NCBI GenBank assembly: GCA_934876235.1
Contig: CAKXKM010000001.1
Coordinates: 832-64,831 of the forward strand
Source of the DNA: Collinsella sp. AF02-46-1
GTDB taxonomy: Bacteria; Actinomycetota; Coriobacteriia; Coriobacteriales; Coriobacteriaceae
Reading direction: 5' to 3'
Length of the DNA stretch: 64,000 bases
Numbering within the stretch: position 1 is the first letter of the stretch; each line of letters starts with the position of its first letter. The translations under genes and the position numbers were made by a program. The notes below the pieces were generated by a model. It made no database searches and had not been told where the DNA came from. It saw only the letters and a program-made list of their open reading frames with translations. Below, in pieces: positions 1 to 64,000 of this stretch.

Positions 1-1010
1 CATATGCGCGGCGATGCCGATACCACCGGCTTCTTCGCCGCCCATGAGGACGCCACCCTTCTTCATCTCTGCCGCTATATATTTGAAACCGACTGGTTTG
101 ACGGTCACGCGGCAGCCAAGCGCCTCGGCAATGCGACGCACGAGCGTCGAGCACGAAAGATTGACGACGACGCGCCCCTCCAAATTACGAAATTGAACCA
201 AGTCGCCCAAAACGAGCGCCATGATCTGATGCGGATGTATATATCTGCCGCGCTCGTCAACCGCGCCGATACGGTCGGCGTCGCCGTCGGTCACCAGGCC
301 AGCGCAAGCTCCGTCCTCGATAACCGTATGCTCGCAAGCGTCCACCCACGGCTCAACGGGGTCGGGGCAGATATCTTCTTGGTCAGGCGCCTGCCCGGCG
401 TGAATCTCGTGCACCTCAACGCCAAGCTCGCGCAGCAAGTCGGCTAGATAGCCCTGGGCTGCGCCGCCCATGGGGTCAACAACCACGCGCAGGTGCGCGG
501 CGCGGATGGCTTCGGCATCGACAAACGATGCCACCGCTTGCATATAGTCAGGAATGATATCCGCGGTGCGATATTGCCCCTCGATCCCCATTGGCTCGGG
601 AGCCATGGTCTCTTCGAGCTCTTCGATGACATCCTGGTTGGCGGTCGAGCCGTCACCCATGCGAATCTTGAGACACAGATAACCCTGCGGATGATGGGAC
701 CCCGTCACCATGAGCGCGCCGCACGCCTCACCGTCATAAGCCGCCGCCCACGTAAGAGCAGGGGTCGGAACAGGTCGCGAAGCGAGCACGGCGTCTAGCC
801 CGTGCGCTGCTAGCACACCCGCCGCAAGCTCAGCGAACTCGCGCGCCAGGGGCCGAGTGTCGAACCCTATATATACTGTTTTGCCCGGATTGGTCTTTTG
901 CCACAACTCGCCGACGGCATCGGCGATACGGGCAACGTTATCGGCAGTGAAGTCCTCATCGACGCGAGCGCGCCAACCGTCAGTTCCAAAATGAATTATC
1001 GCGCACACGC
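1..1010 (-). CDS. alpha-D-phosphohexomutase (phosphoglucomutase/phosphomannomutase family), partial. The C-terminus lies beyond the window start.
   Basis: Reverse-complement translation gives an N-terminus ...IIHFGTDGWRARVDEDFTADNVARIADAVGELW and, at the window edge, MGGEEAGGIGIAAHM (GGEESGG-type sugar-phosphate loop). A likely GTG start near 1010 has an AGGTG Shine-Dalgarno; an alternative ATG is at 1092. This gene is not in the ORF track because it runs off the window edge. Confidence 0.6.
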
Positions 1011-1132
1011 GCAGACACCTCACAGTGTTTGGATCATGGTACGCATGAGGTATACCCGCGATACACACTCGGCAACCTGCCGGCACCAGCATTCACCATT
1101 TGGGCAAATGCTGCCGAGGACATGCAAGCAAT

Positions 1133-1164
1133 AAAAAAAAACCGCCCCGTATGGAGCGGTTTTG
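1133..1164 (-). terminator. rho-independent terminator (bidirectional-looking hairpin) after the homocysteine methyltransferase gene
   Basis: The stem is AAACCGC...GCGGTTT, flanked by an A9 run on one side and a T run on the other. On the minus transcript the stem is followed by U9. Confidence 0.6.
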
Positions 1165-1168
1165 CCCT

Positions 1169-2086
1169 TTATATATCGAGCGCCTCGGCCATCGCTGCCG
1201 TAGTGATTGCCGTGGTTCCACAGCAACTGCCCACCATTGCGGCACCGGCATGTCTCCATTCGATGCATGCGCGCGCGAAAGCTTCAGGGTTCTCGTGCCA
1301 TACGGGGCCATCCTGAGTCTGGACCGGATCGCCCACGTTGGGACGCACCGTGACGGGAGTAGTCGCCGATGCAACCATCCTGGGCACCGCCGCGTTCGCG
1401 GCCGCAAGCGAACAGCAATTAACACCAACCGAGTTTGCGCCGTGTTTTTCGGCGTACAAAACGGCTGCCTCGATGTTGAGGCCATCGCCCAACAGGTCGC
1501 CTTTGTCATCAACGACAAAACTCACCAGGACAGGCATGCCGTCAGCGGCATCTCGAGCGCCGGCAAGCATGGGCTGCAAATTACGGATAGACGTCACCGT
1601 CTCGATCAGCAGACCATCAACACCAGCATTGAGTAAGGCGTGCGCCTGTTCGCGCGCAATGCCTCGGATCTCACGAAACTCGGCAGAGTCCTCGGCAAAC
1701 CACTCAATACCGATCGGACCCATCGAGCCCAGCAGCAGCTGAGGGTGCGCCTGGCGGGCATCGTCGACGGCCCCGCGATTGACCTCCGCCACGGACGGCG
1801 CAATCTGGTCGTGCTTGAGGGCATAGCTTGATGCCTGAAAGGTATTGGTAATGAGTACCTGCGCGCCGGCGGCGACATACACGCGATGGATACGAGAAAC
1901 GGTCTGCGGCTCTGCCAGATTCCAAAACGCCGGTGGAATATCGGCGGCATCGTACTCACTCAACAGAACACTGCCCATGGGGCCCTGCGCCAACAAGGTC
2001 TCGCTCGACAAGCGGCGCGTAAGTTCCTCGGCACCAAAGCGGTTGTAATAACTCGTATCCATACATATCCCGCTATTCCTCGACAC
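1169..2086 (-). CDS. homocysteine S-methyltransferase family protein (MmuM / MetH N-terminal Hcy-binding domain type)
   Basis: 305 aa with a Hcy-binding domain signature and the C-terminal motif GSCCGTT. Confidence 0.75.
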   Translation of the reverse strand: MSRNSGICMDTSYYNRFGAEELTRRLSSETLLAQGPMGSVLLSEYDAADIPPAFWNLAEPQTVSRIHRVYVAAGAQVLITNTFQASSYALKHDQIAPSVAEVNRGAVDDARQAHPQLLLGSMGPIGIEWFAEDSAEFREIRGIAREQAHALLNAGVDGLLIETVTSIRNLQPMLAGARDAADGMPVLVSFVVDDKGDLLGDGLNIEAAVLYAEKHGANSVGVNCCSLAAANAAVPRMVASATTPVTVRPNVGDPVQTQDGPVWHENPEAFARACIEWRHAGAAMVGSCCGTTAITTAAMAEALDI

Positions 2087-2516
2087 TGATTCCCTGTTTT
2101 TCGAGATAGGCGAGCCAGCGGTTCATCGTGTCCTCGGATAGCGCATGCTCCATCATGCAGGCCTCGGAATCGGCTCGCTCAAATTCGACATCGAGCTCCT
2201 GAACCAAAAACGTGCGGACGAGGCGATGACGGTACCAGATAGCCGTGCCAACCTCGCGGCCGCGATCGGTCAGGACTACCTTGCCGTAGTGCGATTGCTC
2301 GACAAGCTCGGATGCCTTGAGCGCCGAAACCGCTTTATTGACCGATGCCTTGGAGACGCCAAGGCGCTGCGCGATGTCGACCGATCGCACGCCGTTGGTT
2401 TCTCCCTCTTCGCTTTCAATGCGAACCATGCACTCCAAGTAGTCTTCGTTCGCCACCGTCAGATGTAGTTCGCGCGAGCTATTTGTCGTATCCATGATCT
2501 TCCGTCCCTTCTGCAT
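2073..2516 (-). CDS. DtxR/MntR-family metal-dependent transcriptional regulator
   Basis: An N-terminal HTH (VRSVDIAQRLGVSKASVNKAV) and the dimerization/metal-binding region are typical of MntR/DtxR. The gene overlaps the downstream methyltransferase gene by 14 nt. The start may instead be the internal Met at 2495. Confidence 0.7.
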   Translation of the reverse strand: MQKGRKIMDTTNSSRELHLTVANEDYLECMVRIESEEGETNGVRSVDIAQRLGVSKASVNKAVSALKASELVEQSHYGKVVLTDRGREVGTAIWYRHRLVRTFLVQELDVEFERADSEACMMEHALSEDTMNRWLAYLEKQGISVEE

Positions 2517-2615
2517 TCAATGGCTGATTCTACCCCATCCAAGCGTCGCGGTATGCCGTGGCATACCGTGCTAGAGTTCTTGTTGCACACGACGACCAAG
2601 ATTGGAGCGGTCTTT

Positions 2616-3863
2616 ATGGAAAACACCACCACGAACCCCGATGTCCTCGAACGCTTTTTGCGCTACGTCCAGATCAACACGCAGTCCGAGGATGCAAACT
2701 GCGACCAGGTACCTTCGAGCACCGTTCAGTTTGACCTTGCCAACGTGCTGGCTGAAGAGCTGCGCGAGCTTGGTGCGGAAGATGCCCACGTGACCGAGCA
2801 CGCCTATGTCTGCGCGCATATCCCCGCAAGTGCGGGCGCTGAGGACAAGCCCGCCCTGGGCCTGATCGCCCATCTCGACACCACCGAAGTTGCACCGGGC
2901 GCCGGCGTGAAGCCGCACATCGTACACTACGAAGGCGGCGACCTGGTCTGCGGCACGGTTGACGGTAAGCCCGTTGCCATGAGTACCGCCAAGCTTCCCG
3001 CCCTGAATGACCTCGCGGGTGAGGACCTGGTCTGCAGCGATGGCACCACGCTGCTGGGCGCGGACGACAAGGCAGGCGTCGCCGAGATCATGTCACTTGT
3101 CGCGCGTATCGCTCAGGACCCTTCTCTGCCCCATCCCGCACTCGGCATTTGCTTCTGCCCTGACGAGGAGATCGGCCACGGAGCCGAGCTGCTGGATATC
3201 GATACCTTTGGCTGCAAGTACGCCTACACGGTCGACGGCGGCCCCATCGGCGAGCTGGAGTGGGAGTGCTTTAACGCCGCCGAGGCGACTGTCTGCTTTG
3301 AGGGCCAGTCCATCCACCCGGGCGACGCTAAGGGCCGTATGGTCAACGCAGGCAATCTGTTCTGCGACTTCAACGCGTTGCTCCCCTACGTGCAGCGTCC
3401 GGAGTATACGGAAGGCTACGAGGGCTTTTATCACCTTGAGGGTGTATCTGCGACCGTCGATCACGCCACAGCGCGCTATATCGTCCGCGACCATGACGCC
3501 GCCAAGTTCCAGCAGAAACTCGACCTTATTGATGCCGCCGCCTCGATGCTCAACCAGCGTCTGGGTGAGGAGCGCGTGACAGTCGAGATTAAGCAGCAGT
3601 ATCGAAATATGGCCGAGATCGTTTGTGACTTTCCCGAGCTTATTGATGTTGCCAAGGAAGCCTACCTTGCCTGCGGCGTTGAGCCCCAAGTGCTGCCGAT
3701 TCGCGGCGGCACCGACGGCGCGCAGCTGTCGTTCCGCGGTCTGCCCTGCCCCAACCTTTCCACCGGCGGCTATTGCTACCACGGCGTCAACGAATTCGTC
3801 CCGGTCAGTTCGCTCGTCAAGATGACCGACGTGCTCCAGGAGCTCGTCGCCCGCTTTGCATAA
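2616..3863 (+). CDS. pepT: peptidase T (tripeptide aminopeptidase, M20B)
   Basis: M20 motifs HLDT, DDKAG, DEEIG and GGTDG are present. The track ORF starts at 2520, but the ATG at 2616 (MENTTT...) has a GGAG Shine-Dalgarno and gives the usual length of about 415 aa. Confidence 0.85.
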   Translation: MENTTTNPDVLERFLRYVQINTQSEDANCDQVPSSTVQFDLANVLAEELRELGAEDAHVTEHAYVCAHIPASAGAEDKPALGLIAHLDTTEVAPGAGVKPHIVHYEGGDLVCGTVDGKPVAMSTAKLPALNDLAGEDLVCSDGTTLLGADDKAGVAEIMSLVARIAQDPSLPHPALGICFCPDEEIGHGAELLDIDTFGCKYAYTVDGGPIGELEWECFNAAEATVCFEGQSIHPGDAKGRMVNAGNLFCDFNALLPYVQRPEYTEGYEGFYHLEGVSATVDHATARYIVRDHDAAKFQQKLDLIDAAASMLNQRLGEERVTVEIKQQYRNMAEIVCDFPELIDVAKEAYLACGVEPQVLPIRGGTDGAQLSFRGLPCPNLSTGGYCYHGVNEFVPVSSLVKMTDVLQELVARFA

Positions 3864-3889
3864 GCCTGGCTGCACAAGTCAAAAAGACG

Positions 3890-3927
3890 AATCGCCCCGT
3901 CCTCAACCAAGAACGGGGCGATTTTTT
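3890..3927 (+). terminator. rho-independent terminator of pepT
   Basis: The stem is ATCGCCCCGT-loop-ACGGGGCGAT, followed by TTTTTT. Confidence 0.7.
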
Positions 3928-3968
3928 GCTGCAATGAGAACAGGTTGACGCACGCCAGCCTCTTAACG

Positions 3969-4299
3969 CAAGGAGTGTCCCAAACTGCCGGCACAAAAGG
4001 AACGTCCCCAAGTGCCGCAAAATGACGACATCCACTCTCGCTTTGTGGGTAGTCATTGGGGAGGTTCTTGTTTGACTAGTCGTTTAAAAACGTCCCCAAT
4101 GACTACCCAACGACTAGTCCGGACCAAGGCAACGCCGATGTTTTGGCAACGACAGCGAAAACCCGCCAGAGCGAGCAAGGTGCCTTGAAACGAGGCGGCA
4201 TTGATCTTTTGATCATGCCGCCGAAGTTGAAAGGCAGATTGCCGCTCTGGCGGGTTTGCAGCGTCAACTGGTTACGCGGGCTGGTAAGCCTGCGTAACC
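3969..4299 (+). repeat. intergenic structured repeat, family R1, copy A (long form with 5' modules M1 and a 16-bp inverted repeat, plus the conserved core 4137-4299)
   Basis: The core GATGTTTTGGCAACG..CAGCGA..CCAGAGCGAGCAAGG-hairpin1-..CGCTCTGG..GCAGCGTC..-hairpin2(GGTA loop) is shared with copies at 19641, 25634, 29415 and 49027. The copy ends 1 nt before the LCP stop codon (4300-4302). Confidence 0.8.
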
Positions 4300-5535
4300 C
4301 TAATAATTGGCCTCGTAGCCGTTGCCGTCGCCGGTGGGCTCTTCGTAGTAATCGGAACTGTCGCTCGAATCGTCGGAATCGTCAGAGCTGACCGATGAGG
4401 TTGCGGTACCGTTTGCGTAGTCGTCAGACGTGTTGTTGCTGAGGTCACCGATCGTAGAGCTGGAACCGTCGGAAAGACCCATGGTGTTGGGACCCTTGGG
4501 ATCCTTGCCGGCATCGACGCGCTCCATCATTTCCTTGAGCTCGTCCTCGTAGACAAAGACGTAGCTCACACCGTCGATCATGGTGCTGTCGTCGGCGTAC
4601 GAGGGCAGGTTGGCCGAGTAGATACCGTCGACATCCATACCGCGCATGGCGTTGACCGTAGCCACGATATCCTGAACGCTCATATCGGTTACAAGCATAT
4701 CGGACAGCGAATTAACCAGGCCAAAGATCTTCGTGGCATCGAAGTTATTGAGAATCTGGTTGGCAAGGGCGCCAAGCACCTGACGCTGGTGGCGCATGCG
4801 CGTGTAATCGCCGTCGGCATAGGTGTAGCGGCAGCGGGCATAGGTAAGGGCGGTGGCACCGTCCATATGCTGCTGGCCAGCGGTAATCTTAATATCCAGG
4901 TGCTCGGGGTCGTCAACATCATCGGTTGCGTTAATGTCGATACCGCCAACCGAATCAATCAGCGCCTGCATACCGTCGAAGCTGACCTCGGCATAGTGGG
5001 AAATCTGAACACCGCACAGCTCGTTGACCGCCTCGACCATGGCCTCGGCGCCGCCAACGGTATGGCAGGCGTTGATCTTCATGGTCTCGCCCTTGTACTC
5101 GACCTTGGTGTCGCGCGGAACGGAAATGAGCGTCGCCTGCTTTTGCGTGGGGTCGATGCGTGCCAGGATAATCGAGTCGGCACGATACGTATCCTCGCCC
5201 GGACGGCCGTCGGTGCCAAGAAGCAGCACGTAGAACGGATCCTTTGCCTCATCGGTGTCAACCAGAACCCGACGCAGATTGTCAGTAATGACATTAGAAT
5301 CGCCGAGCTTGCCCATAATGGTGGCAAACCACAGGCCGGCAGCGGTAGTGGCACTCAGCAGCACGCCAAGCACGACAATGAGCGCGACGTGACGAATCGT
5401 GTGGCTACGGCGGCGTTGACGAGCGCGCTCGGAATAGCGAGCCACGTTATCGCGACTGTAGATCTTGGCCTGCGCACCAGTTGAGGGTCTTCGGGTGGTG
5501 GTATCCGCGAGGGGCTTTTTATTAAACATAGGCAA
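4300..5535 (-). CDS. LytR-CpsA-Psr (LCP) family cell-envelope phosphotransferase
   Basis: An N-terminal TM helix, LCP motifs (LLLGTDGR, DSIILARID, LISVPRDT) and an acidic Ser/Asp-rich C-terminal tail. Confidence 0.85.
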   Translation of the reverse strand: MPMFNKKPLADTTTRRPSTGAQAKIYSRDNVARYSERARQRRRSHTIRHVALIVVLGVLLSATTAAGLWFATIMGKLGDSNVITDNLRRVLVDTDEAKDPFYVLLLGTDGRPGEDTYRADSIILARIDPTQKQATLISVPRDTKVEYKGETMKINACHTVGGAEAMVEAVNELCGVQISHYAEVSFDGMQALIDSVGGIDINATDDVDDPEHLDIKITAGQQHMDGATALTYARCRYTYADGDYTRMRHQRQVLGALANQILNNFDATKIFGLVNSLSDMLVTDMSVQDIVATVNAMRGMDVDGIYSANLPSYADDSTMIDGVSYVFVYEDELKEMMERVDAGKDPKGPNTMGLSDGSSSTIGDLSNNTSDDYANGTATSSVSSDDSDDSSDSSDYYEEPTGDGNGYEANY

Positions 5536-5541
5536 CCTGTA

Positions 5542-6825
5542 TTAGTAGATGACGGGATCGGGGACGGTAGCATGCTCGACATGCGCGCCGAGCGCCTGCA
5601 GCTTTTCGACAAACTGCTCGTAGCCGCGCTTGATGTGATGGATAGCCGAAACCTCGGTCGTCCCGTCGGCGATCAAGCCCGCTACGACGAGGGCCGCTCC
5701 GCCGCGCAAATCGGGCGAGGTAACCTGTGCACCCGAGAAGCCCTTGACGCCATGAATCATGGCATGATGGCTCTCGATACGAATGTCGGCACCCATGCGC
5801 ACCAGCTCAGAGGCAAACATAAAGCGATTCTCGAAGATGTTCTCGGTAATAACGGAACTGCCGTCGGCAAGGGCGGAGAGCACCATAATCTGCGCCTGCA
5901 TGTCGGTCGGGAAACCGGGGAACGGAAGCGTCTGGATGTCGACCGGCTTAATACGCTCGGCACGGTTCACATGGACGCCATCCTCGACGCGCTCGCAGTC
6001 GATACCCATGAGCTCCATCTTCTTGAGCACCATGCCCAAATGAATGGGGCAAAAGCCCGTGACATCGACACCGCGATTGTCCGCCATCAACGCACCGGCG
6101 ACGATAAAGGTACCGGCCTCGATGCGGTCGCCCACCACGCGATGGATAACGGGATGGAGCTCTTCCACGCCTTCGATAGTCACGACGGGCGTACCGGCGC
6201 CAACAATCTTGGCGCCCATCTCGTTGAGCATGTTGGCGAGATCGACGATCTCGGGCTCGCGGGCGGCATTGTCGATAACCGTGGTGCCCTGTGCGCGCAC
6301 AGAGGCCATGATGAGATTCTCGGTCGCACCGACGCTGGCGAACTCGAGCGTGACGGTGGTACCGCGCAGACCTTGGGGCGCATTAGCGTTGATGTAACCG
6401 TGGGCGGTATCGAACTCAACGCCCAGGGCCTCAAGACCAAGAATGTGCATATCGATCTTACGAGCACCCAGGTTGCAGCCGCCCGGCATGGCAATTTTGG
6501 CGCGATGGAAGCGGCCCAGCAGGGGCCCCATGACGGCGGTGGAAGCGCGCATCTTGGCAACGAGCTCGTAGGGGGCCTCCCATGAATCGACCTGAGAGGT
6601 ATCAATCTCGAGCGTGTGCTCGTCGAGAACATCGATCGTAGCGCCCATGCCCTTGAGCACCTTGCCCATCACGTGGACATCGGAAATATCGGGCACGTTC
6701 TGCAGCGTCGTCTTGCCCGGCGCCAGAAGCGTTGCCGCCATGAGTTTGAGCGCGGAGTTCTTGGCGCCCGAGACGGGCACGGAGCCTCCGATGGCGTGGC
6801 CACCCTCAACGCGGATAATATCCAA
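5542..6825 (-). CDS. murA: UDP-N-acetylglucosamine 1-carboxyvinyltransferase
   Basis: 427 aa with full-length similarity to MurA (GGHAIGGSVPVSGAKNS...). Confidence 0.9.
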   Translation of the reverse strand: MDIIRVEGGHAIGGSVPVSGAKNSALKLMAATLLAPGKTTLQNVPDISDVHVMGKVLKGMGATIDVLDEHTLEIDTSQVDSWEAPYELVAKMRASTAVMGPLLGRFHRAKIAMPGGCNLGARKIDMHILGLEALGVEFDTAHGYINANAPQGLRGTTVTLEFASVGATENLIMASVRAQGTTVIDNAAREPEIVDLANMLNEMGAKIVGAGTPVVTIEGVEELHPVIHRVVGDRIEAGTFIVAGALMADNRGVDVTGFCPIHLGMVLKKMELMGIDCERVEDGVHVNRAERIKPVDIQTLPFPGFPTDMQAQIMVLSALADGSSVITENIFENRFMFASELVRMGADIRIESHHAMIHGVKGFSGAQVTSPDLRGGAALVVAGLIADGTTEVSAIHHIKRGYEQFVEKLQALGAHVEHATVPDPVIY

Positions 6826-6830
6826 GGTCT

Positions 6831-6877
6831 ACCCTTTCAAAAAGCATGCCCGGGGTGGCTGGGCCATCCCGGGCATG
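6831..6877 (-). terminator. rho-independent terminator of the atp operon
   Basis: A 10-bp perfect stem CATGCCCGGG/CCCGGGCATG is followed on the minus transcript by CUUUUUG. Confidence 0.6.
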
Positions 6878-6913
6878 ATGTGTTCGCAAATGGTCGAACG
6901 CTAAATCGTTTGA

Positions 6914-7306
6914 CTATTGGGCAAGCTTGAGCTTACACCATGCGATTTCATTATAGAGGTAGGCGCGGCGTGCATCATCCTCCGACAAATTACCCAGCTT
7001 CTCTTCAAAACCTTGAATATCAGCTTTAAGCTTGTCGGCATCGACGGTCGCCAAATCGCAAGCGCGCTCGGCGAGAACGGTCACGACATCGTCCGCAACC
7101 TGGGCATAGCCGCCGGCCACGGCAAACGTGTGGTCGACAGTGCCCATGGCCTTATCGGAAACGCGAACGTAACCGCGGTCGATCGTGCAGATCTCGCTGG
7201 AGTGAGCAGGCAGGACGCCAAACTCGCCATCCGTGGACGGAATCGACACAAACGCAGCGTCGCCCTCATAGGCGCAGCTCACGGGGCACACGATGCGGAT
7301 ACGCAT
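6914..7306 (-). CDS. atpC: F1 ATP synthase subunit epsilon
   Basis: Motif FGVLPAH, 130 aa, last gene of the atp operon. Confidence 0.85.
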   Translation of the reverse strand: MRIRIVCPVSCAYEGDAAFVSIPSTDGEFGVLPAHSSEICTIDRGYVRVSDKAMGTVDHTFAVAGGYAQVADDVVTVLAERACDLATVDADKLKADIQGFEEKLGNLSEDDARRAYLYNEIAWCKLKLAQ

Positions 7307-7309
7307 AAC

Positions 7310-9672
<2,363 letters not shown>

Positions 9673-9677
9673 GGGGC

Positions 9678-11276
9678 TTAGTTCTCCTCTGATCCAGAAA
9701 CATCCGAATGGTGCTTGGCCATGAACTGCTGCTTGAAGTCGCCGATGACGCGCAAGAGCTCAGCCTTGGTGTCATCATCGATCTTCTTGGCGCGAACCTT
9801 GTCGAGCAGCGAACCAAAGCCATTGTCCATGTACTCGATGAGCTCGGCACGGAAGGGCAGCACGTCGGCGATCTCCAGGTCATCCAGGAAGCCCTCGTTG
9901 CCAGCGAACAGCGTAACGATCTGCTCGCCAACCTCAAACGGCTTGTAACGCGGCTGCTTCAGGAGCTCGGTCATGCGAGCACCATGGGTCAGCTGCTTCT
10001 GAGTAGCCTCGTCGAGGTCGGAGCCGAACTGCGTAAAGCCAGCGAGCTCCTGGTACGAAGCGAGGTCCAGGCGAAGGTTGCCGGCAACCTGCTTCATAGC
10101 CTTGGTCTGCGCATCGCCACCGACGCGGGACACGGAGATGCCCACGTCGACTGCCGGGCGCTGACCCTGGAAGAAGAGCTCGGACTGCAGGTAGATCTGA
10201 CCATCGGTAATGGAAATGACGTTGGTCGGAATGTAGGCCGAGACGTCGCCGTCCTGGGTCTCGATGATCGGCAGTGCCGTCATGGAGCCGTAACCGTTCT
10301 TCTTGGACATCTTGACGGCACGCTCGAGCAGACGAGAGTGCAGGTAGAAGATGTCGCCAGGATAGGCCTCGCGTCCGGGCGGACGATGCAGCGTCAGCGA
10401 CATCTGACGGTAGGCCACAGCCTGCTTGGACAGGTCGTCGTAGATGACGAGCACGTGGCCGCCGGGGTTGGTCTCGCTGGCGGGCTTGCCGTCCTCGCCG
10501 TTGTACATGAAGAACTCGCCGATAGCGGCACCGGCCATAGGCGCGATGTACTGCATAGGGGCGGAATCGGCAGCGGTGGCCGAAACGATGATGGTGTAGT
10601 CGAGCGCACCGTGCTGAGCGAGGGTCTCGCGGATGTTGGCAACCGTGGAGGCCTTCTGGCCGATGGCGACATAGATGCAGACCATGCCCTTGCCGCGCTG
10701 GTTGAGGATAGCGTCGATGGCGATGGCGGTCTTACCGGTCTTACGGTCGCCGATGATGAGCTCACGCTGACCGCGGCCAATAGGCACCATGGAGTCGATA
10801 GCGAGCAGACCGGTCTGAACCGGCTCGCACACCGGGGTACGATCGATGACGCCGGGAGCCTTGAACTCGATGGGGCGACGGTGCGTGGCGACGATGTCGC
10901 CCAGGCCGTCGATGGGCTGGCCGAGCGGATTGACGACGCGGCCGAGCATGGCACGGCTCACGGGGATATCCATAATGCGGCCAGTGGTGCGGCACTCGTC
11001 GCCTTCCTTGATGGAGTCGACGGCACCGAACAGAACGGCGCCGACCTCGTCACGGTCAAGGTTCTGGGCAAGGCCGAAGACGGTCTCACCGGTATCGGAG
11101 CTCTTGAACTCCAGAAGCTCGCCTGCCATGGCGCTCTTGAGGCCGGAGACGCGCGCGATGCCGTCGCCTACCTCGTCGACCGTTGAAACCTCATGCGTAT
11201 CGACCGTCGCGGAGAGGCTCGTGAGCTGCTCCTGCAGTTTCTTGGCGATATCCTGGGCATTGAGGGTTTCGGACAT
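9678..11276 (-). CDS. atpA: F1 ATP synthase subunit alpha
   Basis: [10 protein letters not shown]-loop; 532 aa. Confidence 0.95.
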
Positions 11277-11752
11277 TAGGCTTCACCTCCGTACGAATTA
11301 GCAGAGTTTGCGAGGGTCTCCTGCGCGATGCGCAGCTGCGTCTTGACGGAAATGTCACGACGCTCGCCGCGGGCCTCGAGCACCAGGCCGCCCACGATAG
11401 ACGGGTCAACCTGCTCGATAAGGAATACCTTGCGGCCGAAGTCCTGCTCGCATTTCTTAGTGATGGTTTGACGCAGCTCGTCGTCGAGCGGGATCGCCGT
11501 GGTGACGGTCACGCCCACTACATCCTCGTCTTCCTCGGCAACATACTTAAAGGCAGCTGCCACCTTGGGAAGAAGGTCGAGCTGGTCGCGCTTGGACATG
11601 GTGTCGAGCACGGCGATGATCTCGGGGCTGGCAGAAGCCAAGCGCTCGATCATCTCGAGGTCCTCGAACACATGGTTCTCGGCCTTAGCGGCTTCCAGAA
11701 GGGAGCGCGCGTAGGTCTCGAGCACCTTGTCCTGATAGCGGCTAGTCGGCAT
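11276..11752 (-). CDS. atpH: ATP synthase subunit delta (OSCP)
   Basis: 158 aa, between atpF and atpA. Confidence 0.7.
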
Positions 11753-12344
11753 TCAGGCTACCTGCTTCCTGGATGTAGCGCTCGATGAGCTTCTTCTGCT
11801 CGGCATCGTCCTCGAGTGCCTCGCCCACGATCTTGGTGGCGACGGCAACGGACAGGTCGGCGATGGAGCTCGCGGCACCGGCGTAAATGGACTTGCGCTC
11901 GTCCTCGACGGTCGTATGGGCCTTGGCGATGATCTCCTCGGCCTCCTTGTGAGCAGCCTCGATGATACGGGCGCGCTCGGACTCGGCGTCCTTACGGGCC
12001 TCGAGAACGATGTCGGCAGCCTGACGACGGGCGTCGGTGACGATCGAGTCGGACTCAGCGCGCTTGGCGATAGCCTCCTGCTTGGTCTTCTCGGCCTCGT
12101 CGAGGCTCTCCTCGATCTTCTTGCCGCGCTCCTCCATGGTTTTCATGATGCCCGGCAGGGCGACCTTGGCCAGCACGATCCAGATAATCAGGAAGGCGAT
12201 AAGCGCCGGGATGAACTCCGCCATCTTAGGGATGAGGATGTCCGCACCGGCAGCGCCGTCCTCGGCGAACGCGGAAACCGGCATGAGCAGCGCGGCCGCG
12301 GACGCGGAGAGTGCGATCGCGCTCTTCTGGGATGAAAGATTCAT
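11742..12344 (-). CDS. atpF: ATP synthase Fo subunit b
   Basis: An N-terminal TM helix and a long charged coiled coil. Confidence 0.8.
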   Translation of the reverse strand: MNLSSQKSAIALSASAAALLMPVSAFAEDGAAGADILIPKMAEFIPALIAFLIIWIVLAKVALPGIMKTMEERGKKIEESLDEAEKTKQEAIAKRAESDSIVTDARRQAADIVLEARKDAESERARIIEAAHKEAEEIIAKAHTTVEDERKSIYAGAASSIADLSVAVATKIVGEALEDDAEQKKLIERYIQEAGSLNAD

Positions 12345-12359
12345 ACTTGACGCTCCGTG

Positions 12360-12554
12360 CTATTTAACGATCAGCGCGACAACGAAGCCGATCAGAGCCA
12401 GAGCCTCGCCGAAGGCGGAGCCCATAATGAAGACGGTGAACACGCGGCCCTGGACCTCAGGCTGACGGGCCATAGCACCCGTAGCACCCAGAGCAGACAG
12501 GCCGATAGCAAGACCAGCGCCGATAACACCGAGACCGTAACCGATAACTCCCAC
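12360..12554 (-). CDS. atpE: ATP synthase Fo subunit c
   Basis: A two-helix hairpin proteolipid (GLAIGLSALG...ALALIGFVVALI). GTG start with an AAAGGAGG Shine-Dalgarno. Confidence 0.85.
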   Translation of the reverse strand: MGVIGYGLGVIGAGLAIGLSALGATGAMARQPEVQGRVFTVFIMGSAFGEALALIGFVVALIVK

Positions 12555-12678
12555 GATTCCTCCTTTGTCGTGCGTGTCTTATTTCACGCAGGATAACCTT
12601 TTTATAACTGCCGGGCTCCATGGGTACGGGCACCGGCGGTTTAACGAATTACCTTACCTTTAAGGCGCGAACGGAAGA

Positions 12679-13482
12679 CTACTCCTCCTCCGCGACCTCC
12701 TCTGCCTCGGAGACATACACGGCGGTAAGGACCGTGAAGACGTAAGCCTGGATGGCGCCGACCACAAGCTCGATCGCATAGATCAGGATGAGGATGGCAA
12801 GCCAGGCCAGCGAAGGCAGGGCGCCAACGGCGTGGGCCGCGGAAACCTGCTGAAGCAGCGGCTGCATGAACATGCTCGCCATGATGGCGAACGAGCCCAT
12901 GACCACGTGTCCTGCGAACATGTTGCAGAACAGACGGACGGCGAGCGTGATGAGGCGCAGGAAGGTCGAGAAAAGCTCGACGACCCACACGAGCACGTTC
13001 ATCGGGAAGCTCACGCCCTGCGGGGCGAGGCTCTTGATGTAGCCGATCACGCCGTGAGCCTTGCATCCGTAGTAGATGAAGTACACGAAGGCGAAAATGG
13101 CGAGTGCGGCGGTGGAGCCGATTGCGCCGGTGCCGGGCTTCATTCCCGGAATCAGGCCGATCATGTTATTGATCAGGATGAACAGGAAAAGCGAGCACAG
13201 GAACGGGAAGTGCTTCTTCCAGTTCTCACCCACGACACCCTTGCCGATATCGTTCTCGACGTACTCGATGATGTACTCGAAACCGTTGACGAAGAAGCCC
13301 TTGGGAACCAGGGTCTGCTTCTTCTTGAACACGGCCAGGACGATCAGGAGCACGATCGTGGAGACGATCAGCCAAAACGAGTACTGCGTGATGCCGCAGC
13401 TCAGATCGCCCACGACAGGGGTGGAGCTGAACTCGCTGACCAGATGATTAATCTCATCAGGCAGCTTTTCAAAAATTTCCAC
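12679..13482 (-). CDS. atpB: ATP synthase Fo subunit a
   Basis: 267 aa polytopic protein with a conserved Arg region (NMFAGHV). Confidence 0.85.
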   Translation of the reverse strand: MEIFEKLPDEINHLVSEFSSTPVVGDLSCGITQYSFWLIVSTIVLLIVLAVFKKKQTLVPKGFFVNGFEYIIEYVENDIGKGVVGENWKKHFPFLCSLFLFILINNMIGLIPGMKPGTGAIGSTAALAIFAFVYFIYYGCKAHGVIGYIKSLAPQGVSFPMNVLVWVVELFSTFLRLITLAVRLFCNMFAGHVVMGSFAIMASMFMQPLLQQVSAAHAVGALPSLAWLAILILIYAIELVVGAIQAYVFTVLTAVYVSEAEEVAEEE

Positions 13483-13485
13483 GAC

Positions 13486-13872
13486 TTACCTTTCGACCTC
13501 ATGAGGATCTCGCAGCGCCTTGGCGACACGAACCGCGCAGGCGGCCATAAAGGCCACGAAGCCGATCGCCTCGCCCAGGAGGAACATGCGAAATGCCTCT
13601 CCGAACAACACAAACACAACCAAGGTAAAGACGAGCAGGGCGATTGCCGAGACCGCCAGACTCACCATACCCTTGAGCATGTCCGCATTCTGTTTATCGT
13701 CAAGAACCGGCTTGAGCGTAAAGACAAAGGGAAGGAAGGCAATTGCGCCCGCGATGGCGCCTGCAACGATAGCGAGCAGATCGGCTATCTGAAACACTGG
13801 CGTCCTCACTTTCCTTTTTAACGCTTCACAGAACAGTTCCCGCCAAACATTGGTGACTATTGTACGAGCCAA
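13486..13872 (-). CDS. atpI: putative ATP synthase protein I (AtpI/AtpZ-like small membrane protein)
   Basis: 128-aa hydrophobic protein at the first position of the atp operon. Assigned by position and hydropathy only. Confidence 0.4.
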   Translation of the reverse strand: MARTIVTNVWRELFCEALKRKVRTPVFQIADLLAIVAGAIAGAIAFLPFVFTLKPVLDDKQNADMLKGMVSLAVSAIALLVFTLVVFVLFGEAFRMFLLGEAIGFVAFMAACAVRVAKALRDPHEVER

Positions 13873-14077
13873 TCGCTAAAGTACAACCGAAAAAGCATCG
13901 GTTAATACGCACCTGTTCGTTTTCTTAAGACCTTCTTTATGCCGCAGGTACGGTAATACGTTTTTCTCGAACCCTGCAGGGCAAAACGTCCGTTAACAGG
14001 AGTGCGCGCGGTCGCCTTTTGTTCGTCCGCGCGCACCGTTTCTTCGTATTTGCAGCCGCGGCCGTTTAGCCCAGCGA

Positions 14078-14725
14078 CTAGAGCGTGCCGTAGATGCGGT
14101 CGCCGGCGTCGCCGAGGCCGGGAACGATGTAGGCAGCCTCGTTGAGATGGTCGTCGATGGCGCAGGTATAGATATGCACATCTGGGTCCTTCTCGGTCAG
14201 CGACTTGAGGCCCTCGGGGGCCGCGACGATGCACAGCATGCGGATGTCCTTGACACCGCGCTCGCGCAGGTAGCTGATGGCCATCTCGGCCGAACCGCCC
14301 GTGGCAAGCATGGGGTCGACGACCAGGCAGATGCGCTGGTCGATATCCTTGGGCATCTTGCAGTAATACTCGTGCGGCTCGTGGGTGACCTCGTCGCGCT
14401 CCATGCCGATGTGACCCACGCGAGCGGAGGGCACCAGGTCGAGGATGCCGTCGACCATGCCAAGGCCCGCACGCAGGATGGGCACGATGGCGAGTTTCTT
14501 GCCGGCAAGCTGTTTGAACGTGGCGGTAGTGATGGGGGTCTCGACCTCGACGTCTTCCATAGGCAGGTCGCGCATGGCCTCGTAGCCGTCAAAAAGCGCG
14601 AGTTCGCGCACGAGCTGGCGGAACTGGTTGGTGCCGGTGTTTTTGTCGCGCAGGATCGACAGCTTGTGCTGGACGAGCGGGTGATCGACAAGCGTCACAC
14701 GGGACGCATCGTAGGTGACGGTCAT
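14078..14725 (-). CDS. upp: uracil phosphoribosyltransferase
   Basis: Upp motifs ([17 protein letters not shown]). The track ORF starts at 14785, but the internal Met (MTVTYDASR...) fits the Upp length. Confidence 0.85.
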
Positions 14726-14848
14726 GGATTGATTGCCCCTTTCGTTGCGGCCGCAAAACGGCCTTGCTGACAAGGCGCGCAGCAATGTTGCCGCCGCACG
14801 CCATGCATTAGTTTAGCGGTTTGTTGTATCGAGCAGCCCATCGCAGCC

Positions 14849-16390
14849 CTACTGTGAGGTGCTGAGCGAGCGCCTGACTGCATCACGCCAGCCCGCAAGG
14901 TTTTGCTCGCGGCGCTCGGCGGACATGTGGGGAAGGAAGGTCCTAACGATCTGGGCATTTTGCTCCAGCTCTTCCAGGTCTTCCCAATAGCCGACGGCAA
15001 GACCCGCCAAGTACGCGGCACCGATTGCCGTGGTCTCCACCGTCTCGCATTGCAGCACGGGGATATCCAGCAGGTCGGCCTGGAATTGCATGATGAACTC
15101 GTTGCGCGAGGCACCGCCATCGACAGACAGGCGCTCAATCGAAAGCCCCACGTCCTGCTCCATGGCGCGCAGCACGTCGTAGCTCTGATATGCCATGGAT
15201 TCGCAGGCGGCACGTACGATGGTCGCACGGCTCGAGGCGCCGGTCAGACCGCACACGATACCGCGAGCATGCGGGTCCCACCAGGGAGCACCCAAACCCG
15301 CAAAGGCGGGAACGAAGTAGCAGCCCTCGTTGTCGCTAATCGAAGCAGCGAGTTGTGCCGACTCGCTCACGCTCGAGATGATGCCCATGTTGTTGCGAAG
15401 CCAGTTCATCGTTGAGCCGGCGGCAAAAATAGAGCCCTCGAGCGCATAGCTGACTTTGCCGTCCGCAGCGATACCGATGGTGGAGACCAGGCCATTCTTG
15501 GATTCGACGATCTCGTCGCCGGTGTTCATGAGCATAAAGCAACCCGTGCCATAGGTGTTTTTGGTCTGGCCGGGACGGAAACAGCAGTGGCCGAACAGCG
15601 ACGCCTGTTGGTCACCCGCCACGCCCATGATGGGCGGCATGTTGGTCATGATGTCGCTCGCGACGCGGCCGTAGTCGCCCGAGCTCCAGCGAACCTCGGG
15701 CATCATGGAACGTGGAACGTCAAAGAGTGCCAGCAGGTCGTCGTCCCAATCGAGCGTATGGATATTAAAGAGTGCCGTGCGGCTGGCATTGGTGTAGTCG
15801 GTGGCAAAGACCTGGCCGCCGGTGAGGTTGTAGATGAGCCAGGTGTCGATGGTGCCAAACATGAGGTCGCCCGCCGCCGCGCTTTCGCGTGCGCCGTCGA
15901 CGTTGTCGAGAATCCACTGCACCTTGGAGGCCGAGAAATACGGGTCGAGCGTGAGTCCCGTGCGGGAGCGCACCAGCCCTTCTGCGCCCTGCTCGACAAG
16001 CTCGTCGATCAGAGGTGCGGTACGGCGGCACTGCCATACGATAGCGTTATAGATCGGCTGACCGCTCACGCGATCCCAGACCACCGTGGTCTCGCGCTGG
16101 TTGGAGATGCCGATGGCGGCAATGCGGTCGGAGTGGATACCGCTCTTAAACTGGACTTCCATCATGACGGCGATCTGGCTAGCAAGGACCGCCATGGGGT
16201 CTTGCTCCACCCAGCCGGGACGCGGAAAGCTGGTTTTGACGCTGCGACGTGCCTGCGCGACGATGCAGCCGTACTCGTCGACGATGGTCGCAAGTACCGA
16301 GGTGGTGCCGCAGTCGAGCGCCATGATGTAGGAACCGCCAAAGTCAAACGAGGCATCTTCCATGCCCAGGCTGCCCAGATTCAACGACAT
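14849..16390 (-). CDS. glpK: glycerol kinase
   Basis: FGGY kinase with an N-terminus DCGTTSV... and GTIDTWLIYNLTGG; 513 aa. Confidence 0.9.
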   Translation of the reverse strand: MSLNLGSLGMEDASFDFGGSYIMALDCGTTSVLATIVDEYGCIVAQARRSVKTSFPRPGWVEQDPMAVLASQIAVMMEVQFKSGIHSDRIAAIGISNQRETTVVWDRVSGQPIYNAIVWQCRRTAPLIDELVEQGAEGLVRSRTGLTLDPYFSASKVQWILDNVDGARESAAAGDLMFGTIDTWLIYNLTGGQVFATDYTNASRTALFNIHTLDWDDDLLALFDVPRSMMPEVRWSSGDYGRVASDIMTNMPPIMGVAGDQQASLFGHCCFRPGQTKNTYGTGCFMLMNTGDEIVESKNGLVSTIGIAADGKVSYALEGSIFAAGSTMNWLRNNMGIISSVSESAQLAASISDNEGCYFVPAFAGLGAPWWDPHARGIVCGLTGASSRATIVRAACESMAYQSYDVLRAMEQDVGLSIERLSVDGGASRNEFIMQFQADLLDIPVLQCETVETTAIGAAYLAGLAVGYWEDLEELEQNAQIVRTFLPHMSAERREQNLAGWRDAVRRSLSTSQ

Positions 16391-16403
16391 CGCTTAAACC
16401 TTT

Positions 16404-17147
16404 CTATTGCATCGGGTCGGACAGGACCCGTTCGATCTCTGATGCGGGAAGTGCGCCTTGGCGCAGGATCTGGAGCTCGCCGTGCTGAAACGACACGATG
16501 GTCGAGGCGTCGCGACACGGGGTCTCACCGGCGTCGACGGCAACATCGACCCCCTCCAGGATGCGACCCTCCACCGTGATAAAACTTGCCGGCGCGGGCG
16601 CGCCATGCGTGTTGGCGCTGGTGCAGGCAAGGGGGCTGCCACAGGCGCGAATGAGCGCCTGCACCACGGGCGAGGCCGAAGCGCGAAGTGCCACCGTGTC
16701 GTCGGCAGCGCGCATAAAGGTCGGCACGCAGGGAGCTGCCTTGACCACGATAGTCAGGGCTCCCGGCCAGCATCGTCGCGCGAGTATGCGGGCATCTTCC
16801 GGGATATCCACGCCATAGCGGTCGAGTGCTTCGACGCCATCGACCAGCCAAGCGACGGTTTGCGTGAGTTCACGTTGCTTGAGAGTGAAGATACGGCGAT
16901 AGCCGGTGCCGAGCGCAGGAACTGCGGCGCCATTGACGGCAGCCTGCGGATCGCGCGGCCACGATGGGAATTCGCTTGTATCTTGGGGCACGGCGTCCGA
17001 GAAGGCGTTGACTGCCACGGCGACACCGTAGACGGTCTCGGTCGGGATCAAAGCCAGGCCGCCGCGGCCGAGCACCTCGGCCGTGCGCTCGACGGCAAGC
17101 CGATGCGGCTCGCGCGTTCCCTCGTATACCCGATAGACCGTCTGCAT
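16404..17147 (-). CDS. L-threonylcarbamoyladenylate synthase (TsaC/YrdC/Sua5 family)
   Basis: YrdC-domain motif ALIPTETVYGVAV; 247 aa. Confidence 0.65.
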   Translation of the reverse strand: MQTVYRVYEGTREPHRLAVERTAEVLGRGGLALIPTETVYGVAVAVNAFSDAVPQDTSEFPSWPRDPQAAVNGAAVPALGTGYRRIFTLKQRELTQTVAWLVDGVEALDRYGVDIPEDARILARRCWPGALTIVVKAAPCVPTFMRAADDTVALRASASPVVQALIRACGSPLACTSANTHGAPAPASFITVEGRILEGVDVAVDAGETPCRDASTIVSFQHGELQILRQGALPASEIERVLSDPMQ

Positions 17148-17281
17148 GTGTATGCCAGCCCCTTACGCTCTGGTGCAAGTTTGTTTACTGTGGGGCATTC
17201 TCGCACGAAACGTTCAACCTATTTGCCCAGAGCGCATGTTGGTTTGGTGAGCGGCTCTAGTAGTCGGTGAAAGTGAGGGGG

Positions 17282-17728
17282 TTATTGGACTGCGACGAAC
17301 TTCTTTGGCCTGCCGGCGTGACGTTCTTGGGCGGCGTAACGCTCGATGCTGTCTATCGTTATCATCCGACGGCCGTCGACGAGTTCAACATCGAGCTTTC
17401 CGGCTTTGACCAGCGCGGTAATCCGCGGAGCGGAGACTTTGAGGTCCAGCGCTGCGTCTTTAAATGTTCGGCACGCCGCTTCCCGAGCGTCCTCGTGGTC
17501 GATTTCGACTGAAAGGGCCACGACCTCGGCCGAGCGTTCGTACCCTGCCGGAGTCAAACCGTTGTTGAGGTCGTCGGCCAAAAACGCCATCAGTGCCTCG
17601 GTGGCATGGGCAATCGCTTCTTCGCGCGTATCGCCATCGGCAAAGGCGCCGGGAATCTGCGGGAAGCTAGCGCAGTAACCATCGTCTTCTTTTATGAGAA
17701 CGCAGTCATAGGTAAATCGCTGCCTCAT
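17282..17728 (-). CDS. hicB: HicB-family antitoxin
   Basis: HicB N-terminal fold (FTYDCVLIKEDDGYCASFPQIPGAFADGDTREEAIAHATEAL) and a C-terminal DNA-binding tail. The likely start is the internal Met; the track ORF extends to 17773. Confidence 0.7.
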   Translation of the reverse strand: MRQRFTYDCVLIKEDDGYCASFPQIPGAFADGDTREEAIAHATEALMAFLADDLNNGLTPAGYERSAEVVALSVEIDHEDAREAACRTFKDAALDLKVSAPRITALVKAGKLDVELVDGRRMITIDSIERYAAQERHAGRPKKFVAVQ

Positions 17729-17739
17729 TTTGCCTCCAA

Positions 17740-17925
17740 CTACCATCCAGCTTGGCGACGAATACTTGCCCACGTGCCCTTCTTTGGTCGATCACCACCA
17801 GAGCCGTTCACGGTGACAACGCGGTCACCAGAAACATACTTAGCATGACTACCGACTTGCGCGACCTTCACGAATCCATCGTGCTTGAGTAGGGCAATGA
17901 TTTCCCGAAAGGTAGGAGGTTGCAT
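17740..17925 (-). CDS. hicA: HicA-family mRNA interferase toxin
   Basis: 61 aa with YcfA/HicA motif LLKHDGFVKVAQVGSHAKY, immediately upstream of hicB. Confidence 0.7.
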   Translation of the reverse strand: MQPPTFREIIALLKHDGFVKVAQVGSHAKYVSGDRVVTVNGSGGDRPKKGTWASIRRQAGW

Positions 17926-17993
17926 GGGCCGACCTCTTTCAGCCGTCCTAATTATAAACTACTTTATAATTTTTGCTAACCAGTTAATAAATA

Positions 17994-19268
17994 TTACTGG
18001 CGTTGCTTGGGCTCGGTGACGATGGCTCGGACAATGCGGGGGCGATCGGTGAGGTCGTGGACGATACGCACGTCCGAAAGGCCTGCTTGACGACAGAGCT
18101 CGGCCGCGGCGTCGAGCGCGCCCTCGTAGAGCTCGCAGGCAAACAGGCCGCCGGCACGCAGCATGTAGGGCGCCGCGTTGAGCAGGCGGCGGAAGATATC
18201 GAGACCGTCGGCACCGCCCTCGAGCGCCAGATCGGGCTCAAAGTCCTTGACCTCATGCGGCAGCGAGCGCATGACGTCGGTCGGGATGTAAGGTGGGTTG
18301 GAGACGAGCACATCAAAGGTGCCCCACTCTTCGCGGGGAATGGAACTCACCAGGTTTGTGAGGCTGAAGGCGACCTCGTCGGACGTGAGGCCAAGCGCAT
18401 CACGGTTTTTGGTGGCCAGATCGATGGCGCGCGGCTCGATATCGGTAGCAGTGCAGGTAACGTGGCCGCGGCGCTCCCAGGCAAGGGAGAGCGAAATGCA
18501 GCCCGTGCCGCAGCCGACCTCGAGAACGCGGGCAGTGCGGGGCTCGGCTGGGGCAGATACGTTGGCCTCGGCGGCATCTTGCGCGGGAGTCGCCTGTTGG
18601 TCGTTGTCCTCAATGGCGATGCCGTATTCGTCGAGCTCGGGCTCGGGGGTTTCCATGGCCTCTGCTTCTGCCGCTTCGGCTTCTGCCGCCTGCGCGGCGG
18701 CTTCCTCGGCCTCGCGATCGGCCAGTTCCTCGGCATAAGCGCGACTGCCCAGCACATCGCCGCCTAGCGCCGCCTCGTCGGCAGCTGTGAGGTTGGCGGC
18801 ACGGCGCTCGGCCGTCGCTCGCTCGTCGGCCAATGCGGCCTCGGCCTTGCGTGCCTCCTCGACCTCATCGTTCCAAGGCAGCTCAACACGCTGACGGGCA
18901 GCGGCCTCGGGGCTCAGTACCTCGGCATCCAGATAATTGAGGACTTCCTCGACGAGCATCTCGGTCTCGGGGCGCGGAATGAGCACACCGGGGGCGCACG
19001 CGACGTCGATCATGCGAAACTGCGTGCTGCCCGTGATGTATTGCAGCGGCTCGCCCTTAGCGCGGCGGACAACGGCCGCATGCATGGTCTCGAGCTGGGC
19101 CGCGTTAAGCGTCTCGTCCATACGCATATATAGGTCAATGCGCGCCAGGCCCGTGGCGGCGCACAGCAGCCACTCGGCAGAAAGACGGGGGTGCTCCTCG
19201 CCGCGCTCGGCCAGGTACTCCTTGGTCCACTCGAGACAACGCTTGATGGTCCAAATCTCGTTTGCCAT
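17994..19268 (-). CDS. prmC: release factor glutamine N5-methyltransferase PrmC/HemK, with a roughly 150-aa low-complexity insertion
   Basis: HemK N-domain, MTase motif I VLEVGCGTGCISL and NPPY motif VSNPPYIPT. An acidic/Ala-rich insert (EEAAAQAAEAEAAEAEA...) precedes motif I. The track ORF starts at 19343; the start is probably MANEIW at 19268. Confidence 0.8.
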   Translation of the reverse strand: MANEIWTIKRCLEWTKEYLAERGEEHPRLSAEWLLCAATGLARIDLYMRMDETLNAAQLETMHAAVVRRAKGEPLQYITGSTQFRMIDVACAPGVLIPRPETEMLVEEVLNYLDAEVLSPEAAARQRVELPWNDEVEEARKAEAALADERATAERRAANLTAADEAALGGDVLGSRAYAEELADREAEEAAAQAAEAEAAEAEAMETPEPELDEYGIAIEDNDQQATPAQDAAEANVSAPAEPRTARVLEVGCGTGCISLSLAWERRGHVTCTATDIEPRAIDLATKNRDALGLTSDEVAFSLTNLVSSIPREEWGTFDVLVSNPPYIPTDVMRSLPHEVKDFEPDLALEGGADGLDIFRRLLNAAPYMLRAGGLFACELYEGALDAAAELCRQAGLSDVRIVHDLTDRPRIVRAIVTEPKQRQ

Positions 19269-19640
19269 GGGGCCCTCCCCTCTTAAGCGCCGGACGGCGC
19301 GCGAATGTCGGAGCAGATTGTAAGCGAGGCCAGCGCTTGGCAAGGGGCGATTGAAGGCGATTATCGAGAATCAGCCCAGAATTTTGCACCGAGCTCGCTC
19401 AAAGTGTTCATTCGCTGACGTCTAAATTTGCATTCGTCAAGCTTTTGGCAAGGTTGCCCCAAAACTGACCAATATCTAACCAAGAACTTGCCACATCGCT
19501 TGACGCACGACCCATCAAAAATCGCTCCGCGACTTCTTGAACGATATTTTGAGCAATATTTTCGATAGCAGATATATGCCGTCAATTACCTTAAGCAGGT
19601 AAGCAGCTCAAATGACATCACAGCCGACTGAATAAAATAT

Positions 19641-19858
19641 CAAGGCAATGTCACCAATGACTCCCTACGGATCATTTGACAACCAAGGAAACGCCGATGT
19701 TTTGGCAATGTCAGCGAGCGACGTCCAGAGCGAACAAGTTGGCATGAAAAAGGCAAGGCATAGACCTTCTGGTCATGCCTTGCCTTTTGAATGACAAATT
19801 GTCGCTCTGGGCGGCGCGCAGCGTCGAGCAGTTACGGCGTTTGGTAAAACGCCGTAAC
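19641..19858 (+). repeat. structured repeat family R1, copy B
   Basis: Same conserved core as copy A (GATG at 19696). The copy ends exactly at the prfA stop codon (19859-19861). Confidence 0.8.
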
Positions 19859-20926
19859 TTAAACAGCCTGTGCCAGCTTCTCGGCACGCTCGGCGGCGGC
19901 GAGCGCCTCGATGACGGTGCCGAGCTGGTCGCCCAGGAGGACGCCGTTGTAGGTGGAGTTGAAGCCGATGCGGTGATCGGTCACGCGGTCCTGGGGCTGG
20001 TTGTAGGTACGGATCTTCTCGGAACGGTTGCCGTGGCCGATCTGGCTCTGGCGCTCGGCACCGAGCTCCGCCTGCTGCTTCTCGAGCTCCATCTCGTACA
20101 GACGGGCGCGCAGCATCTGCATGCAGACTTCGCGGTTCTGGATCTGGGAGCGCTGTTCCTGCGACTGCACCACGGTGTTGGTGGGCAGGTGGGTGATGCG
20201 CACGGCAGAATAAGTGGTGTTAACGCACTGACCGCCAGGGCCGGAGGCGCAGTAGGTGTCGATGCGCAGGTCGGACTGGTTGATCTGGACGTCGATTTCC
20301 TCGGCCTCGGGAAGTACGGCGACGGTTGCCGTGGAGGTCTGGATGCGACCCTGGGACTCGGTCTTGGGGACACGCTGGACACGGTGCACGCCGGACTCGA
20401 ACTTCATGACGGAGTAGACGCGGTCGCCCTCGACCTTGAACTCAATGGACTTAAAGCCGCCGGCCTCGCTGGGGCTGGAGTCGAGCACGGTGGTCTTCCA
20501 GCCGCGCGACTCACAGAAGCGCTGATACATCTTGTACAGATCGCCGGCAAAGATGGCCGCCTCGTCGCCACCGGCGGCGGAGCGAATCTCGACGATGGTG
20601 TTCTTGTCGTCGTTGGGGTCGCTCGGGATGAGCATGTACTTAATGTCTTCCTCGAGCTGGGGAAGCTTGGCCTCGTTTTCGGAGATGTCCATCTGGAGCA
20701 TCTCCTTCTCATCGGCATCGGTAGTATCGTGGAGCATTTCCTTGGCAGCCTCGATGTCATCGAGCGCGCCGATGTACTCGCGCGAGGCGGCGATGAGGTC
20801 GGACTGGTGCGCGTACTCCTTGTTGAGACGCGTGAACTCCTTGATGTCGGAGGCAACGGCCGGGTCGGAAAGCTTCTTCTCGAGCTCCTCGTAGGCCTTG
20901 ATAATCTTTTCGAGCTTGTCGCGCAT
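19859..20926 (-). CDS. prfA: peptide chain release factor 1
   Basis: GGQ motif (GPGGQCVNTT) and PxT-type RF1 domain organisation; 355 aa. Confidence 0.95.
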   Translation of the reverse strand: MRDKLEKIIKAYEELEKKLSDPAVASDIKEFTRLNKEYAHQSDLIAASREYIGALDDIEAAKEMLHDTTDADEKEMLQMDISENEAKLPQLEEDIKYMLIPSDPNDDKNTIVEIRSAAGGDEAAIFAGDLYKMYQRFCESRGWKTTVLDSSPSEAGGFKSIEFKVEGDRVYSVMKFESGVHRVQRVPKTESQGRIQTSTATVAVLPEAEEIDVQINQSDLRIDTYCASGPGGQCVNTTYSAVRITHLPTNTVVQSQEQRSQIQNREVCMQMLRARLYEMELEKQQAELGAERQSQIGHGNRSEKIRTYNQPQDRVTDHRIGFNSTYNGVLLGDQLGTVIEALAAAERAEKLAQAV

Positions 20927-21124
20927 GGCGGGACTCCTTTATATGCGTGAAGGTGAAAATCGGCAGAGTTGATGGGGCGCGCGGCGCCACTGTGGGGGTA
21001 AGCCCGGCTAGAACATGTCGATCTTCAGATACATGCGCATCCCTTCGCGTATGGGGTACATAGTTGCGGTCTAACCCATACATGATAGCGTGCGCAGGCA
21101 AACCTGCATATAACCCGCACGGAA

Positions 21125-21153
21125 TGTGACAAAGGGACAGTCCCTTTGTCACA
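21125..21153. repeat. palindromic repeat family R2, short copy (TGTGACAAAGGGAC AG TCCCTTTGTCACA)
   Basis: A perfect 13-bp inverted repeat with a 2-nt spacer, ending 2 nt before the stop of the M20 peptidase gene. The same palindrome recurs at 57271 and, as degenerate variants (GTGACGAAGGAGC-AG-CCCCCTTGTCAC and GTGGCAAAGGGAC-TGTC-TTTTGTTTCAC), at 27829 and 32891. Confidence 0.75.
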
Positions 21154-21155
21154 TC

Positions 21156-22571
21156 CTAGAGCGTTTGAAGCAGAGCGATGAGGAAGCGAACGCCCTGGAG
21201 GTAGGCGCGGCGGGTAATGCGCTCGTTGGTGCCGTGGACGCCGCGATCGCACTCGTCATCGTCGACCACAAACGCCGAAAAACGAATGCATTCGGAGCAA
21301 ATGTGCTGGTAGTTGGCAGCGTCGGTCGCGCCGATCACGGTCGAGGGGACAATCGCCAACGGCTCGGATGATCCGTTTTCCTCCGTCCCCTTTGGATCGC
21401 GGAAATAGCGGGCAGCGATGGAGCGAACCGCCTCGAGGCCGGGACCACCGATGCGCGGGGACGGCGAGGGCTCGGAGCTGCCGGGGCCCAGCTCCACTTC
21501 GACACGACCGGCAAGGTCCGCCCCGGCAACCGCCTCACGGCAGCGCGCCACAACGTCGGCCACGCTCGTGCCCTCGAGCATGCGGAAGTTAATGTTGGCC
21601 CACATATCCTGCGGCATTACGTTGGCGCCGGCGCTGCCTCCCTCGATCTGCGTGGGCGCGCAGGTGGTCGTCACCAGCGGATAGAGCTTTTTGCTGGCGA
21701 GGCACTCGCGCACGATGGCATCCCCGTTGGCGGCAATCTCATCCGCCGTGTAGAGCCCCAGCTCGACAAGCTGCGCGGCAAGCAGGTCCGTGACGCGCGT
21801 CGGCCACTCGATATCGCAGATTGCGGCGATGGCACGGCTGAGCACCTCGAGCGACGTGCCGCCGTAGGGGTTAGACGAATGCCCGCCCTCGCTACGCGTC
21901 CTCAACACGATATCGGCGTAGCCCTTTTCGGCCAGGTCGGCATGCATAAGCCAGCCCTCGCCCGCGCCGTACTCGGCAGCCGAAACGATACGGTAGTCAC
22001 CCTCGTCGATCAGGAACTCGAGCTCAACACCGCGCTCCTCGAGCACGCGGCCGATAGCTCCAGCGCCGTACTGCGTGGTTTCCTCGTCCTGGCCAAAGGC
22101 GAGCAACAGCGAACGCTTGTGCTCCCAACCGTGCGCCAACGCATACTCAACCGCCTCGAGAATGCCTGCGACCTGATCCTTCATGTCGATAGCGCCGCGA
22201 CCCCAAATGTAGGTGTCGTCCACCTGTCCGCTAAAGGGGGCGTGCGTCCAGTCGGCCTCGGTACCCGGCACCACGGGGACCACGTCCATGTGGCCCATGA
22301 GCATGACGGGTTTGAGGGCGGAGTCGGAGCCGGAAAGCGTCACCAGCAACGAACGATCGATGAGCTCAGCCTTACCCGCCGCAAATACGTGCGGCCAGGC
22401 CTGCTGCATATACGCGCGCAGGTCGTCGAAGGGCTGCCAATCCACCGCCTCGGCATCCATGCTCGAAATGGTCGGAAACGACAGCACGCGGCCCAAGCGC
22501 TCGCACGCGCCGGCCTCGTCTATATCGGCAAAATCGTCCTCATGCGCAAAGAAGCGCCAAACCTCGGCCAT
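21156..22571 (-). CDS. M20-family metallopeptidase (dipeptidase/carboxypeptidase-like)
   Basis: 471 aa with motif LMGHMDVVPV and M20 dimerisation-domain organisation. Confidence 0.7.
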   Translation of the reverse strand: MAEVWRFFAHEDDFADIDEAGACERLGRVLSFPTISSMDAEAVDWQPFDDLRAYMQQAWPHVFAAGKAELIDRSLLVTLSGSDSALKPVMLMGHMDVVPVVPGTEADWTHAPFSGQVDDTYIWGRGAIDMKDQVAGILEAVEYALAHGWEHKRSLLLAFGQDEETTQYGAGAIGRVLEERGVELEFLIDEGDYRIVSAAEYGAGEGWLMHADLAEKGYADIVLRTRSEGGHSSNPYGGTSLEVLSRAIAAICDIEWPTRVTDLLAAQLVELGLYTADEIAANGDAIVRECLASKKLYPLVTTTCAPTQIEGGSAGANVMPQDMWANINFRMLEGTSVADVVARCREAVAGADLAGRVEVELGPGSSEPSPSPRIGGPGLEAVRSIAARYFRDPKGTEENGSSEPLAIVPSTVIGATDAANYQHICSECIRFSAFVVDDDECDRGVHGTNERITRRAYLQGVRFLIALLQTL

Positions 22572-22643
22572 GACATCCTTTCGATTGTGACGACAAAGGC
22601 CGCCCCACGGGAGCGGCCCTGCAACGTAAGCGTTTGCGGTCGG

Positions 22644-23429
22644 TTATTTGTCCTCGAGATAACGCGAGAGGAACTCGCGGGTGCGCTGGTGCTTAGGATT
22701 GCCAAAGAGCTCAGCCGGCGCGGCGTCCTCGAGCACCACGCCCTGGTCCATAAAGACCACGCGGTCGGACACGGTACGCGCGAAGGCCATCTCGTGGGTA
22801 ACGACGACCATGGTCATGCCGTCGGCGGCGAGCTTGCGCATGACCTCGAGCACCTCGCCCACGATCTCGGGGTCGAGTGCGGAGGTCGGCTCGTCGAACA
22901 GCATGATCTGCGGATTCATGCACAGGGCGCGGGCGATGGCCACGCGCTGTTTTTGACCACCGGACAGGCGACCAACGGCGGCGTGCGCGAACTTTTCGAG
23001 TCCCACGCTCGTCAGATGCTCCATCGCGACCTTCTCGGCCTCGGCCTTGCTCATCTTTTTGAGCGTGACGGGCGCGAGCGTGCAGTTGTCGAGCACATCC
23101 ATGTTGTTGAACAGGTTAAAGCCCTGGAACACCATGCCGATGTCCTCGCGCAATTTGTTGATGTTGCAGCGCTCGGCCGTGAGGTCCTGGCCGTGGAACC
23201 AGATGTGGCCCGCGTCCGGGGTCTCGAGCAGGTTGAGGCAGCGCAGGAAGGTCGATTTGCCCGAGCCCGAGGCGCCGATGATGGTGACAACCTCACCGGG
23301 ATTGACGGACAGGTCGATGCCCTTGAGCACCTCGAGCGAACCAAAGCTCTTGCGCAGGCCCTCGACGCGGATGAGCGGCTCATTGGTCTGTGCGGCGGCC
23401 GCAACGCCGGTAATGGCGGTATCTGCCAT
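22644..23429 (-). CDS. polar amino-acid ABC transporter, ATP-binding protein
   Basis: Walker [18 protein letters not shown] signature, GlnQ/HisP-like. The start is probably MADTAIT (track ORF 22644..23504). Confidence 0.85.
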
Positions 23430-23451
23430 GATGATTCTCCTCGTCTTAAGC

Positions 23452-24600
23452 CTAGTTGGAGCTGGGCAACGTTGCCGGGGCCTCGGCGCCGAGCTTTTTG
23501 CCAAAGGCCTCGAGTAGGCGGCTCGCCACGAGCGTCAGGATCAGGTAGACCACGAGCGCCACGCAGTAGACCTCCATCTGGCGGTAGTACACGCCGGCGA
23601 CCGTGGTAGTAGCGTACATGAGGTCGAACACGCCGATGACCGAGAGCACCGACGAATCCTTGATGTTGATGATGAGCTCGTTGGTGAGCGCAGGAATCGC
23701 GTTTTTAATGCCCTGGGGGAACACGACCTTGCGCATAGCCTGCCACTGCGACAGGCCCAGCGAGCGCGCTGCCTCGGCCTGGCCGGGATCGATGGACTCG
23801 ATGCCGCCGCGCAGGACCTCCATCATGTAGGCGGTGGAGTTGAGCGAGATGGTGACGAGGCCAGCGGTAAAGGTACTCCAGATCTGGTTGGCCTGGGCGG
23901 TCTCGAAGCCCATGCCGCGCAGGACGGTAAAGCCCGCATAGTAGATGAGCAGGCCCTGGACCATCATGGGCGTGCCGCGCACGATGGTGGAGTAGACGGT
24001 CGCAAAGCCGCGGCCGATGCTCTTAAAGAAGCGCACCAGATCGTTGTCTACGCGGTCGAAGGTCTGAATACGCAGGAACACAAAGAGCAGCGCCAGGAAG
24101 AATGCGATGACGGTGCCGAAGGTGGCAAGCGCGATGGTGATCTCGATGCCACGGATGAAGAAGTCGCCGCTCTTGTAGGTCATGTAGACCAGGCTCGACA
24201 AAAAGTCGCTGGGGTTGGAATCCGAGACAATGCTCACCTGCACCAGATCGATAAACGACATGACGCAGCGGTCCACGAAAAAGATCGCCGCGATGGCGAC
24301 CACGACGTAGCTGCCCAGGCGTGCGCCACGGCGGCAACGCTCGGAGGCGAACGGCGACTTTTCGCGATAGTCGTTCCAGTGCATGAGCTTGGTGACCAGC
24401 GCCGCCGCCGACACGACGAGCCAGGCCCAAAGAATCGCCCAAAGGCAATCTTGGAACACGCCCGTGGGAGCCAGGAAGCTCAGCGGTGTGGGGTTGCGCT
24501 GGCTAAACGCCAGGCCGAGCGCCGCGATAACGCTCGTGCCCAGGTATACATAACGGTGGTCGGCCTTGATAAAGGAGGCCAGACGATTAATGGCTTTCAT
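23452..24600 (-). CDS. polar amino-acid ABC transporter permease (with N-terminal extension)
   Basis: His/Glu/Gln/Arg/opine-family permease EAA-type region ([21 protein letters not shown]); 382 aa. Confidence 0.8.
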
Positions 24601-24609
24601 GCTGCCTCC

Positions 24610-25536
24610 CTATGCCGGCTGACGGTCGAGGCACGCGTCCCACATTTGGTCGCGCTCCTCTTGGCTAATGCCCTTGAGTGTCTTGTCGATGAGCTTAAGC
24701 AGCTTGTCCGAGCCCTTGCGGCAGCCGACGTTTGCCGTGACCTCCTGCTTAAAGCCCTCGCCCTCGGCAAAGTGGATGGGGACGATACCGGGATTTTGGG
24801 CCATATAGCCCTTTTCGTTCTCCGTGTTGTAGGTCACGGCGTCGCACGTGCCCTGCAGCAGATTCGAAAACACCGTGGGGACCGAATCGACCGGGTTTTT
24901 GTGCACAACGCCCGGGATCTCGTCAATGACAGTGTCGAGCATGGTGTCCTTTTGGCCGAGCACCGTGGCACCGCTGAAGTCGCTGAGCTTGGTGGCGTTT
25001 TGGTAGGGCGAGCCCTCTTTTACGAACAGGCCAAAGTAGCCAATGAAGTACGGGTCGGAAAAGCCGACGGACTCCTCGCGCTCGGGCGTGGCGCTCATGC
25101 CGGCGATGATGAGGTCGATCTGGCCGTTGTTGAGCGAGTCGATAAGGCCCGAGAAGCTCTGCTTGACGGCGACGGGCTCGCCGCCGAGAGCCTTGCAGAC
25201 GATCTTGGCGATCTGCACGTCGTAACCATCGGCATAGGCGCCCTGCACGTTGTCGATGGGGATGGTGTACTCGCTGGCTTCGGAGACCTGCCAGTTGTAC
25301 GGGGCGTAGGCCGCCTCCATGCCAATGCGGATCTTGTCCTTGCCGATCACGGAATCGGACAGGTCATCGCGGCCGCCGCCCGTCGTGGGCTGAACTACTT
25401 CCAGCGTGGAGGGGCGCTGGCAACCGGCAAGTGCGCCGGCGACGACAGAAGCGCTCGCAGCGAGAGCGCTACCCAAAAAGATGCGACGGCTGCATACCGG
25501 CTGTGGATGCGCGTCGCGTTGATGGGGAGAATGCAT
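24610..25536 (-). CDS. amino-acid ABC transporter substrate-binding lipoprotein
   Basis: Tat-like RRIFLGSALAAS signal with lipobox LAGC and an SBP_bac_3-type fold. The track ORF starts at 25608; the likely start is MHSPHQ. Confidence 0.8.
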   Translation of the reverse strand: MHSPHQRDAHPQPVCSRRIFLGSALAASASVVAGALAGCQRPSTLEVVQPTTGGGRDDLSDSVIGKDKIRIGMEAAYAPYNWQVSEASEYTIPIDNVQGAYADGYDVQIAKIVCKALGGEPVAVKQSFSGLIDSLNNGQIDLIIAGMSATPEREESVGFSDPYFIGYFGLFVKEGSPYQNATKLSDFSGATVLGQKDTMLDTVIDEIPGVVHKNPVDSVPTVFSNLLQGTCDAVTYNTENEKGYMAQNPGIVPIHFAEGEGFKQEVTANVGCRKGSDKLLKLIDKTLKGISQEERDQMWDACLDRQPA

Positions 25537-25633
25537 AATCTGCCTTCCCTGTTGAATCGTATGCTGACGACTTAACAGGATATACGCCAGCGACCAGCAG
25601 CGCAGCACAAGCTCGAAAAATTAATAGACACAC

Positions 25634-25815
25634 GGTAGTCATTGGGAGCGTCGATGTTTTGGCAATGCCAGCGAGCGCCGCCCAGAGCGAACAAGTTAGC
25701 ATGAAAAAGGCAAGGCATAGACCTTCTGGTCATGCCTTGCCTTTTGAATGACAAATTGTCGCTCTGGGTGGCGCGCAGCGTCGACCGGTCCGTCGTTCGT
25801 TAGAACGGCGGAACC
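25634..25815 (+). repeat. structured repeat family R1, copy C
   Basis: Same conserved core (GATG at 25653). The 5' end shares GGTAGTCATTGGG with copy A. The copy ends 1 nt before the aldose-epimerase stop codon (25817-25819). Confidence 0.8.
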
Positions 25816-25816
25816 T

Positions 25817-26710
25817 CTAGAGCAGGGTAACGCTAAAGCTGCGAACGTCCGTCTCACCCGGTGCCAAGGTAATGGTGTTGACCTTGTGCTCAAAGACGTC
25901 GTCCTCGGTGTCCATGGTGGTGTGGCCGGTCCAGGGCTCGAGCGCCACAAACGGGGCGTCGTTGGCGGCAGACCACACGCCGATGTACTTAAAGCCCTCA
26001 AAGTCGATCTTGACGCCGTGGCCCGACTTGCGGCCGCGCAGCGTGAGCGTGGAACCCGGGACATCGGTGAACATGATGGCATCGTTATCGAAGCTGCGGT
26101 GCGTGATGGGCAGCACGTCCGAGTTATCGGGAGCCTTGTAGCTACCCTCGAACGTCATGAGACCGTCGGGCGTGATGATGGGAGCCTCGTTCGTCCAGGC
26201 CTCGGTAAACGCCAGCTCGTAATCCTCGAATACCTCGTCCTCGGCACCGGGGGCGGGCACGTTAAATGCGGGGTGGCCGCCCACCGAGAACGGCAGGTCC
26301 ACGTCGCCGGTGTTCGTAACGGCAAAGGTCTGGGTAAGCGTGGCGTCGCCGGTCAGGGCATAGGTCATGTTGAGCTTAAAGTGAAACGGAAAGGCCTTGA
26401 GCGACTCGGGCGTATCGGTGATCTCGTACGTTACCGAGGAGCCGTCCTCCGAAACCTCGACCAGCTTGTGCTCGACGATGCGCGCGAGTCCGTGGCGCGG
26501 CATCTCGCAGGTGCCGGCCGCAGACGTTGCCGTGTTGTTGCGCAGCGAGCCCACAATGGGGAACAGGATGGGCGCATGCTTGCCCCAAAAGGTGGGATCG
26601 CCCTGCCACAGATACTCGTTGCCGTTGAGGGCAAGGCTCGTGAGCTGGGCACCCATGGAATCGATGGCCGCGGTGAGGCCGCCGCGCTTGATGGTAGTGA
26701 CGGTGGACAT
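25817..26710 (-). CDS. aldose 1-epimerase family protein (YihR-like)
   Basis: Motifs ILFPIVGSLRN and GGHPAFN; about 297 aa from the internal Met. Confidence 0.75.
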   Translation of the reverse strand: MSTVTTIKRGGLTAAIDSMGAQLTSLALNGNEYLWQGDPTFWGKHAPILFPIVGSLRNNTATSAAGTCEMPRHGLARIVEHKLVEVSEDGSSVTYEITDTPESLKAFPFHFKLNMTYALTGDATLTQTFAVTNTGDVDLPFSVGGHPAFNVPAPGAEDEVFEDYELAFTEAWTNEAPIITPDGLMTFEGSYKAPDNSDVLPITHRSFDNDAIMFTDVPGSTLTLRGRKSGHGVKIDFEGFKYIGVWSAANDAPFVALEPWTGHTTMDTEDDVFEHKVNTITLAPGETDVRSFSVTLL

Positions 26711-26789
26711 GCTACTTCCTCCAATAGTAAACAACGGTGTCGAGGGCTATTGTCCCACTCTTGGCGGCGGGGTTGAGCGACAGGTGCAG

Positions 26790-27659
26790 TTATTGAGCAA
26801 TAGCGTAAAGGTCAAACCCGCCCTGCGGCGTGCTATCGACCGTATCGGGCGCCTGTGAATTAAAACTCACCGGAACCATGCGCTTTGAGGCACGGTAACG
26901 CGTGCCGTCGGTGGCGACGGGCGGCTCATCGACCGTGAGCTCGTAGTCGCCGGGCTTGAGCTCGATGCCGTCACCTTCGGAATTGACGTATTGGTACTCG
27001 TCGATCGCTTGCCCCTTGAGCGTGCGACCCACGATATGGACGAGCATCTGGCTGTCGCCGCGCGCGGTGTCCCACGTCGCGCCGTCCTTGACCTCGACCG
27101 ATACATGCACCGAGCGCGTGCGGCTGAGCGATTGTTCGACGGACATCTCGACCTTGGCGGCGTCTTTTCGTTGTTGTTCAACATGACTCCAGACGTTTCC
27201 AATTACCGAGCATGCGATAACGCCGGCCATGAAGGCGATGAGGATGGGGCCGAGCGGCGAGCGGCGGCCAGCATCTTCCTCGCGAGCCAAGTCGGGACGA
27301 TGCGTGGGCGCGGGCGCCTGAGCGCCCTGCGAGGGCACGTCGAGAATGCTGAAGGATGCCGTGCTGTCGGGATCGATAGTGTGACGCGGCTGCGGGGTCT
27401 TTGCCGGCGAGATGGACATATCGGCCGGCTCACCGAGCGTGGCTGTGGCATCGGCCTTAGCCTCATCGGCCTCGGCTTGGGCCCAAGCCTGTTCAAAGGT
27501 TAGGGGTTCGGCGGCATCGGAGGCGGCTTCAGGCTCGACACCGGCATCGTTGCCGGTGTCGTCCTCGTCGCTCGACACGTCACACGGCGCGGGCTCGTCC
27601 CACTCTTCGTCCGGAGCCTCGCCCTCGCTATACCACCATTCAAAGTTATCGATATCCAT
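26790..27659 (-). CDS. hypothetical membrane-anchored protein (acidic N-terminal region, one TM helix, C-terminal extracytoplasmic domain)
   Basis: 289-aa ORF with no recognisable family. Called from ORF length and operon-like position only. Confidence 0.4.
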   Translation of the reverse strand: MDIDNFEWWYSEGEAPDEEWDEPAPCDVSSDEDDTGNDAGVEPEAASDAAEPLTFEQAWAQAEADEAKADATATLGEPADMSISPAKTPQPRHTIDPDSTASFSILDVPSQGAQAPAPTHRPDLAREEDAGRRSPLGPILIAFMAGVIACSVIGNVWSHVEQQRKDAAKVEMSVEQSLSRTRSVHVSVEVKDGATWDTARGDSQMLVHIVGRTLKGQAIDEYQYVNSEGDGIELKPGDYELTVDEPPVATDGTRYRASKRMVPVSFNSQAPDTVDSTPQGGFDLYAIAQ

Positions 27660-27744
27660 ACGGGGCGCCCCTTAAGCCTCGCAAATAAACACTTGCCAGC
27701 CTTATACCCCCAGATGGCGCGGGAACTCGCCGGCACAGACAGGA

Positions 27745-27860
27745 AAACCGTCACAACATTCGACGCTTTTCCTCGTTTTCGAGATTTTCGCCGAATGTTG
27801 TGACGGTTTGGGCAGCAGCCACACCGCGAATGTGACGAAGGAGCAGCCCCCTTGTCACAT
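27745..27860. repeat. repeat family R2, composite copy 1 (hairpin CGTCACAACATT-N33-AATGTTGTGACG plus palindrome variant GTGACGAAGGAGC..CCCCCTTGTCAC)
   Basis: Nearly identical to the composite copy at 32824-32922. Its palindrome arm contains the MerR-gene stop codon (27855-27857). Confidence 0.75.
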
Positions 27861-28724
27861 CTGAAGGGCGACGGGGATTTGGATGCAGCAGAAGTCCTCT
27901 TGGTGGGACTCGTCGTAGCTCGTGGTGTCCAAGTAGCAAAAATCGAAAGCGTTGCCGATGGGCTGGAGCGCATGTTTGTCCATGCAGGCGACGATGGCGC
28001 GGATACCTTCGGGCTCGTACGGCATGCCCCAGCGGCTCATGCATAGATACGTGCCCTCGGGCAGCACCTCGACGCCAATCTCTGTCAGCTCGGCAGGATC
28101 GCTCGGCAGCGTTTCCTCGGCACCGCGCGGCAGCACGGCAAAGGAGCCCGCGCCGGCGATAGGGTCGTCGGAATGCAGCGCCTCGCGACGCAGCATGGCA
28201 CCCCAGCCGCGCATGGGACGCGTGCCCGTCAACGCACGCATGCGCAGGATGGCCCGCATGAGCGTGGGGTGAAGCATCGAGCGGCCGCGCTCGATATCGC
28301 CTGGAAACTCCTCAAAGACCACGAAGCGGCGCTCGAACTGCTTGAGCTCCGGCTTGCCCTCGCGCTCGCGCCAGTAAACTGCCTCGTCGTAAAAGCTCAG
28401 ACGCTCCTGCACGCTCGCACGCTCGGCTTTGAGCCCGGCAATCTGCTCGTCGAGCGCCTGCACCCGCGAGCGCAGGTGGTCGGTCATCTCGCTAATGTCG
28501 AACGTCGAGGCTAGGCGGTCGATCTCATCGAGTTCGAGCCCTAGGTCGCGCAGCATGCAGATCAGACGCATGAGCGGGATCTGCGTGGGCGAATAGAAAC
28601 GGTAGCCTTTTTCGTTAACCACGGCGGGCTTAAACAGGCCGATCTTGTCGTAGTAGATGAGCGTTTGGCGCGAAACGTTAAACAAACTCGCCATCTCGCT
28701 AATCGCATACATGCCCGTCTGCAT
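27855..28724 (-). CDS. MerR-family transcriptional regulator with C-terminal effector domain
   Basis: MerR HTH (MYAISEMASLFNVSRQTLIYYDKIGLF) and a C-terminal domain of about 180 aa. Confidence 0.75.
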   Translation of the reverse strand: MQTGMYAISEMASLFNVSRQTLIYYDKIGLFKPAVVNEKGYRFYSPTQIPLMRLICMLRDLGLELDEIDRLASTFDISEMTDHLRSRVQALDEQIAGLKAERASVQERLSFYDEAVYWREREGKPELKQFERRFVVFEEFPGDIERGRSMLHPTLMRAILRMRALTGTRPMRGWGAMLRREALHSDDPIAGAGSFAVLPRGAEETLPSDPAELTEIGVEVLPEGTYLCMSRWGMPYEPEGIRAIVACMDKHALQPIGNAFDFCYLDTTSYDESHQEDFCCIQIPVALQM

Positions 28725-28815
28725 AGATCCTCCCGACACATCCTTTGACGCGAAAAGCCCGCCGCCCACAGGGGCAGCGGGCTCAAACACTCCTCGTATC
28801 CTACCCTAAAGACGC

Positions 28816-29394
28816 CTATGACCAGCGCTTATAGTTTGCACATGACACGCCGACGGCCTCGAGCGCCTTGGCGGCGATGTGATGCACCGCGTCATCGAGC
28901 GTGGCGGGGCCGTTGTAAAACGTGAGCATGGGCGGCATGAGCATGATGCCGGGCACGCGCGCCAGGCGCGCCATGTTATCGACGTGAATGGCGCTGAAGG
29001 GCGTCTCGCGCACCATGAGCACCAGGCGGCGCTGCTCTTTCATCTGCACGTCGGCCGCGCGCAACAACAGGTTTTCGCTGTAGCCGCTCGCAATGCCGGC
29101 GAGCGTCTTCATGGAGCAGGGGGCCACGATCATACCGTCGACCGGATAGGTGCCGCTTGCGATGGCGGCGCCGATGTTCTTGTTGTCGTAGACCGCATCG
29201 GCATAGCACGCAAACTCGTCGAGCGTCATGCCGAGCTCCTGCTCGATGGTGATCTCTCCCCCGCGCGTGACGACAAGCGCCGACTCGGCACCGGCCTGAC
29301 GCAGGCATTTGAGGCACTCAAGGCCCAGCGCGGCACCGCTGGCGCCAGACACGCCAACGACAATGCGACGGGGACGGACAGAAGACTCAGGCAT
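28816..29394 (-). CDS. ubiX: flavin prenyltransferase UbiX (prFMN synthase)
   Basis: Flavoprotein motifs VVGVSGASGAA and MVAPCSMKTLAGIA; 193 aa from Met68 of the track ORF. Upstream sequence of the track ORF overlaps repeat copy D and is not coding. Confidence 0.85.
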   Translation of the reverse strand: MPESSVRPRRIVVGVSGASGAALGLECLKCLRQAGAESALVVTRGGEITIEQELGMTLDEFACYADAVYDNKNIGAAIASGTYPVDGMIVAPCSMKTLAGIASGYSENLLLRAADVQMKEQRRLVLMVRETPFSAIHVDNMARLARVPGIMLMPPMLTFYNGPATLDDAVHHIAAKALEAVGVSCANYKRWS

Positions 29395-29414
29395 GACAAC
29401 TCCTAACAACAAAA

Positions 29415-29584
29415 TGGCAGCTATAGGTCGGGCAATGTCAGCGAGCGCGCGTCTGGCGAGGCAAGGTGCCCCGAAACAAGAAGGCATAGGGCTTATGCCC
29501 ATGCCTTCGCAGTTGAGGGGCAGATTGCCCGCCAGGCGCGGGCGCAGCGTCGAGTGGTCCGGCGTTCGGTAGAACGCCGGAACC
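29415..29584 (+). repeat. structured repeat family R1, copy D
   Basis: Variant core (GGGCAATGTCAGCGAGCG...) with the same helices carrying compensatory substitutions. The copy ends exactly at the ubiD stop codon (29585-29587), between ubiD and ubiX. Confidence 0.75.
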
Positions 29585-31075
29585 TTAGAAAGCAATCTCC
29601 TTGGCCCACTTGTCTGTGTCGATCTCCATGAACTGCGAGCGGATGAAGTTCTTCTTGAGGTCGAACGGGACCGTGCAGTCGAAGATGGCCTTGCAGGCGA
29701 TGCCGTGCTCGCGGATCGTGGGGTCGAACGCGGGGTCGTTGGACGGATCGAGCACGTGGCAGTGGCAACCGGGGATGGTGATGAGGTCCACGTCGGCCTG
29801 GAAGCGCGTGGTCATGGCCCACATCACGTCGCTCATATCGAAGATATCGACATCCTCGTCAACAAGGATGACGTGCTTGAGCTCGGAGAACGCCGAGAAG
29901 GCGAGCATGGCGGCGTTGCGCTGACGGCCCTCGTCATTTTTGCTCGACTTCTTGAACTGCATGATAGCAACGAACTTGCCGCCGCCGCAGGGAGCGGCGT
30001 GGACGTTGAGCAGACGGCCCGGGATGGCGGTCTCGACCATCTTGTAGATGGAGGCCTCGGTGGGGATACCGGCCATGGACACGTGCTCGTGCGAAGGACC
30101 GATGCAGCTCTCCATAATGGGGTTGACGCGCGTGGTAACGGCGGTGATCTTGATCACCGGGCAGACCTTGGCGCCACCGGTGTAACCGGGGAACTCGGGC
30201 ATGGCGTAGCCGTGGCCGTTGACGTCCTCGTTGATGGTCTCGTCGTGCATGAGGTAGCCCTCGAGCACGTACTCGGCATTGGCAATGCACTTCTGCGGAA
30301 CGGTGACGCAGTCGGCAAGCTCGACGGCGTGGCCGCGCAGGGCACCGGCGATCTGCAGCTCGTTGAAGCCGAGCGGCGTGGTGGGAGCCTCGAAGCCGCA
30401 GCACATGTACACGGCGGGGTCCAGACCGATGGAGATGGAGATGGGCATATCCTCGCCACGCTGGCAGTACTCGTCAAAGAACGCGCCCAGGTGACGGCTG
30501 CCGGGGGTAATCCACATGGCGAGCTTGTCCTTGTCGACGCAGGAGAAACGGTGGATGGTCACGTCGGACTGGGAGCCGTCGGGGCTCGTGCCGTAGGCGA
30601 GGCCCATGGTGATGTAGGGGCCGCCGTCGACGGGCGTGTTGGTAGGAGCGGGAACGATCTTGCGCAGGTCAAAGCCCTCGTCGGTCGCCTTGTACACGAC
30701 CTCCTGGCAGTCGACGTGCGCACCCTCGGCGATCTGCTCGGGCGCGATCAGGTTCTCGAAGCGCTTGCCGATCTCGAGGCCCAGGTGCTCCTCGTCCAGG
30801 TCGAGCAGGGCGGCAACGCGCTTGCGGCTGGCAAGCATGCCGATGCAGACCTTGGCATCGTCAAAGCCCTTGACGTTGTTGAAGACCATCGCCGGGCCCT
30901 CTTTGGTCGGGCGCATAACGGTGCCGCCGGCACCGACGTGACGATAGACACCCGAGACCTCGGCGTCCGGGTCGACCTGAGTGTCGGTCTCGAGCAGCTG
31001 GCCCGGCATCTCGCGCAAAAAGTCGAGCGCGGAGCGCAGGTCGTGGATCTGGGAAGCATCGGTAGTGGACATAGC
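29585..31075 (-). CDS. ubiD: UbiD-family prFMN-dependent (de)carboxylase
   Basis: 497 aa from MSTTDASQ with full-length UbiD-family similarity. The track ORF starts at 31150. Confidence 0.85.
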   Translation of the reverse strand, partial: AMSTTDASQIHDLRSALDFLREMPGQLLETDTQVDPDAEVSGVYRHVGAGGTVMRPTKEGPAMVFNNVKGFDDAKVCIGMLASRKRVAALLDLDEEHLGLEIGKRFENLIAPEQIAEGAHVDCQEVVYKATDEGFDLRKIVPAPTNTPVDGGPYITMGLAYGTSPDGSQSDVTIHRFSCVDKDKLAMWITPGSRHLGAFFDEYCQRGEDMPISISIGLDPAVYMCCGFEAPTTPLGFNELQIAGALRGHAVELADCVTVPQKCIANAEYVLEGYLMHDETINEDVNGHGYAMPEFPGYTGGAKVCPVIKITAVTTRVNPIMESCIGPSHEHVSMAGIPTEASIYKMVETAIPGRLLNVHAAPCGGGKFVAIMQFKKSSKNDEGRQRNAAMLAFSAFSELKHVILVDEDVDIFDMSDVMWAMTTRFQADVDLITIPGCHCHVLDPSNDPAFDPTIREHGIACKAIFDCTVPFDLKKNFIRSQFMEIDTDKWAKEIAF

Positions 31076-31214
31076 ATGCTCCTTTCGGGAGAGTGCCCGG
31101 CGGCGAGGATGCCGCCGGGCTGGGTAACGTAGTGGGGCCGCGGCGCTCATAGATGGGACGCTCGGCCACTCGCAGTTCGAGCACTCGGCTGCTTACAGCC
31201 AAGCACTCGACTGC

Positions 31215-32672
31215 TTACATCAGGCCAAAGAGGTGGAACCAGGCGGCCTCGACCAGCACGACGATAAAGACGACCGCGGTGAGGGGAATACCCATGCGCA
31301 TGGCCTCTTTGGAGGTGTAGCCGCCGGCGTCCTTGCCCTCGCCGATAAGGATCGGCAGGTTGTGGAACGGCAGGATGTAGTGGATGTTGATGGACGTGAA
31401 GACGATGAGCGCCACGGCAAGCGGGCTTACGCTGGAGCCGGCCGCGAAGCTGATGAACGCCGGCACGCACACACCGAGCACGGCCATGACCGAGCCCATG
31501 AACATGTGGATGATCATGGAGAGCGCGGCGACGAGCAGGGCGAACAGGAAGATGTTCTCGGGCACGGAGCTGGGAAGCACGACATCGGCGATCCAGGCGT
31601 TCATACCGGTGGCACCGCCCACGGAACCCACGGCCATGGCGGCCGTCAGGAACATGAGGGACTTGATGTCGACGGCGTTCCAGCTGGCGGGGGTGAGGAC
31701 CTCGCCGATGATGGGCATAGCGAGGGCAACGCCGATGGCCAGGGTGACCCAGCCGATGTAATCGCCCGAGACGGTGAGCCACAGCGCGATGGCGATGACA
31801 AGCCACACGATGGTGCGAATCTCCTTGACGGAGAGCTTGTCGAGCGCGGCCTGCTTGGCCACGATCTGCTCGCGATCGTAGACGAGCTCCTTGCTGGGCT
31901 TAAAGAGGAAGAGGCCCAGGAACAGGGTGCACAGCAGCGCGACCAGCATAGGCACGCTCATGTACAGGAACCAGTCGACAAAGGACGGGCTCATGCCGCC
32001 GGCCTCGGCGCTGTACTGCGCAACGAGCGGGTTGAGCGTGGAGTCGCCTGTCAGGAAGAACATGGAGCCGGGGGCAGCAGCGGCAAACACAAGGAAGCCG
32101 AGCTTGCCGCGGTCGTCGTCACCGTAGCCGGCGGACTCGGCGATGACCGAGACAACGGCGAGGATGAGGAAGGCACGGGGGAACGGATGCGGAATGAGTA
32201 GCGACAGCACAAAGGTGAGCGCGAAAATCGAGATGATGAGCGACTTGGCATCGCGCACGAACTTGAGCATGAACGCATAGGCGATACGCTCGCCCAGGCC
32301 CGACTCCTTGACCGCGCTGGCGATGAGGTAGGCACCAATGACGAGCCACATGGTGGCTTTGGTCCACGAGCTAAACGTGGAGGCGACCGTCGCCGAGATG
32401 CTCGCGGCACCCGTGTCGTCCACGCACACCTTGAACAGAACGAGCAGCGCGCAATAGAGCAGGCCCACAAAGCCCGGCTGTGCCACGCCACACGCCCAGA
32501 ACACCACCGTGGCGAGCGTCAACGCCAGACAGGTCTGACCGCCGACCGTAAGCTCGACCGTCGAGCTCAGCTCCGCCAAAGGAAGAAACTTCACCAGCAA
32601 AAAGACAACGATACCCAGCACAAAGCCAATTTCGCGCTTGGTGATCTTAAACGCCTTCTTTTCCGCTTCCAT
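31215..32672 (-). CDS. anion/organic-acid permease of the ion-transporter superfamily (ArsB/NhaD/DASS-like)
   Basis: 485-aa polytopic protein with two repeated hairpin-loop regions. Confidence 0.5.
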   Translation of the reverse strand: MEAEKKAFKITKREIGFVLGIVVFLLVKFLPLAELSSTVELTVGGQTCLALTLATVVFWACGVAQPGFVGLLYCALLVLFKVCVDDTGAASISATVASTFSSWTKATMWLVIGAYLIASAVKESGLGERIAYAFMLKFVRDAKSLIISIFALTFVLSLLIPHPFPRAFLILAVVSVIAESAGYGDDDRGKLGFLVFAAAAPGSMFFLTGDSTLNPLVAQYSAEAGGMSPSFVDWFLYMSVPMLVALLCTLFLGLFLFKPSKELVYDREQIVAKQAALDKLSVKEIRTIVWLVIAIALWLTVSGDYIGWVTLAIGVALAMPIIGEVLTPASWNAVDIKSLMFLTAAMAVGSVGGATGMNAWIADVVLPSSVPENIFLFALLVAALSMIIHMFMGSVMAVLGVCVPAFISFAAGSSVSPLAVALIVFTSINIHYILPFHNLPILIGEGKDAGGYTSKEAMRMGIPLTAVVFIVVLVEAAWFHLFGLM

Positions 32673-32823
32673 CTCCCCACCTTTCTTGTTGGGGGCGCTC
32701 CGGATTCGCGGCCACGTTGCCACTTAAAAAGGGGCGCCCGTTATCGGACACCCCTTACGTTGCGCTGTGTTGTGGCAATACAGTCAAGCGGGATTTTTGG
32801 ATGAGAAGCGATCCTCTGGACAA

Positions 32824-32922
32824 AAAGCGTCACAACATTCGACGCTTTTCCTCGTTTTCGAGATTTTCATCAAATGTTGTGACGGTTTGGATGTGGCAAA
32901 GGGACTGTCTTTTGTTTCACAT
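32824..32922. repeat. repeat family R2, composite copy 2
   Basis: Same hairpin CGTCACAACATT...AATGTTGTGACG followed by palindrome variant ATGTGGCAAAGGGAC..TTTTGTTTCACAT. The palindrome contains the stop codon (32917-32919) of the upstream gene. Confidence 0.75.
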
Positions 32923-34038
32923 AGCGAGATCCGTACGGATGGATGGGTCGCTGAGGGCCTCGCGGAGCCAGGGGGCCAGCTGCTCGGGGCGACCCCGCAG
33001 GTAGCCGTCGAGCTCGGGCGGGGCGACCGGGCGCACCTCCGAGATCTCCTCTTGGTTGATATGCAGCTCGCCCGGCTCAACATGGGCTACGAACACCTCG
33101 CACCATTCGCACTCGCAGCGGCCGTCGCCGTGGTCCTCGCGGTACACCACGTGTCCGAGGTGCTTGAGCTGATCGGGCTCGCGCGTGATGCCAAGCTCTT
33201 CGTTGATGCGACGTGCCGTGGCGGCCGCGACGTCTTCCCCGGGGAGCGGATGGCCGGCACAGCCATCGGCCAGCACCCCGCCCCACAGGCGTTTGAGCGG
33301 ACTGCGACGACAGAGCAGCAGGCGCGCGTCTTCGCCCTGGCCCTCGACCAGAAGCGTCAGAAATGCCTGATGCAGGATTCCCTCGCCGGTATGGGCCTCG
33401 ATGCGGTCGACGGGGCCAAGCGCCTCGCCGGTCGCGGCATCGACCGCCACGACCTCGGCACCCGCGCCGCCCTCATCCCAGCCGGCGCGCAGGATGCGCG
33501 CGGCGGCCTCCTCGAGCGCGGCGATGAGCTCCTTGGTGGTATCGAGCATGCGCTGCAAGTCGTCCGCGGTCGCGTTCTCCACATGAAAACCCGTGCTTGC
33601 GACTACCGGCACGCCAAAGCGCGTGGCCAGCGCCGCCGCGACATCATGCGCCGGAATCTCGTCGCGATGGCACGGAACGGCCAAGATGCTCACGGTCGCC
33701 GTGCGGCCGGGCTCGGGGCGCGGAATGGCCTGCGCCGTGGCGCCCAGATGCGCGTACTCCGGCGAGCAGGCGTACACTGCCATGCCTCGCGGCGTCACCG
33801 TCAGCTGGGCCTCGAGCGCAAACTTGCCCTCGCCCACTGCAACCTTTGTCGTGTGCATACCCATGGGATCTCCTGTCGCCCGCGATGTACCTGAGACCAT
33901 TTTCACCTGTATTGCGACTATACAGGCAAGCGCAGCCTGCGACAAAGGGGGCAGGCACCTGACACATTCTGTTAGAGTTGCAGGGATTGAATCCCGCTTA
34001 TTCATGCGACATTGGAGTGACAACCTTGACCGCCGCAA
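32917..34038 (-). CDS. two-domain protein: N-terminal domain of unknown function (about 190 aa) fused to isopentenyl-diphosphate delta-isomerase type 1 (Idi, Nudix fold)
   Basis: The C-terminal region matches Idi, including the catalytic Cys context CAGHPLPGE, Glu in CEWCEVFVAHVE, and Nudix box GHPLPGEDVAAATARRINEELGI. The true start is probably an internal Met (for example MGMHTT near 33864) because the track ORF overlaps the divergent MFS gene. Confidence 0.65.
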   Translation of the reverse strand: MRRSRLSLQCRMNKRDSIPATLTECVRCLPPLSQAALACIVAIQVKMVSGTSRATGDPMGMHTTKVAVGEGKFALEAQLTVTPRGMAVYACSPEYAHLGATAQAIPRPEPGRTATVSILAVPCHRDEIPAHDVAAALATRFGVPVVASTGFHVENATADDLQRMLDTTKELIAALEEAAARILRAGWDEGGAGAEVVAVDAATGEALGPVDRIEAHTGEGILHQAFLTLLVEGQGEDARLLLCRRSPLKRLWGGVLADGCAGHPLPGEDVAAATARRINEELGITREPDQLKHLGHVVYREDHGDGRCECEWCEVFVAHVEPGELHINQEEISEVRPVAPPELDGYLRGRPEQLAPWLREALSDPSIRTDLAM

Positions 34039-35279
34039 CCACGCCTAAAAGTAAGTCAACCGCCGCCGCGCTCTCCCCCGCGCGCACCAAGCTCTGCCTG
34101 GCGCTGCTCGTGCTGCTGGGATTCTCGCTCGGCTGCTCCGAGTTCGTGGTCATCGGTATCGAGAGCGACTTGGCAACGGAACTCGGCGTATCACTTGCTA
34201 CTGCGGGCCAGCTCATCAGCGTTTTTGCACTGGTCTACGCCATCGCGACGCCGGTGCTTGCGCTCAGCACGGGGCGCTTCCGTCGTTACCAGCTGCTCGT
34301 GTGCTACAGCATCGTCTTTGTGCTCGGCAACCTGGTCATGGCGTTGGCGCCCAACTTCCAGGTGCTCTTTATCTCGCGCATCATCCTGGGTTCCGTCTCG
34401 GGCGCGCTGCTCGCCGTGGGTGTGACGTACATCCCCGAGCTGCTGTCCCCGCAGCAAACTTCGCTTGCCATCTCGGTGGTATATGGTGCGTTTTCCGTGG
34501 CAATGGTCTTTGTCACTTCGATCGGCAAGTTTGTGGCCGACACGCTCGATTGGCACGTGGCCATGTACGGCACGCTTGCCTTTGCCGTTCTGATATGCGG
34601 AGCGCTCGTGATGTTTATGCCGCGCGCCGGACAGACCGACGAGCCCGCCACCTTTCGCGAGCAGGCGGGTCTGCTACGCGAGCCGAGCATCATCACCGGC
34701 ATGCTCATCTTTTTGTTTGGCGTGGGATCGGTCTATGTGTTCTACGGCTACGTGACGCCTTATCTTGAGCAGGTGCTGGGCATGGGCACTGTTCAGGCGA
34801 GCACCACGCTTATGGCCTACGGCGTGTTCTGCCTGATCTCGAACATCCTGGGCGGATGGATCGACGCACGTTTTGGCATGAAGGCACTGCTTGTGACGTT
34901 TGTGCTGCAGGCTGCGGCGTTGCTCGGGCTGTTTGCCGTGGGCGGCACCATGCCGCTCGCGCTGGTCTTTGTCTTTAGCTTGGCGCTGCTCATGTACCTG
35001 TTCTCAGTCTCGTGCATCACACACTTTATGGACGTGGCACGCAGCCGCCATCCCAAATCGATGGTACTCGCGAGCTCGGTAGAACCCATGGCGTTTAACG
35101 TCGGCATCTCGTTTGGCACTGCAGTGGGCGGCGCCGTGGTAAGCGGAGTTGGCATTGCCTGCGTGGGCGCCGTGGGCGCCGCGTTCTCGCTTGTGGCCTG
35201 GATGCTCACGCTGGTGACGATTAAGTTGGCTCGCTGGGAGCGCCGTCGTCAATCAGCACAGCCCCGGATGCAGGCATAG
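33978..35279 (+). CDS. MFS transporter
   Basis: 12-TM MFS architecture with motif GRFRRYQLL (loop 2-3). The start is uncertain because of overlap with the divergent gene. Confidence 0.75.
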   Translation: MQGLNPAYSCDIGVTTLTAATTPKSKSTAAALSPARTKLCLALLVLLGFSLGCSEFVVIGIESDLATELGVSLATAGQLISVFALVYAIATPVLALSTGRFRRYQLLVCYSIVFVLGNLVMALAPNFQVLFISRIILGSVSGALLAVGVTYIPELLSPQQTSLAISVVYGAFSVAMVFVTSIGKFVADTLDWHVAMYGTLAFAVLICGALVMFMPRAGQTDEPATFREQAGLLREPSIITGMLIFLFGVGSVYVFYGYVTPYLEQVLGMGTVQASTTLMAYGVFCLISNILGGWIDARFGMKALLVTFVLQAAALLGLFAVGGTMPLALVFVFSLALLMYLFSVSCITHFMDVARSRHPKSMVLASSVEPMAFNVGISFGTAVGGAVVSGVGIACVGAVGAAFSLVAWMLTLVTIKLARWERRRQSAQPRMQA

Positions 35280-35366
35280 GGGCGAACATAGCCCAAGGTG
35301 ACGAGCAACCGATGAAAACCGTCCCATACGAGTAGTGTTTATCCGCCTGCAAGCTTCGACAGTGCA

Positions 35367-35426
35367 ATTTCGTGTATTTCAGATACACGCTTTTATACTA
35401 TTTCGTGTATTTCAAATACACGAAAT
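35367..35426. promoter_or_regulatory. two tandem near-palindromic sites ATTTCGTGTATTTCAnATACACG(AAAT), putative protein-binding sites
   Basis: Two copies 9 bp apart in an AT-rich spacer between convergent genes. Confidence 0.3.
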
Positions 35427-35442
35427 GCGCGTGGAGCAACTC

Positions 35443-35480
35443 AAAGGCGGCGGCAGACGCATTGTCTGCCGCCGCCTTTT
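35443..35480. terminator. bidirectional rho-independent terminator between MFS (+) and PTS EIICB (-)
   Basis: A perfect 16-bp stem AAAGGCGGCGGCAGAC / GTCTGCCGCCGCCTTT flanked by A and T runs. Confidence 0.75.
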
Positions 35481-35509
35481 ATCCCGGATTTTATAGATAT
35501 GTGGGGCGT

Positions 35510-37072
35510 TTACTCCATGCCCAGCAGCTCGCGCATCTGAGTCGCGTAGTTAGATGCCATGTTGCCGTAGACAATCTGCACGCCGCCGTTGACATGCACG
35601 ATGCCACGCGCTTCGAGCTTTTCGGTAAACTCGGCGTCGTCAACCACCTTGTCACAGTCATTGAGCTGGATGCGCAGACGGGTGAAGCAGGCCTCGACAG
35701 ACTTAATATTGTTGTCGCCGCCCACTGCCTCAACGATGGCGGGAATGAGGTCGCTGATCACAGTCTTGGGAGCCTTTGCGGCCTCATCGTCGGACTCTTC
35801 CTCGCGGCCAGGGGTCTTAAGGTCCTTCTTAAGAATGATGAACTTGAAGACGAAGTAGTACACCACGAAGTAGATGGGGCCGAGGAACAGGATAACCTGC
35901 CAGTTGGAGCCCTTGGCTGCACCCATAATGCCGTTAAAGATCAACGACAAGAGCGGGCCGCCGAAGGACGCGGAGCCAGCCACGTTGAACTGCAGGATAT
36001 AGGTCAGCGCATAAGCAAGACCAGCCATAAGAGCGTGGAACACGTAGAGGATGGGCGCGATAAACAGGAAGGAGTACTCGAGCGGCTCGGTAATGCCGGA
36101 GAGGATGCAAGGCACCACGATGGCAATCATGAGCGCTGCGGTCTTCTTCTTGTTCTTGGGAAGCGCCGTCTTGTAGAAGGCGAGTGCAGCGCCGGGCAGG
36201 CCGAACATGGCGAAGATAACCTTGCCGTTCATGACAAAACGGCTGACCTCGATGTTAAACGGCGTGCTGGGAGAGCCCAGGATCGCGTTGTAGATATTGA
36301 TAGCGCCCTGAACAGTCTGGCCGTCGATGGTCTCGACGCCACCAAGCGACGTGAAGAAGAACGGCAAATAGACAAAGTGATGCAGGCCAAAAGGCAGGAG
36401 CATGCGCTCGCCGGCGCCGTAGACAAATGCACCAAAGGCACCCGTAGTCTTGATGAACTCGGACAGCGCACCGAGAGCGTTCTGAATAAACGGGAAAACA
36501 AAGGACATGACCAATGCGAGGATGCTGCATGAGAGCAGCGTCACCGCCGGGATAAAGCGCGTACCGTTGAAGATGGAGAACACGGCAGGCAGCTCAATCT
36601 TGTAGTAACGGTTATGCAACCATGCGACGATTGCACCCACCAGAAGACCGCCGATAACACCAGTGTCGAGCGTGGTGATGCCGAGGATCGTGCTCTGGCC
36701 CGTCGTAAGATTCGCGGGATCGATAACGCCAGTCGTCGTAAGGAACGTGCCCATCACGGAATTCATGCACATGTAGCCCAAAAAGCCACAAAGCGCCGCG
36801 GTAGCCTTCTCGGACTTGGCGAAGCCATAGGCGAGGCAAATCGAGAAGATAACCGGGATGTTGTTCATAACGATGCTGGCAGCGGCCTTGAGAATCGAAA
36901 AGAAGATCGCAAAGCCCGGAGCAGCAAGCCAGGGAACAGCTGCCGTAAGGGTGGGGCTGGTAAAGGCATTGCCAAAGCCCTGAAGGATGCCGGCGATTGG
37001 CAGGATCAAGACAGGCGTCATGAGGACTTTGCCCAGGCGCTGGAACTTTGCCAGCAGCTCATCTTTGTTCAT
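35510..37072 (-). CDS. PTS glucose-family EIICB (maltose/alpha-glucoside type, GlvC/MalP-like)
   Basis: EIIC domain plus a C-terminal EIIB with phospho-Cys motif ACFTRLR; 520 aa. Confidence 0.85.
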   Translation of the reverse strand: MNKDELLAKFQRLGKVLMTPVLILPIAGILQGFGNAFTSPTLTAAVPWLAAPGFAIFFSILKAAASIVMNNIPVIFSICLAYGFAKSEKATAALCGFLGYMCMNSVMGTFLTTTGVIDPANLTTGQSTILGITTLDTGVIGGLLVGAIVAWLHNRYYKIELPAVFSIFNGTRFIPAVTLLSCSILALVMSFVFPFIQNALGALSEFIKTTGAFGAFVYGAGERMLLPFGLHHFVYLPFFFTSLGGVETIDGQTVQGAINIYNAILGSPSTPFNIEVSRFVMNGKVIFAMFGLPGAALAFYKTALPKNKKKTAALMIAIVVPCILSGITEPLEYSFLFIAPILYVFHALMAGLAYALTYILQFNVAGSASFGGPLLSLIFNGIMGAAKGSNWQVILFLGPIYFVVYYFVFKFIILKKDLKTPGREEESDDEAAKAPKTVISDLIPAIVEAVGGDNNIKSVEACFTRLRIQLNDCDKVVDDAEFTEKLEARGIVHVNGGVQIVYGNMASNYATQMRELLGME

Positions 37073-37154
37073 GGGATACCCCTCTTAAAGAAACGGGGCG
37101 TGCAGCTCTACAGCCCACACGCCCCATAACAGTTATCAAGCGCTATGGAACTAG

Positions 37155-38480
37155 CTACTTAAGCTCCGGCCAGTAATCCTTATTGGCCTCGATGAGCTTG
37201 TCGAGCACTTTGCGAGCCTTCTTTGCGTCGCCGACCAGACGATTAAGCGTGAGTGCCTGCAGAGCCTTCTCGTAGGAACCCTCCATCCAAGCCTCAACAG
37301 TCAGGCGCTCATAGGCGTACTGGTTCTCCATAAGGCCGCGATAGAAGGTACCGATCTTGCCAACAGCATAGGGCTGCGGGCCATTGGCGCCCACGCTTGC
37401 CGCAACCTCGACCATGGCGTCATCGGGCATACCCTCGATAATGCCGTTGTTGGGCACAATGACAATGAAAGTCTTGTTGGTGTTGCGATAAATGGCCGAC
37501 GTGATTTCCACGATCATATCGCCATGAGCGTCGTTTTGCACAACCGAGGAGTTCTTTGCGGTGCCAACTTTGGCAACACGCTCGCACTCGGCGAACACGC
37601 GCTTCTCACGACCGTTGATAACCTCGTCGGAGCGAGTGTAGTCGGGGTCGAGGTGAGCGACCTTGTACTCGGGATACAGATAGTACTGCAGATAAGTGTT
37701 GGGCAGATAGTCGGGGAAGTCCTCGAGCATGTCCTTGACCATGGCGTAGGTATCAAGCCAGGACTGGTCACGCTGCTCGGCATCGGCAGGAAGGAAGCCG
37801 TTCTTCTCCGTGTACTCCTTAATCTGCGGGACGAGGTCATGACCCTCTTCATCGTAGATGTGCTTGAACCAACCGAAGTGATTGAGGCCGAAGTACACGG
37901 GCTCCGTCTTGCTCATATCGCGACCGAGCAGGCGACCGTAAGAGCGCATGAGGTTGACAGGCTGGTCGCAGATGTTGAGGACGCGATGCTCATCGGGCAG
38001 GACGCGCTCGAGACCATATGCCACAATAGCAGCCGGGTTGGTGTAGTTGATAATCCACGCCTCCGGGCTATGAGCGCGAACGTCGTTGACGATCTCAACC
38101 ATGTCATGCATGGAGCGCATACCGTAAGCCATGCCGCCAGGGCCCACCGTTTCCTGGCCGATGATTCCCATATGCAGCGGAATCTTCTCGTCCTTGCTAC
38201 GCATCTCGTAGCCGCCGGTACGAATCTGGCAGAGCACAAAGTCGACGTCGGTGTAAGCCTCGTCCTTATCGGTGGTGTAACCAAACTCCACACCGGGCTC
38301 CTCCTCGGCGAAGAGGATCTTGCCAAACTCGCCAATCGGACGCTGACGCTCGGCATCGATGTCATAGAGCATCACGCGGTTCAGCGGCAGAATGTCCATG
38401 TGCTTGGTCAGGGCTTTAAGAATGCCAGGGCACCACGTGGAGCCGCCGCCAACGATCACAATATTGAGCTTATCCTTCAT
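37155..38480 (-). CDS. GH4 6-phospho-alpha-glucosidase (maltose-6'-phosphate glucosidase-like)
   Basis: NAD-binding N-terminus IVIVGGGSTW and GH4 family-wide similarity; 441 aa. Confidence 0.85.
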   Translation of the reverse strand: MKDKLNIVIVGGGSTWCPGILKALTKHMDILPLNRVMLYDIDAERQRPIGEFGKILFAEEEPGVEFGYTTDKDEAYTDVDFVLCQIRTGGYEMRSKDEKIPLHMGIIGQETVGPGGMAYGMRSMHDMVEIVNDVRAHSPEAWIINYTNPAAIVAYGLERVLPDEHRVLNICDQPVNLMRSYGRLLGRDMSKTEPVYFGLNHFGWFKHIYDEEGHDLVPQIKEYTEKNGFLPADAEQRDQSWLDTYAMVKDMLEDFPDYLPNTYLQYYLYPEYKVAHLDPDYTRSDEVINGREKRVFAECERVAKVGTAKNSSVVQNDAHGDMIVEITSAIYRNTNKTFIVIVPNNGIIEGMPDDAMVEVAASVGANGPQPYAVGKIGTFYRGLMENQYAYERLTVEAWMEGSYEKALQALTLNRLVGDAKKARKVLDKLIEANKDYWPELK

Positions 38481-38778
38481 GTTCCGTCCCTCCAGGGTTG
38501 GCTGATCGGTGTTCTCGAAGACCTTGGGCTCCGCGGTTGTCCTCGGCTTGCTTCGTTTCGATTGATATTTTGCGACTTGAGCTCATTTGCAAGCCCCTGC
38601 GCAGGTCAATGCGAAACGGGGACACATGATTTCGTTCACGACACAGATATGTGTAGGCCGACACGTACGTTTGCCCAGTTCATGGGTAATAGACAATCTT
38701 GACCGATTACCGATTTCTCACCTGGCTACACAAAGCGGTACCATATGTACGGCGAGGTGCGAGGGGCTGAAACATCTT

Positions 38779-39528
38779 ATGAAAGATCAAGAATCTTTTT
38801 ATGATCATGTGCGAGCTGGCGAGAGCAAGCTCAACGATCTCGAAAGCGAGATCATGCGCTACATCATCGAGCTGCGTGACGATATTGACGATGTCACGCT
38901 TAAGAGCGTTGCTGAACGGTTCTTTGTCGCTCCCAACACGATCGTAAGGCTTGCCCATAAGCTTGGCTTCTCGGGGTTTACGGAGCTCAAACAATCGTAT
39001 TCCGCCTCGCTCGACCGCAATCAATTCACTATCGAGACACTTCCGCTCGACACCCAGCTCGTACAAACCAAAGACCTGCTTAACGACCGGGTCATCGACT
39101 CGGTCGTGAGCCTTATCCAGGACGCCTCGCATATCGTGTTCTTCTGCTCGGGCTTTTCGAAATACCCGTGCCTCGAGATGGCTGAAAAGCTCAAAATAAT
39201 GGGCAAGAATACCGATACGCTCAGTGAACGCCACGTCATGAGGCACTACGCAGAACTGCTTGGCAAAAACGACCTGGTCTTCAGCGTTTCCGTAAGCGGC
39301 GAGACGCAGGTGTCTATTGACGCTACGTCGATAGCCAAAACGCGCGGATGCAAGGTCGTCACACTCACCGGCTTTTCTCGAAATTCTCTCTCGAAACTAG
39401 CCGACTACCCTATCTACACCGTGCAAAAAGAAATCCGCTTGGGCAGCATGGACCTCGACAGTCGATTAATGTTCTATTACGTTTTCGAATTGATATTTGA
39501 GCGCTATTTCAAACTGGCCAGGAAATAA
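38779..39528 (+). CDS. RpiR/MurR-family transcriptional regulator (HTH + SIS domain)
   Basis: HTH_6 region LKSVAERFFVAPNTIVRLAHKLGFSGFTELK plus a SIS domain. The track ORF begins at 38587, but the Met at 38779 fits the family length (about 250 aa). Confidence 0.8.
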   Translation: MKDQESFYDHVRAGESKLNDLESEIMRYIIELRDDIDDVTLKSVAERFFVAPNTIVRLAHKLGFSGFTELKQSYSASLDRNQFTIETLPLDTQLVQTKDLLNDRVIDSVVSLIQDASHIVFFCSGFSKYPCLEMAEKLKIMGKNTDTLSERHVMRHYAELLGKNDLVFSVSVSGETQVSIDATSIAKTRGCKVVTLTGFSRNSLSKLADYPIYTVQKEIRLGSMDLDSRLMFYYVFELIFERYFKLARK

Positions 39529-39588
39529 AACTCTGTATGTGCCCGGCTTCGACTCTTTAGCAGCCTCCTATATGAAAGGTATCGTTCT

Positions 39589-39651
39589 ATGCAACGCGTA
39601 CTGTTTATCTGTCATGGGAACATCTGCAGATTCAGAAAAATGCCTAGCTAG
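39589..39651 (+). pseudogene. 5' remnant (20 codons) of a low-molecular-weight protein-tyrosine-phosphatase gene, truncated by the integrative element
   Basis: Encodes MQRVLFICHGNICRFRKMPS*, which matches the N-terminus of the intact PTP at 47138 (MRKILFVCHGNICRS...) up to the shared core CTGTCATGGGAACATCTG. Confidence 0.8.
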
Positions 39652-40239
39652 TTAGGATCCCGGCGAACCATATCGCGTACCTTACGACGTTTTTACGACT
39701 TTGAGCCCCGATGCGATATTGCCGTGATGGAGAAAAGCAACTCCTTTCGCCTTTCCCCAGTAGCTGAAGAACGGAGAATCGAGCATAAGCATTCCTTTCC
39801 GGTCGTCTCAAACCTCTGCAATTTGGAGGGTAAATCGCGAAAGCTAATATCTCAAACACCAGAAAAATCAAGTCGATGACCTCGCTCAACATTCACGACG
39901 CCCCACCATCGCATGCTAGTTACAAGAAGCGGATGCACTAGTATTCTTTCAATCGACTTGCAAACCCCTTCAAGCGTCCAACGCAATGGCGTGCTTTCAG
40001 ACGCAACGCCTCCTTGCGTCCGCATTATTGCTTTGTTAGACTCTACGGAAGAATTCAGCGCAGGCCCATATGCCAAGCCAGCGCCCCGGAAAGGAAAAGG
40101 ATTCGTGAAGCTGTAGACGATACATATCGACGCCAATTTGCAAATTGCCATCTATCCAAGAATAAATCTGGCCGCACATTTGTCGTATCGTCTTTTCACT
40201 GATCCTCGTATATCCTAAACACTACCTTTGCGAGCATTG

Positions 40240-40279
40240 CCGTCGACTCATTTTCTTTCAGCTTGACTCGAGTCGACGG
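40240..40279 (+). promoter_or_regulatory. stem-loop in the 5' leader of the ABC-F gene (candidate attenuator)
   Basis: A 10-bp perfect stem CCGTCGACTC / GAGTCGACGG with a 20-nt loop, about 75 nt upstream of the start codon. Confidence 0.3.
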
Positions 40280-40353
40280 GCGTTCACGTTGGTCGGAACG
40301 AGCCAATCAGAGCATATGCGGCAAAACGCGGCCTCCCATGCCGAGGAGGCACA

Positions 40354-48084: not shown

Positions 48085-48901
48085 GGTCGATCACATCCAG
48101 GCAGGCCTCGATGGGCAGGCCGGCAGACTTGTCCTCCTGGTCAGCGTTGCGCTCGATAAGCTCGGCCACCACACGCATGGCATCGGCCGTTGCGTGCTGC
48201 AGGCTCCAGCCAGCCATAACGCGACCGACGAGCACCGCCGAGAACGTGTCACCGGTGCCCGGGAAATAGACCGGGATCAGGTCGAAGGGAATCGTGAAGT
48301 ACTCCCCCGCCACGTGGTCGTAACCGATGACGGCGTTCGTGCCGTCGACCACAGCGCTCGTAATGACCACCGACTTGGCGCCCAGCGCGCGCATGGCGTC
48401 CACAAGGGCGTGGGCCTCGTCAGGCGTGATTTGCTCGGCAATGGGCGTGTCGGTGAGCAGGCACGCCTCGGTATAGTTGGGCACCGCATAGTCGGCGCAC
48501 TCGAGCAGATGCCTCATGAGACCGATCGTGGACTCGGGCACACCGGCGTAAAGTTTGCCGTTGTCGCCCATGATGGGGTCGACGAATACCTTGGTGCCCT
48601 TTTGCGCGCGGCGGTGGCAAAAGTCTGAGATGATGCGCGTCTCTTCTTCGGTCACGATAAAGCCAGTGGAGATGGCGTCGAACTCAAAGCCGAGCTCTTC
48701 CCAGATGGCGAGACTCTGACGCACGTACTCCGTGGTGTCGTGGATGTAGAACTTGGGGTAGTTGAGCGTATCGGACACAAGTGCCGTCGGCAGGTTGTGG
48801 ATACGGTAGCCCATGTGCGACAGCACCGGAAGCATGGCGGAAAGCGCGACCTTGCCATAGCCGCACATATCGTTGATCAGCAGCAGCTGAGTATTCTTCA
48901 T
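48077..48901 (-). CDS. pdxK: pyridoxal/pyridoxine/pyridoxamine kinase (ribokinase superfamily)
   Basis: 274 aa with PdxK/PdxY-family motifs (GYGKVALSAM.. ..GTGDTFSA). Confidence 0.75.
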   Translation of the reverse strand: MKNTQLLLINDMCGYGKVALSAMLPVLSHMGYRIHNLPTALVSDTLNYPKFYIHDTTEYVRQSLAIWEELGFEFDAISTGFIVTEEETRIISDFCHRRAQKGTKVFVDPIMGDNGKLYAGVPESTIGLMRHLLECADYAVPNYTEACLLTDTPIAEQITPDEAHALVDAMRALGAKSVVITSAVVDGTNAVIGYDHVAGEYFTIPFDLIPVYFPGTGDTFSAVLVGRVMAGWSLQHATADAMRVVAELIERNADQEDKSAGLPIEACLDVIDHE

Positions 48902-49026
48902 GAGGGTCTCCCTTGTTTCGGGTGCGGCGCAGCGGCGCCACAGTGCGACTAAGTGTAGCGCAGGAGGCGTTGTGGGCGGAGGCGAGCGGTACGAAGGGCA
49001 AATTGTTGCGGAAAGGTTACGAAAAC

Positions 49027-49312
49027 GAGGTAGTCGTTGGGGACGTTCTTAAATGACTAGTCGACACAAGGAGTGTCCCAAAGTGCCGACAGAAAAGGAA
49101 CGTCCCCAAGTGCCGCCCCCAACGACTACTCGCCAGCAACGGCAATGTCGATGTCTTGGCAACGATAGCGAAAACCCGCCAGAGCGAGCAAGGTGCCTTG
49201 AAACAAGGCGGCATTGACCTTTTGGTCATGCCGCCGAAGTTGAACGCCAGATTGCCGCTTAGGAGCGTTTGCAGCGTCGAGCGGTTACGGCGTTTGGCAA
49301 AACTCCGTAACT
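49027..49312 (+). repeat. structured repeat family R1, copy E (long form with inverted-repeat and M1 modules in a different order from copy A)
   Basis: Core from 49150 (GATGTCTTGGCAACGATAGCGAAAACCCGCCAGAGCGAGCAAGG...). The M1 module CAAGGAGTGTCCCAAAGTGCCGACAGAAAAGGAACGTCCCCAAGTGCCGC is flanked by the inverted repeat GAGGTAGTCGTTGGGG / CCCCAACGACTACTC. Confidence 0.8.
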
Positions 49313-49410
49313 ATAAGTTTGGTACCTTGACATTCATTTCTCATGCTCCTAGATTGGTTAGGCACAAAACAATTCCACTACCTAACTAAAGAAAGGAGCA
49401 ACACTAATTC

Positions 49411-49917
49411 ATGTGCGATGAACCTCTTAACCTTTGTTCGCACGAGCCCGGCGGCGACCCGTCACAGCCGGCGGATGTACCCGAAGCGGTTAGCTCAGAA
49501 GACAAGCTTGCCAAGCGCATCCTCAATGGCCTAGGCTTTTGCGGCCATTACATGCATTTTCATGGCGGAGGTGTGTCCGGCAAGGCGCCCATCATCTGCC
49601 TGCTGGCCAAGCAACCCGGCGGCGAGATGTCGCAGCAGGAACTCGGCATGCACTTTGACCTCAAGCCGGGGTCGCTTTCCGAGATCCTGTCCAAGCTCGA
49701 GCTCAACGGCCTCATCGAGCGCAGCCGTAACCCCAAGGATCGACGGCAGCTCACCATTCGCCTGACCGAAACCGGCCGGGAAAACGCCCGCATCGACCAG
49801 GCGGCCCGCATTCGCTTTAGAGAGCAAGCCTTTAGTGCCCTCACCCACGACGAGCGCGAGCAGCTCGCCGAAATGCTCGAGAAAATCCGTGTAACCTGGG
49901 AGGAACTGGATGATTAA
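49411..49917 (+). CDS. MarR-family transcriptional regulator
   Basis: wHTH region LAKQPGGEMSQQELGMHFDLKPGSLSEILSKLELNGLIERSRNPKDRRQLTIRLT; AAAGGAG Shine-Dalgarno. Confidence 0.8.
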   Translation: MCDEPLNLCSHEPGGDPSQPADVPEAVSSEDKLAKRILNGLGFCGHYMHFHGGGVSGKAPIICLLAKQPGGEMSQQELGMHFDLKPGSLSEILSKLELNGLIERSRNPKDRRQLTIRLTETGRENARIDQAARIRFREQAFSALTHDEREQLAEMLEKIRVTWEELDD

Positions 49918-51724
49918 AACCCTCATGGGCAGCATCCGCGACTATATGAAAGTCACCGTTGCCACGCCGTTGCTCGTGCTTGGCGAGGTGCTCTGCGAGA
50001 TGCTGATTCCATTTATCACCGCCAACCTGATCGATGCCATCAAAGACGGCGCCACCGTAGCCGAGATGCTTCCCACCGCGGGCCTTTTAGTGCTCATCGC
50101 GCTGACATCGCTTGCTTTTGGCGCCGCGGCCGGCGTCACCTGCAGCCATGCGAGCTGCGGCTTCGCCAAGAACCTGCGTCACGACCTGTTCTACAAAATC
50201 CAGACGTTCAGCTTTGCCAACATCGATGAGTTCTCGAGCTCATCGCTCGTCACGCGCCTGACCACCGATATCAACAACGTGCAGCAGGCCTTTATGATGA
50301 TCATCCGTATCGCCGTGCGCGCGCCGCTGGTATTGATCTTCGCCTTTACCATGGCGTTTATCATGGGCGGCAGCGTCGCCATGGTCTACCTGGTCATCAT
50401 TCCGCTGCTGGGCTTTGGACTGTTCTTTATCATCTTTAAGGTGCGCCCCATCTTCTCGCGCGTGTTCCACAAGTACGATGCCCTTAACGAGTCCGTCGAG
50501 GAAAACGTCACCGGCATGCGCGTGGTCAAGAGCTATGTGCGCGAAGACTTTGAGAAGGAGAAGTTCGCGACCGCCGCGCGCGACGTCCAGATGGACTTCA
50601 CCCGCGCCGAGAAGCTGCTCGCCTTTAACAACCCCATGATGAACATCTGCGTCAACGGCGCGTTTGTCGTCATCATCTACCTGGGCTCCAAGCTCATCAT
50701 CACGAGCCAGGGCACGCTGTTCGACGTGGGCCAGCTCTCCTCGACCTTTACCTATGGTTTCCAGATTCTCATGAGCCTGATGCAGCTGTCGATGATCTTT
50801 GTCATGGTGACCATGGCCGACGAATCGGCGCACCGCATTGCCGAGGTGCTGGCCGCCGAGCCCACGATCGCCGATCCCGCCGAGCCCGTGCTCGAGGTTG
50901 CCGACGGTTCCATCGACTTTGACCACGTGAGCTTTAAGTATTCCAAGCATGCGAAGCGCCAGGCGCTCGACGATATCGACCTGCACATTACGAGCGGCGA
51001 GACCATCGGCATCATCGGCGGCACCGGCTCGGCCAAGTCCACGCTCGTTAACCTCATCGCCCGCCTGTACGACACCACCGAAGGCGCTGTGCGCGTGGGC
51101 GGCGTGGACGTGCGCGACTACGACCTGGACGCGCTGCGTCACCAGGTCGCCATGGTGCTGCAGAAAAACGTGCTGTTTAGCGGCACCATCGCCGAGAACC
51201 TGCGTTGGGGCGACCCGAACGCCACCGACGAGGAAGTCCGCGAGGCGGCGCATCTGGCCTGCGCCGACGAGTTTGTCGACGGTTTCCCCAAGGGCTACGA
51301 CACCTGGATCGAACAGGGCGGCTCTAATGTTTCGGGCGGTCAGAAGCAGCGCCTGTGCATTGCACGCGCCCTGCTGCGTCGCCCCAAGATCTTGATCCTG
51401 GACGACTCCACCAGCGCCGTCGACACCAAGACCGACGCCAAGATCCGCGCAGGTTTGGCAAGCTATCTGCCCAACACGACCAAGCTCATCATCGCTCAGC
51501 GCATCAGCTCCGTGCAGGACGCAGACCGCATCATTGTCATGGAGGGCGGCCGTATCGCGCAGATCGGCAACCATGACGAGCTGCTTAAGACAAGCGAGAT
51601 CTACCGCGAGACCTTTACCTCGCAGAACAAGATGTCTGCCGAGGGCGAAGGGGCCGTCGAGGCCAACACCGAGGCATCCGCAACGCAAGCTCAGACCCAG
51701 GAAGGAGGCGAGGCACATGAGTAA
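49910..51724 (+). CDS. ABC exporter, fused permease/ATPase subunit 1 (type I exporter, heterodimer partner)
   Basis: A 6-TM domain plus an NBD with GGTGSAKST / VSGGQKQR / LILDDSTSAVD. Confidence 0.85.
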   Translation: MIKTLMGSIRDYMKVTVATPLLVLGEVLCEMLIPFITANLIDAIKDGATVAEMLPTAGLLVLIALTSLAFGAAAGVTCSHASCGFAKNLRHDLFYKIQTFSFANIDEFSSSSLVTRLTTDINNVQQAFMMIIRIAVRAPLVLIFAFTMAFIMGGSVAMVYLVIIPLLGFGLFFIIFKVRPIFSRVFHKYDALNESVEENVTGMRVVKSYVREDFEKEKFATAARDVQMDFTRAEKLLAFNNPMMNICVNGAFVVIIYLGSKLIITSQGTLFDVGQLSSTFTYGFQILMSLMQLSMIFVMVTMADESAHRIAEVLAAEPTIADPAEPVLEVADGSIDFDHVSFKYSKHAKRQALDDIDLHITSGETIGIIGGTGSAKSTLVNLIARLYDTTEGAVRVGGVDVRDYDLDALRHQVAMVLQKNVLFSGTIAENLRWGDPNATDEEVREAAHLACADEFVDGFPKGYDTWIEQGGSNVSGGQKQRLCIARALLRRPKILILDDSTSAVDTKTDAKIRAGLASYLPNTTKLIIAQRISSVQDADRIIVMEGGRIAQIGNHDELLKTSEIYRETFTSQNKMSAEGEGAVEANTEASATQAQTQEGGEAHE

Positions 51725-53636
51725 GGCAACGACCGCCGAGCGCGCGCTCAACCGCAAGGGCGGCACCATGTCGCGCCTCATCAAGACGCTCTTTGGCTTC
51801 TATCCTGTGCTTTTGCCCCTCGTCGTCGCCGGCGTGGTGCTCTGCGCCATCATCAACTCCATCGGCGCGACCTTCCTGCAGAGCGCCCTGCAAATTATTA
51901 GCGAATCGTGGCAGTCGGGCGATTGGGGGGCCGCGCAGCCCAAGATCGCACAGCTCGTGACCACCCTCGCCTGCATCTACGGCGTCGGTGTCCTGTCCTC
52001 GCTCTTCTGGAACCGCGCCATGGCTATCGTCACGCAGGGCTCGCTGGAAAAGCTGCGCGAGATGATGTTCAACCGCATGCAGGACCTGCCGATCCGCTAC
52101 TTCGACACGCACCAGCGCGGCGATATCATGAGCCACTACACCAACGACATCGACACGCTGCGTCAGATGATCAGCCAGTCGCTGCCCAACCTGCTCATGA
52201 CGATTATCATCATCGTCACGGTGTTCTTTATCATGCTGTACTACAGCGTGTGGATGTGCCTGGTCATCATCGCCGGCGTCGCCTTTATGACCTTTATGAC
52301 CAAGCTGCTCGGCTCCAACTCCGCGCGCTTCTTCATTGCACAGCAGACCGAGCTCGGCGTGGTCGAGGGCCATATCGAGGAGGTCATGAACGGCCAGAAG
52401 GTCGTCAAGGCGTTCTGCCACGAGTCTGCCGCCGAGGCCGATTTTGACGAGCGCAACGAGAAGCTCTTCGAGGTCTCCCAGAAGGCCAACATGTACGCCA
52501 ACATCCTCATGCCCATCCTTATGAACCTGGGCAACCTGCTCTACGTGCTGGTCGCACTGGCGGGCGGCATTTTCCTGGCGCTGGGCGTGCCCAACCTGAG
52601 CATCTCGGGCATGGCGCTGTCCATCGCCGTCGTGGTGCCGTTCCTCAACATGACCAAGCAGTTCTGCGGACAGATCGGCCAGATCTCGCAGCAGATCAAC
52701 GCCGTGGTCATGGGCCTCGCCGGCGCCGACCGCATCTTTGAGCTCATCGACGAGAAGCCCGAGGCTGACGAAGGCTACGTGACGCTCGTCAACGCGCAGG
52801 TGAACCCCGAGACTTGGGAGCTCGAGGAGGCTGACCACCACACCGGCATGTGGGCGTGGAAACATCCGCACCGCGCAACCGGCGAGATCGAGTACGTGCC
52901 GCTGCGCGGCGACCTGGTCATGGACAACGTCGACTTTGGCTACACGCCCGACCACGAGGTGCTGCACGGCGTGTCCGTGTTTGCCAAGCCGGGCCAGAAG
53001 GTCGCGTTTGTCGGCGCCACCGGTGCCGGCAAGACGACCATCACCAACCTCATCAACCGTTTCTATGACATCGCCGACGGCAAGATTCGCTACGACGGCA
53101 TCAACGTCAACAAAATCCGCAAGGCCGACCTGCGCCGAAGCCTGGGCGTCGTGCTGCAGGACGTGAACCTGTTCACCGGCACCGTGATGGATAACATCCG
53201 CTACGGCAACCTGAGCGCTACCGACGAGGAGTGCATCGCGGCGGCAAAGCTCGCCGGCGCCGACGACTTTATCACCCGCCTGCCCGACGGCTACGACACC
53301 ATGCTCACCGGCAACGGCGCCCAGCTGTCGCAGGGCCAGCGCCAGCTGATTTCGATCGCGCGCGCCGCCGTCGCCGATCCGCCGGCGATGATTCTGGACG
53401 AGGCCACGTCGAGCATCGACACCCGCACCGAGGCCATCGTGCAGGCCGGCATGGACAAGCTCATGGAGGGCCGCACGACGTTTGTCATCGCGCACCGCCT
53501 GTCCACCGTGCGCAACTCCGACGCGATCATCTGTCTGGACCACGGTCGCATCATCGAGCGCGGCAACCATGATGAGCTGATTGCCAAGCGCGGGTACTAC
53601 TACCAGCTGTACACGGGTGCGTTTGAGCTGGAGTAG
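51717..53636 (+). CDS. ABC exporter, fused permease/ATPase subunit 2
   Basis: The start ATG at 51717 overlaps the upstream stop by 8 nt and has a GGAAGGAGG Shine-Dalgarno. A TMD plus an NBD with GATGAGKTT / LSQGQRQL / MILDEATSSID. Confidence 0.85.
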   Translation: MSKATTAERALNRKGGTMSRLIKTLFGFYPVLLPLVVAGVVLCAIINSIGATFLQSALQIISESWQSGDWGAAQPKIAQLVTTLACIYGVGVLSSLFWNRAMAIVTQGSLEKLREMMFNRMQDLPIRYFDTHQRGDIMSHYTNDIDTLRQMISQSLPNLLMTIIIIVTVFFIMLYYSVWMCLVIIAGVAFMTFMTKLLGSNSARFFIAQQTELGVVEGHIEEVMNGQKVVKAFCHESAAEADFDERNEKLFEVSQKANMYANILMPILMNLGNLLYVLVALAGGIFLALGVPNLSISGMALSIAVVVPFLNMTKQFCGQIGQISQQINAVVMGLAGADRIFELIDEKPEADEGYVTLVNAQVNPETWELEEADHHTGMWAWKHPHRATGEIEYVPLRGDLVMDNVDFGYTPDHEVLHGVSVFAKPGQKVAFVGATGAGKTTITNLINRFYDIADGKIRYDGINVNKIRKADLRRSLGVVLQDVNLFTGTVMDNIRYGNLSATDEECIAAAKLAGADDFITRLPDGYDTMLTGNGAQLSQGQRQLISIARAAVADPPAMILDEATSSIDTRTEAIVQAGMDKLMEGRTTFVIAHRLSTVRNSDAIICLDHGRIIERGNHDELIAKRGYYYQLYTGAFELE

Positions 53637-53801
53637 GCAGGTTTGTTCCACGGAGGTCTCCCAGGCTGGCCGGGGTGTAACCTCCGTGCTCAAACATTCT
53701 CGCTGCGCTGCGAAACTGCGCGCGGAGGAAATACCCCGCCGCCCTCGGGGCACCCTCCTGCGCGCAATTAGCCCGTCGTTTAGAACGGAATAATAGTTTG
53801 T

Positions 53802-53837
53802 GAGGCCCTGGCCAACTGGCCAGGGCCTCGTTTTGTT
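53802..53837 (+). terminator. rho-independent terminator of the ABC exporter operon
   Basis: A 13-bp stem GAGGCCCTGGCCA / TGGCCAGGGCCTC followed by GTTTTGTT. Confidence 0.7.
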
Positions 53838-53927
53838 AGTCTTTTTGGGACGGGGCTTTTTGACTACTTTGAGGGTGCGCAGGCAGGGCGGCGAAAGTAG
53901 CTAAAAAAGCCCCGTCCCAAAAAGACT
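53838..53927. repeat. about 90-bp near-perfect long inverted repeat (34-bp arms AGTCTTTTTGGGACGGGGCTTTTTGACTACTTTG / complement, 21-nt loop)
   Basis: Read directly from the sequence. It lies between the convergent ABC exporter and LysR genes, and the LysR stop codon is 17 nt away. Confidence 0.6.
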
Positions 53928-53943
53928 ACCCGCGCCAAATGAG

Positions 53944-54822
53944 CTAGTTGAGGAGTTGGGCCATGGCGTTGACGAATTTTTGGACTTGGAGGGTGGGCTC
54001 GAGCGGGTAGTGCAAATAGACCGGCACCTCGCGACCGCATAGAAACGGTACGCCCACAAAGGCCGGGTGCACGCCCGACCACGCTCCGCAGGTGAGCACC
54101 GCATCGCCCTTTTCCTCCGCTTCGTTAAAGAGCGCAAAGTCAAAGCTGTCCACGTCGATCACGTCCACGCCGCCGTCGGCCAACAGGTCGATGCGCAGGC
54201 TGTCCATGGCGTCGTTGCCGTGACGAAGCACGCGCAGGCGCATGCCCTCCAGGTCGGCAACCGTGATGCGCATCTTGCGCGCGAGTCGGCTTGTGCGGGG
54301 CACATCAATATAAAACGGCACGGTAACGATGCGGAGCTTTTGGCAGGCGTCACCCCAGCGCGGGGTCGAAAAACTCGACTGCACTACATCCACCTCGCGC
54401 CCCAAGCTGCGCATAACGGATTCGCGCTCGTCATAGAGGTCGTTCACCGGCACAATCTCAAAGCGCAGCGATGGTTCCAGCTCGTGTACGCCCGTCCACA
54501 TCGACAGCGTCTGACGCCCCGGGCACATCATCGACACGCCCAGGCGCACGGCGCCGCCATCGCCCGCCGCGCGTCGGGCGCGACGCAGGGCATCCTCGGA
54601 CTGGCGCATAATCGAGCGCGCGTCGTCCACCAGAAGCGCCCCCGCCGGCGTCACCTTGACGCCCGAATGCGAGCGCTCGAACAGCGTGATGCCAAACTCG
54701 GCCTCGAATCTTGACACCTGTTTGACGAGTGCCGGGGTCGACACGCGCAGTTTTGCCGCGGCGCGCGAGAAGCTTCCCAGCTCAGCGGCGGCCGCTATGG
54801 CCTCGAGTCGTCGATCGTACAC
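53944..54822 (-). CDS. LysR-family transcriptional regulator
   Basis: N-terminal HTH LEAIAAAAELGSFSRAAAKLRVSTPALVKQVSRFE plus a LysR substrate-binding domain. Divergent from the SDR operon. Confidence 0.85.
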   Translation of the reverse strand: MYDRRLEAIAAAAELGSFSRAAAKLRVSTPALVKQVSRFEAEFGITLFERSHSGVKVTPAGALLVDDARSIMRQSEDALRRARRAAGDGGAVRLGVSMMCPGRQTLSMWTGVHELEPSLRFEIVPVNDLYDERESVMRSLGREVDVVQSSFSTPRWGDACQKLRIVTVPFYIDVPRTSRLARKMRITVADLEGMRLRVLRHGNDAMDSLRIDLLADGGVDVIDVDSFDFALFNEAEEKGDAVLTCGAWSGVHPAFVGVPFLCGREVPVYLHYPLEPTLQVQKFVNAMAQLLN

Positions 54823-55055
54823 GTCAATCTCCCGTTTCCAGACGTATGGACATGCGCTGCCGAAGGGGGTCGTTTTGGCAGGTCACACACTCAATTAAGA
54901 ACAAATTGCCTTGCGTGCTGCAAACCATAGGTTTACGCCATTCTAACAAATATGCAATTCACCTGCGCAAATGCAAAGCATACGATAACCAGCGAAAACC
55001 ACGTGGGTCGATTAATGGGAGCGACCCACCGGGAGGCACAAGAAGGGAAGTTCCT

Positions 55056-55937
55056 ATGAGCAACTGGCTTAAGCTCGAGGGCGATGTCTGCGCTGTGACC
55101 GGCGCACTCGGCGGCATGGGCGTCGAGATCTGCCGCGAGTTCGCCCGCAACGGCGCCAACGTCGTCCTGCTCGACCTGGACGAGGAGAAGGTCAAGGCCG
55201 CGGCCGCCGACCTCGCCGCCGAGTTTGGCATCCACGCCGAGGGCTACAAGATGAACGCCACCGACGAGGCCGAGGTTCAGGCCGCTGTCGATGCCACCAT
55301 CGCCGACTTCGGCCGCGTCGACGTCCTCGTCAACACTGCCGGCATCCTGCGCTTCGCAGCCATGGAAGACCTGCCGCTGAGTGACTGGAACGAGGTCCTC
55401 AACGTCAACCTCACCGGCTACTTCATCACCTCGCAGCGCTTTGGTCGCGAGATGATCAAGGCTGGCCATGGTCGCCTGGTGCACATCTCGACCGTTGCCA
55501 GCCACTCCCCCGAGACGTTCTCGGGCGTGTACAGCTCCACCAAGGCGGGCGTCAACATGATGTCGAAGATGTTGGCTGCCGAGTGGGGTCCCTACGGCGT
55601 GCGTTCCAATTGCGTCGAGCCCTGCTTTGTTAAGACCCCCATGTCGGCGAGCTTTTACGCCGACCCCGAGGTCGAGAAGAGCCGCAGCCGTCTCATCGCC
55701 ACGCGCCGCATCGGCGAGGTCAGCGATATCGCCAACGCCGTCATGTTCCTGGCGTCCAAGCGCTCGGACTTTACCACCGGCGACGCCATCAAGGTCGATG
55801 GCGGCTTCTCCAATATGATGGGCGACCTCACCGCCAAGCCCGGCGGCCGCCGAGCCTTTGCCGACAACTACCTCAAGAACAAGGGTGTCGAGCTTTGGTC
55901 TGACGAGTCCGGCGTCGCCAAGCCGACCGACCAGTAA
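55056..55937 (+). CDS. SDR-family oxidoreductase
   Basis: TGALGGMG cofactor-binding motif and catalytic YSSTK. The start is at MSNWLK (track ORF from 54729). Confidence 0.8.
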   Translation: MSNWLKLEGDVCAVTGALGGMGVEICREFARNGANVVLLDLDEEKVKAAAADLAAEFGIHAEGYKMNATDEAEVQAAVDATIADFGRVDVLVNTAGILRFAAMEDLPLSDWNEVLNVNLTGYFITSQRFGREMIKAGHGRLVHISTVASHSPETFSGVYSSTKAGVNMMSKMLAAEWGPYGVRSNCVEPCFVKTPMSASFYADPEVEKSRSRLIATRRIGEVSDIANAVMFLASKRSDFTTGDAIKVDGGFSNMMGDLTAKPGGRRAFADNYLKNKGVELWSDESGVAKPTDQ

Positions 55938-56003
55938 ACCAACCCGACAGGGGGGCTCCGCGGACACGACCGTTCCTCCCCCATATCGATTAGAAAGAGT
56001 CCA

Positions 56004-57260
56004 ATGGCTTCCACCAACTCCAACAAGGGTCGCGCCGTCGTGCTTTCCGCTGCGTGCGTCACCATGTTCTTCATCAGCTCCATCGCGCTGTACTCCGTCG
56101 TGAGCAAGAACCTGCTCGCCGTCTACCCCGAGTGGTCCAGCGCTCTTACCTGGGCGTTCCCGGTCTTTCAGACCATCATGGCCGTGACAGGCATCTTCGC
56201 CGGCCGCATCTCCGATAAGATCGGCCCGCGCAACGTCGTGATCGCCGCCGCCGTGTGCTACGGCCTGGGCTGGTTCATGTCTGGCACCGTCACCGAGCCG
56301 TGGCAGTTCTACCTGTGGTTCTCGCTCGTCGCCGCCATCGGCAACGGCCTGGGTTACAACCCGGCGCTCACCACGGGTCAGAAGTGGTTCATCGACAAGA
56401 AGGGCCTCGCCTCCGGCATCACCCTGGCCGCTTCGACCGCCGGCCCCGCCGTGCTGTCCCCGGTGCTCGCCTCGCTGCTCATCCCGAGCCTGGGCATCTT
56501 TGGCGCCCTCAAGGCACTCGGCGTCATCTTCTTTGCGATGATCGCCGCCTCCGCCCTGTTCCTGAAGGCCCCCGAGGCCGGTTGGCTGCCCGAGGGCTTC
56601 GAGGCCCCCAAGGGCGGCGCACACGCCGGCACCTTCGGCGACCTCACCCCGGGCGAGATGGTCAAAACCCCGCGCTTTTGGGTCCTCATCGTCACCTTCG
56701 CCTTTGCTGCCACTGCAGGCACCCTGCTCGTGGGCAAGGTTGCCTCCATCGCCGCCGTCCAGCTCTTCGCCGACCCCACGTGCGCCGCAGCTGTCGCCCT
56801 CGGCGGTGTAGTGGTCTCCGTCAACACCTGCGCCAACCTGGTCGGTCGTCTGTCCTTTGGCCAGATCATTGACAAGCTCGGCGCCTACAAGTCGCTGCTC
56901 ATCAGCCTTGTCGTCACCATCGTCGCGCTCGTCATCATGTCGATGAGCTTTACGCAGAGCATGTTCTTTGTGGCGCTCGCCCTGCTCGGCTTTAGCTTTG
57001 GCGCCCTGCTCGTCATCTACCCGCCGCTCACCGGTGGCGCCTTTGGTACCAGCAACATCGGCGTCAACTACGGCATCATGTTCCTGGGCTACGCCGCTTC
57101 TACCTGGATCAGCCAGCCCATCACTGCCGTGCTGTATCACGCTGAGGCCGGCAGCGCCGCCTACCAGCAGTCCTTCTACGGCGCCATCGTGATCGCCGCC
57201 ATCGCCGTCGTGCTCACCGTCTACATGATGGTCTCCGACAGCAAGAAGAAGTCCGCCTAG
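56004..57260 (+). CDS. MFS transporter (oxalate/formate antiporter-like)
   Basis: 12 TM helices; 418 aa. Confidence 0.75.
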   Translation: MASTNSNKGRAVVLSAACVTMFFISSIALYSVVSKNLLAVYPEWSSALTWAFPVFQTIMAVTGIFAGRISDKIGPRNVVIAAAVCYGLGWFMSGTVTEPWQFYLWFSLVAAIGNGLGYNPALTTGQKWFIDKKGLASGITLAASTAGPAVLSPVLASLLIPSLGIFGALKALGVIFFAMIAASALFLKAPEAGWLPEGFEAPKGGAHAGTFGDLTPGEMVKTPRFWVLIVTFAFAATAGTLLVGKVASIAAVQLFADPTCAAAVALGGVVVSVNTCANLVGRLSFGQIIDKLGAYKSLLISLVVTIVALVIMSMSFTQSMFFVALALLGFSFGALLVIYPPLTGGAFGTSNIGVNYGIMFLGYAASTWISQPITAVLYHAEAGSAAYQQSFYGAIVIAAIAVVLTVYMMVSDSKKKSA

Positions 57261-57270
57261 TTTTACCGAT

Positions 57271-57297
57271 GCGACAAAGGGACAGTCCCTTTGTCGC
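57271..57297. repeat. palindromic repeat family R2, short copy (GCGACAAAGGGAC AG TCCCTTTGTCGC)
   Basis: Same 13-2-13 palindrome as at 21125, located 10 nt after the MFS stop codon. Confidence 0.7.
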
Positions 57298-57328
57298 ATT
57301 CCACCGCCACCAGTATTAAGGAGTCGAA

Positions 57329-58369
57329 ATGTCTGAGCTCAACCCCGTCCGCATTGCCGTTATCGGCGCCGGCGCCATGGGCCGCAACCACATCCGCTTT
57401 GTCACCGAGGAGCCCGAGGCCGAGCTCGTCGCCATCGCCGACGCCTTTGAGGGCGCCCGCGCCACGGCCGAGGCCACCGGCGTGCCGTTCTTCACCGATC
57501 CCGCCCAGATGATGGACGAGGTCAAGCCCGAGGCCGTCATTATCGCCACGCCCAACGACCTGCATCTGGGCGTTGCCCGCGAGGCCATCAAGCGCAACAT
57601 CGTGCCGCTGGTCGAAAAGCCGATCTCCAACGACCTTGAGGATGCCCAGGCCTTCGCCGCCGAGGCCGAGACCGCCGGCGTGCCCGTACTCGTGGGTCAG
57701 CACCGTCGCCACAACCCGTTTGTGAACAAGGCCAAGGAGATCATCGAGTCCGGCGAGTTGGGCAAGCTCACCGTGTCGAGCTTCCACTACATGATCTATA
57801 AGAACGATGAGTACTTTGATGTCGAGTGGCGCCGCAAGAAGGGTGCTGGCCCGATCCTGGTCAACCTGGTGCACGACGTCGACCTGCTCCGCTACCTGTT
57901 GGGCGAGCCCGTTGCCGTCCAGGGCATGCAGTCCAGCGCCGCCCGCGGTTTTGAGACCGAGGACTCCGCCGTGGTCAACGTCCGCTTTGCCGATGGCACG
58001 CTCGCGAGCATGACCATCTCCGACGCCACCGCCAGCCCCTGGAACTGGGAAGCAACCGCTCGCGAGGATCCGCAGTACCGCCCCTTCGACGCCGACGCCT
58101 ACTTTATCGGCGGCACCAAGGGCGCCCTGTCGCTGCCTCGCCTGCATCAGTTCTCCTACGACGGCGCCTCTAACTGGCACAAGCCGCTGCAGATGGAGAT
58201 CCCGGCCGTCGACCCGGCGCTGCCCCACAAGATGCAGCTCAAGCACTTTGTGAAGGTTGTCCGCCGCGAGGTCGAGCCCGTCGTGACCCCCGCCGACAAC
58301 GTCAAGACGCTCACGCTTCTCAACGCCGTCAAGGAGGCCGCCGAGACCGGCCAGCTCGTCGAGCTGTAA
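57329..58369 (+). CDS. Gfo/Idh/MocA-family NAD(P)-dependent oxidoreductase
   Basis: N-terminal Rossmann motif IAVIGAGAMGRNHI; 346 aa. Confidence 0.8.
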   Translation: MSELNPVRIAVIGAGAMGRNHIRFVTEEPEAELVAIADAFEGARATAEATGVPFFTDPAQMMDEVKPEAVIIATPNDLHLGVAREAIKRNIVPLVEKPISNDLEDAQAFAAEAETAGVPVLVGQHRRHNPFVNKAKEIIESGELGKLTVSSFHYMIYKNDEYFDVEWRRKKGAGPILVNLVHDVDLLRYLLGEPVAVQGMQSSAARGFETEDSAVVNVRFADGTLASMTISDATASPWNWEATAREDPQYRPFDADAYFIGGTKGALSLPRLHQFSYDGASNWHKPLQMEIPAVDPALPHKMQLKHFVKVVRREVEPVVTPADNVKTLTLLNAVKEAAETGQLVEL

Positions 58370-58441
58370 TGTCACAGGGCGGGCCACGGCAAGCGCCCCA
58401 TGCGAGCCCCTCGGTCTGCCATCAACAAGCCCCTCTTCTTT

Positions 58442-58477
58442 GCCCTGCGAGCAGCCTCCTGCCCGCAGGGCTTTTTG
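58442..58477 (+). terminator. rho-independent terminator of the SDR-MFS-oxidoreductase operon
   Basis: Stem GCCCTGCG / CGCAGGGC with a 14-nt loop, followed by TTTTTG. Confidence 0.6.
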
Positions 58478-58549
58478 CCACGTTGCCAATGGTTTTTCTG
58501 GGACGGGGGACTTTTTGCACCTTAGCTTGATTCGTTCGCCACGGAATGA

Positions 58550-58685
58550 GCCTATCTACTACGTTTAACCGATCACCCTCAACCATACCGAATTTCGCGA
58601 AATAAAAACCGCAGGTAGACGGGTTGCGCATTTTCGGAAAACCGGGGGATGGTCGACCCACACGGTTCAAACGTAGTAGATAGGC
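58550..58685. mobile_element. MITE-like element: 22/23-bp terminal inverted repeats GCCTATCTACTACGTTTAACCG ... CGGTTCAAACGTAGTAGATAGGC around a 91-bp core
   Basis: Terminal inverted repeats read directly from the sequence. The core contains the palindrome ATTTCGCGAAAT. Located in the tex 5' intergenic region. Confidence 0.5.
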
Positions 58686-58788
58686 CGCTTTCGTGGTTCC
58701 ACGCCAAAACAGTCTTTTTTGGGCGAAGTGGCGGGTGGTATCCTTGGTGGCCCTGTGCTGCAAACGCACCTTTACCGCAAGGAGTTTC

Positions 58789-60936
58789 ATGGATCTTATC
58801 GCCCAGCTCGCCCGCGAGCTCAACCTTAAGGCCGCCAATGTCGAGTCGGCCGTCAAGCTCATCGACGAGGGCAACACCATTCCCTTTATCTCGCGCTACC
58901 GCAAGGAAGCCACGGGCGGCATGGACGACGTCGCCCTGCGCGCCCTCGACGAGCGTCTGTCCTACCTGCGCAATCTTGAGCAGCGCAAAGAGGACGTCAT
59001 CCTGCTCATCGACGCCCAGGGCAAACTCACGCCCGAGCTCGAGCAGCAGATTCGCGAGGCCACGCAGCTCCAGCGTGTCGAGGACCTCTACAAGCCCTAC
59101 CGCAAAAAGCGCATGACCCGCGCGCAGAAGGCCCGCGAGGCCGGCCTGGAGCCGCTCGCCAACATGATCATCATGCAGGCCTCGGCCAAGGGCAGCGCGC
59201 TCGACGCCGCCGCTGAATACGTCAACGAAGAGGCCGGCTTCGACACACCTGAGAAGACGCTTGCCGGCGCCGCCGACATCGTGGCCGAGACGGTGGCCGA
59301 GGACCCTGAGAACGTCGCCGACCTGCGCGCCTTTACGCAAAACACCGCCGATATCGTCGTCGAGGCCACCGACCCCGCGGAGAAGACTCCCTACGAGCCC
59401 TACTACAACTTTGACGAGCCGCTGCGCCGTATTCCCAACCACCGCGTGCTGGCTATCGACCGCGGTGAGCGCGAGGGCAAGCTCCGCGTGCGCGTGAACG
59501 TCGACGGCGCTGCCGCCACGGCGCGCCTCGGCAGCCGCTGGCCCCGTCGCCAGGGCGTGTTCGCGCCCGTCTTTGACGCCGCTATCGCCGACGGTTACAA
59601 GCGTCTCATGGCCCCCTCGCTGGAGCGCGAGGCCCGCGCCAAACTCACCGTCCGCGCTCAGACCGAGGCCATCAATGTCTTTGCCAAGAATCTCGAGGGC
59701 TTGCTCTCGGCACGCCCCGTGCGCGGTGCCCGCGTGCTCGCGCTCGATCCGGGCTACCGCACCGGCTGCAAGGTCGCCGTCATGGACGAAACCGGCAAAC
59801 TACTCGACCACGGCGTGGTCTACCCCACCAAGCCGCGCCACGACGTCGCCGGCACCAAGCGCGAGCTTGCCCGCCTCGTCAAGAAGGACGGCGTCAACAC
59901 CATCGTCATCGGCAACGGCACCGCCAGCCGCGAGACCGAGGAAGTCGTCTCGGAGTTCATTACCGAGCAGGCGCCCAGCCTTCGTTACACCATCGTCAAC
60001 GAGGCCGGCGCGTCGGTGTACTCCGCCTCCGAGCTCGCCAGCCAGGAATATCCCGACCTGGACGTCACCGTGCGCGGCGCCATGAGCCTGGGCCGCCGTC
60101 TGCAGGACCCGTTGGCAGAGCTCGTCAAGATTCCGCCCCAGTCCATCGGCGTGGGCCAGTACCAGCACGACCTTGACCAGGCCGCGCTTTCGCGCACCCT
60201 GGGCCACGTGGTGGAAGACGTCGTCAACCGCGTGGGCGTCGACGTCAACACCGCAAGCGCGAGCCTGCTGGGATACGTATCGGGCATCACGCCGAGCGTG
60301 GCCAAGAATATCGTGGCCTACCGCGAGGAAAACGGAGCCTTTACCGATCGCCGCCAGCTCAAGAAGGTCCCCAAGCTGGGACCCAAGGCATACCTCAACG
60401 CCGCGGGCTTCCTGCGCATTAGCGGCGGCAAGAACCCGCTCGACGCGACGAGCGTCCACCCCGAAAGCTACGAGGTGGCCACGGCCGTCCTGGAACGCGC
60501 CGGCGTTGCGGCAAGCGAGCTCAGCCGCGGCGGCGTGCCCGACATCGAGCGCCGTCTGGGCAGCATCTCGGCGCTGGCAAGCAACCTAGACTGCGGCACC
60601 CTCACGCTCATCGACATTGTCAACGAGCTCAAGAAGCCCGGCCGCGACCCGCGCGACGACGCGCCCGAGGTGGTCTTTAGCCGCTCGGCGCTTTCCATCG
60701 ACGACCTGGAGCCCGGCATGGAGCTCAAGGGCACGGTGCGCAATGTCGTCGACTTTGGCGCCTTCGTCGACGTGGGCGTGCACCAGGACGGCCTCGTGCA
60801 CATCTCCAAGCTGGCCAACCGCTTCGTCAAGCACCCGAGCGACGTGGTGCGCGTCGGCGACACGGTAAAGGTGTGGGTCGAAAAGGTCGATCGCGACCGC
60901 AAGAAGATCTCCCTCACCATGGTGCAGGGGAAGTAA
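58789..60936 (+). CDS. tex: transcription accessory protein Tex (S1-domain RNA-binding protein)
   Basis: HhH/YqgF/S1 architecture with a C-terminal S1 domain (GTVRNVVDFGAFVDVGVHQDGLVHIS). AAGGAG Shine-Dalgarno; start at the ATG at 58789 (track ORF from 58693). Confidence 0.9.
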   Translation: MDLIAQLARELNLKAANVESAVKLIDEGNTIPFISRYRKEATGGMDDVALRALDERLSYLRNLEQRKEDVILLIDAQGKLTPELEQQIREATQLQRVEDLYKPYRKKRMTRAQKAREAGLEPLANMIIMQASAKGSALDAAAEYVNEEAGFDTPEKTLAGAADIVAETVAEDPENVADLRAFTQNTADIVVEATDPAEKTPYEPYYNFDEPLRRIPNHRVLAIDRGEREGKLRVRVNVDGAAATARLGSRWPRRQGVFAPVFDAAIADGYKRLMAPSLEREARAKLTVRAQTEAINVFAKNLEGLLSARPVRGARVLALDPGYRTGCKVAVMDETGKLLDHGVVYPTKPRHDVAGTKRELARLVKKDGVNTIVIGNGTASRETEEVVSEFITEQAPSLRYTIVNEAGASVYSASELASQEYPDLDVTVRGAMSLGRRLQDPLAELVKIPPQSIGVGQYQHDLDQAALSRTLGHVVEDVVNRVGVDVNTASASLLGYVSGITPSVAKNIVAYREENGAFTDRRQLKKVPKLGPKAYLNAAGFLRISGGKNPLDATSVHPESYEVATAVLERAGVAASELSRGGVPDIERRLGSISALASNLDCGTLTLIDIVNELKKPGRDPRDDAPEVVFSRSALSIDDLEPGMELKGTVRNVVDFGAFVDVGVHQDGLVHISKLANRFVKHPSDVVRVGDTVKVWVEKVDRDRKKISLTMVQGK

Positions 60937-61178
60937 ACCGCCAAGCAAGGGTCCCCCCTCTCGCGACGTGCAAAATCGCGAGTATTCTGCAAATTCCACC
61001 GTTCCGGATGCCCCTCAGAGACGAAAAAGCAAGAAACAGCCCCCGTTTTAGCGTCATCAGAGCCAAAACGGGGGCTGTTCCATGCTTCACCCAGCTGGTA
61101 AAAGCCTTTACCTTGCTGAATACTCTCAATTTTGCACGGCGCAGGCGGGGGTACCTTTGTCCACGGCAGGATATGGAA

Positions 61179-61318
61179 GCCTATCACCAACCTACCGGCA
61201 AGTTCGTGTCGGCAGCCCCGGCCTTTCCTTTGCCTAGCGCGACCCTCGCGAAGCGCGTGAGCGATAGGGAAAGGAAAGGCCGGGGCGAACAACCCGCGAT
61301 GTAGCCAGCGTTCGCGTT
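61179..61318. repeat. 140-bp hairpin-containing insertion abutting the tal stop codon and flanked by a 16-bp direct duplication (ACGGCAGGATATGGAA at 61163-61178 and 61319-61334)
   Basis: Contains a 17-bp stem GCCCCGGCCTTTCCTTT / AAAGGAAAGGCCGGGGC. The duplicated 16-mer encodes the last codons (GFHILP) of tal. Confidence 0.6.
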
Positions 61319-62021
61319 ACGGCAGGATATGGAAACCGAGCGAGGCGATATCCTTGGCAAAACCGCGCACGGTATCGAGCGAGACCTCGTACGGGTCACG
61401 GCCGATGTTCTTACGCTTGGCCAGGATGCTGTTGGGCACCGTGATGATCTGGCAACCGCATCCTTCCGCCTGGTAAATGTTGATGAGCTCGCGCGTGGAC
61501 GCCCACAGGACCTCACAGCTGGGCTTGGCGGCGGCCTTCTTGACCGACTCAGTCATAAACGGAATGGGGTCGACGCCGGTGTCGGCGATGCGGCCGGCAA
61601 AGAGCGAAATGATGGACGGCGTCTCGGCGTCAACGGCCTCGACCATCTCATCGACCTGCTCGGGAGTAAAGATAGTGGTGACGTTGACCTTGATGCCGTC
61701 GGCGGAAAGCTTGCGGACCAGCTCGGCGGTGGACTCACCCTTGGTGGTCACGCACGGAATCTTGACGTAGACGTTCTCGGCCCAGGTAGCGATCTCGCGG
61801 GCCTCGACCTCCATGGTCTCGACGTCGTCGGCAAAGACCTCAAACGACACGGACACATCGGTGATGTGGGCCAGGACCTCCTTGGCAAACGCGCGGTAAT
61901 CCGTCACGCCGCCCTTCTTCATAAGGGACGGGTTGGTCGTGAAACCCTGAACGTTGCCGTTCTCGTACATGTCGAGCATGCCCTCGAGGTTTGCACCGTC
62001 AGCGAACACCTTGATTGCCAT
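61317..62021 (-). CDS. transaldolase family protein (short Tal/fructose-6-phosphate aldolase type)
   Basis: 234 aa from MAIKVFADGANLE.. with motif TTNPSL and the Schiff-base Lys region. Confidence 0.75.
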   Translation of the reverse strand: MAIKVFADGANLEGMLDMYENGNVQGFTTNPSLMKKGGVTDYRAFAKEVLAHITDVSVSFEVFADDVETMEVEAREIATWAENVYVKIPCVTTKGESTAELVRKLSADGIKVNVTTIFTPEQVDEMVEAVDAETPSIISLFAGRIADTGVDPIPFMTESVKKAAAKPSCEVLWASTRELINIYQAEGCGCQIITVPNSILAKRKNIGRDPYEVSLDTVRGFAKDIASLGFHILP

Positions 62022-62244
62022 CTGCCTGATTCCTTTCGTTAGCATACGGCCGATAAACTGCTAAACACTTTACCTACGTTTATCAAGGCGTGAACTGCGG
62101 TTTTTTATCTTCTCGGCGAACGGTTTTGCAGTTTTACCATTTTTATATCGACACCCCAGCGGCAAAACGTTTTTGCTGATCATCGCGGTTGATTCCGTTC
62201 GCGGCGCAGAGACAGCACTTCACCGGTGCGTTTTCACAACCGCT

Positions 62245-62286
62245 CCAAAACAAAAAGCGGTGACGCCTCATTTGAGACGCCACCGC
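62245..62286 (-). terminator. rho-independent terminator after the PTS EIIC gene
   Basis: Stem GCGGTGACGCCTCA / TGAGACGCCACCGC (with G-U pairs on the minus transcript) followed by a U-rich run. Confidence 0.5.
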
Positions 62287-62345
62287 TTCCGTGTAGGAGC
62301 CGGTTATCGGAGCTCCGCCCGATTAGGGCTTAACGTATGCCTGGA

Positions 62346-63737
62346 TTACTCTTCCTCAACGTGATTGATCACAGCACCCTTGGTGTGGATGAAGTTGGGG
62401 ACGAAGGCGACGATCAGAAGGACAGCAAGAATCGCGTAGACACCGGTGGTACCGAAGGCCTCGGCAGCGCGGCCAAGCGTAATACCAATGACGGAGAAAT
62501 CGAAGTCGCCGAACGTAGTGTTCTTGAAGCCAAAGACGTCAAGAACGGGCAGGAGCAGGGCCGGGGCAAAGGTGATGAGCAGGCCGTTGACGAAAGCGCC
62601 AAGAGCTGCGCCCTTGCGACCGCCGGTAGCATTGCCGTAGATGCCCGCGGTAGCACCGCAGAAGAAGTGGGGAACCATGCCCGGGATGATGAAGATGCCC
62701 AGGGTAGCGCCCACGATGAACATACCGACCACGCCACCGATAAAGGAAGCGACAAAGCCGAGGATGACGGCGGTGGGAGCATAGGGGAAGAAGACAGCGC
62801 AGTCGACGGCGGGGATGGCACCGGGGATCAGCTTGTTGGAGATGCCCTGGAAAGCCGGGACCAGGTCGGCAAGGATCATACGAACGCCGTTATAGACGAT
62901 GGTGACACCAACGGCGAAAGACAGAGCGCAGGTCAGGGCATAGACAATCACGTTGTCGCCGCCAGCGGTCTTGGTAACGACCGCAGGATCTGCGATGTAA
63001 GCGGCGAAAGCGGTAACCAGGTAGAAGAAGGCCATGGTAAGAGCCGTGGAGATGGTAGTGTCGCGCAGGAAGGCGAACTTCTCGGGAACCTCGATCTTCT
63101 CGGTGCTGTTCTCCTCGGCGTCCTTAGCAAAAAGCGTACCGACTGCAGCGGAGATGTAATAGGCGAGTGAACCGAAGTGGCCCATGGCGATTTCGTCGCC
63201 ATCGGTAACCTTCTCGGTGAAACGCTGACCAACGGCGGGAAGCATAGCGCTCACGAGGCCCAGGAACATGCCGCCCACGATGACAAGCTGGACATCCTGG
63301 AAGCCAGATGCCTGCAGAACGGCAGACAGCAGGCAGGCCATAAACATGCTGTGATGGCCCGTCAGGAAGATGTACTTAAACTTGGTAAAGCGGGCAATGA
63401 TAATGTTCACGACATAGCCGAGAATCAGGATCATCATGGTCTGAACGCCGAGGACGCTCTGAGCCATCGAAACGACGACCTCGTTGTTGGGCACGACGCC
63501 GGTGATGTGGAAACCGGTCTCGATGAAGGTACCCAGCGGAGCAAGGTTCTCCTGAACAACAGCGGCGCCGGCAGACAGCATGATGTAACCAAGAATGGGC
63601 TTCAGGGTGCCCGTCATCACCTTGTGGGCAGGACGCTTAAGCGCGACAAGGCCCACAAAGGCAAATAGACCCATAATCCACGCTGGCTTGGTCAGAATCG
63701 ATTGGATAAACTCAAGTATGGGAAGGATGGCTTGCAT
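62346..63737 (-). CDS. ulaA: PTS ascorbate-family EIIC (UlaA/SgaT-like)
   Basis: 463-aa polytopic protein with UlaA-family similarity. The start is probably the Met at 63737 (track ORF to 63782). Confidence 0.8.
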   Translation of the reverse strand: MQAILPILEFIQSILTKPAWIMGLFAFVGLVALKRPAHKVMTGTLKPILGYIMLSAGAAVVQENLAPLGTFIETGFHITGVVPNNEVVVSMAQSVLGVQTMMILILGYVVNIIIARFTKFKYIFLTGHHSMFMACLLSAVLQASGFQDVQLVIVGGMFLGLVSAMLPAVGQRFTEKVTDGDEIAMGHFGSLAYYISAAVGTLFAKDAEENSTEKIEVPEKFAFLRDTTISTALTMAFFYLVTAFAAYIADPAVVTKTAGGDNVIVYALTCALSFAVGVTIVYNGVRMILADLVPAFQGISNKLIPGAIPAVDCAVFFPYAPTAVILGFVASFIGGVVGMFIVGATLGIFIIPGMVPHFFCGATAGIYGNATGGRKGAALGAFVNGLLITFAPALLLPVLDVFGFKNTTFGDFDFSVIGITLGRAAEAFGTTGVYAILAVLLIVAFVPNFIHTKGAVINHVEEE

Positions 63738-63808
63738 CTGCGCTTCCTTTCTCTCTAACGTGGGCGCGTTTCCCTCTTCCACAGGGAACCGCCCTTTTTT
63801 GTGCCGCT

Positions 63809-64000
63809 TTAGGCGTTAGCGGCGGCCGCCTTGATTGCCTCGAGGGCGTCTTCGCGGATCTTCTTCTTGTTCACATAGCTGCGAACGATCACAACGTTGC
63901 CGTGGAGCTCGGGGGCGAGTTCCTTAACGGTGATGAACAGATCCGGATTTGCGGAAGAAGCACCGTTCAGGTCCATAGACTCAACGTCGGCCTTGATGCC
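63809..64000 (-). CDS. ulaB: PTS ascorbate-family EIIB (UlaB-like), partial. The N-terminus lies beyond the window end.
   Basis: Reverse-complement translation ends ...IREDALEAIKAAAANA* with stop at 63809-63811. It directly precedes ulaA. Confidence 0.6.
   Translation of the reverse strand, partial: GIKADVESMDLNGASSANPDLFITVKELAPELHGNVVIVRSYVNKKKIREDALEAIKAAAANA

Follow-up and report, generated by a model that had tools for sequence, protein, structure and literature searches.

The window, as we call the whole 64,000-nt stretch of DNA analyzed here, carries five copies of R1, an undescribed family of non-coding, strongly folded repeats of ~175 nt that is apparently confined to the gut bacterium Collinsella. 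All five lie on the + strand at essentially the positions that the initial annotation had assigned to them, and a covariance model made from 49 family members finds exactly these five in the window, scoring them at 168–193 bits. Their neighbors are a LytR_cpsA_psr gene (copy A), prfA and prmC (copy B), an aldose-epimerase gene (copy C), ubiD and ubiX (copy D), and a pfkB-type kinase gene and a MarR gene (copy E). The copies and their parts are as follows.

Copy A, 5' accessory module M1: 3966–4018, + strand; two tandem ~25-nt units, AAGGA(G/AC)GTCCCMAA(C/G)TGCCG; 92% identical to 49064–49116.
Copy A, accessory palindromic module: 4046–4109 (arms 4046–4069 and 4086–4109), + strand; TGGGTAGTCATTGGGGAGGTTCTT ... 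AAAAACGTCCCCAATGACTACCCA, a 24-nt inverted repeat, 92% complementary.
Copy A, core: 4126–4300, + strand; 192.8 bits with the covariance model.
Copy A, parts of the core, + strand: 5' box 4137–4159; long bulged hairpin 4159–4257, with its outer stem at 4159–4173 / 4243–4257.
Copy A, 3' parts, + strand: box GCAGCGTCAA 4258–4267; hairpin 2 4270–4299.
TAG stop of the LytR_cpsA_psr gene (4300–5535): 4300–4302, − strand; 1 nt from the end of hairpin 2 of copy A.
Bidirectional terminator: 3890–3923, on the far side of copy A from the LytR_cpsA_psr gene.
Copy B, core: 19685–19860, + strand, from the covariance model; a shared 5' extension of ~40 nt starts at about 19641.
Copy B, parts, + strand: 5' box 19696–19718; long hairpin about 19718–19817; box 19818–19827; hairpin 2 19831–19858.
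Copy B, context: prfA–prmC spacer; TAA stop of prfA at 19859–19861, directly after hairpin 2.
Copy C: 25634–25816 (model match 25642–25816), + strand; half a palindromic module (25636–25651) joined straight to the core.
Copy C, parts, + strand: 5' box 25653–25675; long hairpin 25675–25774; box 25775–25784; hairpin 2 25787–25814.
Copy C, context: TAG stop of the aldose-epimerase gene at 25817–25819.
Copy D, core: 29412–29585, + strand; unique compensated stems; box 29544–29553; hairpin 2 29556–29583.
Copy D, context: nearly fills the ubiD–ubiX spacer; TAA stop of ubiD at 29585–29587; start codon of ubiX at 29395–29397, − strand.
Copy E: 49027–49313, + strand; core 49139–49313; hairpin 2 49284–49311.
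Copy E, 5' modules, + strand: palindromic arms 49030–49045 and 49114–49129, enclosing M1 at 49064–49116.
Copy E, context: between the divergent pfkB-type kinase gene and the MarR gene; the sole window copy away from a stop codon.

From 5' to 3', the ~175-nt core consists of a small hairpin and box, a bulged hairpin of ~100 nt in which a tandem G·A motif is invariant, the single-stranded box GCAGCGTCGA and, at the end, a hairpin of 12 bp (hairpin 2), which has an 11-6-11 (28-bp) geometry and GTT...AAC ends. Purine-rich internal loops are conserved, and a UUCG apical loop is found in some alleles. The optional 5' modules occupy 0–170 nt and carry the iterated motif AAGRAACGTCCCCAA; the M1 motif ACGTCCCCAAKKRCYR has 7 matches where 0.7 are expected, and the motif of the palindromic module, TAGTCRTTGGGGACG, adjoins R1 cores at 53 loci.

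The pairings described in the initial annotation were all recovered: in copy A, the strands AAACCCGCCAGAGCG and CGCTCTGGCGGGTTT of the long-range helix are complementary at 15 of 15 positions, copy D has the substitute pairing GCGCGTCTGGCG / CGCCAGGCGCGG, hairpin 1 occurs with three distal-stem variants, and the conserved single strand GCAGCGTC(G/A)A is present, as are hairpin 2 and its variants. The shared 5' box that had been proposed, GATGTTTTGGCAAYGNCAGCGAG, recurs in four copies (≤3 mismatches; 0 expected from shuffles), whereas copy D retains only its 3' half, GGGCAATGTCAGCGAG. The extra 5' modules ascribed to copies A and E are real, comprising a 53-nt box (92% identical) and an inverted repeat of 16–24 nt. 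Their order does differ, with the M1 box inside the inverted repeat in E and beside it in A, and the make-up of R1 is mosaic and modular, as claimed. The copies of this one genome are not near-identical (A–E 85%, B–C 93%), so no recent burst has taken place. Stop-codon placement, an antisense folding strand, replacement of structural alleles and the absence of terminal inverted repeats are observations that go beyond the initial annotation.

Range, pairing and folding strand of R1

A pattern scan returned 119 matches, 113 of which hold a true copy, all from Collinsella or its relatives (Collinsella, Coriobacteriaceae or gut bins), while the other six, from five other phyla and one Eggerthellaceae MAG, hold none; as the pattern needs both conserved boxes, the conservation of the boxes is overstated in this sample and divergent subfamilies are under-sampled. 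R1 occupies about 30 distinct sites across >100 Collinsella assemblies, and one 900-kb C. aerofaciens record has at least 23 R1 places, with four copies in the 240 kb of it that were sampled. The family is dispersed, as a dispersed-repeat reading of the window had supposed, and these sites, together with the four copies in the independent C. aerofaciens record, rule out a local segmental duplication. A phage or plasmid origin is unsupported, with no phage match and with 12 viral-contig pattern matches that contain no copy; the sole “plasmid” match is a chromosome-like 900-kb record with recA, dnaE and ftsK.

No named family accounts for R1, as had been judged by eye. Rfam 15, which includes Collinsella-1 (RF01700), HEARO, the IS605-orfB motifs and ribozymes, gave 0 matches in the window at the gathering score, and in E-value mode (E up to 10) it gave only chance miRNA-type hairpins far below threshold. 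A hammerhead or other ribozyme was rejected on the same grounds. We found no published description of such an interspersed repeat in C. aerofaciens. The catalog of Fremin and Bhatt 2021 (PMC8040213) contains Collinsella candidates adjoining proB, NAPRTase and mraY, which might overlap one R1 copy; no sequence of its supplement was matched to R1. Nor is there a conserved ORF, as any one frame of either strand is open in at most 51% of the 105 unique cores, and a coding or mini-ORF (MIRU-like) repeat was therefore discarded.

Covariation was analyzed in a set of 109 distinct R1 copies at about 30 genomic sites. Pairing is preserved in 97.5% of cells, compared with 28–41% in slid-partner controls, double compensatory changes occur in 35 of the 48 pairs, and 0 of 500 shuffles reach any of the five measures. 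Comparing alleles of one site with ≥90% identity yields 30 distinct compensatory events. The base pairing of R1 is kept by selection or by homogenization, and the data support the earlier reading that pairing preserved despite changed sequence reflects selection on structure. A mutual-information scan for a pseudoknot or extra tertiary pairs returned nested helices and between-subfamily linkage only. Judged by eye, the TGGCA of the 5' box does not qualify as a σ54 site, since its GG–GC spacing is 2 nt too short.

Folding takes place on the strand antisense to the gene that R1 abuts. On the + strand, G·U wobbles outnumber A·C (49 versus 20 distinct (site, column) states, p = 6e-4), purine·purine mismatches outnumber pyrimidine·pyrimidine (41 versus 16), and the + strand RNA is the more stable in 100 of 104 copies. 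G62 A63 A64 and T103 G104 A105 are invariant, and we read them as a UGAA/UGAA tandem G·A. As RNA, copy A folds at −110.7 kcal/mol (z = −12.2); the − strand RNA is likewise very stable (−96.2 kcal/mol, z = −10.2).

Stop-codon address and exchange of alleles

R1 lies with its 3' end against the TAG or TAA stop of an opposite-strand gene, in tandem and convergent gene arrangements alike. The stop of a convergent ORF (≥100 codons) falls within −1 to +26 nt of the copy end in 97 of 105 cases, and 83 of these (86% of the 97) fall within −1 to +3 nt. Four of the five window copies abut a stop codon in this way, annotated CDS stops lie at the ends of all four copies in the annotated C. aerofaciens record (RefSeq), and variants without hairpin 2 abut the stop too; among the eight copies off the stop-codon address, six carry a duplicated 3' module. 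Counted by site, the stops comprise 20 TAG, 5 TAA and 0 TGA, where the background is 52% TAG, 33% TAA and 15% TGA. A TA stands next to the R1 3' end (0 TGA in 25 sites) and extended copies begin TAGTC, which gives a weak hint of TA at both ends. That the element itself supplies the stop by truncating the gene is ruled out for ubiD, which has its stop codon at the same position in lineages without R1. Since an enzyme working at the DNA level is blind to reading frames, an in-frame stop address is not explained by target sequence alone.

In 43% of 182 orthologous-site pairs, the core has been replaced by another structural allele, irrespective of flank divergence, while cores of the same type are 95.3% identical as compared with 87.4% at third codon positions (synonymous sites). 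Resident cores change more slowly than synonymous sites, and whole alleles are swapped at one junction between close relatives. The allele of copy D is also present in the orthologues L050 and L118. R1 copies include mosaic subfamilies, chimeras and tandem duplications of the 3' module, as well as 5'-truncated, internally deleted and solo-hairpin forms, and in strains with an identical MarR protein copy E occurs in truncated or internally deleted versions. One site is polymorphic between a long (287 nt) and a short (29 nt) form. No clean empty site was found: every syntenic genome (flanks 91–99% identical) is occupied, the one short allele of the all-against-all flank comparison still has element-like remnants, and the search yielded an unrelated spacer in UbiX homologue contexts and only rearranged copies in MarR contexts.

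R1 unites traits that are rarely combined, namely covariation as deep as that of structured RNAs, a nucleotide-precise opposite-strand stop address and frequent allele exchange at a fixed junction, and its alleles are swapped wholesale yet are each conserved beyond synonymous sites. A mobilizing enzyme was not found; the upstream neighbors at 30 sites are ordinary genes, none of the transposases (IS21, IS256, IS3, IS1249) in the 240 kb sampled of the C. aerofaciens record adjoins a copy, and no parent insertion sequence with R1 ends was seen in the sampled loci, phages and plasmids.

Known repeats compared and the possible nature of R1

The reading that we tentatively favor, giving it somewhat less than an even chance, is that R1 is a family of Collinsella-specific, non-coding, non-autonomous interspersed structured repeats of the REP/BIME, ERIC or BOX kind, with an anatomy of its own and an unusual address. 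Like the REP/BIME elements of Proteobacteria, R1 is extragenic, high-copy and non-coding, lies just downstream of ORFs in unidirectional or convergent pairs, and has hairpin subfamilies with different stems that form mosaic composites (BIMEs in that case). Its core of ~175 nt, with a 100-nt bulged hairpin, contrasts with the 20–40 bp of a REP, and REPs occur mostly as head-to-head dimers, whereas copies of R1 stand singly and, wherever a locus has several full ones, all point the same way, the only inverted unit there being one solo hairpin 2. The survey of Di Nocera et al. 2013 (PMC3733652) records 0 occurrences of REPs in Actinobacteria and describes CGTC REPs in which the tag abuts an 8–9-bp stem with a CCA tail; R1 also has a CGTC 5' of hairpin 2, but it is 5–6 nt off the 12-bp stem. 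No RAYT (Y1 transposase) gene was seen among the neighbors of the 30 sites or in the 240 kb sampled of the C. aerofaciens record.

ERIC elements (IRU) are imperfect palindromes of 100–150 nt or more, and BOX elements are modular A-B-C composites with a variable number of modules. Like R1, both occur in transcribed intergenic regions and have neither coding capacity nor a transposase of their own; they belong to other phyla. By eye we saw no sequence relation between either and R1, and to our knowledge neither is found flush against stops in a fixed antisense orientation or with stem covariation as deep as that of R1. The BOX/RUP/Correia likeness suggested in the initial annotation holds as regards the mosaic pattern. 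Correia (CREE) and RUP elements resemble R1 in being small, multi-copy, structured when transcribed and bounded by TA at their junctions, but their defining features are terminal inverted repeats and duplicated TAs, the former of which set them apart from R1, where scans of copies A, C and E for terminal inverted repeats returned internal hairpins only. IS200/IS605-derived elements and ωRNAs share with R1 the lack of terminal inverted repeats, subterminal hairpins, strand-specific folding of a single strand and one constrained junction, and perhaps also the lack of a target duplication. In R1, however, the constrained junction is the 3' end, the + strand 5' flanks have no conserved 4–5-nt target, hairpin 2 lies 0–3 nt from the junction rather than about 10–20 nt, and there are no TnpA/TnpB genes nearby and no Rfam match.

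What we infer concerns how R1 spreads and any function that it has in the host. R1 would be copied or homogenized in a folded, single-stranded form, either ssDNA or an RNA copy, with the process anchored at the 3' end beside a TA and carried out by an enzyme that acts in trans and is not encoded next to the copies. Gene ends would be the only places that copies reach and in which they are also tolerated, possibly being co-opted. Should the abutted genes run in the direction of replication, folding would occur on the template of the leading strand, unlike what is expected of IS200/IS605-type ssDNA transposition; the leading strand was not assignable from GC skew in the short, weak window profile. 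The slower-than-synonymous change of the cores and their retention in essential operons fit a host function equally well.

Such a function is the basis of an alternative that we regard as rather unlikely, in which R1 is a cis-acting RNA of host mRNAs, a very stable 3' UTR or intercistronic structure, beginning at the stop codon, that modulates how the mRNA decays or is processed, termination, or the end of translation in the upstream cistron. As copies B, C and D each sit between two genes of the same direction (prfA–prmC, epimerase–SBP and ubiD–ubiX), they must be transcribed on the gene strand, and the stability of the − strand RNA agrees with this, as does a nucleotide-precise, in-frame stop address that is visible to translation only. 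The sites are kept across genomes, with cores more conserved than synonymous sites and with compensation within sites, and copy E, the sole non-stop copy, is the one that is decaying in other strains. In E. coli, REP hairpins that lie no more than about 15 nt from a stop codon reportedly modulate translation termination (Liang, Rudd and Deutscher 2015). However, the asymmetry of wobbles and mismatches, together with the invariant tandem G·A, puts the selected fold of R1 antisense to the mRNA, and neither hairpin is generally followed by a U-tract on the gene strand. The abutted genes are also unrelated in function, structural alleles and 5' modules are freely exchanged at one site, and related Collinsella lineages have no R1 at ubiD–ubiX. 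Were R1 a host element after all, it would equip dozens of genes, prfA, queA, proB and ubiD among them, with a shared 3'-end device.

More specific than the interspersed-repeat reading, and in our view improbable, is the proposal that R1 homes to stop codons and is copied, 3' end first, from a folded intermediate that is single-stranded, either RNA (SINE-like retroposition) or ssDNA. Copying of this type would produce a precise 3' junction and a variable or truncated 5' end, and it would also explain the absence of terminal inverted repeats, the selection on an antisense-strand fold and the repeated overwriting at the same junction, while template switching, as part of the same proposal, would produce chimeric alleles and tandem 3'-module duplications. 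We know of no described bacterial element that has a translation-defined address and is copied so. If R1 is selfish DNA, it points to a not-yet-known structure-dependent copying or homing activity in Coriobacteriia.

It is very unlikely that R1 is an independent + strand RNA, whether an antisense sRNA family or a guide-RNA scaffold (TnpB ωRNA-like, with a 3' “guide” antisense to the final codons of the gene that R1 abuts). It is the + strand whose fold is selected, the element has a precise 3' junction and a variable 5' end, the conserved purine-rich internal loops and the UUCG apical loop of some alleles are in keeping with such an RNA, and in ~10 convergent-gene contexts an upstream + strand gene would transcribe R1 in the fold orientation. 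No positionally conserved promoter is present, however, with a σ70-like site (the only type scanned) in at most 3 of 91 representatives per 10-nt bin on either strand; copy A has no promoter and is preceded by a strong terminator, and copy D leaves no room for one. In the window copies no U-tract terminator follows hairpin 2. Rfam gave no match (HEARO, IS605-orfB or others), no copy has a gene for TnpB, IscB or another nuclease next to it, and a conserved 5' motif of the TAM or target-site kind is absent.

Least probable of all is that R1 copies are attC-like recombination sites for a tyrosine-type recombinase that recognizes folded ssDNA: they do conserve structure over sequence, fold on the antisense (“bottom”) strand, begin at or near the stop of the preceding ORF in a constant orientation, exchange core alleles in a cassette-like manner with one boundary at the hairpin-2 junction, and have the 11-6-11 geometry and GTT...AAC ends of hairpin 2, but their ORF strand reads GTTAC...GTAAC, the reverse of the attC box order (R'' RYYYAAC ... 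R' GTTRRRY), no integrase gene is nearby, and the flanks are not cassettes but housekeeping (core) genes in conserved synteny, with sites several kb apart and invariable gene content between them.

C. aerofaciens is among the commonest Actinomycetota of the human gut, and R1 offers a ready marker for typing strains; in gut metagenomes it also causes assembly breaks and gives rise to spurious “structured RNA” predictions.

Conserved fold and distribution of R1

All five copies of the structured intergenic repeat R1 described in the initial annotation are present in the window, and a covariance model search returns these five and nothing else there, all on the + strand and at 168–193 bits (E-values of this home-built model are rough).

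Cores of the five window copies of R1 and their junctions
Copy A, 4126-4300, + strand: TAG of a LytR-family gene 1 nt away; a bidirectional terminator flanks the other side
Copy B, 19685-19860, + strand: part of the prfA-prmC spacer, touching the prfA TAA
Copy C, 25642-25816, + strand: TAG of an aldose epimerase gene 2 nt away
Copy D, 29412-29585, + strand: almost the entire ubiD-ubiX spacer
Copy E, 49139-49313, + strand: the only true exception to the stop-codon address

The five aligned cores have a mean column identity of 80%, and RNAalifold folds them into a small hairpin at the 5′ end, then a long bulged one of ~100 nt and finally a 12-bp terminal hairpin, hereafter hairpin 2. The predicted folding energy of copy A is −110.7 kcal/mol (z = −12.2) for RNA and −63.7 kcal/mol (z = −10.1) for DNA. 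The 5′ box had been described as common to all copies; a 23-nt box does occur four times where none is expected, but copy D has only its 3′ half. The extra 5′ modules reported for copies A and E, a 53-nt box (the M1 box) and a 16–24-nt inverted repeat, are both there and do differ in order. The palindromic module, TAGTCRTTGGGGACG...CGTCCCCAAYGACTA (window 4046-4109, 25636-25651 and 49030-49129), is present in 53 of the loci examined and has in common with the M1 box an iterated motif of ~15 nt, AAGRAACGTCCCCAA, in both orientations. As a few occurrences of this motif are remote from any R1 core (e.g., locus L023 261-275 and L103 4168-4182), it may be a mini-element in its own right or an iteron bound by a protein.

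The single-strand fold of R1 is conserved. The compensatory changes noted earlier are already evident in the five-copy alignment, with double changes in 24 of 59 predicted pairs. Across 116 model-aligned copies, 109 of them distinct, standard pairs fill 97.5% of cells, compared to 77.5% after shuffling and 28–41% when partners are slid by 1–3 columns. Both sides have changed in 35 of 48 pairs, and none of 500 shuffles equals the real alignment on any covariation measure, in line with the claim of selected pairing; the initial interpretation of R1 is supported. The stems exist as discrete alleles, with outer variants AAACCCGCCAGAGCG, GCGGGTCGCATTTGAG, GCGACGTCCAGAGCG, AAACGCCCCTAAGCG and others, several types of inner stem and three or four of hairpin 2, and these join in many combinations, chimeras included. 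The fixed elements are the 5′ box, CAAGGTG / CAGATTG, the apical GACCTTCTGGTC, GCAGCGTCGA, and the invariant G62 A63 A64 and T103 G104 A105, which we read as a symmetric UGAA/UGAA tandem G·A. A mutual-information scan finds no pseudoknot, and no reading frame in R1 is conserved.

We scanned species-representative genomes with the pattern GGCAAYGNNAGCGA-N(90-115)-GCAGCGTC, which demands both conserved boxes and therefore overstates their invariance, and obtained at least 119 matching stretches, many of the loci coming from metagenome bins. Among the matches listed, nhmmer confirms a true copy in 113 of 119 stretches, all of them Collinsella, ‘Coriobacteriaceae bacterium’ or unnamed gut bins, a taxonomic range that is a lower bound. 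This sampling also under-represents divergent subfamilies (the types of loci L048 and L049). Six matches from other lineages (five other phyla and one Eggerthellaceae MAG) contain no R1 copy by nhmmer. The flanks distinguish ~30 genomic sites among the matches listed, and at least 23 places occur in NZ_OY725717.1, an independent, annotated 900-kb record of C. aerofaciens, so that R1 is a dispersed family, as proposed, and not a local duplication. A search of phage genomes and viral contigs finds no R1, and full-text searching of the literature returns no description of it. In agreement with the initial annotation, no Rfam family matches, Collinsella-1 (RF01700) included.

The stop-codon junction

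The main new finding on R1 is its address. The flanks are long enough to assess in 105 copies; in 97 of these, the distance from the final base of hairpin 2 to the stop of a convergent ORF (minimum 100 codons) is −1 to +26 nt, and in 83 of these 97 it is −1 to +3 nt. A second, tandem unit of box plus hairpin 2 occupies the junction instead in six of the eight exceptions, and variants that are missing hairpin 2 still abut the stop. The four copies found in the 240 kb examined of NZ_OY725717.1 end at RefSeq-annotated stops, those of an M20 peptidase, an SDR oxidoreductase, queA and proB. Counted by site, the stops are 20 TAG, 5 TAA and 0 TGA against a background of ~52%, 33% and 15%, which modestly favours a TA beside R1, and in several sites the final C of hairpin 2 is the complement of the G of TAG. 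Genes at R1 sites are arranged in tandem (~16) or convergently (~10), with ordinary genes as upstream neighbours. The address is unusual, and an in-frame stop as the junction is accounted for neither by target sequence alone nor by selection alone.

We considered whether R1 truncates ubiD to supply the stop. This is ruled out, as ubiD ends at the same codon position in Collinsella lineages that have no R1 at ubiD-ubiX, and the native stop is therefore used. In one such lineage the 238-nt spacer (L123 2263-2500) is unrelated to R1, so the entire spacer differs between lineages, not just an insertion; it has its own GC-rich hairpin and T-run, CGGGCCCGGAGCCGCGCGCTTCGGGCCCGTTTTT on the gene strand.

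The record NZ_OY725717.1 (loci L128 and L139-L141; 899,693 bp) is deposited as ‘plasmid 6’ of C. aerofaciens TSDC17.2-1.1. Its gene content, recA, dnaE, ftsK, ruvABC, rny, der and aminoacyl-tRNA ligases together with a BREX-1 system, looks more like that of a chromosome segment.

Folding strand and replacement of alleles

The selected fold sits on the + strand of R1, antisense to the abutted gene. In 100 of 104 unique cores this strand gives the more stable RNA, with a mean margin of 7.8 kcal/mol. Non-Watson–Crick states, counted once per site and column, are G·U in 49 cases vs A·C in 20 (p = 6e-4), purine·purine mismatches outnumber pyrimidine·pyrimidine ones by 41 to 16, and the invariant tandem G·A would become a U·C/C·U mismatch if read on the other strand. 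As tandem G·A and G·T are tolerated in DNA too, this evidence is compatible with RNA and single-stranded DNA alike.

At orthologous sites, alleles are replaced while the fold is conserved. The five window sites are occupied in all syntenic genomes available (flanks 91–99% identical); at site A, three genomes carry another stem allele and no palindromic module, with the M1 box and junction in common. Across 182 orthologous-site pairs, the core has been replaced in 43%, with a mean identity of 73% between replaced cores. Replacement is independent of adjacent-gene similarity, being seen in 4 of 9 pairs with at least 97% third-codon-position identity, and it also occurs among cultured isolates at one site (L040, L043, L065). 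Cores of the same type are 95.3% identical vs 87.4% for the third positions of codons in the abutted gene, which argues that resident copies are constrained or homogenised. Furthermore, comparison of alleles that occupy one site and are at least 90% identical yields 30 distinct compensatory double changes, about a dozen of them in the long hairpin. Decay and rearrangement are evident as well. Strains with an identical MarR protein have site-E copies that are truncated at the 5′ end or deleted internally, some stop codons adjoin a solitary hairpin-2 unit, and hairpin-2 arms are left over between a newer copy and the stop. At one site an allele of 287 nt (L048) corresponds to 29 nt in four other genomes, and this short allele still holds a hairpin-2 arm and a module fragment.

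Affinities, possible mode of spread and neighbouring repeats

At the sites examined, R1 has no ORF, terminal inverted repeats, promoter or neighbouring transposase. Our leading reading, at somewhat less than even confidence, is that R1 is non-autonomous repeated DNA; a trans-acting enzyme would copy or homogenise it via a folded single strand, in a process anchored at the 3′ end beside a TA. The main rival, a cis-acting mRNA element at gene ends, accounts for the translation-defined address and for the conservation, but it leaves the strand asymmetry and the free exchange of alleles and modules unaccounted for, and we consider it unlikely. An sRNA or ωRNA-like scaffold is improbable: sRNA genes have a promoter and a terminator, whereas no σ70-like promoter is positionally conserved at R1 on either strand, no U-tract follows hairpin 2 and a strong terminator precedes copy A, so that there is no support for autonomous transcription of the + strand. 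Where the genes converge, a + strand transcript would be produced in any case. About as improbable is the reading of R1 copies as attC-like single-strand recombination sites. Sites of the attC type likewise fold on the antisense strand of the ORF before them and begin at its stop codon, an analogy perhaps worth following, but they differ in box order and cassette context.

Like REP/BIME, ERIC and BOX, which it most resembles, R1 is extragenic, located at gene ends, structured, modular and without its own transposase; it nevertheless fails the defining features of every family tested. It differs from REP in unit size, tag position and dimer organisation, from MITEs such as Correia and RUP in having no terminal inverted repeats, and from IS200/IS605 derivatives in having no 5′ target on the active strand.

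The window contains other repeats. A near-perfect palindromic repeat of 68 nt, AAAACCGTCACAACATTCGACG...CGAATGTTGTGACGGTTT, has two copies (27744-27811 and 32823-32890; 94% identical, 5 kb apart) and is a separate family, unrelated to R1. Three copies of a 31-nt palindrome, ATGTGACAAAGGGACAGTCCCTTTGTCACAT, lie at 21124-21154, 27830-27860 and 57269-57299, and in other genomes (L108, L026) a relative directly precedes the R1 core of one site; this is another small Collinsella hairpin repeat, possibly a terminator family. The cumulative GC skew peaks near 32–36 kb, where gene orientation turns from mostly − to mostly +, with a sign opposite to that of an origin with a G-rich leading strand, in a window too short for interpretation. 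Between two − strand genes, a large near-perfect hairpin, GUUAGUCUUUUUGGGACGGGGCUUUUUG...CAAAAAGCCCCGUCCCAAAAAGACUA (53835-53930), gives a chance miRNA-like Rfam match on both strands. Finally, a 132-nt direct repeat (51173-51304 and 53169-53300; 71% identical, 2 kb apart) lies within long ORFs 3′ of the MarR gene and probably represents paralogous domains of two adjacent ABC-transporter genes.

Follow-up and report, generated by a model that had tools for sequence, protein, structure and literature searches.

Intergenic regions of the gut bacterium Collinsella carry a composite palindromic repeat, here called R1, that sits against the 3′ ends of genes in one orientation. This arrangement is highly non-random and conserved across the genus, and R1 appears to be an undescribed family of the known REP-like class; we found no publications on a Collinsella repeat. 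We hold with moderate confidence that R1 is a repeat of the REP/BIME/BOX kind that lies on the 3′ flank of genes in one orientation and acts there as a putative gene-end module.

The stretch of DNA analysed here (the window) is 64,000 nt long and derives from a genome resembling Collinsella aerofaciens. A covariance model built on the five window copies plus strain variants detects five full R1 copies, scoring 172-199 bits, all on the + strand, and no sixth copy in the window (Table 1). The length of R1 is about 172-175 nt. In copy A, hairpin 2 closes with ..GCGTAACC at 4299 and the LCP stop CTA occupies 4300-4302. In copy B, ..CGCCGTAAC finishes at 19858, directly before the prfA stop TTA, and an extra pair of T19859 with A19830 could be added to the stem. 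Copy C runs with ..GGAACC to 25815 and is separated by T25816 from the aldose-epimerase stop CTA (25817-25819), and copy D ends with ..GGAACC at 29584, next to the ubiD stop TTA (29585-29587). The initial annotation had placed the end of hairpin 2 0-1 nt from the stops of minus-strand genes in four of the five copies, and both its coordinates and its junctions are exact. By Pfam, the abutted genes of copies A-D are LytR_cpsA_psr, PCRF/RF-1, Aldose_epim and UbiD; for the window UbiD, an exact-protein look-up matched no record. Copy E lies between divergent genes, a pdxK-like kinase (-) and a MarR regulator (+), and adjoins no stop. If placement were uniform within each intergenic gap (about 265, 419, 37 and 18 possible positions), the joint chance of four gaps of 0-1 nt would, by our own arithmetic, be roughly 1e-6 to 1e-5. 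None of the Rfam 15 families matched in the window at gathering thresholds, and a permissive Rfam search of the window returned chance-level hairpin matches only.

Table 1. Positions of the R1 copies, the parts of copy B and the adjoining prfA stop codon in the 64,000-nt window.
Feature	Coordinates	Strand	Basis	Remarks
R1 copy A	4128..4299	+	covariance model	hairpin 2 at 4270-4299; convergent genes: M20 peptidase (+), LCP gene (-)
R1 copy B	19687..19858	+	sequence, covariance model (198.6 bits), consensus fold	between prfA stop and prmC
Copy B small 5′ hairpin	19693-19706
Copy B long interrupted hairpin	19714-19822
Copy B apical stem-loop of long hairpin	19753..19782	-		gene-sense strand: TTTTTCA next, terminator-like
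Copy B invariant linker	19818-19825			GCAGCGTC
Copy B hairpin 2	19830/31-19858/59
prfA stop codon	19859..19861	-		TAA on minus strand; ORF 19859..20926; outside element
R1 copy C	25644..25815	+	covariance model	hairpin 2 at 25787-25815
R1 copy D	29414..29584	+	covariance model	hairpin 2 at 29556-29584
R1 copy E	49141..49312	+	covariance model

R1 is composed, in order, of a variable 5′ hairpin, an interrupted hairpin of about 50 bp with invariant mismatch loops, the linker GCAGCGTC and hairpin 2. The invariant motifs of the long hairpin, CAAG.T..C..GAAA opposite TTGA....CA.ATTG, form on the + strand a G.A mismatch plus a tandem G.A/A.G mismatch. Hairpin 2 is a palindrome of 28-30 nt with a loop of 4 nt and a stem of 12-13 bp that begins G-C, T-A, T-A and is of the GTTACGGCG...CGCCGTAAC or the GGTCCGCCG...CGGCGGAACC type. 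The left end of the element, GGCAACGCCGATGTTTTGGCAA, bears a loose likeness to the reverse complement of hairpin 2, without covariation, and no parent insertion sequence for the R1 ends was seen. Pairing of the left end (AACGCCG) with the 5′ arm of hairpin 2, which would close the element, was considered and rejected, the complementarity being 4.14 compared with 4.13 for shuffled partners.

The proposed stems are strongly supported by comparison among copies. Across 107 distinct copies, 96.1% of 5199 cells are paired, compared with 78% in shuffles and 31-43% when partners are slid. Both sides have changed in a compensatory manner at 32 of the 49 pairs, and the pairs are 95% Watson-Crick in 105 copies. 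G-U cells number 71 on the + strand and 58 on the gene-sense strand (where they appear as A-C on the + strand), about 1.3% each, and counts this even give no verdict on the strand that is constrained or on RNA versus DNA constraint. The pairing would equally fit a palindrome maintained at the level of DNA.

The placement seen in the window recurs throughout the genus. An exact-pattern scan with one genome per species found at least 119 Collinsella loci, and, among the matches listed, all genome matches are labelled Collinsella except for two oddly labelled metagenome bins; R1 is Collinsella-specific. Carriage by phage is confined to one viral contig, and the bias with respect to replication strand, judged by GC skew, is weak (69 negative versus 41 positive). 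Among the matches listed, 127 copies lie beside 29 ORF families; one family, an antisense ORF, is spurious. For 26 of the remaining 28 families, at least one member has a convergent gene whose stop starts between -1 and +8 nt from the end of hairpin 2, and the positional bias to stops thus extends beyond the window. Overall, 74% of placements among the matches listed are within 3 nt of the gene end. The initial annotation had raised the alternative that the hairpin is held beside the gene end, and the hairpin is indeed positioned much more tightly than ordinary hairpins of the same genomes: with a threshold of at least 8 bp, a hairpin occurs no more than 7 nt from the stop in 59 of the 66 R1-flanked genes (89%) among the matches listed, compared with 14 of the 375 other genes in the same DNA (3.7%). 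The order that it described, of gene, stop, hairpin 2 and then the rest of the element, likewise holds both in the window and across the genus. Among the matches listed, the setting is same-direction in 48 cases, convergent in 30, divergent in 7 and reversed in 6, so that 78 of 91 copies are in same-direction or convergent settings.

Apparent exceptions, at distances of 18-97 nt, are caused by stacked partial units, and the stop is still abutted in these cases, by a second linker-plus-hairpin-2 or by a leftover hairpin 2 arm. In one exceptional family the gene's own terminator intervenes, giving a distance of 141 nt. In R1 copies lacking hairpin 2 it is the linker that adjoins the gene end, at a distance of 2-6 nt. 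Two non-coding RNA genes are abutted as well, and the orientation of R1 after their 3′ ends is the same as after protein genes. At the RNase P RNA gene rnpB (locus L049, 5232-5593, minus strand) the R1 linker ends at 5225, and at the SRP RNA gene ffs (locus L012, 4880-4975, minus strand) R1 ends at 4869.

Several features bear on transcription of R1 with the upstream gene. The apical hairpin of the long stem has a mean folding energy of -16 kcal/mol in 105 copies, and it is followed by a T-rich tail on one strand only, a strand specificity in keeping with the fixed orientation of R1. The 9 nt beyond it contain on average 4.5 T in the gene sense versus 2.65 on the + strand, and at least 5 T are present in 58 of the 105 copies in the gene sense (for example CCTCTTTCA, TTTTTC and TTCGTTTCA) compared with 0 of 105 on the + strand. 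R1 resembles intrinsic terminators in that, read in the direction of the upstream gene, it presents a GC-rich hairpin followed by a U-rich tail. It differs from them in its weak U-tract, in the far longer conserved palindrome that surrounds the hairpin, and in the lack of a T-run or U-tract on either strand at the stop-proximal hairpin 2; a terminator scanner flags copy D only. R1 also resides within operons, where full termination would silence the downstream gene. Copy D fills the ubiD-ubiX spacer, with the ubiX ATG at about 29396, 17 nt past its far end, which implies that R1 either is transcribed through or itself drives ubiX; a consensus scan found no promoters in or beside R1 copies. The far end of copy C is likewise only about 35 nt from the start of the downstream solute-binding-protein gene, and such distances indicate that R1 is read through in operons. 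Where R1 is absent, an ordinary terminator occupies its place, as at Enorma prfA and at L118. The strand-specific T-rich tail, the terminators in R1-free relatives and the operon read-through together favour a REP-like 3′-end module, and the suggestion in the initial annotation of a 3′-flank module of REP/BOX type fits the behaviour of R1.

In such a module, R1 would be transcribed as part of the upstream gene's transcript, and hairpin 2 together with the apical hairpin and its U-rich tail could act as a leaky terminator and 3′-end stabiliser. In operon spacers such as ubiD-ubiX and prfA-prmC, read-through would generate a long double-stranded hairpin that could be processed, and this processing would favour the upstream gene, as REPs do in malEFG of E. 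coli. Copies might spread and reshuffle without target-site duplication, through REP-like single-strand transposition or gene conversion, while hairpin-promoted deletions would trim the flank to the next essential base, either the stop codon or the mature RNA 3′ end. Our best guess is that this trimming would explain the exact abutment. Ordinary terminators are not trimmed to the stop, however, which makes deletion pressure alone a weak explanation, and a genuine insertion preference for gene ends is possible. Also, a transcript that ended at the apical hairpin would never include the covarying distal arm, whose conservation the model would then leave unaccounted for. The putative 3′-end function explains neither the conservation of the distal arm nor the exactness of abutment. 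The tandem mismatches further count against the 3′-module reading, for they read G.A/A.G on the + strand and not in the gene sense.

Comparison between strains shows that R1 varies at single loci. The window PrfA occurs unchanged in many gut assemblies, the closed genome CP024160 being one that carries this prfA, and R1 is present at the prfA locus in all ten of the ten strains with identical PrfA. The R1 of this locus is a mosaic, in which the 5′ hairpin, core and hairpin 2 have been exchanged independently, while the 415 nt beside prmC are conserved to an ordinary degree. At the copy E locus, alleles beside the same MarR protein are full, 5′-truncated or nearly all deleted; the far hairpin 2 arm survives in every allele and the junction is hypervariable. 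More generally, partial units stack or are deleted, and the piece closest to the gene is always kept. An empty allele (L111) retains sequence resembling one hairpin 2 arm and therefore looks like a deletion rather than a virgin target, and in some families, L041 among them, the palindrome has been extended over the stop (GGTAGGTTAC...GTAACCTAC). These mosaics and the deletion and extension alleles suggest that gene conversion, unequal exchange and deletion or extension associated with hairpins occur frequently at the DNA level.

A second reading, which we judge unlikely, is that R1 is a purely selfish, non-autonomous mobile element with no host function. Its machinery would prefer the first bases past a gene end, and its structure would be conserved solely for the needs of the mobilising enzyme. 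The occupancy of R1 is polymorphic, the spacers of orthologous loci differ as they would after independent or repeated arrivals, and abutment is far tighter than for native hairpins at protein and RNA genes alike, all of which is consistent with this view. Nearly exclusive Watson-Crick pairing without a G-U excess also fits a DNA or single-stranded-DNA substrate. Against it, the longest word shared by the two flanks averages 3.61, compared with 3.63 +/- 0.08 for shuffled partners, which gives no sign of a target-site duplication, and no conserved target sequence was found at the R1 junction. A tblastn search of the window and loci (about 1.1 Mb) with an IS200 TnpA query revealed no transposase and no IS200/RAYT gene near R1, in a sample that would rarely include a single-copy transposase gene. 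The single viral match, the deletion-like character of the "empty" site with its hairpin 2 arm, and the occupancy of the prfA locus in all ten strains with identical PrfA also argue against a purely selfish element. To our knowledge, no mechanism recognises gene ends regardless of sequence. CGTC-tagged REPs, on the other side of this comparison, are likewise widespread with no transposase known (PMC3733652). A related proposal, which we consider distinctly unlikely, is that some mechanism able to recognise where a gene product ends, with no sequence target or duplication, mobilises R1 or replaces it in place; insertion coupled to the termination of transcription or translation would be an example. 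If true, recognition of gene ends would add a new mode of target selection to those of bacterial repeats.

It is improbable, though conceivable from the spacing, that R1 is a translation-coupled device. Hairpin 2 would lie within the footprint of a ribosome on the stop codon, and either termination would melt the hairpin or the hairpin would stall termination, which would tune the upstream gene or the way in which the rest of the element folds. E. coli REPs located within about 15 nt of a stop reportedly act in a translation-coupled manner (the work is that of Liang, Rudd and Deutscher in 2015). The cut-off in R1 spacing is sharp at about 7-8 nt, near the length of mRNA covered past the A site, and the length of the spacer is constrained while its sequence is free. 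Coupling to translation is disfavoured by the abutment of the untranslated rnpB and ffs, by the stops that are still abutted by copies without hairpin 2, and by the absence of a covarying alternative partner for the freed arm.

We regard as very improbable the idea that the R1 copies are small RNA genes read from the + strand towards the neighbouring gene, with hairpin 2 serving as the terminator of the small RNA or, alternatively, with a transcript that continues antisense into the gene end. Three features of the + strand suggest it: the invariant tandem G.A/A.G mismatches (TGAA opposite TGAA) and the G-U-rich small 5′ hairpin exist on that strand only, and the outer stem taken alone shows a slight + strand excess (48 G-U versus 24 A-C). 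Yet there is no promoter-like site in or before the copies, no T-run past hairpin 2 and, in 105 copies, not one T-rich + strand tail beyond the apical hairpin. Copy D, in its operon spacer, leaves no room for a promoter, overall G-U use has no strand asymmetry, and there is no Rfam match.

The initial annotation had further proposed that R1 supplies or creates the TTA/CTA stop, in the manner of a Correia or Tc1/IS630-type MITE that targets TA and creates or replaces the stop of its neighbour. Instead, the stop codons beside R1 are the genes' own, and native gene ends and stops are found at orthologous loci without the element. The covariance model finds no R1 at the prfA loci of Enorma massiliensis and C. 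tanakaei, where PrfA has the C-terminus seen in Collinsella strains with R1 (plus one residue in C. tanakaei) and carries its own stop. The 355-aa Enorma protein ends in ...AEKLA(Q/E)AV, encoded in E. massiliensis by a gene that closes with GCG GTC TAA and is followed by an ordinary terminator, and the C. tanakaei protein ends one residue later, at GTT GAC TGA, followed by a small hairpin. Occupied and empty Collinsella alleles also share their last residue and stop position. The occupied L042 reads ...CATGAC TAA, then 4 nt and hairpin 2, and the empty L111 and L025 read ...CACGAT TAG, with the C-terminus EYHD common to all three; similarly, L108 with R1 and L118 with an ordinary terminator and no R1 both finish in ...C TAG. 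Spacer length and stop type moreover differ between orthologous loci. The ten strains whose PrfA is identical end the gene in TAA in some cases and TAG in others, and in two of them the hairpin is preceded by three additional bases; at other orthologous loci the stop and hairpin are 0, 1, 5 or 7 nt apart. The two abutted non-coding RNA genes are a further contradiction. The claimed bias to TAA and TAG is real in that all adjacent stops among the matches listed are of these types, and it is uninformative, since TGA is so rare in Collinsella: TAA and TAG make up 482 of 501 gene ends generally and TGA 19 of 501 (3.8%), at which rate about one TGA would be expected among 28 families. The distance of 515 bp given between prfA and prmC applies only to a far TTG at 19343; the distance to the prmC ATG at 19268 is 590 nt. 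R1 is not the main cause of this gap, as the copy measures 172 nt and the R1-free Enorma spacer is itself 382 nt.

In addition to the uniform TAA/TAG stops, a TA-targeting MITE could draw on loci where hairpin and stop share the G/C of the latter (d = -1) or where, in families such as L041, the stop has been taken into the palindrome, on one family without hairpin 2 in which the stop falls inside sequence like a hairpin 2 arm, and on the TAG stops donated by GTAG REPs (PMC3733652). The evidence of unchanged C-termini and stops without the element, spacers ranging from 0 to 7 nt, left flanks of CCAA or CAAC rather than TA, no detectable target-site duplication of TA or otherwise, and copies beside RNA genes and in non-stop settings with no adjacent YTA render it scarcely credible overall, and for the four window copies it is already contradicted. 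TnpB omega-RNA, IS110 bridge RNA, integron attC, group IIC intron and retron identities were rejected, in view of the lack of an associated gene, the absence of defining motifs (such as the attC R-box and the intron GUGYG) and the fact that R1 stems vary while its loops are fixed.

Similar comparisons can be extended to the known families of intergenic repeats, the tagged REPs being among the closest. GTAG- and CGTC-tagged REPs occur mainly in the spaces between ORFs that run in the same direction or converge, 20 bp or less from where the upstream ORF ends, and sometimes donate a TAG stop to it; for CGTC REPs a dedicated transposase is not known (Di Nocera et al., 2013, PMC3733652). CGTC-tagged REPs are defined by an unpaired CGTC/GTAG at one end, a stem of 8-9 bp with AT pairs at positions 1-2, a loop of 4-5 nt and a CCA tail, and Actinobacteria are not among the phyla with tagged REPs in that study (PMC3733652). 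R1 is like these elements in being a many-copy intergenic palindrome, located mostly in same-direction and convergent settings near the 3′ end of the upstream ORF, whose units form mosaic higher-order repeats, dimers and tandems, and in having CGTC (within the invariant GCAGCGTC) beside the palindrome. The role proposed for REPs in the stabilisation or termination of mRNA 3′ ends is the same as that proposed here for R1. R1 is distinct in being a fixed 175-nt composite rather than a 20-40-bp unit, in the 12-13-bp rather than 8-9-bp stem of hairpin 2, and in having no CCA tail. Unlike that of CGTC REPs, its CGTC is separated from the stem, by 4-5 nt, and is on the gene-distal side; its abutment is tighter, the 74% within 3 nt referring to the matches listed.

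Other families share the size or the setting of R1. ERIC/IRU, Correia (NEMIS) and pneumococcal BOX elements, all of them structured and intergenic, are 100-200 nt long and co-transcribed with their neighbours; their long RNA hairpins affect mRNA stability or are cut by RNase III, and their effects depend on orientation. BOX is modular. Terminal inverted repeats and a TA duplication characterise ERIC and Correia, and the duplication is a point of difference from R1. We know of no report in which any of these three is located so consistently at a stop codon in one orientation. MIRUs, reportedly characterised by Supply et al. in 1997, are said to be actinobacterial operon-spacer repeats that occur in one orientation with ends overlapping upstream stops; they are 40-100-bp tandem units with short ORFs that couple translation. 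R1 is similar in its actinobacterial host, its presence in operon spacers and its single orientation relative to genes. It differs from MIRUs in consisting of one palindromic unit, which contains no ORF and in which no start codon overlaps the stop. No ATG, GTG or TTG overlaps the stops in copies A-D, and the compensatory changes in the stems are incompatible with a conserved ORF in R1. ERIC, Correia, BOX and MIRU elements would appear to be functional analogues of R1 with different ends.

Collinsella, a genus very common in the human gut, has been the subject of little molecular genetics, and R1 provides it with an abundant structured cassette that marks many gene ends, including those of prfA-prmC, ubiD-ubiX, and the RNase P and SRP RNAs. 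R1 likely shapes mRNA 3′ ends and the ratios of expression within operons. It is also of consequence for annotation, because gene callers may run ORFs into it, and its mosaic alleles are a potentially useful strain marker. Finally, R1 represents an actinobacterial case of the old question of why REP-like repeats cluster at gene ends, and its tight, orientation-specific abutment makes that question experimentally tractable.

The spacer between prfA and prmC is occupied by copy B of R1, the ~175-nt palindromic repeat of Collinsella, and by an A+T-rich stretch, positioned between that copy and prmC, whose conservation across ten strains is at the ordinary intergenic level. An Rfam search with this stretch returned no match, a terminator search of the same stretch found none, and a promoter scan found just two promoter-like sites within it, each with 9/12 matches, which is approximately the chance level. 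In Enorma, a relative without R1 at prfA, the corresponding spacer is also long (382 nt), and by eye it bears no resemblance to the Collinsella stretch. The prfA gene of C. tanakaei, likewise a relative without R1 at this position, ends in TGA. Stops of this kind are hardly used in the window's own genome, which has 60% G+C: they close 2 of 40 genes in the window, and 19 of 501 genes carry them in the Collinsella loci L011-L129, among the matches listed.

Further variation was observed around prfA. Among the ten strains with identical PrfA (L001-L010), the cassette downstream of prmC differs, consisting of HicB alone, of HicA with HicB, or of a Gp49-like protein with an HTH protein. Several metagenome gene calls among the PrfA protein matches (P0003-P0012) extend to 440-570 aa at 99-100% identity, and for this reason suggest mis-called or chimeric ORFs at the locus.

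Several other repeats occur in the window (see table). The ATGTGACAAAGGGACAGTCCCTTTGTCACAT palindromes, a second family beside R1, look like shared terminators: relative to the stop codons at 21156, 27855 and 57260, the three copies lie 1 nt away, overlapping and 8 nt away, respectively. At one Collinsella locus in another assembly (L108), this motif stands immediately before R1. The module built on GTAGTCRTTGGGGACGTTCTTAAATGACTAGTCG is strain-variable at both the prfA locus and the MarR locus (the site of R1 copy E, between divergent genes), being present in some strains and absent from others.

Repeats, R1 contexts and associated segments in the window and at other Collinsella loci
Feature	Location	Remarks
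A+T-rich non-coding stretch, ~415 nt	window 19270-19686	between R1 copy B and prmC
Palindrome ATGTGACAAAGGGACAGTCCCTTTGTCACAT	window 21124-21154, 27830-27860, 57269-57299	three copies
68-nt palindromic repeat AAAACCGTCACAACATTCGACGC...GAATGTTGTGACGGTTTGG	window 27744-27811, 32823-32890	two copies, 94% identity
Repeat module on GTAGTCRTTGGGGACGTTCTTAAATGACTAGTCG and its complement	window 3966-4110, 49030-49130	close to copies A and E of R1, on their 5′ side
R1 directly 3′ of RNase P RNA gene	L049 5087-5593	at least 6 loci in other Collinsella genomes; without hairpin 2, the 12-13-bp 3′ hairpin of R1
R1 directly 3′ of SRP RNA gene, just past its T-tract	L012 4695-4975	at least 2 loci in other Collinsella genomes
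Unrelated extra segment upstream of copy E of R1, ~300 nt	L138, L139, L142 (MarR locus, ~960-1400)	some strains

R1 itself is found in several arrangements, among them positions behind RNA genes. In two of the cases with the extra segment at the MarR locus, R1 has also lost its 5′ half. In one locus family (L011, L019, L059), the orientation of R1 relative to transcription is opposite: the repeat occupies a spacer between genes of the same direction, with its 5′ end ~10 nt past the stop codon of one gene. Hairpin 2, normally the end proximal to a gene stop, here lies 5-7 nt ahead of the ATG with which the following gene (product MNIQIFGTKK...) starts, and thus may overlie the ribosome-binding site of that gene.

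Follow-up and report, generated by a model that had tools for sequence, protein, structure and literature searches.

Described UbiD/UbiX systems and the Collinsella locus

The gallate decarboxylase system of Lactobacillus plantarum comprises LpdC (a UbiD), LpdB (a UbiX), and LpdD, which binds reduced prFMN and helps to load prFMN into UbiD (PMC10865409); lpdD is there a separate gene, encoding about 130 aa, that adjoins lpdB, with lpdC elsewhere. AroY of Klebsiella pneumoniae and Enterobacter cloacae (5O3M, 5NY5) likewise needs prFMN from a UbiX partner. Other accessory proteins encoded with UbiD/UbiX are the prFMN maturases PhdC and YclD, which also aid UbiD activation, in their case by prFMN radical oxidation (PMC13040415).

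All three L. plantarum functions are found in a minus-strand locus within the 64,000-nt stretch of Collinsella sp. AF02-46-1 DNA analysed here (the window). Its gene order, as an initial annotation had it and as ORF and domain assignments bear out, is fusion, DASS permease, UbiD, R1 repeat copy, UbiX, MerR. The LpdD domain is homologous to that of L. plantarum and keeps its His/His/Asp metal site, and the UbiD is also of the AroY/LpdC type. Unlike in L. plantarum, however, the LpdD domain here is joined to an IDI-like one in a gene that forms its own transcription unit beside the operon, while the permease is DASS-type and the regulator MerR-type. No PhdC/YclD homologue was seen in the locus, and these maturases have an unrelated fold and a different function. 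The locus can be read as a new form of an already known decarboxylase system.

Judged from its sequence, this locus is an accessory one in Collinsella (aerofaciens group). It would serve to decarboxylate a hydroxy-aromatic acid non-oxidatively, with protocatechuate or gallate as the likeliest substrate, and is probably inducible under the control of its own MerR-family protein. It would form two transcription units: one with the DASS permease, the AroY/LpdC-type UbiD, UbiX, and MerR, and a second consisting of the single fusion gene, with its LpdD-type chaperone and type-1 IDI-like Nudix domains. Both would share one promoter motif (19-bp spacer) at the start and close with a palindrome overlapping the stop codon, followed by an R2 terminator hairpin. 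The explanation of the whole that seems best, and which we consider reasonably probable, is an accessory decarboxylase locus with a fusion serving both the input and the output of UbiX, and with repeats that act as homologies for deletion and exchange.

The putative UbiD (495 aa; 29585..31072, minus strand) has three UbiD Pfam domains and matches K. pneumoniae protocatechuate decarboxylase (AroY, 5O3M) over its full length (E 3e-166, 557 bits). It lies outside the NCBIfam VdcC “exception”-level family, since it scores 437 bits against a cut-off of 650. Dependence on prFMN from UbiX should be common to it and AroY; the accessory proteins differ. The strength of the AroY match makes an isoprenoid-phosphate substrate, which had been suggested in place of an aromatic acid, unlikely.

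The UbiX flavin prenyltransferase (192 aa; 28816..29394, minus strand) scores above cut-off with both NF004685 (211.6 vs. 188) and TIGR00421 (209 vs. 109). Its best PDB match (1SBZ, E 8e-47) and closest characterised relative is E. coli O157:H7 UbiX (EcdB/Pad1), with which it shares a His at the position of F181 in PaUbiX and H164 in the O157 protein. O157 UbiX uses both DMAP and DMAPP, this His contacting the DMAPP beta-phosphate (PMC6541611). The initial statement that UbiX needs DMAP was too strict, as some UbiX proteins use DMAPP (PMC6541611), and the window UbiX, with its beta-phosphate-accommodating His, looks able to use DMAPP.

The permease (485 aa, start MEAEKK; 31215..32672, minus strand) is assigned to the DASS/SLC13 anion permease family by Pfam Na_sulph_symp (E 7e-33); its 130 bits with TIGR00785 are under the cut-off. 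DASS homologues with 49-50% identity lie within the UbiD operons of loci L002, L003, and L126.

The MerR-family regulator (27855..28790, minus strand; Pfam MerR_1, MerR, and MerR-DNA-bind) has a C-terminal domain about 180 aa long and likely starts at the ATG at 28724. It is 55% identical to the MerR in the same position in Coriobacterium glomerans. MerR-regulated promoters have a dyad within a 19-20 bp spacer between the -35 and -10 elements. Upstream of the fusion is a promoter-like site of this type, TTGCCT-19 nt-GAAAAT (33899..33929, minus strand), containing the dyad CTGTAT-N7-ATACAG (33907-33925) and invariant in 52 related loci; a second, TTGACT-19 nt-CAACGT (32757..32787, minus strand; dyad 32765-32783), lies upstream of the DASS gene. 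The motif is kept in 52-53 Collinsella loci and precedes both the fusion and UbiD in C. glomerans, the 19-bp spacer being common to four promoters in two genera. Their -10 hexamers are weak, and the window sites were not reported by a generic promoter scan; these are candidate promoter/operator sites. Downstream of the second one and ahead of the DASS ribosome-binding site there is a GC-rich leader hairpin with a trailing U5 (32726..32754, minus strand), a possible attenuator.

The fusion of LpdD and IDI-like domains

The fusion gene (315 aa; 32917..33864, minus strand) was characterised with Pfam, NCBIfam, profile, AF2, and Foldseek comparisons. It begins at 33864 (MGMH...), a start common to 100+ homologues, and the AF2 model (pLDDT 89, pTM 0.75) has a long linker helix between the LpdD-family domain (~aa 1-130, nt 33475-33864) and the type-1 IDI-like Nudix domain (~aa 138-315, nt 32920-33453; NUDIX 55.3 bits).

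Because of this start, the N-terminal domain, initially described as unknown and of about 190 aa, is only about 130 aa long. It scores 67.7 bits (E 8.7e-19) with Pfam PF21758 (LpdD), whose gathering score is 27. As a single sequence it has no match to the LpdD structures; a profile of the domain with 54 free-standing homologues was needed, and matches crystallised LpdD (8PO5, 8PZH, 8P4W) with E 5e-16 to 1e-15. Residues H39, H66, and D68 align with His35, His61, and Asp63 of crystallised LpdD (PMC10865409), and are invariant in 24 fusion homologues at 53-91% identity. The domain is an LpdD-family chaperone, for which prFMNH2 binding is predicted. Its earlier proposal as a DMAPP phosphatase is not supported, given these family matches and the aligned metal triad.

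In E. coli IDI, the metal ligands are H25, H32, H69, E114, and E116, and the Mg/diphosphate residues are K21, R51, K55, and E87, with Y104 and W161 in addition; the catalytic Cys67 is two residues before His69. The predicted structure of the Collinsella domain matches this enzyme (1NFS/1HX3; Foldseek E 5e-14, target TM 0.82), and equivalents of all these residues are kept (K21 as Arg), apart from the Cys: the position of Cys67 is Ala203 in the window fusion and Ser in 2 of 24 homologues, with an invariant Cys202 one residue before it and no indel in the surrounding loop. The domain differs from E. coli Idi as well in being fused to LpdD and in its scores, which fall just below one NCBIfam equivalog cut-off (NF002995, 123.9 vs. 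127) and well below the other (TIGR02150, 71.1 vs. 105.8), so that isomerase activity is not assured.

The proposed role is that the IDI-like domain would raise local DMAPP from IPP for UbiX, while the LpdD domain would take the oxygen-sensitive prFMNH2 and pass it to the decarboxylase; the fusion would then serve UbiX at both input and output. As a point against the supply proposal, prFMN is a stoichiometric cofactor, for which a small amount of DMAPP suffices. The initial annotation had tied the fusion to UbiX/UbiD cofactor maturation and suggested its gene neighbourhood as a check. In the Coriobacteriaceae the fusion adjoins UbiD and UbiX in five arrangements with differing gene orders (C. 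glomerans, three divergent Collinsella-type contigs, and the window), beside a UbiD of either the AroY or the VdcCD type; this conserved adjacency, and the loss of the fusion along with the block in 33 genomes, support the link. There are more LpdD-IDI fusions; in a distant one, P0167, the CCSHP motif is canonical and the score is above both NCBIfam IDI cut-offs. CTP-dependent riboflavin kinase is another fusion partner of LpdD domains, and with these two kinds of fusion, both UbiX substrates have LpdD-fused suppliers.

It is possible, though we consider it unlikely, that the domain is not an isomerase: it could be a Nudix-type diphosphatase (DMAPP to DMAP), or a non-catalytic DMAPP/IPP binder that hands the donor to UbiX. 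The Ala or Ser at the Cys67 position in 24 of 24 family members would fit this, as would the sub-cut-off scores, the almost complete Nudix box (G-x5-E-x7-RR-U-x-EE-x-G, with both Glu invariant), and some weak likeness to the Nudix hydrolase YfcD. Against it, the other IDI residues (H25, H32, H69, E114, E116, Y104, W161, R/K21, R51, K55) are all invariant; so is the neighbouring Cys, which suggests that the catalytic thiol has been displaced rather than lost, and the related P0167 retains its canonical CC motif. DMAP, moreover, may not be needed, since the UbiX here looks DMAPP-capable. A more elaborate proposal, with LpdD as the hub of a prFMN “synthasome” and the Coriobacteriaceae IDI-like domain changed in its chemistry (to DMAPP to DMAP conversion, or to DMAPP hand-over to UbiX), seems distinctly unlikely; if it is true, the prenyl donor of UbiX would have a dedicated biological source. 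That the fusion is a housekeeping IDI with an extra domain and an incidental UbiD/UbiX adjacency, as the NCBI label of its homologues (isopentenyl-diphosphate Delta-isomerase) might suggest, is hardly credible given its prFMN-chaperone partner domain, the promoter motif it shares with the decarboxylase operon, its absence from the locus in the same 33 genomes that lack UbiD/UbiX there, and an adjacency that withstands shuffled gene orders and different UbiD subfamilies.

Repeats and presence/absence alleles

Deletion-prone accessory loci bounded by REP-like or terminator repeats are known, in which short direct repeats similarly flank a variable block at a fixed site. The Collinsella locus differs from these in that its R2 repeat is nearly confined to one locus, and in having no associated recombinase.

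The initial annotation had the 5-kb block flanked by a near-identical pair of R2 elements, and the pair is real: the 68-nt cores are 94% identical (0 such pairs expected in shuffles), and both contain the hairpin CGTCACAACATT-N33-AATGTTGTGACG. Copy 1 (27744..27811, minus strand), the terminator-like right endpoint, lies between MerR and a 289-aa gene, and is found in 19 related loci; copy 2 (about 32822..32890, minus strand), the left endpoint, lies between the fusion and DASS genes, in 54 related loci, and is probably the fusion gene terminator. In each, a stem of 17-21 bp encloses a smaller hairpin, and a U-run comes after it (z = -7.4 and -5.1). Nor does R2 occur genome-wide at random gene ends: 118 of 119 sampled hits are at the block locus, and a single R2-like copy is at an unrelated one (L108).

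There are three associated palindromes. Palindrome 1 (33938..33967), upstream of the fusion promoter, is a degenerate copy of ATGTGAC...GTCACAT; palindrome 2 (32891..32922) holds the last codon and stop of the fusion; and palindrome 3 (27830..27860), separated from R2 copy 1 by an 18-nt spacer (27812-27829), holds those of MerR, both genes ending in ATG-TGA. The adjacent stop codons are therefore within palindromes, as initially described; the TGTGAC..GTCACA type given for both is not found beside copy 2, where the sequence is the degenerate TGTGAA...GCCACA. Exact matches are limited to palindrome 3 (27831-27859) and an unrelated site at about 21125. The palindrome is a dispersed repeat, occurring also at 21124 and 57269.

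The locus is variably present among related gut strains: of 114 Collinsella genomes surveyed, the block is present in 65, the site is empty in 33, only the fusion is present in 2, and 14 were unclassified. The allele junctions fall within the repeats. In empty-site alleles, palindrome 1 is the left junction: its left flank, CTCTAACAGA, leads through one palindrome into the sequence on the right of palindrome 3, with the spacer and R2. Fusion-only alleles keep a single R2, with the left flank of copy 2 on one side and the right flank of copy 1 on the other. Recombination between palindromes 1 and 3 would give the empty site, and between the two R2 copies the fusion-only allele; the palindromes and hairpins would then be short homologies for deletion and exchange of the locus, with no part in its enzymology.

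Loss of the block seems more probable than gain, although presence and absence are interspersed on the flanking-gene tree, where just 32 of 52 nearest neighbours agree in state. Wherever it occurs, the block occupies a single chromosomal site, with the same MFS and 289-aa genes as its neighbours, and the locus is syntenic with that of C. glomerans (fusion-UbiD-x-UbiX-MerR-aldose epimerase), from which its presence appears to be ancestral. No integrase, transposase, or recombinase was found in or beside the block, every ORF of which is otherwise assigned. The initial description of the block as cassette-like thus holds for its repeat-bounded presence/absence alleles; as a mobile cassette it is rejected, because of the lack of mobility genes and the syntenic position. 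The block is better read as a recombination-prone accessory locus than as a mobile element.

The reverse history, in which the block was acquired into an already existing palindrome-R2 site by Campbell-type homologous or site-specific recombination that duplicated R2, the empty site being ancestral in Collinsella, is doubtful, though not without arguments. It would account for the direct repeats at both sides, the single intact R2 in empty and fusion-only alleles, the patchy distribution on the flanking-gene tree, and the lack of a DASS gene in the C. glomerans locus. It is at odds with the absence of mobility genes, the unvarying chromosomal site, and the C. glomerans fusion-UbiD-UbiX-MerR genes adjoining the same aldose epimerase gene; in addition, the block lacks an R2 at its MerR end in some genomes, and the R2 of the empty site, a terminator-like hairpin orphaned in a region of divergent promoters, is more easily explained as a remnant. 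Very unlikely, in our view, is that the two R2 copies are no more than similar terminators, flanking the block by coincidence and playing no part in its presence or absence. Both do fold as a hairpin and U-run at the ends of transcription units, and the L108 copy and the dispersal of the palindrome across the genome point the same way, but the flank-to-flank junctions in both the fusion-only and the empty alleles, as well as loop variants common to both R2 copies across genomes, do not fit.

In one of the two fusion-only genomes, the LpdD domain of the fusion is internally deleted. The R1 repeat copy that fills the UbiD-UbiX spacer in the window (29405..29585; family D1/D3) is a polymorphic insertion: 4 related loci have a 193-nt spacer here, and 40 have one of 36-40 nt.

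A predicted aromatic-acid decarboxylase locus with a fused chaperone

On the minus strand, the locus has the gene order proposed in the initial annotation: a 315-aa fusion gene (33864..32917), a DASS-family permease (32672..31215), a UbiD gene (31072..29585), a spacer filled by a copy of the R1 repeat (about 29405-29585), UbiX (29394..28816), and a MerR-family gene (28790/28724..27855). At the sequence level it is well supported as an aromatic-acid decarboxylase system of the AroY/LpdC-UbiX-LpdD type.

The UbiD protein has three UbiD domains (Pfam) and matches the AroY protocatechuate decarboxylase 5O3M over its full length (E 3e-166, 557 bits); this AroY-like character makes the isoprenoid-phosphate substrate that had been suggested for it unlikely. 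UbiX scores above the UbiX family cut-offs, and its nearest solved structure is that of the E. coli O157 enzyme (1SBZ). The prenyl donor varies among UbiX enzymes: it is DMAP for that of P. aeruginosa and DMAPP for those of A. niger and E. coli K12, while O157 UbiX takes both (Marshall et al., PMC6541611). His164 of the O157 enzyme, equivalent to PaUbiX Phe181, is positioned for β-phosphate binding (PMC6541611); the window UbiX likewise has a His at this position (VHHIA).

The fusion starts with MGMH, as do its homologues, so that its N-terminal domain is about 130 aa long and not about 190, as first estimated. Nor is this domain the unknown phosphatase once proposed; it is assigned to the LpdD family. 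It matches Pfam PF21758 (E 8.7e-19), named LpdD_chaperone in precomputed tables, and a profile made from it and 54 free-standing homologues matches the L. plantarum LpdD crystal structures (E about 5e-16). A single-sequence PDB search with the domain gave no match, the match being obtained with the profile only, and the top 50 Foldseek matches to a model of the full-length fusion were all IDI/Nudix, with no LpdD fold among them; we take the profile-to-PDB match as decisive for the predicted LpdD identity. In this match the His/His/Asp triad of L. plantarum LpdD is kept, with His35, His61, and Asp63 aligning with fusion residues H39, H66, and D68, which are invariant in 24/24 fusion homologues (53-91% identity). 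LpdD is, to our knowledge, the sole known prFMNH2 chaperone. It binds prFMNH2 and aids UbiD activation (PMC10865409).

The C-terminal domain is a type-1 IDI-like Nudix domain. It falls below the cut-offs of both NF002995 (123.9 vs. 127) and TIGR02150 (71 vs. 106), and IDI proteins of E. coli and Salmonella match it with an E of about 1e-14; the AlphaFold model of the fusion (pLDDT 89, pTM 0.75) aligns with E. coli IDI at a TM of 0.82 (Foldseek). The metal ligands (H25, H32, H69, E114, and E116), the diphosphate/Mg residues (R51, K55, E87, and K21 as Arg), and Y104 and W161 are all kept. In IDI, Cys67 and Glu116 have established catalytic roles. Where E. coli IDI has Cys67, however, the window domain has Ala (Ser in 2 sequences), and an invariant Cys lies one residue before this position, with no indel in the loop. 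C67A IDI entries (1OW2, 1Q54) are among the PDB matches. The displaced Cys may still allow isomerisation; alternatively, it may mean altered chemistry, such as conversion of DMAPP to DMAP, or the domain may have a binding-only role. This displacement makes the IDI-like domain a candidate origin of the UbiX prenyl donor.

We propose that the IDI-like domain would supply DMAPP to a DMAPP-competent UbiX, that the LpdD domain would carry prFMNH2 to UbiD, and that MerR would induce both transcription units. A self-contained module for cofactor maturation in a cassette-like block, as the initial annotation had it, is broadly right, apart from its phosphatase and isoprenoid-phosphate guesses. Heterologous activation is difficult for many UbiD decarboxylases, and what they need beyond UbiX is an open question (PMC10865409); a natural fusion of a putative chaperone to an IPP/DMAPP-handling domain bears on this problem. 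It would be a ready-made part for UbiD co-expression, and gives the prFMN field a testable and useful hypothesis.

Genomic linkage and other LpdD fusions

The fusion is tied to UbiX and UbiD by an adjacency that is kept elsewhere. Coriobacterium glomerans has the order fusion-UbiD-DUF554-UbiX-MerR-aldose epimerase, syntenic with the window. The order LysR-UbiD(VdcC type)-EcdD-DASS-UbiX-(second, AroY-type UbiD)-fusion is shared by Collinsella sp. AGMB00827, Collinsella sp. An2, and a contig that is more distant (41% identity). That the fusion accompanies two UbiD subfamilies, VdcC type and AroY type, fits a role concerning the cofactor rather than the substrate.

When the N-terminal domain was compared exhaustively with 1.84 billion representative proteins, 290 clusters matched at E ≤ 0.001. 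The best 150 of these 290 are mostly free-standing proteins of about 130 aa, and the few longer ones among them form two groups, LpdD-IDI and riboflavin kinase-LpdD. In one LpdD-IDI fusion, P0167, the motif is the canonical ACCSHP, and this protein scores above both IDI cut-offs. The second group, again among the best 150 of 290, consists of two fusions with a CTP-dependent riboflavin kinase, P0206 (L128 233-1090) and P0256 (L125 178-1044), both on uncharacterised metagenome contigs; an ECF-transporter S component gene directly follows P0206. The neighborhoods of these two proteins, of P0167, and of a further distant fusion, P0180, are short contigs with nothing informative. Across the two groups, LpdD is independently joined to the predicted makers of both UbiX substrates, DMAPP and FMN. 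This parallel suggests that precursor supply is coupled to cofactor hand-over in cells. The searchable literature has no mention of LpdD fusions, and nothing relevant was found there on Collinsella UbiD or on Nudix/DMAP/UbiX; NCBI annotates the fusion homologues variously as NUDIX hydrolase, IDI, or hypothetical protein.

Flanking repeats and presence or absence of the block

The block is flanked, as originally noted, by two near-identical copies of the hairpin repeat R2 (27744-27811 and 32823-32890; 68 nt, 94% identity), which share an identical 41-nt core; shuffles expect no such pair. As coding-strand RNA, each forms a stem of 17-21 bp that encloses a mini-hairpin and leads into a U-run (z = -7.4 and -5.1). 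The palindrome of about 31 nt reported beside each R2 is present at both, though degenerate beside copy 2, and does hold the stop codon of the adjoining gene: its left arm, ATGTGA, is the last codon and stop of the fusion or MerR gene. There is a third palindrome at 33938-33967, on the upstream side of the fusion. Near-perfect 31-nt copies (ATGTGACAAAGGGACAGTCCCTTTGTCACAT) are also dispersed in the window, at unrelated gene ends (21124-21154 and 57269-57299), and the palindrome looks like a REP-like or terminator repeat of the host genome. Its spacing is wrong for a CRP-type TGTGA-N6-TCACA site. Integron attC-like cores were ruled out for R2 by inspection (RYYYAAC/GTTRRRY absent).

An exact scan for R2 arms, with one genome per species, matched at least 119 tiles. 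The matches listed are nearly all from assemblies labelled Collinsella or Coriobacteriaceae, and 118 of the 119 listed are at the UbiD locus, which counters the concern that R2 might flank the block by coincidence, through genome-wide copies. The other, from C. aerofaciens CC01028, is an R2-like hairpin (L108 7880-7994) that lies upstream of gatCAB-like genes and comes after short tandem CACAACGAAAACC units.

As a trait of Collinsella, the locus varies among strains: the block is present in 65/114 genomes, 33 have an empty site, two have the fusion only, and 14 are unclassifiable. At empty sites, one palindrome, a spacer, and R2 bridge the MFS gene and the 289-aa gene, with the left flank taken from palindrome 1 and the right from palindrome 3. 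In the fusion-only allele, the fusion, palindrome, and R2 lead directly into the 289-aa gene, with the left flank from R2 copy 2 and the right from copy 1; one of these two genomes has an in-frame deletion of most of the LpdD domain (L095 6256-6900). Some block-bearing genomes have a different hairpin instead of R2 on the MerR side: in four related loci (L016, L032, L066, and L120), MerR ends ...LK (TAA), followed by the hairpin CTTGCGGTGAAATAGTCCC...GGAACTATTCCACCGCAA and the palindrome.

The block states are mixed on the flanking-gene tree. This interspersion would suit insertion of the block into a pre-existing R2 site, which may have occurred, but the block has no recombinase gene, its site is fixed, it is syntenic with C. 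glomerans, and R2 in the empty sites is an orphan terminator-like hairpin. For these reasons we favor reading the empty alleles as deletions, which would have arisen by short-repeat recombination and then spread by allele exchange among strains. The description "cassette-like" fits the presence/absence alleles with their repeat junctions, but the block, at a fixed site and with no recombinase gene, is not read as a mobile cassette. Collinsella is a common human gut genus, and its strains are clearly polymorphic for this locus, whose presence probably decides which of them are able to decarboxylate dietary hydroxybenzoates.

The R1 repeat (about 175 nt, multi-hairpin; 19687-19859, 25644-25816, and about 29405-29585) looks MITE-like. 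Every copy lies against or across the stop codon of a gene on the minus strand, and the UbiD-UbiX copy is polymorphic, found in 4 related loci (193-nt spacer) and not in 40 (36-40 nt). The DASS-UbiD spacer (31073-31214) has GTAAGCAG(T/C)CGAGTGCT twice in tandem, and its length differs between related loci (about 68-112 nt). R2, R1, and the DASS leader had no Rfam match, either over 27500-34200 at E ≤ 1 or over the whole window at the gathering threshold.

Predicted promoters and leader

A motif of the form TTG(A/C)CT-19 nt-NANNNT stands ahead of both the fusion and the DASS operon, and its spacer contains a dyad, CTGTAT-N7-A(T/C)ACAG. MerR-family promoters are characterised by just such a 19-bp spacer enclosing a dyad. 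Across 52-53 related loci the motif varies little or not at all, and in C. glomerans it also precedes the fusion and UbiD. Because a generic promoter scan did not report either site, MerR-type control at these predicted promoters is put forward as a hypothesis. The DASS leader has a GC-rich hairpin followed by U5 (32726-32754, minus strand), placed after the promoter-like site and before the ribosome-binding site, which may be an attenuator; 53 loci keep this hairpin, and a single U.G to C-G change occurs among them.
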